Source: Asterionella formosa
Taxonomy: Eukaryota
Length of the DNA stretch: 46,661 nt
Reading direction: 5' to 3'
Assembly: GCA_002256025.1 (NCBI GenBank)
Contig: NKIB01014155.1
Span: 1-46,661 of the forward strand
Numbering within the stretch: the stretch's first letter is position 1; every line of letters begins with the position of its first letter. The translations under genes were made by a program, and so were the position numbers. The notes beneath the pieces are model-generated. The model had not been told where the DNA came from. It did not search any database and saw only the letters and a list, made by a program, of their open reading frames with translations. Of the stretch, positions 1-46,661 are shown one piece after another.

Positions 1-1681
1 AGCAGCACGTATCACCAATTCACAACCAGAGAAGTTCATTTCACGATCATGCGCACTATACTTTCTCTTACGCAATACATAGTATTTCGGTTACGTGGAG
101 CTTGACTCCCAGCAGTTTGTGTTTATACGATGTTCCAAAAATTCCGTCCTTGCAGCTTATCTCCCAGTGGAGTTTAACTTCCGGTATTTACGGTAGCCGA
201 TATAACACGCATGGATACAGGTCAGTAACCATAAACGATGAACACCTATTGCTACTTAGCGTTTTCCTGGCCTAAACATACTAATCTAACTGACGCACCT
301 GTCGCCTGCATCGTCTCGTACATATGATATGTAGTAATTTCATATTGCTTGAATAGAGGGTTTCTTTTGAGAACGTGGATCGAGGAGGCCGATTAAAGAA
401 TTGGTGAAACTACCGGTATACAAGAACAGAGGGAGTGCGTACCAATCATCATATGGCTGGGTGCACCAGCAGAGTACATCGGGTTGCCGCCCGTAGCTTG
501 TAGTATGTTGGAAATTTAGCATCACAAAATAATTGACTTCTTGCATACATAATTTAGAGTCGTTTTATTCGATGTTCATTTCGGTATCAGTGAAGAATGT
601 TTATGAATATACCAGTCATTAATAATGACTCATGATGACTCTCGTAGCAACACATGCATGCCATTTACGCTCAGCCACAACCTTGCACTCGATCACCTCT
701 CTCACCATGATTATTACCTCCTTTTGTCATTGTTTGATCCTCACCATCTAAGCCTTGCTGTATTATCAAGCAGAAATGTCTCCTTCTTCCTGATTGAGAA
801 CAGTCCTAGCCACTTTTGGTGACAGTTTGTACCATTCATTCCATGTTCCATGCACGGATTTAATTTTCAGTTAAGAAGGGAAAGGAAAAGGAAAAGGAAC
901 AATACCAATGATAACAAGATGAACAAATCAAGGCACAGAGCGAAGTAAACACTTTCATGTTGGCATAAATCCAAGCCCATGTCTGAATAGTACAAAGAGA
1001 CAACTTGTCAAAATTGTCAAAAGCTTGCCGAGGTGAATTTCTATTTGTTTCAAAAAAGTACAAGGATGAGAGGAAGTTATCTACAACTTTCAACAAGATT
1101 CACAAGAAGGATAAGATCTGTTAAATCTGTTAACATATTGAAAAAGGTTGTGAGAAGAAGTCGAAATCAAAATTAGAAGTGGTTTAAGTGAGCAAGACAA
1201 TTGAGCAGAGTGTCTTGGAAGGGAGGATTTATTGAATTTTTTCGTGTCGACAATAGAATGCCTTTGCCGATCAAGGATTCATGGATGAAAGTTCTGATGC
1301 ATGTTATGGGAGATGCGTGATCTTTGTTATTGTGTCTTGGAACAGGAATTTGTATCCATTCAAATTGATATTCTTCACTTGAGTGTTCTGAAGACAAATA
1401 TATACCACTATACTTCTGTTCATGAACATCTTTGGAGGAAAGAAAAATAATCTTTAGAAAATGGCGCCACATTGACAGAGCGAGTTCTATTTCATAAAAA
1501 ATGAAAACGTTTATGTTATATCTAGTAGTATAATGTATATATAATTTTACTCCCCACCAGAACACATGTATAGACTCTAGCTATGTATGCCTCAAGCATC
1601 TTGTATAGTCATCCTTTCAGCAGCAAATAATGTCAAAAAACGCAACAATCAATCAAGAGTTCTATTGAATCGCCCTTACTA

Positions 1682-2075
1682 GTGAATACCAATCCTCTTC
1701 CATACAATCATGTTCCGTGCCCAACTTGTGTTGATCATGATGTCAATATCGAATCAGAAGTTGCAGGATGTGGAAATCACACCTTCTTCAAATGCTGTGG
1801 CTTTGCATGCCCAGAGTGTCAATGTCGATGGGACGAGATGGAGGAGTTTGTTGAGCAATTCATGGAAACAGACATGGTTCACCTTCGACTTCACGAAGAT
1901 GTGCGCTTTCATGCCGGGCTAAGGAAGAAACCTTATATACAAGTATCTGTTCAAGACATTCTGTGGTTCACTATGGAAAAGCATCCACACTGAACTTCAG
2001 ATTGTTGCTTGAAGAGGGTTTGTTTGCTTCTCCAGAATAAGGATCCCAAAGATGAGTACACTGGTTACCACCCAG
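1682..2075 (+). pseudogene. Degenerate Cys-rich KolX / P2X7 C-terminal (ballast)-like ORF, probably a transposon accessory-gene relic
   Basis: The ORF has CPTC...CCGFACPECQCRW. Reading through frameshifts gives RKK/YKYLFKTFCGSLWKSIHTEL/DCCLKRVCLLLQNKDPKDEYTGYHP, which resembles the R..Y....G.LG.G.R..LP.C....IR..FP....Y.GF signature. Confidence 0.5.
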
Positions 2076-3542
2076 TATCAAAAAGGATCAAACATAGTAG
2101 CAAATGTGTGTCTGTCATTTATTAATTTTATTAGTTTATAATTGCAGTCGTTATTACATGTTTGAAAATCTTCTATCATGTTTAATCTTATAAATGAATG
2201 TTCGATTTTAATCATAGGTAATGAAAAATTAAAATCCTCATTTATTTATTACATCATTACTACATTTCAAAACAATAGACAATGGCAAGATCAGGTTACC
2301 GAACTCATCTCCTTGCCTCAATTTTAAAAAAGGTGGCATGGGATGCTGTACAGTCAAAGATGTGCCTGATGAAACAAATTGATTTGACAAGCCAAAAACA
2401 ATGGCTGATACAACAGAAGTCAGACCTCCACAAACGACGCTGAATGGACATCATTTACTGTCGATAGAATCTTTGCAGCAGTTTCTACAAACCGATATTT
2501 TGCTGTAGCTAATGCAATAAAAAGTTGGGATCGAAATCGTATGACAATGGTTACCAACAAGCAATAACAGATTTACAAATGTATCTCTGCAAAGGATCTA
2601 ATGTCAACTTCTTCTTATGTTGCTTACATTGGATCAACATGTGCCTCAAAGTTTTTTGTCGGCTCATGTTGACAGAAATCAGCAACTTAGCTTTCTTTCA
2701 CATCAAAGCCCAACAAAGACAACAGGAATACCATGAGATAGCGACATGTTGGATAAATCATTGAAACCAATGCCAGGGACTCCTGTGATGCCACCAAAGC
2801 AGCAAATAATGCCTGAAGCAACAAGAATTTTGACACTGCTAGACATCATAAGCAAGCCTCAAAAAACCTCAAATAATATATGCTTTTACATTGGATGGCA
2901 TCGAAGCAGGATTGGTCATGATGCAGGGCAAACTAAAGATCAGGACATCAGTCAAAATGAACATAACAACATTAAAAAAATTTAAAGAAGAGCTATTTCA
3001 TATTTGTTCCACACAAATTTAGAGGATCTCCTCTGATGGCGACCTCACAAGAAAATGAATCATTAGAAATGGCGTATGCAGCGTTTGCGGCAGCACAACA
3101 AGGTCAACTACCCACCAACAAATGCACAATTCACAAAGTATCTTTTCAGCAATTGATTTGGGATCGTTTTTACTTTCCGAACAATTTAATCTATATTTTC
3201 ATATTTGGCCTTTGCTCAGGTAGTGCACCAAATGTATTAGTCACTACCTAGTAATTAGGTTGTCTCCACTAGAGTCTACAGCTAGTCCACAAGTGTATTA
3301 TGTTTGTGCATCCAGGTGTTGGATAATTACATTCTACAAATTTCCATATCATAAGCACTTAGTTCTGCAGGCATTCAAGAATATGGTGAACTTTTGGTTT
3401 GAAAGGAAAGTACGATAAAACACAAAGAAAAAATCACTCATCACTAGATAAGGTTGAAAGGAAACAAGATAAGAGTGCTACATATCACATAATTTGCGCC
3501 TGTGTCATACAAGTACTGACCCAGAGTTGGTTGGGAATCGCT

Positions 3543-4253
3543 TCAGAGCATCGTGTGACTGCAAGGTTTCCTGCGACTTGAAGGCCATTCTTTCTTGTAA
3601 TCGCCAACAAACATCCATCCCAAACAACGGAAGTCTTCTTTCGGTAGACCAAGAAATTCCATAAGCTCACTAGGATTCTCCAACATGCTATCCTTGTTTG
3701 CATAAATTCCGCTTGAACTCCAATATGCACCGACCTTGTGACTAGTCGCCACCAAATGCATGTTCTGGACAGCACATGACATGGAGCAAATCTCTTCTAT
3801 AACAGGGGAACTGGTGTTCGATTTACAACATAAGGCGATCACAAACGATGATTTAGTGGCACTGGAAAGCTTCTTCGCATACTTCGCTTGGCTATACTTT
3901 CCGCTTTTTTCTGAGGATTGCTTGTAAGCGTCTGCTAGGTGCTTGCCGATGTTTCTGCGACTTTCGAGGGAAGAGAATATAACAAAGTGCCAGGCTTCCG
4001 TCAAGTGATGAGAAGGAGCCCATCGTGCTGCTTCCAGCATATCCTCAAGGACGCGAGGTGAGACCTGTTCCCCGGTGTATTGCTTGCAAAAGATGGACCG
4101 TCGTTTGCGTATAAGTCCCAGTGTCCCTTCTGGACTCATGGATTCGTCTACGACCTTCTCGCCACTGGCTCCCTTTCGGTGCTTCATCCAATAAATGCCT
4201 CCCATGAAACCGGCCGCTGCTGCGATAAAAATAGTCGATGATTTAATGCTCAT
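3543..4253 (-). CDS. Nitroreductase-family FMN oxidoreductase (YdjA-like) with N-terminal hydrophobic anchor
   Basis: Motifs IRKRRSI, LEAARWAPSHHLTEAWHF and CAVQNMHLVATSHKVGAYWSS. Likely ATG at 4253 (MSIKSSTIFIAAAAGFMGGIYW). Single exon. Confidence 0.9.
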   Translation of the reverse strand: MSIKSSTIFIAAAAGFMGGIYWMKHRKGASGEKVVDESMSPEGTLGLIRKRRSIFCKQYTGEQVSPRVLEDMLEAARWAPSHHLTEAWHFVIFSSLESRRNIGKHLADAYKQSSEKSGKYSQAKYAKKLSSATKSSFVIALCCKSNTSSPVIEEICSMSCAVQNMHLVATSHKVGAYWSSSGIYANKDSMLENPSELMEFLGLPKEDFRCLGWMFVGDYKKEWPSSRRKPCSHTML

Positions 4254-6224
4254 GATGCTTTTGTTGCGATGGACTTCAACTTGGGCAAATACTGTAGCCT
4301 GATTTGGGGTTAAAATTGTGAGCAAGAGGTGTAGCCAACTAATGCGCTTCTTCATGGAATAATTCAGCAACAGGTAAATTTCGCCATTAGAATTGGCATA
4401 TTATGTTTCTTTGTGTTGTCTCCTTTTTTTAAGAACGCAGGTATAAAGCGCCCTTTTCAGTCATAAGAAATTTAGATTCAGAACCCAGTGCTATTTGGCA
4501 TTCATTGACAACAACTAAACGAAGATAAAGCGATGTAGACGAGACTGTGAAACGATACTTACAAATCAATCAATTGCATAAGAAAGGATACACGTCGAGT
4601 TCGATATGAAAGGCGCATCACCAATCTATTGTAGAGCTACTAGCGGACGTTCGTCCGCATCCTCTTCATGGGCTGAAATATGGATGGTGACCATGATTTT
4701 AAAATAGCCAATACCTAATGCCAACCGACCGGAATACGATTGATTGAGCATATGGGCTAATATTTTAAATGGATGATGGCCATATGTAATTTTATTCGTG
4801 GTCGTGGTACATATGTACCGGTATTTCTTTTGTTTACAAATGAATAAATCTGCTTGTCCAGTATGATGTACATGCCTGTACCAGGTATACTGGAACAGCA
4901 GATGTCATCTGCCTGCACTACTTCGTTGTAGTAATCTCGTTGCATAGCTACTACTGGAATGTTTTGTTCTACAACATGCATTCCACGTGTGGTTAATGAT
5001 TCCAATTCCAAATTGATTCATGTTACCTCTTTGATATTCATTTTATCCACCACTCTGGCTGACTTATTGATCCAAATTAATTCGGCTTTTATCTGATTTA
5101 GTCACAAAATTGAGAATGAATCTGTTTTGCTTTCATGACATTTTGTTTCCATTGATTTAGCAGATTTTGCTTCAAGGACAAAATTTTCCTTAATCTTACT
5201 TTACTCAAACTAATTTGCTCAAGTTTTCCGCCATTTCAATCATGAACTATAATTTTTAATGTTTATAGTAGCAATTTTACTTACTGTATGGTGTCACCAT
5301 TTTGCACTGGCTGTCATCACACCCACCCAGCCACAACCTACTAGCTGACATACTAAATATCATAATAGTACCAGTACCAATAAACACAAGCAATTGAAGG
5401 TGAAGTAAAAATATTGGACAATAATATAGATATATACTGGTATTTACCATGAATTATGTATCAACCATTTCATCACATCATTATCAACTCATGTGGTAAG
5501 CCTCTGGCAAGAACCTGATTGTTTCCATTCAATTGTGGACACTTTGTGTTCTATCAACATCAAAGGATGCACACCCATGATCACATGGGACCCTGGCAAC
5601 ACCATGTGACCAATAGAACATTTCTCCCACATAGATTAATAGTATATATAGCTATAAATTAACCGCAATTGCATAACAAAGTTAACTATATCCACAAGCT
5701 CTACTACTTGCATAGACGCTAGTAGTAAGCACGGAACTAGTAGCTCAATGGATCTGAAATGATCTAAGGATAGTGTGACTATGTAGTAAAGTACAATCCA
5801 AATATTTGATTCATTTACAGACATCTAGAACTAACAATTAGCCTAGAAGAGAGAGTACGAATATCTTCCTTTTGTTCCTCCTGCTCTCATAATTCAAGTA
5901 CCTGGTACCTATATTTACTATATCACCACCACCACCATCTGTTCCTATTTTTCGCTCCAATCAAGCCTAGTGTATCTCTTGAAATTCCAATTTTAACTCA
6001 AAGCATCCCTTCTCCCCATCACAGTACTCGATCTACTCATGAAATTAGGCCCAATCGTTTTGTTCCAGGAGGATGCCTTTCCAATGTGTTCTTTGCTAGT
6101 CATGTTGAATGTTCTGTTGTCAGGTCATCTCAATCTACAATGGCCTATATGTGTGCTGTAATGACCGACCTTTTCACTGGACTTGCTTCTTGAGTGTTCT
6201 GATCCTCCTATTTATGCCACCATG

Positions 6225-6590
6225 GCACGCAAAATGGACCCTGATAATCCTTGCTATCACGAGGAGGCTATGTCTGGGCCTGATTCATGAAGCTATGGTC
6301 ACTGAAATCTCTGTTAACCAACAAGAATATTTGGTTGCTTGTGCCCCGTTTGTCAGTCATTAACCGTAAATTTCTACCATGCACATGAGTCTTCAAGCGC
6401 AAGCTCTTTCAAGACGGTCGTGCTCACCAATGAAAAGCACGGTTTTTGTATGCGGGGATCTACAGCAGGAATGTATTGACTATTTTGAAACTTATGCCCC
6501 TGTAGTCTAGTGGTCTACTACTGTCCATGCGCTTTTGGTTATATCCATGGCTCTGGGCATTGAGACACAACAAATTGATTTTGTCAGGCC
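6225..6590 (+). mobile_element. Ty1/Copia (CoDi-like) reverse transcriptase fragment, pseudogenised
   Basis: Manual translation gives DPDNPCYHEEAMSGPD..AMVTEI..VPR...LPCT*VFKRKLFQDGRAHQ*KARF/..RG/QQECIDYFETYAPVV*WST...TQQIDFV. These are RVT_2 N-terminal motifs, interrupted by stops and frameshifts. Confidence 0.85.
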
Positions 6591-7538
6591 GATATTACAG
6601 AGAACTCTACTACATTGTGATGCCTGAAGACTTTGGTGACCATCAAGGTTGTCATGACATGGTAATCATACTGTGATAATAGTCTATGGTGATACCCAAA
6701 ATTGGCTGATAGCCATCATTTCTTGCCCAAAGCCCGAAAATAGTACTGGATTATCTGAAAAATGCGGAATAATAAGAGCTCGCCTTATCACCCACTTCCT
6801 TTATCACAGCATCTTCCTTCCTTTGGATCGAACACGCTCCTCCAAGAAGCTCATAATTTGATTTCCATCTCCATCTCCATCTCTACCCTTTTATTTTCTA
6901 CTGTACTTTTTGACAGTGCCATCCTTGCTTCCTCTTAAGAGTCGTCAGTTTCTTCTTCAAGGCAGCAACTTTAGCGGTCAAAGCCATTAAGAACCCAAGT
7001 ATTTTTGTCAGCAATTTACATGACCAGAAAAGGAAGTAACTTACTTCTACAAGAGCTGGTCCACAGTCAAGGACATGAAGGATGATATTCAGCAAATCAT
7101 ATTTTGTTATGATAGCAGTAGCTGCCAGTATTATGTGAAGGTGTATTATGATTAAATATATATGACAAGTATATGCAAAACTTTTGTACATTTGATGTTG
7201 GACTATGATAGATACTACTATGTTGCCACCTTTAGACATAATCTAAACCAATAGAAATTATTATGAAACAAATACATGATATTTGATCAATATGGGAGTC
7301 ACAAGCTAAAACCAAAAGGTCAGGGTTGGTAGGGTGGCAAAATTGTTTGACCACTGTGATGCATCAAGACCTGAAACTTTGATTGGCTTGGTTGTTAAAA
7401 GAATGGAGATACTCTTACAAGCTAATGAAAATTTCAGTTGAGGGAAAACGACCCCTGGCTGATAAGTTCCAATAAATTGTACTGTACTAAGCAATATGTA
7501 ACCCATCATTCTCAGAGGGTATCATGCTGAGCCTTCGT

Positions 7539-10500
7539 TCACCTGATTTTTTTAACTGCATGCAGCACCTTGTGCTCTGAAGCCTGAATTAGGGCAGCAA
7601 TTCTCTTCTCCATTTTTTCTAATTGCTTACAAATGTCCTCACAACTTTCATCCACTTTGTTGACATCGCCAAACAGTCGCATATGAACAATTTTAATGAG
7701 TGCGTGTTGTAAGTATTCAACGCAACCAATGAGACTGCCAAGTATGCTATCTCTTTGAATCTTCTCGTAGAATCTGCTGAAAATAAATTCAAGCAGGATA
7801 AAAAGCCCACCTGCAAGTACTAATGCCATAATGACATTAAAGACGGTCACAGCAAGTGATGTATCAACAGTGAATGCAACACGCAGTAAATATACCTCAG
7901 AAAAAAAGGCAGTCCCAGCCATTATCAAGATCAGGAGCCATCGGACAAGGAATAAAATGAATACAACAATCAAATTGTACTTGGTAGTATTTTCAAGTGG
8001 GTTTTTGACAGGATGAAGAAATGTCTCTAGCGCAATACTTTTAGCTAAAAATCCAACACGGGCCCGACCAAACAATAGTCTTGCTTGGCTAGTGGATAGT
8101 TCATCTAGTCAAAAGGGAAAGCAAGTGAGAATGTTTGGTCAAGAGAATTGAAAGCTTTCAGCATCTACTTACATGATCCAGAAACGACTGCAATAAGCAC
8201 ATTCAGCAAGATGATAATTCCAAAAACTGTGAAAAGGAAGAAGAGCCAAGTGGTGGCTGAGCTTTGCTGGTATGAAGCCAATTCGAAGTCTCCAAGTAAA
8301 ACAGCATCTATTTGGCAGAATGAATAAGAATCTAGTATTTCCACAAGCACATAAAAGCCCTTCAAACTTACACATCCGAAGATACGACTGTCCAATTCCA
8401 GTGGCACAGAAATCTCCCACAGCGGAATCAACAACATTATCACACAGCGCGCCGTCATTGGAATTTGTAAAGGCAATGTGCTGTAAGAACGTTAGTTGGC
8501 GATTGTACGGCATAAACACTTGATGATGATACCATATTCTTACCATCAAATCTCCAAACATCATGATCACAACTGTCAAAACAATGGAAAAGAATCGAAT
8601 GTCAAAAATGATTTTGATGGTCGATGAGATGAACGTTGACTGAAGAAAGTGAATATGTGAGTTGGTTACCGCTTCGCAAAACGACACCAACATCACGTGT
8701 TACTCACCATCTCCATATTAATGGCCTGAAGAAAAGCAAGGACCTTGAGCCACAAAAGGGCGAGAACAATTGCATCAAACGCGGTTGGGGCTCTGGCTGT
8801 GTCCTTCTGCGTTGCTGTAGAAGCGACGACAGTCAAAGTAATGGAAAGAATGTCAAAAATATTCCAGTGGTCCAGAGTGTACGACATGAGAACCTGTTTA
8901 GAAATCCGGAGAAGAGCGATCCCTTCACCAATCTTACGAGTAAGGAAGAAAATTGCAATCGCATTGACCACATACGTCGGCGTAGCTGTGTTAAAATTGG
9001 ATGGGGCTGCAGCGCTTCGAAACGAAATCATCAGCGTCAAATGGAGAACAAAATCAATTACTGCCATGCCAATTACGAAGGGCCTTGCCAATCCGAAATT
9101 CATCATATCCCAAATCACAGCAGTTGATGCTGCCCTCTCAATTTCTTTGTCTGGCAAAACAAATATGCTAGGAACCATGTTCCCTCCAAGTGAATTGAAT
9201 GCTGCCACCATGGCAGCTCTAGTTTCATTGTATAACTCGATATCATCATGAAGGGGTGTTCTGAAGTTTCCGACGTAATCAACGAATCTCAAAGACGAAA
9301 GCAGCTCAAAGTAGTCGACAGCACGCTGAGCTGGTATTCCACTCGTTCGGAGCATTTGTAGTGTCCATTTTCCAACCGATTCCCGAGTCAAAAGTGCACG
9401 CCTAACAATTGGTTGTCGCAAAAAGCAAATTCGAGTCTCTTCGTCCTCAATCAGTAGAATTGTTTTTATTAGAAACGGGATGGAAGCAACGTGAGTGGCC
9501 AAATTCGATTGAGCCAGGCGTTTATGTTGGTATTCATTTGTTCGTGGGCCTAAACTGCCCAGCAACTCGAGCCCTTTACTCAGCATATCAAAAGCCCAGG
9601 TTGTTGCTTCTGTCACTATTACAAGAGGAAATTTATCCCTACTTTCTTCTGATAAAAGTGGAGAGCTGCGTACATAATCCGCAGGTAAATTCTCAATGCC
9701 CAAAGTAAATTTGCTAATGCTTCTGTTGAGCTTCTCAACCCTATTGAATGAAGTGGTGGAAATATTACCAAGACGGGCCTTGATATTTTCAATCATTGAT
9801 AATGGGTTTAGTCTTGAATTTTCCTCTTGAAAATAAGCCATTGTAATCCATTTAAGAATCAGGGACTGGAATGGAATGCGACCAGCTTTGTCTTCGGTGG
9901 TGAGACAATCAGGGTGAACCGCCATGAGTTGCAATGCGATTTCGCGCGCAATACCCAGTCCTCGCACCGAATCTATCAATTCAAAATTTTCAGATAGCAC
10001 ATGTAATGGCAATCGGCCATTTTCATCGCACCTACTGCATGCCTCAACATCGTTCAGCAAGACATTTTGGAATTGTTCAATTGTCACGTCTGGGCACTCC
10101 AAAATATGATGCAAATGGGTCCTTGTGGAATCCCTGTGTGGCTCCTCTAGAAATAATTGAGCCTCATTGACTGCTTCTTGGTAGTTGGTATCTGAGGTGA
10201 TTGAAGCATCTGGTGCACCACTGTTGACTGGCTCGGACGACGACGTACATTCATTGTTGGATTGCAGCGATCGTTGTATGGATTTTTGTTCCGATGCGAT
10301 GTCTTCGGGAAACGTTCTGTTTTTTTGAGTAGGCGATATGTTAATGTCATTTGTTGCTTTCCCATCATCAGTCGTTGCTTGGATATTACTCAAAATGATC
10401 GTTCCGGAGAAATTAGATAAGCTCAGCTGAATTTGCGACGAACTTGACTGTGACAATGAAATTGTGGCGTCATCGCCTTCTGGCTTGAGTTCAATGCTTA

Positions 10501-10549
10501 CTTGACCAAGCGAGAGCTGCGATATTGCAAAAGCCAAATGCTTCCCCAT
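7539..10549 (-). CDS. TRP-like / ion-transport-domain cation channel, 5 exons (10549-8708, 8639-8544, 8480-8372, 8307-8173, 8104-7539)
   Basis: Four canonical GT-AG introns join the ORFs in frame. The product has ankyrin-like DENGRLPLHVL/DKAGRIPF, S3 DHWNIFD, S4 LLWLKVLAFLQ, S5 IIFDIRFFSIV..FGD, pore YAVLLGDF, S6 IILLNVLIAVVSGSY and a C-terminal coiled coil. Confidence 0.85.
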
Positions 10550-10982
10550 AAAGGCTTGGTTAAGGCAGTAACTTCAATGCACTAATGTATATCTTGCAGC
10601 TGCCGAATGATATAAAAATTGTTGTTCGGTATACGTAAGTTCTAGTATATAAATTAAGAAACCCTCCTGACAACACGGTATACTTATTTTACAGGTACCA
10701 GGTACTATATTTCACCTCCTTATCTTCAGATGGTGAAACCAAACGTGCCCAACAGCAAATGCTCAACACACAGGAGCTCACAATCATGGATTAGTATCAA
10801 TCAAAGATCAATTAATTAGTTTAATTAAGCGCCAGATATTGGAGGCATAGTAATAGTAGTACAAGCGTGAGAATGCAAATGCATGTTTCAAAATTATCAA
10901 GCATAGTCCGTCCTTTTGTATGAAAGTACGCAGACAGTTTGATTGCAACAGCAGAGCTCAACAGAATAAAAATGCAAACCAT

Positions 10983-11699
10983 TTAAAAGGAAATATCAGT
11001 AATGTGAAAACTACCAATGAAGCCCTCGTTGTCGTCCTCCAAACTCATGTCAATGGGCACTTGCGCATCGAAAAAGTCATCAGGAGCTTGCATGCACAGG
11101 CTGTCTTCTTGGTCAATAATTTTCATCATGTCACGATGGTATTCATCACCCTCTTGAGCCTGGGTTTGAAAGGCCAGTTTCTGGTTGATACTACGAGCCT
11201 TGTAGATGTCCTCTACTGCTTGCCACGAATCACGAATGTACTCCTCCATGGAACAGAGAGAAAGTTCGTCGTCCCAAAAATCTTGCTGGTTGATATAAAG
11301 TCTTCCAGCTGGCCATTCCACGTCTTCAACATGATCCTCTTGCTTAATCAAAGATGGAGTTTTTGGCAATGGCGTTTTCTGATTGCTTCGAATGGATCGG
11401 GGCAAAGTATCGTCAAATCGACCAATCGATCCCTTCGGTGTTCGAGACGAAAGAGATGGTTGGGCAGCCGGTGTTTTGGATGGTTGAAAGCTCACAGACT
11501 TCTGCGTTGTTTGGTGCAAAAAGACCTTTTGAGAGGATTGCAACGGATCTTTCCGGTTGCTAATGTCGCCAAATGCACGTCGTTTCGTGGTAGGGGTCTT
11601 GTTGTTGTCTGCCTGGCCTTTCACTGTATTCTGGCGCACATTCTCATCCTGGAAGATGCCACAGTCCATTCCCAACAACGGAGATGCATTGCTGCGCAT
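10983..11699 (-). CDS. Disordered APC/C-degron protein, candidate securin/PATRONUS-like separase inhibitor
   Basis: 238 aa. N-terminal IFQDEN (DEN/KEN-type box), D-box-like RRAFGDISN, several TP sites, an EDVEWP motif and an acidic C-terminal half. Confidence 0.65.
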   Translation of the reverse strand: MRSNASPLLGMDCGIFQDENVRQNTVKGQADNNKTPTTKRRAFGDISNRKDPLQSSQKVFLHQTTQKSVSFQPSKTPAAQPSLSSRTPKGSIGRFDDTLPRSIRSNQKTPLPKTPSLIKQEDHVEDVEWPAGRLYINQQDFWDDELSLCSMEEYIRDSWQAVEDIYKARSINQKLAFQTQAQEGDEYHRDMMKIIDQEDSLCMQAPDDFFDAQVPIDMSLEDDNEGFIGSFHITDISF

Positions 11700-12024
11700 T
11701 ATGGTGGATGGATGGATTATGGGTCACTTGGAAAGTCAGCAAGGAATATGTGAAACAACATCATAGCTCAATTGTTGGCTGTTCCGAATCATTTTTTTAT
11801 ACACATGTAAACCCAAGCGCCAACAGCATTTATCAAAAAACGGTGTTCGCCATTATTTTGTACCGGTACGACGGTGGGTACCAGGTACGAATAAGAAAAT
11901 CCGGCTCACATCATTTGTATATAATATATTTATTTATGAATATTACATTATATAGGCAAAAGTAACAAAGTAGGAACATTACGGTAGGAAAGGTACTGGT
12001 ACCGTATGTAAACCTGGTATTATG

Positions 12025-12040
12025 TAACCCTAACCCTAAC
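12025..12040. repeat. Short interstitial telomere-like repeat (TAACCC)x2.7
   Basis: taaccctaaccctaac, which reads as TTAGGG repeats on the minus strand. Confidence 0.55.
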
Positions 12041-12060
12041 AGCAAGTTTTAATGCCCTAA

Positions 12061-12470
12061 ACCAAAATGACCGAAATACACCCTACACCATCATAAATTT
12101 GAATAAGGCTTTTGATAATTCCCTGCATCCAAATCAGATCCAGACAGACCGTTTTCATCCCACCTTACTTACATGGTATATACTGAAGAACAAACAGATG
12201 AAAGAATCTCAAAAATTGACAAGAAACTAATGGAGATAGACCACAATGACCGAAATCCACCCAACAGCATCATTAATTTGAGTGAGGCTTCTGACAATGT
12301 CCTTGCATCCAAATCAGATGCAAAACAGACCATTTCCGTCTCACTGCACCTTTATAGTACAGAATGAATAACAAACAGATGAAAAAACCACAAGAATTGA
12401 CAAGAAACTCATGGAGATGGACCAAATGACCAAAATCCATCCAGCAGCATCATTCAGTTGAGGAATGCTT
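12061..12470. repeat. Diverged tandem repeat, about 180-bp unit, about 2.3 copies
   Basis: Units start acca(a/c)aatgacc(g/a)aaat at about 12061, 12240 and 12421. Shared blocks include gcatccaaatcagat, acaaacagatgaaa and aattgacaagaaact. Confidence 0.8.
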
Positions 12471-12767
12471 AGACAAATTTTAGGAAAGACAAAATCAAAC
12501 AAACAAGAGAAAAAATCCAGGTTTTCAACCCAACTGCAAGACAAGTGTTTTTTATTTATTGACCTTGGCTATGAACACTGATGGCAACCCCTTTCTTTTA
12601 CAAGACTCCTACATGAGGGAGTGACCACACCAAAACTCTCCACTGCCCCACCACGACATTACGGGCCATGGAGTGCAATCATGAATACAATCCTGTAGTA
12701 CTGATGTGGTGTAAAAAATATATTTGTTTAAAATGTATCACTCCACTAGACTAGACCTGTGGCTAGG

Positions 12768-13808
12768 ATGACGATGAATACGAAAGCGACGGCATCACTT
12801 CTTCTCTGGTTGACACGGTCGTCAGCATGCCAAGGATTTCCGATGCACATGATCGGGCGAAAAAGTCAAAAATGTGTCTCTCATCGATTATATTCAACTG
12901 CATCTACTCTGTCCGATGGAAGATCTCTCCATGACATTGTTTTAACTGCTGAACGCGCTGCTCGTCATGCGGGAACCATCATTCGAGCTACTGCAGGGAA
13001 TATTGACGTATCCAGCACAAAGGCTAACCATAAAGATCTAGTCACGGCCAGCGATGTTCAATGCCAAAATGATATTGAAGATATCATTCGCGGGGCCTAT
13101 CTGAATGATGTGTTTCTGGGAGAGGAACAAGTAGACTGCGGAAGTAGCGCGAGCGTCACTGCTCTCCAAAGTGCATTGAGGCAACAGCAAACATCATTGC
13201 TCTGGATTGTTGACCCCATTGACGGCACCACCAATTTCCAAGCTGGCCTACCCCTTTGCTGTGTGAGTATTGGTGTTGTTGGTAGAAACGGCATCAGCGG
13301 AACTGGGGAATCGGAAATTCTAGCTGGTGTCATTTACAATCCAATTCTTGATGAAATGGTGACTGCGGTTAAGGGAGGAGGAGTATTTGTGAATGGAAAA
13401 CATATCGCAGCGTCAAAATCGCATGAAGCTGTTTCGCTGTCATCATCACTCATAAACGTGGGCTTTCCGGTTGTCAAAGAATCAAGTCTTATGGCATCCT
13501 CCAAAGCTGTGGCTGCTCTGTCAACCAAGTGCCGGGGGCTTCGTATGATAGCATGTGCTTCTCAGCTCATGTCCTGGGTCGCCCAGGACAAGTTTCAATC
13601 ATATATCAGCTGGGATTTGAATGCATGGGACGCAGCCGCAGGTGTGCTTATTGTACAAGAAGCAGGTGGAAGTATTTTGGATTTTGATAGTGGGCTACCA
13701 GCTACCGTAGCAAGTCGCGATTTAATAGTGACGAGTCCATCGGGACGAGCGGAACTTGGTCAAGAAATCTTGACTATATTACGAGACAATGATTGTTTGC
13801 GTTATTAA
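12768..13808 (+). CDS. Inositol monophosphatase family protein (IMPase/IMPL1-like), predicted plastid-targeted
   Basis: Motifs DLVTASD, FLGEE, WIVDPIDGTTNF, YNPILDEM and WDAAAGVLIVQEAGG. Signal peptide ends ACQG|F and is followed by a basic Ser-rich transit peptide. First ATG at 12768, alternative 12774. Confidence 0.93.
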   Translation: MTMNTKATASLLLWLTRSSACQGFPMHMIGRKSQKCVSHRLYSTASTLSDGRSLHDIVLTAERAARHAGTIIRATAGNIDVSSTKANHKDLVTASDVQCQNDIEDIIRGAYLNDVFLGEEQVDCGSSASVTALQSALRQQQTSLLWIVDPIDGTTNFQAGLPLCCVSIGVVGRNGISGTGESEILAGVIYNPILDEMVTAVKGGGVFVNGKHIAASKSHEAVSLSSSLINVGFPVVKESSLMASSKAVAALSTKCRGLRMIACASQLMSWVAQDKFQSYISWDLNAWDAAAGVLIVQEAGGSILDFDSGLPATVASRDLIVTSPSGRAELGQEILTILRDNDCLRY

Positions 13809-14109
13809 ACTCAATGTGTTCTAGTTTATCTGCTTCACTTCACCAATTCACTAATAGTAGTGGAAAGTGGAAAAGCTAACAAACTGCATGCGTTTGTCAG
13901 GACTTCATTTAGTAGCATGCTAGGGTGCGCTGACTACCGGTATTCATGTTCATCTTTCTTTTATTGAGCGTGATATTGTTTAAAAATTGCGTGCTTGTGA
14001 AAATGCCCTCGTTTGTGACATTTGACGTGTTCCTTACATTTTTGGTAGCGTTGCATTCTTGTAGTAAAGATGAAATCACTCGTTTTCCATGCCATTCACT
14101 GACAGTAGT

Positions 14110-14976
14110 TTAGTCCAAGTAGAGCACCGTGACCAACATATCCAACTTTTTCGCTTCCTTCGTTGCTTCAATCACAGTAGTTGACTCATGAAAGGCAAAG
14201 CTAATTAGCTGATCTGTTTGACTCAACAAATATGAATTGCAAATGCGACTGGCAACATCGAGACTCATGTTGTCGTTTTGAGGCATACTAATAACGTCAC
14301 CTACTGATTTCAGGAGTTCCTGCGACTCCGGCGCTTGCTTTTCCATGGACTGCGGCAAAACTACTGTCAACAATTCGGGGTTGTTGGCACGGAGGGCGCC
14401 GCGAATAGCAGCTCCGTGAGTTCCACCTGCGCCAGATGTGTACACATGGTTGCCAGACAAGACGAGAGCGTACGCGCTGAGGTATAGAAAAGTTAATCTG
14501 TCAGCGATTCACAAGTGCAACAGCACGCAAACGTTTCTGACATTAGCAGCACATTACACTCACAGAAGTTCAATAATTTGCTGATGCAAAAAGGAGCAAT
14601 GTCTTGTTCCCAAAATGCAGTACTTTTGCGGTCCCTGCTGTTGGATAGCAGCCAGTTCCTTGAGAATGGAAGTGACCGATCTCTCCTCCTTTTTCGAGAG
14701 CCGTTGCGGGTCTCCCACGATGACTTCCTTTCTGGATCCAGGTAGCCTCTCACTTGGATCGTATTCTCCCACCTCCGAGAACGCCGATGGCATTTCTCTA
14801 CTCTGATCGCTTTTGTTGCCCATGGGGTCTTCATCCGACATCTGCAACTGAGCTGAACATCGAGTTCCTACTCGGTTCCACACCTTTGGATATCCTTGAG
14901 GAAGGAAGCTGTAGCAGGCATTGAAACATCCGAGTATCAACAGGAACAGAAAATTTTTATTGAACCCTGCAAGCAT
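14110..14976 (-). CDS. Plastid-targeted cyanobacterial-type DprA/Smf (SLOG Rossmann-fold) protein, 2 exons (14976-14564, 14476-14110)
   Basis: A GTGAGT...TCAG intron gives ELAAIQQQGPQKYCILGTRHCSFLHQQIIELLAYALVLSGNHVYTSGAGGTHGAAIRGA...LTVVLPQS...CNSYLLSQTDQLISFAFHES...VTVLYLD. This resembles the conserved cyanobacterial family annotated 'DNA recombination-mediator protein A'. Presequence ACYS|FL. Confidence 0.82.
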
Positions 14977-15529
14977 GTCAAAGAGAGGAGCCAAGGAGAA
15001 AGAGACGAAGGTAGGAGATCGGTTTTTTGACTAGTAGAAACGGCGACAAACTAAATATAAGAGCCAGGTCATTCCTCTCAATGAACCTCAGGCGTAATTT
15101 GGTACTGTAATCACTGGCGAGACTATACATATAAAAGCACACATTTCGTAAAACGGAATATTCAGTCCAAAGTCCATAGTCTAAAGTCAATGTACGAGTA
15201 TGATCATTTCTATACAGGATTCTTACTACACAATACCGGTACTATGAGGTGTACATGCCGGTATTTTACATATCTTAGAGTTACAGTCCTTATTATGCAT
15301 TGCGCTCCATGCTGTGATGCGCTTGAATCAATTGAATGGGTTCGCTGTTCTCTGCTTGTTTGTAGTGTGCCTGGAGAATGCGTGTTTGCAGTGTTCTTGA
15401 CAGTTATCTTAAAGACAAATTGAACTACTAATATTTAGTGGTGTGTCAGTCACAACATGAAAAATTCCATTGACACAGATCAGCCTGGACTGGAAGGACT
15501 CAATACTGGCTGCTTCAACAATGAAATGA

Positions 15530-15990
15530 TGTAAACATTGATTGACGCATCAAAGCACACCCATGGGGCATACACAACATGTCCAAGTCATCATTTTCAA
15601 GTCTGCACATGCAGTTTGGAGGTGGGAAATGTCAGCATTCACAACCTCTGTCCAGAATTTTTGTGTGCCTTTGGGCAGCCCAAAAGCTCTGTGCTCAGCA
15701 TTTTTGGTCAATTTGCCTTGACAACCTTCTTGGCGATTCTTCATATTCTTCATCTTCTTTTAATAAGGGTTATATACAAATGCCTCCGCAATGAGCTTCC
15801 CAAAGAAACCGAGCATGCCATCAACCTCCCTTACAAAAAAGCTTATATACAAGCACGGCATCTTCTGCTGTCCCTGAAAGGAGCAATGCTACTAACGCTC
15901 TATGTAGCCACCATTTCGTCGCCCATATCACCTCCAAACTGATTTGGGAAGGTCCCTTTCCGTCATGGAAATTCAACAGCAAAACGAAAT
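15530..15990 (-). mobile_element. Degenerate piggyBac-like transposase C-terminal relic
   Basis: HDGKGPSQISLEVIWATKWWLHRALVALLLSGTAEDAVLVYKLF resembles the region after the third catalytic Asp (..SLE..W.TK.W..R.F..LL.....N). A Cys-rich tail (..TCCVCPMG) follows. Multiple stops and frameshifts. Confidence 0.5.
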
Positions 15991-18769
15991 TTGTAGTGGC
16001 TGTAGAAAACCAATGTACATGTAATCTGTTTTTGGCATTCATGATCAGCACACACCTTCCCCTCCACCATGTTTATTGCATCATTTTTTCAATCAATATG
16101 AGTAGCTCACCATGGGTTACAGGTTTGTCCTCTTCCTTTTGATTAATGATAAACAAATTAGAATCGCTCCAGAACTCCAAAAGAAAGAATAAATCAAATA
16201 ATTGGAAGGCAGTGGACTTCAAATGAAATGGAAAAGATGAAAATATTGGATTGCTCTTTGATGCATTCAATTTTATCCTGTAGCGAATTCCTGACTTCCC
16301 CCACTCATTATCAAACAAATTTTTGCAACTTCATTTGTGAGCTGGAATGGCAACATCATCAGAGTCATGAACTGTGCCAGTACACTTGACAAGTTCGAGT
16401 AGCTCGTCTGAAGGCATCACTTAAACTCCTGCTGCCTCCTCAAGTATATAATCCCCTTCATCATAGTCAAAGCAAGGTGTCTGTATCACCATCAGAAATG
16501 ATCTATAAGTGATTTCAAGAGCATACAGCTCAGTTGTATCAGCATCATTTACAGTCTCAGGAGATGTGACGACAATGGCCATCACATCCTGTACTCTGAT
16601 TTTCTTGGGCCCCTTCAGAAGAACTGTCTTTTTTCATGTCGATGAAACCTTTGTGATATTCACATCATGATTTCGGACCCACAATGGTGGGTTAATGTAC
16701 TTGGAAAGGCATGAAACAATGGCTCCTTTACTTATTGTCAATTTTATTTTCATGCCATCCCACAAAGATATTTTTTAGATTATTTCGGCAGGCAGGCTTC
16801 TCATGTACAGTAAAACCTGGTGTCTCATATCCCCATATACCTGTACCGCCCCCTTTTTTACATCTGCCACAACACTCCCAAATGTTTTATGTCTACAGAA
16901 AAAACAGCATATTATTGTATCCTAGCTATTTGTTAATGTATTTATACTATAATTGTATCATGAAACAACTATCAGCAACAAGGCACATCTTTGGCCTGAG
17001 ATCTATTTCAACAGTCGAAGCTGCAAGTGACAAGCTGGCTGTGGCGCGATCATCAAGCTGAATGCTACAGGCTCACGCAGTGCTGGCCTCGATGTTGTTA
17101 GCTTGCCGGAAGCATTCATAGAATCATTTCATCTGCTGCCTGATGATGCAGAAATATTTCATGCATGGCATGATAACTCTGGTCCAATAATCATAGAAGC
17201 TATGCGGTTCTTGGTGGCTTACATTAATATCCATCACGATCCAACTAGTAGAACCTACACAAATCAATATCATTGTAGGATTAGGTACAAATGTGTACAC
17301 ACTCAAAGAATTACTACTACTACTACAGATGCTATCGCAAAACTCGGGCGCACCAGTGCACCAAAAATAGAAATTCTATTGATCATAGAAACCATTTGAA
17401 CTTATGACAATATATCTTTTAATGATACTATTTATGTTTTAGACTCTGGAGAAAATGGTGGTGAAGTTGGTTTTTTCATAATGTTGGTTGATCAAAAAAG
17501 GGCCAATGTCTTGTACAGTACTCCCCTCCAAAGTAAAATCAGTCGTGCCTGCAGTGTACATTGAGGGGTACAAGCAAGGCACCAGGTTTTAAACCTACAA
17601 GCATATTGCCATGCATATCTCCAGAAACCTTCATTTCTTTACATTTAGATTAACTTTTCAGAAATGAAATATCCAGTGAATTGAGCTACCGGTAGGGGCA
17701 AGGGATTGAAAACACAGACTGAATCCAGTCTATAAGACTGAATTCAGCCTAGCCAGAAAGAATCCGATATACCAGTACCTGGTACCAGGTAGTACCATTC
17801 ATTATTTTGGTTGTTTTCATCGCTTCGGCCGGAAAAAGAGAACAATTTTGAGTTGAGAATAAAAAAAGCAAAGTACCGGTATTATGGGAGACTGGTTGCG
17901 GTAATAAGACAGCACCAAAGAAACACTAGAATTGTCGGACTCCTCGAGGGAGTGTATCCACCCTTTTCCCGCGTTCAAGCGCCTTAAAGTCACCACGGCT
18001 GTTGGGCTGATATCGGGATGGTTACCCGGTACGGTAGTTTTCCAGAAAACCAAGGCTGGTAAAAAAATGCCAGGAAGCGCTATGGGAGCTCCCGTACTAG
18101 CACTAGAGCAGTTTTAAAACGCTTAACAAATGACGTTCGTTTATACCGGTACTGCTATTGCGGAATTTTTCATAAAATGGACAAGATGACGCAGGGCAGG
18201 CCAAAAAAACGAAATATAGAACGTCATCACTTCTCTCTTTGAATCGACAGTATCCGTCTTGTTAGTGACGTAGGTTTTTTGCTAATTATTTCGTTTAAAC
18301 ACAGAAAGCGACCTGAAAAGGAGGGCAAATGTATATGGCTGAAAAACGAAAATGACAATGACCGGGGCGATAGAGGGGCGATGCGAAGCGAAAATACCGT
18401 AAACAAAGTACAAAGCAAAAGTAAGCAAGTCTTGCTTACCATTGGAGGTCGACCCACTATGACTCCTGTGACATGACCATACGACATATTTAGCTGCCTT
18501 TTACCCGGTCGTACACGTTGTGTCTGTCGTTCAGTGTGGGTGCACATATATCTTACGCACCAGGTACCGGTACATTTGGCATACATACCGCTACTCCTGG
18601 CATATCATCATGATTTTAGTGTGTTTTTTACCGGTTAATTAAGTTGTACTGCCATTGAACAACTCGATGAAAGACTCTCATTGCAGTAGTATTGATAATC
18701 TAATCTCAACCATTGTTCGTTTCACGATCATTAGACATCAGTGAACATTCTCACAAGTAGTAATAAGTT

Positions 18770-21700
18770 ATGTCTTCTAGCAACGGTCGGAACGACAACA
18801 ACAACGCCTCGCCTAAACTCTTCGATGATGTCTCTGGATTTCTGCACAGAACCGAGAGACGGTCAAGTTTAGGAATGAACAACGCGGGGAAGCGCTTAAG
18901 GTCACTCGACGAAGAACCGGATACACAAGATGCGGAGCAATTTAAGCTGACACAAGACGATAAGGCCTTGCTGTTTCTGAAAAGTACGGTCATTTTCATG
19001 CTCATTGTCGCTGGAGCCATCATGGCAAGGGCAAGTCATTTGCTGGGGACGAAAGCGGAACTAGAAGTCTTCCAGAGGAGCTTTGATCAACATTCAAGAG
19101 CACTTTTGGATTTATTTCAAAGTCAAGTGGAGAAGCAAAAGCGAGTGGCTTCCATGCTCGCTGCCAGTATCACGTCTTTTGGACTAAGTACAAACGCTAC
19201 TTGGCCGTTGATATCAGTCCCCGATTTCGTTATGCGAACTACTGATGCCATGGCGCTGACAGGATCATCGGCGATCTGCTTGTCACCACTCGTTACCAAT
19301 GATACCAGGTCAGCTTGGGAATCATTTGCAGGAGGTAATAGAATTCGACAAGCTAACAGGCCCGATGAGTCAGAGCACGAAGGGGACATATTCTTTCCAA
19401 TTTCCCACGTGGCTCCTGCCTCGCGGAAAGACGATCTTTTCATTGACCAATTTTCTAATGATTTGTATGCCAGAGCCCTATCGAACATGATGAATGAAAA
19501 GTCTCCAACAATTGCCGCAATCATTTCTGACAACGAGACTGACTATTCTTGCCCAGCACTCTCTGGCATTATGCTGTTTGTTCCCATCTTTGACTCTTTT
19601 GGAACGGACAGACAAGTTGTGGGATCTCTTTTATTCAAGAACGACTGGAGGGAATTTGTTTCTGGGCTTAGGCAAGTGGCTCCCTTGGCGGTGCTTGTGG
19701 AGAATTCGTGCGGCCTTCAATTGACCTTAAAGGTTGCTGGTGAACGCGTGGACTTTATGGGACAAGGACCCCTACATGACACCTCCTTTGCAAAAATGGA
19801 AATAATTTCTGATTACTTGGATCTATACTTGCCATGGCACGAACCAGATGCCTCAGACACTCCCACGCGAGCTCATATCACTGACAGCGGGATTGAAACT
19901 TGTGAAGCTTCTTCAGCGTCCTGCCAATATCGTATTCGTATCTATCCTACTCAAGATCTATTCAATGAAAGCCATAAGCAATTGAACGCAGTCAATTATT
20001 TTTCAGTCGCGATGCAATTCTTTTTCTTTGCTGGTGTTGTTTTTATTGGCTACGATTTCATGATTCGCAAACGTCAAGATGCTATCATGGAACAAGCGGC
20101 AAAGTCCTACGCGCTTGTCGATTCCCTATTTCCGGCACAAGTAAGAAATCAAGTCATGGAGTCGACTCGCCGTGAGGGAAGTACCCGAAGGCTTTCAGCT
20201 GATAGCTCGGTTGGGTTTGACGAAGGTAGTGACCACGTTGACTACTCAACGATTGATGGACCTCCCATCGCCTCCCACTTTTCGTCGACGACCATTATGT
20301 TTGCTGATATTGCCGGCTTTACTGAGTGGAGTTCAACGCGAGAGCCCAATCAAGTATTTACCCTACTAGAAACGCTGTATGGTGCTTTTGATTTTAAAGC
20401 CAAGAGGCTTGGAGTCTTCAAGGTAGAGACAATAGGTGATTGTTACGTGGCAGTGGCTGGTCTTCCAAAGCCTAGAGACGATCACGCTGTTGTTATGGCT
20501 CGTTTTGCGTTTGAATGCCTTTCGTCACTTGACACACTTCTAAACGAATTGGAAGTCTCATTGGGTCCAGGAACCGCAAGGCTAGGCCTCCGTGTGGGAT
20601 TGCACAGTGGCCCCGTCACAGCAGGTGTACTGCGAGGAGATAAGTCTCGGTTCCAGCTCTTTGGGGATTCAATGAACACAACCTCTCGCATTGAAACTAC
20701 GGGCGAAAGGGGTTTGATACATGCTTCTGAGTCTACTGCCTCCTTCATCATTGCTGCCGGGAAGCACCACTGGCTCACGGCTAGAGTTGATCCAGTATCA
20801 GCAAAAGGAAAGGGCCTGATGAAAACGTACTGGTTAAGACCCCGATCCAGAAAGCGGATCAGAGCTGAACAGGAATCCAGTAGGACAATGTCGCCTGAAA
20901 CTGGCACACTCGCCTTTGTTTCGGAGACGAAAATTGTTTGCCCTCAGGAGGAATCTGAGGATGTACCAAAGGGGCAAAAGCCAGTGGAAGCAATATTACA
21001 AAGGGCATTATCGACTGGTGCGATTTCTACTCCGTCAATATCTCAAGTCCTAGAAATAGAGGGTAGCTGGGGCTTCATTGGTAACGATTCCATTGGTGAA
21101 GCGAGCAAAAGAGACGAACCTCTTGTGAAATCTAACACTAAGCTTCTTCACGATTTACTGGAACGAGTCCTTGCTTACAGAATCCAGTGTGGGACCCCAA
21201 TTGATGTCGGTATTGCGGACTGTACTCAGTACAAGGGATCGCATGTTATTGAGGAAGTCACAGAAGCGCTCCCCCTTGCGCCGTTTGAATCTACCAAAGC
21301 TTATACCGGCAAAGTTGATGCATTGCTCAGCAACACAGTCAAGGACCAGTTACAAGAGTACGTGGTAAATATCTCGTTCTTGTATCACAACAATCCATTC
21401 CATAACTTTGAGCACGCAAGTCATGTGGCACAGTCTGCAAACAAGCTAATGCAACAAATCGTCACTGCAAACTATGGCCTAGTATCTGATGAGGGACAGC
21501 ACACATACTCGCTTGGATTGAGCTCGGACCCATTGGCTCAGTTTGCCGTTGTTTTCGCAGCTTTAATTCATGACTGTGATCATTCTGGAGTTCCAAACGC
21601 TACCCTTGTCGACGAGCAAGCTGACGTGGCGATAAAGTACGCAAATCGTAGCCCTGCCGAGCAGAATTCCGTCGAATTGGCATGGGAATTGTTGATGGAG

Positions 21701-22243
21701 TCTCAATACAATGAACTTCGAAAATGCATTTTCCCAGATGTTAGCGAGATGCATCGATTTCGGCAACTGGTTGTCAACTGCGTCATTGCAACTGATATCG
21801 CAGATGCTGACTTACGCAACGAAAGAAAGAAGAGATGGTGTGATGTGTTCTCGGTTGAGCATGCTTCCCTTTTGGAGGGAGAGGGCATGCGGCGCAAGGC
21901 AACCATAGTCATTGACCACATCATTCAAGCATCTGATATCGCTCATACCATGCAACACTGGAGTGTTTATATAAAGTGGAATGAAAAATTGTTTCTTGAG
22001 CTCTACAAATCCTACAAAGAAGGTCGTTCAGGTGTAGATCCTGCAGGGAACTGGTTCAATGGTGAAATCGGCTTTTTTGACTTCTACATTATTCCATTGG
22101 CGAAGAAATTAAAAGAGTGTGGTGTCTTTGGTATGACTAGTGACGAGTTCTTGAAGTATGCCGTTGAGAACCGAAAAAGGTGGGAGGACGAAGGACATGA
22201 AGTATTGGATGGTTTTTTGAAGCGGGCTAATGCACAATTGTAA
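18770..22243 (+). CDS. Receptor-type class III nucleotide (guanylate-like) cyclase fused to a class I cyclic-nucleotide phosphodiesterase; TM - CHASE-like sensor - TM - cyclase - PDE
   Basis: Two hydrophobic segments flank a ~310-aa domain. Cyclase motifs IMFADIAGFT, KVETIGDCY, GLHSGPVTAGV, RFQLFGDSMNTTSRIE and KGKG. PDE motifs YHNNPFHNFEHASHV, IHDCDHSGVPN, IATDI and QASDIAH. Single exon, 1157 aa. Confidence 0.95.
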   Translation: MSSSNGRNDNNNASPKLFDDVSGFLHRTERRSSLGMNNAGKRLRSLDEEPDTQDAEQFKLTQDDKALLFLKSTVIFMLIVAGAIMARASHLLGTKAELEVFQRSFDQHSRALLDLFQSQVEKQKRVASMLAASITSFGLSTNATWPLISVPDFVMRTTDAMALTGSSAICLSPLVTNDTRSAWESFAGGNRIRQANRPDESEHEGDIFFPISHVAPASRKDDLFIDQFSNDLYARALSNMMNEKSPTIAAIISDNETDYSCPALSGIMLFVPIFDSFGTDRQVVGSLLFKNDWREFVSGLRQVAPLAVLVENSCGLQLTLKVAGERVDFMGQGPLHDTSFAKMEIISDYLDLYLPWHEPDASDTPTRAHITDSGIETCEASSASCQYRIRIYPTQDLFNESHKQLNAVNYFSVAMQFFFFAGVVFIGYDFMIRKRQDAIMEQAAKSYALVDSLFPAQVRNQVMESTRREGSTRRLSADSSVGFDEGSDHVDYSTIDGPPIASHFSSTTIMFADIAGFTEWSSTREPNQVFTLLETLYGAFDFKAKRLGVFKVETIGDCYVAVAGLPKPRDDHAVVMARFAFECLSSLDTLLNELEVSLGPGTARLGLRVGLHSGPVTAGVLRGDKSRFQLFGDSMNTTSRIETTGERGLIHASESTASFIIAAGKHHWLTARVDPVSAKGKGLMKTYWLRPRSRKRIRAEQESSRTMSPETGTLAFVSETKIVCPQEESEDVPKGQKPVEAILQRALSTGAISTPSISQVLEIEGSWGFIGNDSIGEASKRDEPLVKSNTKLLHDLLERVLAYRIQCGTPIDVGIADCTQYKGSHVIEEVTEALPLAPFESTKAYTGKVDALLSNTVKDQLQEYVVNISFLYHNNPFHNFEHASHVAQSANKLMQQIVTANYGLVSDEGQHTYSLGLSSDPLAQFAVVFAALIHDCDHSGVPNATLVDEQADVAIKYANRSPAEQNSVELAWELLMESQYNELRKCIFPDVSEMHRFRQLVVNCVIATDIADADLRNERKKRWCDVFSVEHASLLEGEGMRRKATIVIDHIIQASDIAHTMQHWSVYIKWNEKLFLELYKSYKEGRSGVDPAGNWFNGEIGFFDFYIIPLAKKLKECGVFGMTSDEFLKYAVENRKRWEDEGHEVLDGFLKRANAQL

Positions 22244-23129
22244 TCTTTCATGATGTATATAGTTTTAAAAAACCCGATCCAATTATAAAAGACTTTGAGC
22301 CCCCCACCCCCGTTGAAAGCGCTGTCTCTATTTCAAAACCTCTGTGCTAATCAAGCAACAGATCTGGTGTGAAACAGGGACGGGGTGATTGAATATATAC
22401 TTGTAAACTGGAGAATTAAAATAGAATGAGCCTTTTTATGCTCATTAAACTATAGTCGTAAAATTGATGACACCAGTCTTGTTTTTTTCTGGGAGCAACG
22501 TGTGACCCATTTGTCATCATGCCCTAACAATTTAGTCTCGCCATCTAGTAGTTTTGTCCTGCCATCTGCTAGTTCCAACACACTCTTGCAATCCTCCATA
22601 GCGTACATGCAGTCAATGGATGGATTGATATTCATAATAGTCGCGCATTCTTCTGAAACTGGACCCATGTAGTGGCTGCTTTCGCAAAGTAATCAGCTAT
22701 CATTTCTGAAGTATAGGCATCCTTGGTGATGTGACAATTAGGCAGTAAATTATTTTCAACAATCTTAATATATGCTTGAGTGCTTGGTTTTCCAATGATT
22801 TTCTGTATTTTATTAGCTAATAAGGCTTTGGAATACTTGTCCCGCTGTGAGTATCTAACACATTATCATCTAATACTGTATTCACCAATGTGGCACCAAT
22901 TTCATTATCATTCCCATGATCATTTGTATCCATGGAGTACAGTCCTTAACCTGATTCCTTGAACACTTGCACAGTTCCGTCTGATTGTTCATGTCAAAGG
23001 TATTTCCTTCCAAACTATTGTAAGTAACTTGATACCTTCATTCCTTCACATGGGCCAAGGATAGAATATTGGTAATTGCATTTGCGGCTTTTTCACAAAA
23101 AGATCGATTACATTTAAACTAATTAAAAA

Positions 23130-24060
23130 TTACAACTTGTGCCCATAGGTCACGAGGGTGCTTCTATCGACTCCTTTACAAACCCTTGTTCTTCCATGTC
23201 CTCGTTGCCACAATGGAGTGAGGAGCAGCCAATCTCCATTACCTATTTCTTCCATCTGAGTCTGATACCAGGCGCTGAAACCTAGGTCAACTGTTTCCAC
23301 CCACAGTATCTTCTGAATCAGGTTATATCTTCGAATCCGCACATCTACCAGGAGTAAAAATAGGTTCCTATCATCTGTCCTGATTTGGTATGTCATATTT
23401 ATATTGCTGGGGTCATCCATGTCTCTCAGTTGTTTTGTGTGTTGCTCCTCTGCTGATTTGACAAATAATTCGCTATTTCGGAGAAACCAACTCTCGGTCC
23501 CCATATGCCACAACCTTGTAATTAATCTTTCACACCACCCATGATCTACTTGGGCTATATCGGTATGATTTCTTTCTTGGCAATATGCTAGTATACATGC
23601 CAACCTCCAATTTTTACCAAATCCCCCACAAAAGGTGGCCTGATCCCATCCAATGTCCATTTGATGCATGTATGCTTCGAAAGTTAGGTATCCCACCTCA
23701 TCCGTAGCTGGTGGAATCAGTCCTACCCACTGCTCTCGTCCCTGTGTTCGCCATTGCTGCATGCCCTGTTGGAATTTTGCTTTGAGACATAAATTGGCAG
23801 GAACCCGGGCTATTAAGAGCGCCTTCAACAACTTCCCTCCAAAGTTTATTCCTAGAAGTAACCGCGGACTGGCATCTGAAGACATGTTTAATATCTTCAT
23901 TCAATCGTTTGCACCTATAGCAACGATTGTCAACGCCATTGTTGTACATACTGCGTCTTCGAAAGTACCTAAAAAATCAATTTCCATGTTTGAATACTGT
24001 CATCTGGGTTTGATAACTTCAACCTCTTTCTTGTTTTAGCTCGCGCCTCCCAATTAACCA
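23130..24060 (-). mobile_element. Non-LTR retrotransposon (LINE) ORF2 3' fragment, frameshifted
   Basis: CCHC knuckle CYRCKRLNEDIKHVFRC in one frame. It continues in another frame as QMDIGWDQ..GGFGKNW..WCERLITRLWHMGTESWFLRN, typical of LINE ORF2 C-termini. Confidence 0.7.
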
Positions 24061-24810
24061 TATCATAGATCTTCCGCGTGTCCAAACCTGCTGTGGCAAT
24101 TATATAAACCCCCTTTCTTTGCGGTACACTGTATTGCTAATAGTGAGAGGCAGATGTGTGGTGACAAAAATATTTCCCAGTTGCAATCATGTTGCCGACG
24201 AATATCCTGGTGGAAGTTGTTATCGTTGATTGCCTGTCTTGGCACAATGGCCACAGCACCAAATCTGGACAGCCTGATAATCACAATCGCAGTTAAATTT
24301 TGCAGTCCAAGGACGTTTGTTGTAAGCGCATTTGCGGTCCTGATGAGATTTCCATCCAAGACGCCGTTTACAGCACTTTTTCGAATTTATGCTACTTTTC
24401 TAAAAAGTTATGTTACTTTTTCCGTAATTTATTCGGGTTAAACAAAAATTTATCTCACTTATCGAATAATTATGTGATCACACCAATAATTATGTGTGTT
24501 CATGACAATATATGTTGACCAACTAGCAATTGCGATAGAAAAAAATTGAAATTATGCTGCTCCAAGGCAATATTATGCTGCTTTAACCATATAATGAAAG
24601 AAAGAGGCGCCAATTCCTATATTTCTTTGATCTTAACTGGCAAAGAAGAACACATGCAAGAGGAAGATTCACACAGTAGGAGAATTTAGCACATGTAGTA
24701 GTAGACACATTATAGCACATTGTTTAGTTATTGTTGATTGTAGAGTTTACAATAGCCAGCCAGATTAGAAATAAAACATCGTTGGTCCTCATTGAGCACC
24801 GTTGAGCCTT

Positions 24811-25124
24811 GCATGTCGCCGTAGTGAGTCGAAATTGAGATGTGCTGCAATGGCCTTCTCCTTTTCGGAGCAGCTACAAATAGTCTACAGCGATAACTCT
24901 AGCAAGTACAATGTATAAAAAGAAGTAAAAGATGAGTAGTTGTCAGCGATTGAATTTGTTGATTTGTATAGAAACAGCTGTTTCATATTTTAACATTCAA
25001 TGCATGTCACCATAGTGAGTCGAAATTGAGATGTGGTGCAATGGCCTTCTCCTTGTCGGAGTGGTGGCTACAAATAGTCTACAGCGATAACTCTAGCAAG
25101 CAAGTACAATGTAGAAAAAGAAGC
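24811..25124. repeat. Direct repeat pair, about 115-125 bp (24811-24925 and 25002-25124)
   Basis: Both copies read gcatgtc.cc.tagtgagtcgaaattgagatgtg.tgcaatggccttctcctt.tcggag...gctacaaatagtctacagcgataactctagcaag...tacaatgta.aaaaagaag. Confidence 0.9.
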
Positions 25125-26205
25125 ATAATATACACACACTGCCATTTTTCTTTTCTTGTTTCCCAATGCTAGCTAGCCACAATTATCGAAACTCACACAA
25201 AGATTGCAAAGTCTCAAGATGCAAACAATGTTGGCATGAAGCAACATACTTCTGCAAGCACCAACAAGAACATATCACTCCATTGCTCGCTATCATCATA
25301 CTCAAACCTTTCCTCCTCCAGTTACCAGCCAAGCCACAAAGAATGCCCACATAAGCCAGTAAAATTTTCATCACATCCTGCTCCTCCTGCCGGATACTAC
25401 CAGCAGTCCAAACCTCCACTACCAAGCTGTTGCTCCTCCGCCAACATCTCTGCCACCACAAGTCAAATCAACCCAGAAACCACTCCCTCCAAATCAATTC
25501 ATGCATCGGTTTCTGCTCCTCCAGGCCCAATCTGAACATTTCTGATATTTTGTTGCGACAACAAGAAAGTGTGAGTTGAATTTTCTCACACCATTTTTCC
25601 TGACCCATTTTCTTTTTCCCTTTTTATTCTACTCCTTGCTTGTCATTGTCATGCCTTACCCTTCGATTTCCGTTTCATACTTTGGATGCTTAACAACATC
25701 ATGTCGAATTTTTCTGATGCTTGTTACAATCATTCTTGTGTGACTATTTTTCGTGCATATACCGGTATTGGGTGGTCCATGCATTTTTGATGTGGCATCT
25801 ATTTCTTGATTTCTATCTACCGATATACTTTTTCCCATGATAATTCTACTCATGGCTGATGTTGCGCCCTGGTCACTTCGCGCTCCAACCTAAAATTGGC
25901 ATGCCGAATGAAATCCAATATGCCCCTATATTGCCCCTAAATAAGAATTACTTAAATATGCCAAAAATTACTTAGACACCCACAGTTCTCATCGAAAAGC
26001 AAGACGATGTTCATAGCTACTAGGCGGGGATTGCCAGTAAATGTATAAGCTTTATTCGGAAACGTGTACATCGACATTTAGATTGGCCCTACATATTTTG
26101 TACTCCCTCCCTGCTATTTATAATGGCGTCAAAATATTCAAGGCATTGTCGTGATTTTATTCTGTAGTCAACTGTCAATGACACAAGTTTTTATTTTGGT
26201 GCAGC

Positions 26206-28131
26206 ATGCTGGCGACCGATGAGACCCGTCGTCGCCGTGTGATACCAATTTCAATCGAACAAGATGCACCATCTGTAAAGAAGAAACGTAAATCGAAGCG
26301 AAGCCGAGAGCAAATAGAAGAGCCGTTTTGGAAAATCGTTTGTCAAGTTGGATCTGTGTTGTTCGTCATTTGCTTCATTCTCTTTGGCATTTATCGTGCC
26401 ATACATCCACCTTCCAGCAGCGATGCTTCTATCAGCGATGATGACTATGAGCTAACAGAAGCAGACTTGCAAAATTTCATGCCTCCTACTCAAGCTCCCA
26501 CGCAGCGAACAGCCCCGCCGTTGCCAGCTTGGGATCTTCCCGATGGGGCGAAATGGGACGCATTTGGAGTAGCTGAACTCCATCACCAGGAGGGAAGCAA
26601 ATTCTGGAAAGTATCCAAAATAATTCGCGAAGAGTTCAGTCAAAGATACGGTGGAGAAAATTCTGCGAGAGCTTTACTGGAACGTGGCTTGACTACCTTT
26701 GGGAAGAGTACCCAAAGCATCCCTTCAGACCTTCACGAGACTGTTTGTCGGATCCACCGTGCCAAACAGGAGTCCCGTCCTTTTTCATTTGCCTTTGGAG
26801 GATACTCGGTGACGGTAGGTCGAGGAAACTTCTTTTCTCAATCTTTTCCTTTTGTCATGCAACGAATGTTGGAAAGGCCATTCAAGCTTGCTGGTATCGA
26901 GCTTCATGTGCGAAACGCAGCAATTGGTGGCGTCCCTTCATTTCCATATGGTTGGTGCTTGGAGAACTTCTGGGGTACACAACCTGACGTTGTTTCCTGG
27001 GATTATAGCATGAACGAAGCAGGAGGGATTACTGAAGGACTAGAAGCCTATTTGCGCCACGTGCTTGAGCTGCCTAGTCGTCCAAAACTTTTGGTAAAGG
27101 ATACCCACTTGGCTAGTGCTAGAAGAGACCTACTTCGTAAGTACGTCGATCTCAATATCCTCCTAGACCCAGTTGTTATTCATACCGAACCCGCCAGTGA
27201 TCCATTCATGAAATTGGAGGAGAGTTTTCGACCAATTGGCTTTCAACAGTGGCGAAAATTTGGTGCTCCTCCAGATGCTCCTGGCCAAGCCGCTCATCAT
27301 CCTGGCGTAAAAGAGCACGAGCTGATTGGATGGATGTTAGGCATGCATTTTCTGGCAGCATTAGAGTTATTTGTTGCTTCACTTGAAGATGAAAACATGA
27401 TAAAGTGCCTTGAAAGGGGAAAATTGCCACTACCCAGGCCGTTTTCAAGCAACTCGTCTGACTCGCTCATGTTCGGTACACAGGTATCAATTGAGTGGAA
27501 GATGAATAGAGTAAATTGTAGGACCTCATATGAACCAATCTTGAACGGAAAACTTTCCGAAATTATGGTCTCGGGCACAGCAGGAGATGGTGTCGATTTA
27601 CTGATGCCAAAGGGAGCTATGTACTATACACATGGATGGGTGTTGGATCTAAGCGAAGTTGAACGGCTTGCAAAACGAAAACTAGATCGCTATGGCGGAC
27701 TTGGATTTATTGACAGCAAGAAGGCCTATTACGGAATCTTTGCATCTGGTCCCTTAGCTCTCTTCCTTCCCTGTCGGGGATCTGCTGATGATTTGGCTAT
27801 GGATGTCATTCAGTCGCTAACAATATGCGAAGTCAACGAGAAGAATAGAGTTGGTGATGCTTGCAGGGCGGAGACGCAACTGGGGTTTATGGTAGGCGGT
27901 AAGAATGTTACAAATGCGACCGCAATCAAAGCACCTGGCACTCTGTATTTGGGCCGCGAGCTATGTTTGAGCCTTGCTGTGCCAGACCAAGCCAAACTAT
28001 CAATACACAATGGGACAGTTGGCTTAATGCTGCATGTTTCTGTCACTGATAGGCACATAACAAGGAAAGAAAAAGCCTGCTCTGTTTCTCATGTCATTTG
28101 GAAGGAGGTTTTGCGGCATAATGACGAGTAA
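26206..28131 (+). CDS. Type II membrane protein with SGNH/GDSL-hydrolase-like domain
   Basis: Basic N-terminus and one TM helix (VLFVICFILFGIY). Block I FAFGGYSVTVG, block II VRNAAIGG, block III PDVVSWDYSMNE and block V-like HHPG. 641-aa intact ORF. Confidence 0.72.
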   Translation: MLATDETRRRRVIPISIEQDAPSVKKKRKSKRSREQIEEPFWKIVCQVGSVLFVICFILFGIYRAIHPPSSSDASISDDDYELTEADLQNFMPPTQAPTQRTAPPLPAWDLPDGAKWDAFGVAELHHQEGSKFWKVSKIIREEFSQRYGGENSARALLERGLTTFGKSTQSIPSDLHETVCRIHRAKQESRPFSFAFGGYSVTVGRGNFFSQSFPFVMQRMLERPFKLAGIELHVRNAAIGGVPSFPYGWCLENFWGTQPDVVSWDYSMNEAGGITEGLEAYLRHVLELPSRPKLLVKDTHLASARRDLLRKYVDLNILLDPVVIHTEPASDPFMKLEESFRPIGFQQWRKFGAPPDAPGQAAHHPGVKEHELIGWMLGMHFLAALELFVASLEDENMIKCLERGKLPLPRPFSSNSSDSLMFGTQVSIEWKMNRVNCRTSYEPILNGKLSEIMVSGTAGDGVDLLMPKGAMYYTHGWVLDLSEVERLAKRKLDRYGGLGFIDSKKAYYGIFASGPLALFLPCRGSADDLAMDVIQSLTICEVNEKNRVGDACRAETQLGFMVGGKNVTNATAIKAPGTLYLGRELCLSLAVPDQAKLSIHNGTVGLMLHVSVTDRHITRKEKACSVSHVIWKEVLRHNDE

Positions 28132-28512
28132 GGAATTAACTATTTACAAGAATCCAAGAAACAGTTCTTGCTATTAGTTATCAAAACGATGTGAAATATA
28201 GAATGACAAATTATGTCCCATTGACAAAGAGAAATTGACCCTCTTCTCCAATCTAATGTATAGACTTGCCCTTGTGCATCCAGTTGGTCCACGATCGTGA
28301 GTGGTTTCACTACTTTTATGAATTGATTCGGTTATTTAAGAAGACGCCTTTTCACTTGAGCCTCCTCTTATCAAAGTTATCAAAATTAACTTCCTTTTCT
28401 TAATGTTGTTGGGTGTGGGTCACACCCGTCCCATCTTGGTACCATCCATACGCCTCGATTTCTTCCTTCCAAAGAATTCGATCGCCTCCGTTGTCGCCTC
28501 TCCCGTGCAGCG

Positions 28513-30276
28513 TTATTCTTGAGATCCACTTTGGGCGTTGACTCTTCCAGTTTCCATTTTCTGCATTGCAAGTGATTCTATTTCTCCTCTGAGAGCTCGG
28601 CTACCTTCATTTCCCCCGACTTCTTGTCGCATGGGAGCAGTCACATGCTCTCCCCGTGGAGCTCGGTCGCCTCCGTTCTGCCCGACATCATGTAGCATCG
28701 GAGCAGTTTCTTGCTCGCCTTTCAGAGCTCGATCGCCTCCACTCTCACTCCGTTCCTGCCGCATTGGAGAATAACCTTGTTCGTTGCTGTGAGTTCGGTC
28801 GTCTTCATGTTCCCTGCCATCCTGCCACACAGGAGGGGATTCTAGCTCTACTTTGAGAGGTTGATCGCCACCGGCTATCACACCGGCGCCGTCGTGTAAG
28901 ATCGAAAGGGAATCTTCTTCTACATTCCAGAGAAATCGATCGCTTTCCTGTTGGGTGGACGGAGGCGCTTGACTTTCCCTTCGAGATTGTTCGCTCGTAT
29001 CGTGTTCATCGTCAAGAATTGGGCCTATTACATTTTCACCGCCATCTTTCTGGCTCTGCTGAGCCCCATTCCCATGATCCCTGAAGGTTTGGTCGGCATC
29101 GTAATCCGTTCTATCCTGCTGTACTGGTTGAGAAACTACCCTTCTTTCTTTCGGAAATTTGTCAATTCCGACGCTTTGTTGCAGAGTTTCAGGAAGCGGA
29201 TTATTAAACTTTTGAATTGCTCGCTGTTCAAGAAGGTGTTCGAGTTCGTCACCGTCAAATGCAACTCGGCGCTTCAGTCCCTCATACTCGTCCGAAATTG
29301 TCCTCCTGCGTGGTTTATTGGTGGTAACCTCGTGAGCGTTATTGGCGGAATCGCCTTTCCTAGTTGAACCATCAATGTCCACCACGCCCAATGTGTTGTC
29401 CGCTTTGCCAGATCTGAAATATTGCTCCGATGTGGTTCTTAGGTATTCTTCTTCATTCTCTTCCTCATCGTCCAAACTTCTAGCCTTTTCAAACTTTGTT
29501 GGTTTCGCTGGAGCGGAGCAAGGACAACTACTCCACTTTTCTGTCCAAGTAATGATAGTCTGCAATTCGGCTTGGTTACGGTCAAAATGAACTGCACGTT
29601 TATCAACTATGCATTCTGTTGATTTGTTCATGGCTTGAAGATCTATAAGCTGGGCAACACGACCGTTTAACACCTCTCTACGATGAATAAAACCGCCACC
29701 AAACGGATATGTGCGCTGCAAATTGACAAGTGCCAGCATGTCGTTAAACTGTCCCTGGTCGGCCATGTGTTCCGCCAACATCATGGCGGCTCGCGTGTAC
29801 TCGTCACTAGTTCCACTCACAAGCGAAGCGACAACATTTTCCCAAATGGTCAGTTTCCCCGAGTTTGGCAAGGAATGGCCATCCTTGGTGAAGTCCCGAA
29901 GTGGAAAGACATCAAAATCAGCCAACCACCCTCCACCTGCTTGGGCCACGGCCAACCATTGAAAGGAGTGCAAGGCGTTCCCATCTGGAAGCTCGTCCAA
30001 AACAGTCTCGTAGTTGCTGTGTCGCTCCGCATTCTGCATGGAAAGCACGATAGGAGACCAACCAGCGTCCCACCATTTTTTCTTCCAAACCACCAGCATG
30101 TCGTCGTCTCCTTCAGTGGGTCCGTGATAGAATGTATAGATAACGGGTCTATCTTCAAGTTTGAGCTTTCTTCCAGCCATCTGGTCAGACGTTCTCAGCG
30201 TCCAGTTGGTGACCACTTGCGACAATGCGAGCAAAGTGGTCAATCCGACTATCACCTTGGCGAGATTAAACGACAT
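28513..30276 (-). CDS. Secretory-pathway DxD-motif glycosyltransferase-like protein with long low-complexity C-terminal tail
   Basis: N-terminal signal anchor, then RPVIYTFY, WKKKWWDAGWSP and WLAVAQAGGGWLADFDVFPL (similar to GT32/Gly_transf_sug GG.Y.D.D). An acidic repeat-containing tail follows. Confidence 0.7.
   Translation of the reverse strand: MSFNLAKVIVGLTTLLALSQVVTNWTLRTSDQMAGRKLKLEDRPVIYTFYHGPTEGDDDMLVVWKKKWWDAGWSPIVLSMQNAERHSNYETVLDELPDGNALHSFQWLAVAQAGGGWLADFDVFPLRDFTKDGHSLPNSGKLTIWENVVASLVSGTSDEYTRAAMMLAEHMADQGQFNDMLALVNLQRTYPFGGGFIHRREVLNGRVAQLIDLQAMNKSTECIVDKRAVHFDRNQAELQTIITWTEKWSSCPCSAPAKPTKFEKARSLDDEEENEEEYLRTTSEQYFRSGKADNTLGVVDIDGSTRKGDSANNAHEVTTNKPRRRTISDEYEGLKRRVAFDGDELEHLLEQRAIQKFNNPLPETLQQSVGIDKFPKERRVVSQPVQQDRTDYDADQTFRDHGNGAQQSQKDGGENVIGPILDDEHDTSEQSRRESQAPPSTQQESDRFLWNVEEDSLSILHDGAGVIAGGDQPLKVELESPPVWQDGREHEDDRTHSNEQGYSPMRQERSESGGDRALKGEQETAPMLHDVGQNGGDRAPRGEHVTAPMRQEVGGNEGSRALRGEIESLAMQKMETGRVNAQSGSQE
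28575..28775 (-). repeat. Coding 66-bp (22-aa) tandem repeat x3
   Basis: gagctc recurs at 28593, 28659 and 28725. The encoded unit is GGDRA(L/P)(K/R)GE...APM. Confidence 0.85.
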
Positions 30277-32688
30277 GTCGGTTGTTTCAACAATTGGTGC
30301 TTGCTTTCTCTTGAGTTTGCAGATGTCAATGCCGATTAGTCCAAGAATTAGCTTCTATATAGTATTGCCCGAATATAGAACAGAGATATGGTCAATGATC
30401 TCGAAACCGTTTATATGAAACGTGACAACAGTCCTTCTACAATGCCATTAAATGAGCAATTATTCACCAACTCCGATATTGTCGATACCAAAAAATATAG
30501 CCGTATATATGTATGCATTTATCCTGTCCATTCCATTTACATACACCGCATCAAAAAAAAGTATACCGCCCAGAGTACGTTCAAGCACAAAAGGCACAAT
30601 TCAAAAACCTGGCATTCTAAGAATAAATACCGGTAGTATTTTACATACAGTCACTGATGCGACGATAAAGGGCATTTCAATAATTACTTTCTATCTGATC
30701 TTACAATGCTGCATTCAAAGTCAAAAGACTTATTGAGCGTCACGAGACATAACATAGCAAACGACATCAGAGGAACTGGTAATTAAAATGCTAATGCCGG
30801 TAGCGGTAGATGTTGCAGATGACGATGACTTCTCCACTTAGGGAGGGAGAATCCATACGTGTAGTAGAGATGTGTGTGTGTGTGCACTGCAACGTAGGAC
30901 TACCGAGACCTTCTTTAATTTTTGCATACCACAAACACTAGCTGGTAAAGATTATACCTCCAGTCATTAACCTTTCTTTCGCCTTCGTTGCTTGTCGTCT
31001 GATGGAGAAAAATGACCTTTCAGAGAATATGTATGACTAAAATGAAAAATCTTGCTACAGGTAATACAGGTACCAGTACCTATACAACGGAAAGCTATCA
31101 ACGTTCTAGAGTCACTTCGAAAGTCATTACCTGTGGGAGTTGTGGTACAAAACGCCCCCAGAGGCCTGCCACCGTGAGCTAACCAACTAAGCAATTCCCC
31201 AAGAAAGTGTAGAATATATATTCTGCTTGAAGCATACACATAATCATGTAGACAGTTAGACGATCAGTCATCTTTAGTAGAATAGTGGTTGTACTATTAA
31301 TGACCAATTCATAACATGTAGGTACTATTTAAGTTTAAGCAAATGGGCTCAACTGTAAGCCAACATTTTTAAGGTTCCTGTACTTGAGCCCCTAGTAGCT
31401 CGAACTATGTTTTAAAAAATAATTATGAGTGAGAGTATAATCAAACACAAACTTTTTATGAGTAAAATATACATATATGTGTTGCTAAATGGAGCTTTCA
31501 CCATTGGACACCCTTTCCATATGCTCAGATACAGTCATTGGTCAATATATGGGTAAAGGTCAAATCCATATTACATCAGGATATAGGATCTGGCTACAAA
31601 CTGCAGAAAGGAACTTCAATGTTTTAAATTATGCTATAAAGACTATAAATATTTGGGGAAATCAGTTTATTTGGCATTGTAAAAAACAGAAGGTCTCATC
31701 TGTAATTTCTCGCCAGAAGTTAACTGCTGACATTTTAAAGAGTTGACATGTCTTTAAGCATCCTTGATACCCAACCAATAACAAGTTGGAGAAATAATCT
31801 ATGTACATATGCGCTTATTTCCACTAATTGTTATTCATAATTGGCACATGAAGCAACATTCCCAGTTCCAGTGAATCAGCAATGCTAACCAATATTTTAG
31901 TTTTTGCCTAGGGTTTCAAATGCAGAAACTTTAAGTAAATGTTAAATATTAATCACAACCTATATTAAGCCAGCACAGTTAGATGAGGCCTTCTTCCTCA
32001 TGCAAATTCTTTGTTTTGCCATCTACTATGCATGATGTGCTTGCTTCATAGTACTAGTTCTGGGGATGTTTGGAGCATGCATTTTGAATCCTCTCCAATG
32101 CAAAAACTCATGACAATATGATTGCTCCTCAATCCCTTGGAAATGACTGATGAGACTCTTCAATCACTCCCAGTAAAAAAACCTGATTGGTAAACATAGC
32201 AAGTAAGTCAAGAAACCTCTCAGCTCTGAGATTTACTATGAATAAACTCTCTTTCCTTCACAGAGTTCACCCTTCAACGTTGTTCTTTACCAAATTTCTG
32301 AAGGTTAATAGTCTTGGTACATCATAGTGCATTGTTCCATCAAACATGATGGCACTAAGGAATTAGATCTTCACACAGTTAAGTCCTAATTTGGGAATCA
32401 GGGATCAAGAATCTTTCCGTGTTTCAATTACTGGAAATACATTTACCGCGCTACCGGTAGGCCAGTATACCGGTATCATTATGCTTGCATATATTATACG
32501 GCATCAGATGTAACTCTATACTACACATAATTAATAGGGATAGAATATCTATCATATGTAAGAAAGAATATGGGTATGTAAAAATAAAAAATCGTGAGAA
32601 GAAATCCAAGAAGCAACTACAGGTACGAAGGCACCATCGACTATTACCTCGCTCTGTCGTCGGTCTTGTTCGTTCCGGTTGATCGACC

Positions 32689-35600
32689 ATGAGTACTGAA
32701 ATGGCCCACTACGTTGTCACCGCGCATCCTCCTGGAGGTGTTCTTCTGACTGCCAAGTGCAACTTTACTGCTCCGAACGCAACGGTAAGCAAAGTGGACG
32801 AGCGGTTGTGCAGGAACTTAACAATGGAACGATGACATGTGACAGCACAAACCTCGTTTTGAGTTGGTTTGCCATGCACTGATGTGAGATCTTTACTCAG
32901 CGACGCACTCACGTTTTCTTGCCTTCCATCAGGACGTCATCATTGCGAAATCTCGGCGCTTGGAGATTCGCCAGGCCTCCAACGACGCCAACTCTCCGTT
33001 TCCGATCATTCTGCAAGTCCCAGTGAACGGCCGTGTCACTTCGCTGTTGCCGCTCAAGGTTCCTTTGTCTCCAACGTCTTATTTATTCATTACTACGGAC
33101 CGCTTTAGATACGCTGTCATTGGATTTGACCCAACTCGCCAGCCACATCCAATTGCAACACACGCATCCGGAACTTTCAAGCAGTTTGATCAAGGTGTGA
33201 TTGGTCGCGAAGCCGAATGTGCTCCGCTCGTGGCACTGGATCCTCACTCTCGCTGCCTTGCCCTGCATCTATATGATGGATTGATCACCATATTGCCCAT
33301 CAACTTTGGATATTCACCGCCAAAGGCTGCATTAAAGGGAGGCGCTGCGCCTAGGACACATCAGTCTCACGTTCTACTCGACGCATACCATGCTCGGATT
33401 GAGGAGCGGACTCTGTTGGACATTTGTTTTCTTTATGCGTCAGTGGAGCAGTTTCCTCAGATATGCCTGTTGCATCAAGACTCACGAGGCTTGCAGCACT
33501 TAATTAGCCATACCGTGGATTTGTCCAAGAAACAACTGGTCTTTTCTACAGACTCGCTCAAAAAATCAAGAATGGACGGGGGCTCGTCCTTGATTATCCC
33601 AGTGCCTCCCGTGTCACTCGCAGCTGCTTCTGCAACCACAACTGCAACATCGACTACTCTTGGAGGTGTCTTAGTTTTGGGTCAACGACAAATTACTTTC
33701 TTACAAACGGGCCTGTCAAGAGTCATTCCTCTACCGTCTTGCCTCTTGTTAACATGGGAAAAACTCCCAACGTTGCAAGGATGCCCTCGGTATTTGCTGA
33801 GCGATGAATTTGGAAATCTTCTCATGCTGTCGTTGACAATTGTCGGAGATAAGATATCTGGCATTTCACTAGATACACTGGGATCCTGTGTAATAGCGAG
33901 TGCTTTGACCTACATCACAGACGGCCTTTGCTTCGTAGGATCATCGTTTGGGGATTCTCAGCTGGTACAAATTATGGATCAACCCATGCCCATTGGAGAA
34001 GGTACCAGTGATTTGGAAGAAACTACGTATTTAAGCGTTGTTGAAGAATATACAAACTTAGGTCCCATTGTGGATTTTGATTTGGTTCCTACTCCTGGGA
34101 GTAGACAGTCACAGGTAGTGACGGCAAGTGGATCTTCCAATAGCGGAAGTTTGCGTCTTGTTCGCAATGGGATCGGAATGAACGAATATGCATCAGTGGA
34201 GATTCCAGGAATTCAATCCATGTGGAGCGTTCGCAAGGCATGGAAGGAGACGGACGATGCCTATTTAGTGCAATCATTTGTGAGGGATACCCGTGTTTTG
34301 GGAGTGGCAGCAGCAGGAAAAATTGATGACGAGGAGGGAGAAGAGCCAGATTGTACGTTGGAAGAAGTCATTATATCTGGACTTGACTCCACTTCGTCAT
34401 CACTATATGTAGGCAATGTTCAAGTTGGCGACACAATCGTCCAAATCACAGAAACTGAAGTGAGGATTTTGGAGGCATCGTCACTCCAGTGTAGCGAGAC
34501 ATGGGCACCTCAGGTAGACGATTTTCTGCAAGACCAGAGTCGCTCCATTACTGTGGCGTCAGCAAATGAAGCTGGTCAGATAGTGGTAGCACTACGGGGT
34601 GGGTTGGTGATCTACCTCCGTGTCAAAGCTGACGGGACAGGAAGTATAAAATTAGAGGTTATGCGCAAGTTGCAAATGGAACGAGAAGTCAGTTGTTTGA
34701 ACTTGAATCCTTTCGCTGATGCTACAGCCATGGAAGTCGACGTTGACAAAGCTGATGCTGCCATTAGTAGCTTAGTCTGCATAGGACTTTGGGACGACTT
34801 TACTGTCCGTGTTTTATCCTTGGAGGAGGATCTCAAAGAGGTTCTTCAAATCAATCTCAGTACAGACGAAGACGAGACAGAAGAATCCGAATCAATAATT
34901 CCAGTACGACGCAATAGAAACAATATGATGGCCCGAAGCTTGTGTTTTGTTACTTTGGACTCGAGTACCTCCTCATCGTCGGGTACCACATCTTTTGGAG
35001 TGAATATGTTGTTTGTTGGACTTGGCGATGGAACTTTGATCTCATTTGCTGTGGTAGATTACAATGGGCAGATTAAAGTCCAGTCGAAGAAGGAAGTGAA
35101 TTTGGGAACTCAACGAATTAATTTGATCACCCTCCAAACAGAGAGAGGTGGAACATGCATCTTAGCAACTGGCGATCGCCCTACTGTTGTTTATCTAGCG
35201 GGAGGAGGCAAAAGTTCTGGAAATTTCACACCCAAATTATGCTATTCCAATGTTAACTTGTCTGCAAGTGATGGAGAAGAAGATAATGTCAGCCGGCCAC
35301 CTGCACAGCAGAGTATCTCTATAAACGTGGCAACACCCTTTTTCTCTCCTCAACTTTTTGATGAATCTTCCTTGGGGAGCAAGCGCTATTCCCTATGTGT
35401 CTCAGACGACTCTATTTTACGCTTGGGAGTTATTGATGACATTCAAAAGCTTCACGTGACAACCTGTCGATTAGGGATGGCCCCCCGGCGAGTTGTCCAT
35501 TGTTCAGAGGGACGGTTGTTTGCAGTTGGTTGCATAGAGAGTGGTATCAAGCAAGGTGGTGGGCCAGCAAATGGTCAAAATATTGGCAACTGTATTCGTT

Positions 35601-37021
35601 TCATGGACGATACCACCTTCGATGATATTGAGAGGATTGATTTGGAACCTTATGAGATGATTCTTTCCATGGTCTATGCCAATCTAACGATGACAGGAAC
35701 AGGAGTGAAAGAAGACGTTAAGACAATAGATTCAAAAGATGACAGCTCAAACGATTCTGTTGTCAAGCCGTACCTCCTCGTGGGCACTGCCTATGCCTTG
35801 CCAGACGAAGATGAACCTACCCGTGGACGGATTTTGCTTTTTTCCTGTGATGATGACGGTAACATGAATGCTCGAGCGGTTCGACTTGTAACCGAGCTTC
35901 AAGTTCGTGGTGGTGTATACTCTATGTGCCAATTTTACAATGGGCTGATTGTGGTTACTGTCAATTCTAAGACTCATGTTGTCAAGTTGACAAATGATGG
36001 AGGTGGCATCTCGAAGCTAAATTTTGTAGGCGTCGGTCACCACGGTCATATATTGAGTCTTTTTGTAAAGTGCAAGGCTATCAAGGAGGAACCGGTCGAA
36101 TCCGAGGCTGTTAACTTGGACGACACGCCCATGAAGAAGAAGGCAACGAAGGACGATATGGAACAGTTAGTTATTGTCGGTGACCTAATGCGATCTATCT
36201 CCTTGGTTCAGTATTTCCCTGAGCACCAGGCTCTCGAAGAAGTTGCCCGAGACTTCAATGCGAATTGGACCACTGCTGTCGAAATGTTGTCCGACAGTAT
36301 CTACCTTGGATCTGAGAATTGGAACAATCTGTTTGTCTTGCGGCGGAACGCGAAGGCCGCCAGTGAGGAAGTCAGATGCCGTTTGGACACGATTGGTGAA
36401 TTTCACTTGGGCGAAATGTGTAACAAATTCATGTGTGGTTCTTTGGTAATGCCTCACACCAGCAGTACCAGTGCCAGTGCCAGTGCCAGTGCCAGTGGAA
36501 AGCCTTCCTCTAGAACTCGCAAATCCGCATCCTCCCCTGCGACAAAGACCAAGAAAGAAAGCAAAACCGCCGCTGGATCACGAGCAAGGAGACCAAATGT
36601 GTCCATTGGAAGTCAAACTCTCTTTGCTACTGTTGATGGTACATTAGGCTCTATCTTAGGAATTGATGCTCGAACAGCTGCTTTCTTCACCACCTTGGAG
36701 CGCGCCATGGCCCGCACGATTCCACCCGTGGGTGATTTCTCTCATGAAGAATTCCGCACATTTGATGCCGAGCGTCGGGTCCATCCTGCGCATGGATTTG
36801 TCGACGGTGATTTGGTGGAAAGTTTCTTAGATTTGGATCGAGGAACGATGCAGGCGGTTGTCAAGGCGATGAACAATGATGGTGGATGGGATATTGAAAC
36901 GCACGCAAAGAGCAAGGATATCGATGACGACAACGATGGTAACATTGCGTCTGAGAACAATATTGTCCTCTTGGTGGAAGATGTCCTGGCAATGGTTGAA
37001 GAAATGACCATGTTTCACTAG
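32689..37021 (+). CDS. DDB1: DNA damage-binding protein 1 (CUL4 adaptor), 2 exons (32689-32784, 32933-37021)
   Basis: Exon 1 MSTEMAHYVVTAHPPGGVLLTAKCNFT joins through a GTAAGC...CAG intron to DVIIAKSRRLEI. Motifs YTNLGPIVDF, GSLRLVRNGIG, IDDIQKLH, VGTAY.LPDEDEPTRGRI, VGDLMRSISL, EVARDFNANW and FVDGDLVESFLDL. Confidence 0.95.
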
Positions 37022-37141
37022 CAACTTCCATTAATTTAAACAAATGGCAACAAATAGTGTGATGAGATGGGGATCATCTACATAAATGAATTTATTTCTA
37101 GGTTTTGGCCTGTTTTCTTTTTTCTTAGCTGAAATCTATCA

Positions 37142-37870
37142 TTAGTTTAGCTTGGGCATGAACGATCCAATTATGTTTTTGTACAACTCCTCCCGCTTCG
37201 TCCAGCGCTTCTCCACAGTGTTCGCGTCCAGCGACCAAATTTTACCCTTGTTGACACTCAGAGATAACATTTGATGTGTTCCATCCTTAATGGCAAAGTC
37301 AAAGATATAAAACAAGATCCCTTCCGATTGACGTTCACTAGCAGAAATAAGGATAGCATTTCTCTTGGAAGCAAGTGATTCACCGAGTGGCTGCACCGCC
37401 CCCAATACGTTTCTGTCAACGAAATGAAAGCAAAGTTAGCGACGGAAAGCGATGCAACGAGACATACAAGTTAAAGGGGGCTCCTTGTCTACCTACATGC
37501 TGGTTGTAGTAGATTTGACGGGGGTGCTCGAAACCTTGACGTTGTCCCGGGGGTCGACAAGATCTTGCCACTTGACATCGTATGCGCCAACTTCTCCTTC
37601 AAACTTGTTCCAACCGGAGGGAGCCAAGATTCGCCAACCACGTGTTCCGTCCTGATATTTTTCAAGCAATCCTCCCATACGAGTCGTAATCAATGGTGTT
37701 TCTTCGTCGACTTCGGCAAATGCAGGGAATGCGGCAACACCGACGCTTCCAATTACCCCAAAGGCGGCTTTCTCGAACGATTGTCTTCGGGAGATCTCTG
37801 GATTCATTCCTGCAAGGGCAGCAATGCTCATTGGAGTCAAAACAGCGAGAAGGCAAGAAAACCGGGCCAT
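37142..37870 (-). CDS. PsbP-domain thylakoid lumen protein, 2 exons (37870-37497, 37412-37142)
   Basis: Tripartite presequence: ER signal, twin-Arg SRRQ, and hydrophobic stretch ending PAFA. PsbP-fold features YQDGTRGWRILAPSGW, VKWQD, ISASER, FYIFDF, HQMLSLSVNKGKIWSL and EKRW...IIGSF. Intron GTAGGT...GACAG. Confidence 0.88.
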
Positions 37871-38039
37871 TGTGAATTGCGTAAATGATATGGTTGCTGG
37901 GGGGAATTGCTGTTTCTATAATAACTAATGCAATATGCCGACGATGACTCGTATTTTTAGTGATGCGATTTTGCCAACAGCATAGCAAAACGAGAGCGCC
38001 AACACAGGTGGCAGAGTTGTAAACTATCTTACACACGGG

Positions 38040-38192
38040 TACCGGTAGCAGGATACCTGTTCACTGGTTTAGTATACCAGGTACCCGGTACCGGTACCAC
38101 ATATATTGTATGTAGGAGTGCCCGGTGGCTACCGGTACCTGAAACCAGGTAAACCAGGTACCAGGATATTCCAAACTCCGGAGTACCGGTAC
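38040..38192. promoter_or_regulatory. Dense cluster of palindromic TACCGGTA / TACCWGGTA / GGTACC motifs upstream of the PsbP-domain gene
   Basis: taccggta, taccaggtacccggtaccggtacc, ctaccggtacc, accaggtaaaccaggtaccagg and gtaccggtac. A regulatory role is inferred from position only. Confidence 0.4.
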
Positions 38193-38817
38193 AGTATCTT
38201 AGACACATCTATGTACGAAAGCATCGCAAGCATCATGATGATCACGAATCATGATGCTATACAAACATACGTACGTATGCGCTAACAATAGACGTGATTT
38301 GTGAGTCCCGAGAACACGTAGGTGCAGAAATCCGGATGTGGCAATAACTGTTTTGCCGTTTGCTTTGACTCACATGTGGATACCAGGTACCAGGTAACAG
38401 AACTGTACGGTAAATGACCTTACCGTTACTCACCTCCTCAGACTAAATATTTACAACGGTACTCCGTTCCAGGTAGAATACATACCGGTACCGGTACATC
38501 AATTTGCTCGTGCCAAAATATCGCTTAAAACACATTCATATACCGATATGTACATACAAGTACATAAGTAATTACCGTTCTCGGAGTAGCCGGTAGACAC
38601 TGTTACTAAGCAGCTGCTTTATGATAGTTACCGATGATGTTGGTTTTCATATCGAGTTATCATAATACGTATGTACACACGCACGTGTGCCAAATATGTC
38701 ACCGACGACACATTGGTACATATCAGTCCACTACCGGTACACAGTTAGCAGTCTAGCATTTATGTACACAGTAACGGTATATTGTTCATAGGTAGAACCA
38801 GGATCTTCGGTATGTTA

Positions 38818-38865
38818 TCTACGTAATCCATCCTAAATTAAGCTGTCTACGTAATCCATCCTAAA
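38818..38865. repeat. Exact 20-bp duplication
   Basis: tctacgtaatccatcctaaa at 38818-38837 and 38846-38865. Confidence 0.85.
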
Positions 38866-38958
38866 ATAACATGTAATTCGTAAAATTCACCATAAGTACC
38901 AGAAGTATCTTCCTGTAGACCAATATGTAGTTTTGTCCTACTTGGGACATGATGGTAC

Positions 38959-39874
38959 CAGGTACCAGTTATAGATGGCTTTGAGCCACGTTATTACATC
39001 GTTTTCCGACTAATTCTAGAATTATGCTAAAATCGATCCCCTCTTTCGCCCTTTGGCACGATATTAGTTAGTTCATTAAGCTACATGAGAATTGAATCAT
39101 TTTTTTACTTGAACGCATATATACTGAGATCTATCAATTTTAAAAGGGACAAAAACGGCCAAAGTGGCTCAAAGACATTGATTAAAATTTTACCATAGAT
39201 ACAGATATTTTTATAGGTGACAGTTAAAAAATATTATATTTTTTGCTTTTTTGCAGCCAGTAGCTGCATCTTTCCTCTACTGGTGGTGTCGTTCCAATTC
39301 TATCTTGTTGGTCCAATCAAAGTCTCCTTGCATTTTTTCGCAGTAGTCATAGTCATTGCATCATTCTTTGACTGATTGGTGGTCCTCCCATCATATCTTG
39401 TCATGTAATCATAGGAGTGACCAAAGGGTGAGGAAGTGGTACTGTCACAGTTGCAACTGGTACTGCAGCATTGCCATGCATCATGGTGTCATGGTATCTG
39501 GAAAGGAGAAGTTGCTCGCTTGTACCACAATGCCATTGTTTTCGTTTGCGCCAATGTCCACCCTGCTGACTGTTTGTTTAGTTTTCTGATTGCATCAACC
39601 TTGTTTGCAAGTGCTGTGTGTGGATCTATTTCCCGATTCTCTTGCTCACTCTGTACTTTTTCCGCATGCCTCTTCCTTTTCAGCTAGTCATCGACCACTT
39701 CAGGATGATCCAGCAAGCAAGTAAATGCCCACACCGACACCGGCTGATGTAGCTTAATGAACTAACTAATATCGTGCCAAAGGGCGAAAGAGGGGATCGA
39801 TTTTAGCATAATTCTAGAATTAGTCGGAAAACGATGTAATAATGTGGCTCAAAGCCATTTATAACCGGTACCTG
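38959..39874. mobile_element. Non-autonomous DNA transposon (MITE-like) with ~128-bp terminal inverted repeats
   Basis: 38959-39086 is the reverse complement of 39747-39874, with 3 mismatches by eye. The interior has no intact ORF. Confidence 0.85.
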
Positions 39875-40289
39875 TTACCCTGGTAACTGATACCAGGTAC
39901 CGTCCTGGTACCATACCGGTACTGACCTCTAAGAATTTCAACCGGGTTGCGCGCTGGGTGTTGAATTCTTTTTCTTCGCACTACAAGGTACCAATAGCTA
40001 CCGGTAATGTGCCGGTACCTGGTACCAGGAAGGTCCGGTAGTGTGCGTTTTAAGCTCACCTTTTCAGTTACAATTCACTCCCAATGATTCATCCCATGCC
40101 TGCCAGACAAGATAAACCATCTTTTGATGAAAAAAATGTTCCTTAAGTAATTTTGGAAAATGTTACTGTTATTGGCCGATGACGATTTGCAGAATCAAAC
40201 TCTGAATATGACTCAGATTTCCTTCCTGATCAACCAGTTTAGCAAACCGTCTTCTTGCTTCAGAATACAAATAGAAATCATTCCACGTT

Positions 40290-40378
40290 TAGAACTTGCT
40301 GACTAAGACTAGAATTTGCTGATTACAAATAGAAATTGCTGACTAGGAATAGAAATTGCTGCTAACAACTAGGACTTG
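40290..40378. repeat. 20-bp minisatellite, consensus TAGAA(A/C/T)TTGCTGACTAnnAn, about 4.5 copies
   Basis: tagaacttgctgactaagac / tagaatttgctgattacaaa / tagaaattgctgactaggaa / tagaaattgctgctaacaac / taggacttg. Confidence 0.85.
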
Positions 40379-41469
40379 AGGGCGTTCTGAATGACCCTTA
40401 TGCAAATGTAGTACTGGTATATACCTGAACATATGCAACTACGTACTGTATACCCCCTAATAACCATGATAATACTGCTAGCAACATGTTTGAACAAATG
40501 TAACGTTTAGAAATAGTAACAGTAACTATCATTCCTGATGCAACAGCATACAAGAAGGTACCAGCATGTTTACAAATATCATACTACAGATCACATATGG
40601 ATGCTATGGCTCATAGACATAGGATATACTGTATGCTCAGGGTACCCAAGATAGCCATTGTTGACGCTAGTATATTATTTTTTTAGCTTAGGCCCCGTCT
40701 TATGGTGCCCAAATTACGAAGACTGAGTCGCCCAGATACCTGTTGGGCGTTTGATCTTCGTATTTTTGTCCCTTATGGGCTAAATAACTCGCAAATCCCC
40801 CCGATTACGAATATTAATCTTCGTTCGCCCGAATATGTCGGGGATCATCCCCGTTCTTGACCCAATCTTCCTATTTTTGTGAACAATCTTTGTTTCCCGA
40901 AGATTAGTCTTTGGGCAAGAAGCAAAGATTGTCTCCACCAATCAGAATTGCAGAAACAATATATAATCTTCATCACATATACTGATGATATAGTATTCGA
41001 TGCTTCTATAAGTATGATTATTATTGTCATTATTTTTTCATATTATCAATATAATTATCATTACTTCTAATATTTTCATAATGATAATAATTTGTAACAT
41101 GACAATGATGCTTTACAATTGGGTACACCACATGTATCTGCAGTATCTAACACGACATAGATAATACAATCGTAAAAACACAACTGTCATATCATTAATA
41201 ATGACAACGAAAATTGAAGTCGCCAATGGCACATATCTTCATTTACTTTCAACGACGATGCACAATTCAAAACAACAAAGTTACGAGGGGGAAGATTTAA
41301 CACTTTCACAGCATGCAACACGCTACACTATGGTAGTAATCTGTAGCTCGAACCAATTTTTTTGATTCTCTATTTAACAATATATCAATTAATAATCCAT
41401 TGATATTTCAAAATGACTCTTTTGTTTACAAGTACCCAGTACTGATCCAGTTGATGATTGCATATGAAT

Positions 41470-41606
41470 ATAAATTTGCTGACAACGAATAGAAATTACA
41501 GACTACAAAGAAATAGGACTTGCTGACTACAAATTGAACTTGCTGAGTACAAATAGAATTTGCTAACTATGAAAAAAGTTATCTGATGACAACTAGAAGT
41601 TACTGA
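41470..41606. repeat. Second array of the same 20-bp minisatellite, about 6-7 diverged copies
   Basis: aaatttgctgacaacgaa / tagaaattacagactacaaa / taggacttgctgactacaaa / ttgaacttgctgagtacaaa / tagaatttgctaactat. Confidence 0.8.
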
Positions 41607-42296
41607 GCGACTTGTTTACTCGCTATAACCAAACAGTCTTCCAGTTCCTGAATACTATCAAGTCGACTGTAAATGAAAACTATCATGAATATAGGATCAA
41701 GGGTATCATACGCTAAGTGGCTCAGGATTTTTACATATATGATAGTTTTTCGATCAAAAATATGATCAATGTATCATATAATTATGATCATGCAGTAAAC
41801 TTTTACCGAGCTTGAAGTATGATGATACTATCATAGTTATAATCATACCATTGCATCATATAATTAGTTAAACATGGTCATATGATGTGTATACTTTTGC
41901 CATACATCTATTGTAGCATGATTGTAATTCTCATCGATATCACTGTCTAAAATAGGATGAAATTGATCGAAATTTAGTAATATATTTGAGAATGGTTTTA
42001 TGTGGCTTTCTATATCTTGAGTGGCTACAGAATGTTCTACAATGCTCTCATCTCAATGATTGGTGTTTCAGCTTTCACTTCCACATTCCCCCCAATCCAA
42101 TTCTGAATGTTGTTGTACTGGTTGCCTTGCCGTTGTTCCCCTGCGTTGTTCCAATTACTCCTGACGGATTTGAGTTTGCATTCACGCATTTTCTTATTAC
42201 TATTGAATCCGTTCCGTTGTTCCAATCAGAGAAGCAATTCATTGTTAGCTGTTCATGTTTTGCTTACACAACAACATTCATTTCGCTTCTATCTTC

Positions 42297-42975
42297 ACTT
42301 ACCACAAATTGAGGAAGTAACTGATGCATATTTCTGTAGAAGAATGTGTCAGTCTAAGATTGAATGAGAAGCAAAGTATCGATCAATAAATGGGCTCCAA
42401 CACTGCTGTTTGTAACTTACAAATACTGTTTGTCTACAATTATCCTGAAAGAAGCAACACATATGTGTCAGATTTTCTAACAGTTGTATTTTGATCCAAA
42501 GATGGCTGATAGCACTTACCGATTTCTTTTGTCCGCATTGATGGTTGGCCAGCCACCAAATCGAAAAGGAGCTATTGAATACCTGAAAGGGGAAGAGTCA
42601 TTCCGTATTTCCATTCCCAGCAATTGATCATCCTGGCATTTGTTCTTGACAAACCATGATGCTATGCATAGCTTGTTGATTCCGCCCGCCCTTCTCCATC
42701 ATATTCACTCATTCTTATTGTGCTGTATTGTCACTTCAGTTTTTCGCATCATGTGTTGCTTGAGATCCTTCATTTCAGGAAGTGGATGCATGACAAGCAA
42801 AGAACATGAAAGGCATTTGCTCTTGACTTACCATCAATCGATTCCGCCCTTCTCTTCTAAGCCGCAAGTATCATTGTGCTGTAGTATTATCACTTTCGCT
42901 TTCTGCATCATCATCTGTGTTGATCCTTCATTTCAGGAGCAAAGTGTATGTATGACAAGGAACATGAAAACATGA
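42297..42975 (-). pseudogene. Cryptic multi-intron unit with micro-exons and a duplicated exon-intron block
   Basis: GTAAGT donors at 42831, 42519, 42420 and 42302. Pyrimidine-rich CAG acceptors at 42583, 42445 and 42334; two introns (75 and 87 nt) carry CTGAC branch sites. Exons are 63, 24 and 31 nt. Confidence 0.5.
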
Positions 42976-44039
42976 TTTCAAATGTTTCAGCCATGAATAC
43001 ATATATAGAAAGATTTGTAAGAAGTTGAAATGTATATAAAGTTGAACATTTGCATAGTTTTCAACAAGCTCATTACTATATGGCATATCCTGCTGTGTAT
43101 ACTAATATCAATTTTGATTATACATAATTCAAATATATAGTACAATGCATGATGAGTTCATAGTTTTCCATGACCTGTTGAATTTTTTCAATATTTTGTG
43201 TGTGTCAATTCTTGTACCTACAAGTCAGTGGCTGATTTAATTAAGCCCCTAATAGTTTGGAGTCATCACCAATTTTTCAAATGGTCGAAATCATACATTT
43301 ATGTATATAGACATATTGACCAAAATTCATATGGCCTACCGGTAGTACTGTATACTTGCTGGGAATTATTTCTATCATGAAAATGCCACAATATTGCGGC
43401 GGAAAACTGAATATGCTCATGTGTTTAGGATCATTTGATCATTTTTTAAAGATCAATTTATCCTGATTCTTGAAAATAAATGTTGATCGTTCATTTTCTC
43501 ATCAACGACACCGTTTATCATATATCAATATGTTATGATCAAAGGTATAGGATAAACGAATCAAAGTTTATTAATTAAAGATCATAGTTTGTTATACCGG
43601 AGAAGTTGCTCATGCATGCAACTCCTTCCCTCTCCCCCTGCATACAGTACAGAAGTGATAACCCCAAGCAACCAAATTTTTTTATGTCTTGTAACAAATA
43701 TCGCAGCATGCATGCATACTACATGACTCCTACTGGTATATACAATGCGGAAATGATGACCGCCAGCCAGACTACCAATCCTATAGGTCCTGTAGAATTA
43801 TCGCAACATGGCTGCATATTTAATGAAAGGGCGGGAAGAGCCATCCATGCTGCACCTGCATAGTATGAAATATGGAAATGATCAAATATAGCTAGTCTAT
43901 ACACAAGGAGCAGTGCATCATCTATGCCCTGTTATTTCAATTCCTATGAAATCTCTTGATCTGTTCTGCGCTTTTTCGCCATCACAATTGTTTTCATTGG
44001 CTATTTCACTTGACAGCATTCGAATTGATTGTGCTTTGA

Positions 44040-44720
44040 ACGAAGCAATGATCTAAGTCCACACCATGATTGCAGAATGGTGAGTCTCACAACTAAGTAT
44101 CAGCCAGTTGATTAAAATTGGACTGTCTTTTGTGCACCCTTGCTTGTTGTGTTTGTACTTGACTTGGCAACTGTCAGCCAAGAGCAGCCATGGTATGCCA
44201 CCATTTATTGTCTATACAAGTTTCGAATGTGTTCAGCTATGATAAGAACTTTTGCTCCCCCCTCCTAAACACTATCTCACCACCCTTGTCATAGATTTTT
44301 CTTTGTCCTTTGGCTTCACAGGCCCAGGCTACTCAATGCCTTCATCTGCAAGGAGTTCAGCCAATCAGGCCCACGTTGGCGTCAAGAAAACCTCAACCCC
44401 GATTTTCCTCACATGCTCCACCCATTGACTTCTTCATTGATGAAGTCGAGGTAGCTATATTGACGACATCAGGTGGCGCAGGCTTGTTGTGTATAGCTAG
44501 ATTGATGATGCCGAAAGCATTGCTTCCTTTTCCCATAGGTACCTATTTGTCAACATTGTTGTTTGGGTCAATCTATTCTTGTTCCCGCAAGACCAGAAGC
44601 AATTATCACTTTACTTCTCCTCCCAAGAACCTTCATTTCTCTTTCACAATAGTCATGATGTTTGCAGAGCATTTTTAGTTCCCTTTTGATTTTCCCACTG
44701 GTTTTGATCCCTTTTGCATT
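44040..44720 (-). mobile_element. Possible highly decayed LINE apurinic-endonuclease region
   Basis: Only scattered fragments across frames: SSYTQQ, GVEVF/LDAN and GVDLDHC (SDH-like). Confidence 0.25.
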
Positions 44721-46661
44721 AAAGTCAAGAAACAAGCAACTCATTGAGATTTCTGGAGGTTTTGGTCAGTGGCACCATAAAGCAACAATCAACAGATGAT
44801 GGTGGCTGTTCTCCATTTTCTGTAGCAAGTGACAAATTGACATTCAAGAAGGTTCTGGGATCATTGGGGAGAAAAATTAGTAGGATTCTCTGTGTTTTTC
44901 ACTTCCGCCCGTTTGGCAGCCATTCTACCATTGCTTCCTCGCACCAATCAACACTAGCTAGTATAGCTAATGAAAACCGTAATTAGATGAAATGTGACTT
45001 CCGGTTTCTAATATTTTACATTGTTGCACTACTGCTGAAACTTGAATCCATAAATGGTCATTCATCTTGTGCTTCTTGCATTTTTGCAGTTTAGACTTGC
45101 TGGTGTTCGATAGGCCAAAGTGTCTCGCTTTTCATGAACATCTACAAGGTACTAGTGCTTTTGTCGAGATTTGTGTCTAAATCCAACTGCTGCCATCCAT
45201 TGAAATATTCCAGATACATCAAAGAATACGCTCCTGTCTTTAAAGGTAAGGAACTAGTACGATGACAAAAAAATCTGATGAGACATGAAAATTACGAAAC
45301 CAGAATCACAGTGTTACTATAAATAGACAGTTTCATGCTTCTTTGTGCATATCGCCTGCTATGCTGCGTTTCAATTCTAGATGTATTACGTTCTTGTTAG
45401 AGAGACGATGTTAATACCTCTATAATGGATGTTGTTTAGCTATGATTGTGGTTGTAACACTGATTGATGTTCTGGTGACAGACCGGCCGGAAATATTCGT
45501 CTTGTGTGATGAGCCATTTCGTTTTCATTGGATTTCTTTTCAAGCTCTTAACGGATTGCATAGTACGAACATACTGTGAAATGTAAATGATGATTCATCG
45601 AAGACATATGATGACTTGAACGACAAATGAAGATTTTATCACAAAGACTTGTTCCTCTCGACAAGGCTGGTTTGTCGTTGTTGCAAGAATCAGAGTGAGG
45701 ACTGGCGAGGATGATGAGCCAAACCACATTACTCTAACTGGTACATTATCCTACCAAGAAATTTAAATAAAGGAACCTAAAAGAAACAATACATATAATA
45801 ATTAAATTTCCATAGTCAAAAGGGTTACTATTTAAATTACGAGGGCATTTCTCAAAACTATTAGATGAGATAACGAAAAATTATGATCAGATGATCATAA
45901 TCCCATGATGCATCATGGAAATATGATAGGTTGCAGACGCTGTAGAAGTAGTTGAAGACGATTTTGATGATTAGAAGGTGACTTGGATTAACTGAATGAT
46001 AATTCAATGGCAAAGAATGTTACTTAAGAGACTTTGGAATGGAATTCCAGCAGTAGGCTTGGGACAAATCATTGGGAGTGAATCGAAACTGAATAAATTC
46101 GCATAAAACGTGTGCTACTGGGCCTTCCAGGAGGTAGTACTGTACTCATGCACAATTGCTTCACGTTCATTTTTATCACAGTTAGCTGCTTTATGGACAC
46201 GAAGTGTGACAGTCAGTATACTGGTAGGTCCGGTAATCAGCGCACATAGCGTGCAGGTTGCTCGTTTGCTGTTCATCGATTCCCGTATGAGAAAAAGGAA
46301 GAGGTATACCCCAAAAAATGTCGAACCCCAAAATTTTGCGCCACTCCGATATTCTTTAAATAGTCTTTTACATAAGCGTTAAGCCATTACTCCTTTTATT
46401 GTCAAAATGAACTTCAAGTCAGCAGTCAGCGATTTTTTCAAATTTTCAGCGAATCAAGTCAGCAGTCAGTAGTTAGCAAGTTTATGTCAGCATTTTTACG
46501 ATAGTACTGGCGGTACATGGTGGTAGCAATATCACAAAGTAGATAGCAATGAATTTTTTTAGGCATCAATGTCGATTTCACAGTTTATTATGATGTACGG
46601 AGTACCAGGTACCAGGTACATCTAAGACGCGAAATACGCCACTTTTCGAAATTTCGTCTAC

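Follow-up and report, generated by a model that had tools for sequence, protein, structure and literature searches.

A probable lineage-specific securin in the diatom Asterionella formosa, proposed from conserved short motifs in a disordered protein family

A single-exon gene of the diatom Asterionella formosa probably encodes a lineage-specific securin, that is, a disordered inhibitor of separase that would be destroyed by the APC/C when anaphase begins. The gene lies on the minus strand (10983..11699) of the window, a stretch of 46,661 nucleotides that makes up contig NKIB01014155.1, and its product, P0001, has short motifs of the same kinds and in the same order as known separase inhibitors, which makes it a good candidate for this role. 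A securin had been put forward in the original prediction; the tests made at the level of the sequence (motifs, their conservation, and the finding that the protein is not a cyclin N-terminus) go part of the way towards upholding it.

The predicted open reading frame reads through intact to its stop codon and specifies 238 amino acids, an assignment backed by RNA contigs and by relatives of similar sequence. RNA-library contigs from four runs of three studies (lake/freshwater and 'algae' metatranscriptomes) cover approximately 1 kb of the same strand (10791..11788), which we take as the approximate mRNA, contig ends being no proof of transcript ends. Contigs X1 (994 nt, on 10797-11788), X5 (985 nt, on 10791-11773) and X4, from a polyA library (893 nt, on 10796-11688), are all collinear with the genome, with no joints and no gaps, and according to these contigs the transcript is unspliced across the reading frame. 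The hexamer ATTAAA, which resembles a poly(A) signal, is found on the minus strand at 10820..10825, 23-29 nt upstream of the ends of the three contigs. On either side, at 10612-10790 and 11789-12119, RNA contigs are lacking, which was not counted as evidence. We also note a plus-strand reading frame of 277 amino acids at 10920..11753, antisense to P0001.

A phmmer search with P0001 over 1.84 billion representative sequences returned 17 proteins at E<=1e-3, two of them unrelated; the matches P0007 (3182 aa) and P0018 (1845 aa), which are bacterial Ig/cadherin-repeat proteins, were considered spurious and dropped. A profile search started from the family extended this to 97 proteins at E<=0.01. 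In total, the family comprises about 100 proteins of 154-456 aa, all of which are unnamed or 'hypothetical' apart from two that carry an unrelated YggX label, and relatives of 238-246 aa are 51-58% identical to P0001. The source label of one member begins with 'Leptoc'. Alignment A2, on which the conservation values below are based, holds 101 sequences; six of 107 collected proteins (P0064, P0074, P0100, P0106, P0109 and P0110) were left out as truncated or as lacking the D-box or the central patch. The conserved islands in A2 are an xEN box (mostly DEN or NEN), K-T-P together with the D-box RRA[FL]GDISNRK, an RVxF-like or V-x-F-x-L-P motif, and a patch around a glutamate that is followed by an acidic stretch. 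Relatives were compared as the original prediction had proposed, and three motifs stood out within divergent, disordered sequence, namely DEN/NEN, the D-box and D-[I/V]-E.

The N-terminal part of P0001 contains the two motifs of a putative degron pair. IFQDEN, at aa 15-20 (11640..11657, minus strand), includes a DEN-box (aa 18-20), a variant of the KEN-type APC/C degron. E19 and N20 are conserved in 89/101 and 87/101 sequences, and position 18 is Asp in 54 and Asn in 27; I15 and F16 are not conserved. The D-box RRAFGDISN, at aa 40-48 (11550..11582 with the conserved R49-K50), is near-invariant: R40, G44, D45, I46, S47 and N48 are each present in 101/101 sequences, position 43 is Leu in 54 and Phe in 47, and R49 and K50 are kept in 96 and 99. 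Both motifs are in the translation just where they had been predicted. Four residues before the D-box lies K34-T35-P36 (11592..11600, minus strand), a minimal proline-directed site that may be phosphorylated by a CDK-type kinase, with Lys in 88/101, Thr in 97/101 and Pro in 101/101 members. The predicted series of CDK-type sites stood in part: P0001 has five TP sites (T35, T76, T87, T109 and T114) and one SP, but only T35-P36 is conserved in A2, and across 94 family members [ST]P sites are not enriched (mean 2.55 versus 2.21 in shuffles). An ABBA-type motif is not conserved, positions 14-17 being variable in A2. The KEN-type box and D-box that characterize securin N-termini are therefore both present as sequence motifs, and P0001 is very likely, as a prediction from these motifs, an APC/C substrate. 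Such a pair is common to many APC/C substrates, which weighs against the securin reading.

C-terminal to this module lies the patch that bears most directly on separase. In order to place it, we rely on published work, cited here and below from extracts of the papers, in which the separase site is given as (S/D/E)xExxR and its counterpart in securins is called the 'DIE motif' (PMC10317155, PMC6858450, PMC4626109). In securins, the Arg at P1 is replaced, Asp or Glu occupies P6, and the chain continues antiparallel along separase (PMC10317155, PMC6858450); fungal and human securins have been turned into substrates by putting Arg at P1 (PMC6858450, PMC10317155). The 'DIE motif' of Cut2, Pds1 and the C. 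elegans securin lies within an acidic region (PMC4626109). These extracts bear out the DIE-type pseudosubstrate background on which the original prediction had drawn. In P0001, the predicted VEDVEWPAG is found at aa 124-132, followed by R133, and the proposed pseudosubstrate spans VEDVEWPAGRLY (aa 124-135; 11295..11330, minus strand), in which D126, V127, E128 and A131 would correspond to P6, P5, P4 and P1. An acidic stretch comes after the family consensus, which is [D/E/S/T]-[I/V]-E-x-P-A-G-R-L-[W/Y] and reads D-D-I-E at its start. In A2, position 126 is D/E/S/T in 98/101 sequences, position 127 is I/V in 97, and E128 is present in 100; position 131 is Ala in 94/101 and Arg in 0/101, so that no member has ExxR here (0/101). 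The rest of the patch is also well conserved (P130 in 82/101, G132 in 101, R133 in 95, and W/Y/F at position 135 in 91). Thus, read in this register, the family patch fits the separase rule at P6, P5 and P4, with a P1 residue other than Arg, an acidic flank and a position C-terminal to the degrons. Over the 30 residues after the patch, D+E make up a fraction of 0.24, versus 0.14 overall. In the acidic run with the S150 motif, DDELSLCSMEE (aa 143-153; 11241..11273, minus strand), D144 is kept in 76/101 and S150 in 86/101 sequences. The complete ordered pattern ([KDN]EN, Rxx[LF]xx[ILVM]xN and [DES][IVL]Exx[non-R]) arose in 12 of 100,000 shuffles of the P0001 protein; its last element alone occurred in 39% of shuffles, the short D-[I/V]-E core being common.

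Two further elements lie between the D-box and the patch. KSVSF (aa 67-71; 11487..11501, minus strand) is RVxF-like and may be a PP1-docking motif; with the pattern [RK]-x(0,1)-[VI]-{P}-[FW] in the disordered region, such a motif was found between D-box and patch in 63/94 members, versus 6.0 expected from shuffles. GRFDDTLP (aa 93-100; 11400..11423, minus strand) corresponds to the family motif [KR]-V-x-F-x-L-P in degenerate form. The columns of this motif in A2 hold V in 70/101, F in 55, L in 57 and P in 77; of these residues, P0001 retains L99 and P100 alone. At the other end, the C-terminal tail T-D-I-S-F (aa 234-238; 10986..11000, minus strand) belongs to a form, [DNEST][IVL][SA][FLI], that closes 28/108 collected proteins of family size. 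The last residues of human securin resemble the C-D-I-S-F tail of the family; this likeness was dropped, as a PDB profile search with an alignment of the tails (A3) gave no such match.

As predicted, the protein has no globular domain: Pfam returned 0 families at E<=10, with neither PF04856 (Securin) nor the cyclin box nor geminin among them, and the AlphaFold2 model, built on the 101-sequence alignment, has a mean pLDDT of 63. The only confident element of the model is a long helix at aa 151-202 (11094..11249, minus strand), with block means of 82-97 over aa 151-200 and low sequence conservation. P0001, a small protein of 238 aa, is therefore predicted by the model to be intrinsically disordered apart from one helix. 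Its charge is split in the manner that had been described, with a basic N-terminal half (pI 10.8; 20 K+R, 8 D+E) and an acidic C-terminal half (pI 4.05; 7 K+R, 30 D+E).

Profile searches of the PDB with A1, A2 and A3 matched no securin chain. The best matches were not significant, namely the D-box of the human cyclin B1 N-terminus (E 0.048 and 0.22) and, as the best match of A2, the coiled coil of RNF8 (E 0.097). ESM Atlas feature searches gave look-alikes that are leads only by the tool's own calibration: with the whole protein, a cluster named 'Securin' (Mollusca, 0.93) ranked third and 'securin isoform X2' (0.92; PF04856 on 51% of members) ninth, and with aa 100-238 only, a chordate securin cluster ranked sixth (0.82). 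The latter search also gave a Streptophyta cluster of 195 aa at 0.83, likewise a lead only. The Atlas 'recognition' value of P0001, 1563, is below the level counted as strong.

The sequence AACGG, which we take to be the core of the plant MSA, or G2/M-type 3R-Myb, site, is found on the plus strand at 11839..11843, 144 nt upstream of the ATG, where it may contribute to cell-cycle timing. Counted in the upstream regions (400 nt) of 23 non-redundant loci of the family, it occurs 22 times, versus 12.5 +/- 3.4 in dinucleotide shuffles (4/500 shuffles reach 22), in a test chosen after the motif had been seen upstream of P0001. This enrichment is absent from the coding sequences (34 versus 36.8) and from the downstream regions (5 versus 8.2); when k-mers upstream of the genes of the family were counted de novo, only A/T-rich words emerged, and the literature searched contained no documentation of MSA-type regulation in diatoms.

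The arrangement of P0001 is reminiscent of that of plant securins. RSS1 of rice, with 243 aa, has a DEN-box together with a D-box in its region I, a central motif containing Glu, and an acidic C-terminal region III (PMC3104554); it binds Cdc20 via its D-box, and also PP1 (PMC3104554), and has since been re-read as a securin (PMC6690013). The C-terminal half of PANS1 binds separase (PMC3104554, PMC6690013, PMC4536785), and every securin clade is described as having KEN and D boxes together with an invariant Glu within a conserved patch (PMC6690013). For PANS1 and RSS1, the extracts confirm the combination of DEN-box and D-box that the original prediction had attributed to plant securins. Like RSS1 and PATRONUS1/2 of Arabidopsis, P0001 is small and disordered, with DEN-box plus D-box towards the N-terminus, a near-invariant Glu in the center and an acidic C-terminal region. 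No sequence homology to them was detected, however, and the plant WAGE motif W-A-[KR]-[DEG]-G-[VI]-E is present in 0/101 family members, as is its loose form WA..G[VI]E (0/101).

With human PTTG1, S. pombe Cut2, S. cerevisiae Pds1 and C. elegans IFY-1, the family shares the order of a KEN-type box and D-box followed by DIE, or (D/E)-I-E-x-x-[non-Arg], in an acidic region; in these known securins, the C-terminal remainder binds along separase. The family differs from them in that neither PF04856 nor any securin chain of the PDB was matched. It also departs from animal and fungal securins at the patch itself, where the P1 residue would be a small Ala, whereas solved securins have a large hydrophobic residue (PMC10317155), and where P1 would be followed by an invariant G132-R133 that is undescribed in known securins. 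The secondary docking motifs of vertebrate securins are not conserved either: an LPE-type motif after the patch is found in 11/101 members and NxLxPhiE in 2/101. A target for such an inhibitor exists in diatoms, since a Phaeodactylum separase is present in a published alignment (PMC4626109).

These features can be combined into a mechanism. In the N-terminal module, DEN (aa 18-20) would act with the D-box (aa 40-48) as a degron for APC/C-Cdc20/Cdh1, and the invariant K-T-P just before the D-box could act as a phospho-switch. The segment D126-V-E128-W-P-A131-G-R-L-Y would occupy the active-site groove of separase as a pseudosubstrate, with D126 at P6, V127 at P5, E128 at P4 and, at P1, where substrates have Arg, the non-cleavable A131. 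Beyond it, the chain may extend along the remaining separase through the acidic run, the helix (aa 151-202) and an acidic C-terminus that ends in the D-I-S-F tail, and KSVSF could recruit PP1.

It is possible, if unlikely, that P0001 is an APC/C substrate or regulator with another job, its patch binding a partner other than separase. It could be a regulatory subunit of PP1 under cell-cycle control, the first role proposed for RSS1, or could inhibit the APC/C as a pseudosubstrate, in the manner of Acm1, Mes1 or OSD1/UVI4. The degron pair and K-T-P are indeed the most conserved parts of the family, the N-terminal module resembles cyclin B1, and the excess of RVxF-like motifs (63/94 versus 6.0 expected) recalls the binding of RSS1 to both PP1 and Cdc20. 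Such readings do not foresee, however, a patch that obeys the separase rule in 98 to 100 of 101 sequences at P6 and P4 (97/101 at P5), with Arg at P1 in 0/101, and that, like the DIE motifs of securins, follows the degrons on their C-terminal side within an acidic region; RSS1 itself has come to be seen as a securin. Terminal tails (IR, MR, RL) are often employed by APC/C inhibitors, and many family members have a conserved tail, but it ends in F, L or I rather than R, and the family has no conserved ABBA-type motif. It is very unlikely that the protein is a regulator of the geminin kind, or another coiled-coil D-box protein acting, for example, in replication licensing through dimerization of its helix (aa 151-202). 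Geminin has an N-terminal D-box, a central coiled coil and an acidic C-terminus, the 52-residue helix is the only confident structure of P0001, and the RNF8 coiled coil was the best PDB match of A2, at a non-significant E of 0.097. However, few parts of the alignment are less conserved than the helix, whereas the short linear motifs are near-invariant; Pfam found neither geminin nor any other domain, and a coiled-coil role leaves the invariant E-x-P-A-G-R patch unaccounted for.

The patch could also be read as a true cleavage site, in a separase substrate or in a cohesin-associated factor that separase cleaves or docks, since it resembles such a site at P6-P4 and has an Arg two residues past P1 (R133, 95/101). 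This is highly improbable, as ExxR at the patch occurs in 0/101 members and cleavage by separase is strictly dependent on the P1 Arg (PMC10317155). We attach next to no probability to an artefact of the gene model, in which a B-type cyclin or another larger gene would begin with P0001 as its first exon, or P0001 would be a chance frame opposite the 277-aa plus-strand frame. That long antisense frame exists, and the xEN and D-box do align to the N-terminus of human cyclin B1; indeed, the degron region of B-type cyclins has the same layout of xEN, approximately 20 residues and then R-x-A-L-G-D-I-x-N. Nevertheless, P0001 has no cyclin box by Pfam and its frame stops at 238 aa within collinear contigs (994, 985 and 893 nt), which disposes of the spliced cyclin N-terminus that the original prediction had named as a competing identity. 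The 994 and 985 nt contigs consist of this locus alone, with no joints, and, on the minus strand, ATTAAA precedes the contig ends by 23-29 nt. The start (of M-[FL]-x-x-N type) and the C-terminal tail are both common to about 100 relatives of similar length, one of which bears the label of a complete transcript ORF; longer proteins were also searched for a fused form, with no match, which is weak evidence.

We therefore retain a securin as the probable identity of P0001. A survey of 2011 placed securin only in Metazoa and Fungi (PMC3195147, in extract), and plant securins were recognized in 2019 (PMC6690013); extracts of the literature searched for diatoms, stramenopiles, Phaeodactylum and Phytophthora contained no description of a stramenopile securin. 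Securin is a central brake on chromosome separation whose sequence diverges fast, and it is thus found only lineage by lineage. The wider proposal, which we hold to be evenly balanced, is that in diatoms and their relatives the role of securin falls to this family, which would be the first such case outside animals, fungi and plants. Its pseudosubstrate, D-I-E-x-P-A-G-R-L-W, would be new in having a small Ala at P1 and, just past the bond that would be cut, an invariant Gly-Arg, and would be combined with a motif for PP1 docking and a conserved D-I-S-[F/L] tail. The RSS1-like layout of the family would then imply that plants and stramenopiles had from their common ancestor a securin with DEN-box, D-box and Glu patch, which probably existed early in eukaryotes. 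If validated, the protein would supply a new natural pseudosubstrate sequence for studies of separase specificity and a mitotic marker for work on the diatom cell cycle, and a non-degradable form, which should arrest anaphase, would be a useful tool. Validation would also extend the separase-securin-APC/C switch to a third major eukaryotic branch.

Translation of window positions 10983..11699 on the minus strand gave an uninterrupted open reading frame of 238 codons plus stop (P0001), in which every motif of the original prediction was recovered at its position: IFQDEN at aa 15-20, the D-box R40-R-A-F-G-D-I-S-N48, and the central stretch V124-E-D-V-E-W-P-A-G132, then R133. We refer to the DEN at aa 18-20 as the xEN box, a putative KEN-type APC/C degron, and to aa 124-135 as the patch, a proposed separase pseudosubstrate. 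The protein carries five TP sites and one SP site, and its charge is split between a basic part (pI 10.8 for the first 120 residues) and an acidic remainder (pI 4.05). The predicted absence of a globular domain was borne out, with no Pfam family at E<=10 and an AlphaFold2 model, built with 101 aligned relatives as input, of mean pLDDT 63, in which a helix at aa 151-202 is the sole confident element. When P0001 was shuffled, the ordered triple of KEN-type box, D-box and [DES][IVL]Exx[non-R] arose in 12 of 100,000 sequences; taken singly, the D-box appeared in 1.1% and the short Glu motif in 39%.

RNA contigs from four libraries and three studies map on the locus, including those of runs X1 (994 nt, 10797-11788), X5 (985 nt, 10791-11773) and X4 (893 nt, polyA library, 10796-11688), each collinear without joints or gaps and made up of this stretch alone; being assembled contigs, they speak to presence and collinearity, and not to true ends, strand or expression level. 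The P0001 gene is therefore a stand-alone, single-exon unit of approximately 1 kb rather than an exon of a cyclin. On the minus strand, ATTAAA (10825 to 10820) lies 23-29 nt ahead of the stop points of the three RNA contigs, and TATAAAAA is read from the window sequence at 11801 to 11794. The sole recurrent contig difference, T>A at 11591 (T37S), shared by RNA contigs from three runs and by P0002, a database protein, is an allele or strain variant. The neighbouring ORFs, one without a Pfam match (8693-10549, minus strand) and an inositol monophosphatase (12768-13808, plus strand), are unrelated to P0001.

The 5' leader contains an upstream ORF of 15 codons (ATG ATG ... TAA; 11717-11764, minus strand) in a frame other than that of P0001, which stops 18 nt before the main ATG and falls within the X1 and X5 contigs. 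Upstream of the gene, intergenic DNA holds about 2.5 copies of the telomere-type repeat CCCTAA (12026-12041) and, within 12060-12300, a pair of similar segments (approximately 12066-12120 and 12246-12300) resembling dispersed or tandem repeat copies; short high-depth contigs of the X4 polyA run lie at 12120-12283. Two long plus-strand ORFs were also observed: one of 1157 aa (18770-22243) with guanylate/adenylate cyclase and cyclic-nucleotide phosphodiesterase domains and a weak match to CHASE that misses the Pfam cut-off, and one of 1149 aa (33572-37021) with RSE1/DDB1/CPSF1-type beta-propellers, which make it a DDB1, SF3B3 or CPSF160 family protein.

A word-indexed search with P0001 retrieved P0002, which differs by one residue, two 238-aa relatives (53-57% identity) and a distant 289-aa protein labelled as a complete transcript ORF. 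Exhaustive phmmer over 1.84 billion representatives returned 17 proteins at E<=1e-3, from which P0007 and P0018, bacterial repeat proteins, were discarded. A profile of 17 members (A1) then matched 97 proteins of 154-456 aa at E<=0.01, all unnamed or 'hypothetical' bar two, with one source label starting 'Leptoc'. The exceptions, P0035 and P0037, are labelled 'Fe-S cluster biosynthesis and repair protein YggX', a name to which their sequences give no support; they carry a DEN box, a D-box and the patch. A scan of metagenome contigs added 30 loci, and no fused or longer forms were found among proteins of 507-2000 aa, which is weak evidence. In one 426-aa member (L028:203-1484), an internal duplication repeats the module and its downstream helix; the module starts SRPVED[R/I]EFPAGGGIYDE, giving two candidate patches in one protein. 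A divergent subgroup (P0109, P0110, L015:1534-2473 and L024:197-1100), which may come from another algal lineage, keeps xEN boxes and a D-box, replaces D-I-E-x-P-A-G-R-L-W by E-Y-D-G-[IV]-[FY]-G-x-T-T-R-W or D-D-Y-E-D-V-F-S-P-T-T-R-W, and has the C-terminus S-L-W-G-D-[IF].

Of the 107 stored proteins shorter than 600 aa, 101 were aligned (A2) for the conservation analysis; P0064, P0074, P0100, P0106, P0109 and P0110, truncated or without D-box or patch, were omitted, which lifts the counts slightly. Column identity averages 10%, with sharp conserved islands. In the xEN box, E19 is kept in 89/101 and N20 in 87/101, position 18 being D in 54 and N in 27, and the preceding IF varies. K34-T35-P36 is present at 88, 97 and 101 of 101, respectively, while general [ST]P enrichment in the family is absent (2.55 vs 2.21 in shuffles). 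R40, G44, D45, I46, S47 and N48 of the D-box are invariant, position 43 is L (54) or F (47), and R49 (96/101) and K50 (99/101) flank it. A V-x-F-x-L-P motif is conserved at columns 95-100, and of the 94 members that have both D-box and patch, 63 carry an RVxF-like motif (KSVSF, aa 67-71, in P0001) between the two, vs 6.0 expected from shuffles. In the patch, D (62), E (21), S (8) or T (7) stands at position 126, and I (73) or V (24) at 127; E128 (100/101), P130 (82/101), G132 (101/101), R133 (95/101), L134 (72/101) and an aromatic W/Y/F at 135 (91/101) are kept, position 129 is variable, and 131 is A in 94, Y in 4, S in 2 and M in 1. An acidic run (D144, 76/101) and S150 (86/101) follow, and the D+E fraction over the 30 aa after the patch is 0.24 vs 0.14 for whole proteins. 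Among the 108 stored proteins below 600 aa in length, P0002 counted, 28 end in a C-terminal tail [DNEST]-[IVL]-[SA]-[FLI], such as D-I-S-F. After a conserved D-G (column of P0001 D199; D in 82%), many gene calls from metagenomes continue with short, unrelated tails, which suggests an intron at this point in many species, read through by prokaryote-style gene calling; the P0001 gene has no intron at this position.

Separase sites follow (S/D/E)xExxR at P6-P1, with cleavage strictly requiring the P1 Arg. Securin binds in extended, antiparallel form as a pseudosubstrate: that Arg is replaced, P6 is Asp or Glu rather than the Ser of substrates, and a basic patch accommodates acidic residues found 10-40 aa further downstream (PMC10317155). 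The human pseudosubstrate is 113-EIEKFFP, and changing FP to RE makes human securin cleavable (PMC6858450); the 'DIE motif' of Cut2, required for separase binding, also occurs in budding-yeast and C. elegans securins, within an acidic region (PMC4626109). The family consensus D-D-I-E-L-P-A-G-R-L-W (V-E-D-V-E-W-P-A-G-R-L-Y in P0001) fits this rule at P6, P5 and P4 in our inferred register (D126, V127, E128), with Arg at P1 in 0/101 members. Whereas solved securins have a large hydrophobic P1 (PMC10317155), the P0001 family has Ala, and for the invariant Gly-Arg that comes next no counterpart has been described in securins. An LPE-type motif follows the patch in 11/101 members and NxLxPhiE in 2/101.

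All securin clades are described as having in common only KEN and D boxes and a conserved patch with an invariant Glu (PMC6690013). PANS1 and RSS1 carry a DEN-box as KEN-type degron; in RSS1 (243 aa), a binder of both Cdc20 and PP1, this box is accompanied by D-boxes, a WAGE motif in the central part and a C-terminus of acidic character (PMC3104554). This layout, possible PP1 link included, comes closest to that of the P0001 family, although WAGE occurs in 0/101 members. Pfam PF04856 (securin) did not match P0001, and PDB profile searches with A1 and A2 matched no securin chain; the best, non-significant alignments were to the part of human cyclin B1 that holds its xEN and D-box (E 0.048 and 0.22) and to an RNF8 coiled coil (E 0.14 and 0.097). 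Because of these missing matches, the lack of WAGE, the rarity of LPE and NxLxPhiE, the Ala at P1 and the Gly-Arg, P0001 is not assignable to any of the known sequence families of securins; our claim, drawn from sequence, is that it would work like a securin.

Two independent hints were obtained. With whole P0001, an ESM Atlas feature search over 7.7 million clusters gave an oomycete hypothetical cluster (0.94), a mollusc cluster named 'Securin' (0.93) and a chordate 'securin isoform X2' cluster (0.92; PF04856 on 51% of members); aa 100-238, from which the degrons are removed, gave the same clusters at 0.82-0.84 and a 195-aa Streptophyta cluster. The recognition value (1563) is low and one third of shuffled proteins reach 0.8, and these look-alikes are leads only. 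AACGG, the core bound by plant 3R-Myb factors in G2/M genes, lies 144 nt upstream of the P0001 ATG. Over 23 non-redundant loci of 31 (near-duplicates L004, L010, L013, L016, L017, L019, L020 and L022 dropped), the 400 nt upstream hold 22 copies against 12.5 +/- 3.4 in dinucleotide shuffles (22 reached in 4/500), a modest effect from a test picked post hoc, the motif having already been seen in the window. At least one copy occurs upstream of 15/23 loci (9.1 expected); coding sequences hold 34 (shuffles 36.8) and the 400 nt downstream 5 (shuffles 8.2). Myb3R regulates G2/M genes in Arabidopsis, and Phaeodactylum has Myb3R genes (PMC11563040).

P0001 very probably serves as a substrate of the APC/C in one role or another. 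A gene-model artefact is unlikely: a 277-aa ORF does lie opposite on the plus strand (10920..11753), but every line of comparative evidence points to the minus frame as the probable coding one. A geminin-like coiled-coil protein is also unlikely; the RNF8 coiled coil came up in the PDB profile searches at non-significant E values (0.14 and 0.097), and the helix region (aa 151-202) is poorly conserved in A2. Also unlikely is a true separase substrate, for which the fit at P6 to P4 has to be set beside the missing P1 Arg.

In the main rival reading, which we regard as possible at rather low probability, P0001 would be a regulator of a different type under APC/C control, for instance a subunit of PP1 or an inhibitor of the APC/C, with a patch that binds a partner other than separase; the RVxF-like motif and the likeness to RSS1 are to be weighed here, as is the fit of the patch to the separase rule. 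A lineage-specific securin is the most likely reading, and one we hold with some reserve. As such, P0001 would undergo APC/C-dependent destruction through its degron module (xEN box and D-box), with the K-T-P site, perhaps with PP1, tuning the timing; the patch would fill the active site of separase, mimicking a substrate but resisting cleavage, and the acidic, helical C-terminal half would grip the rest of separase.
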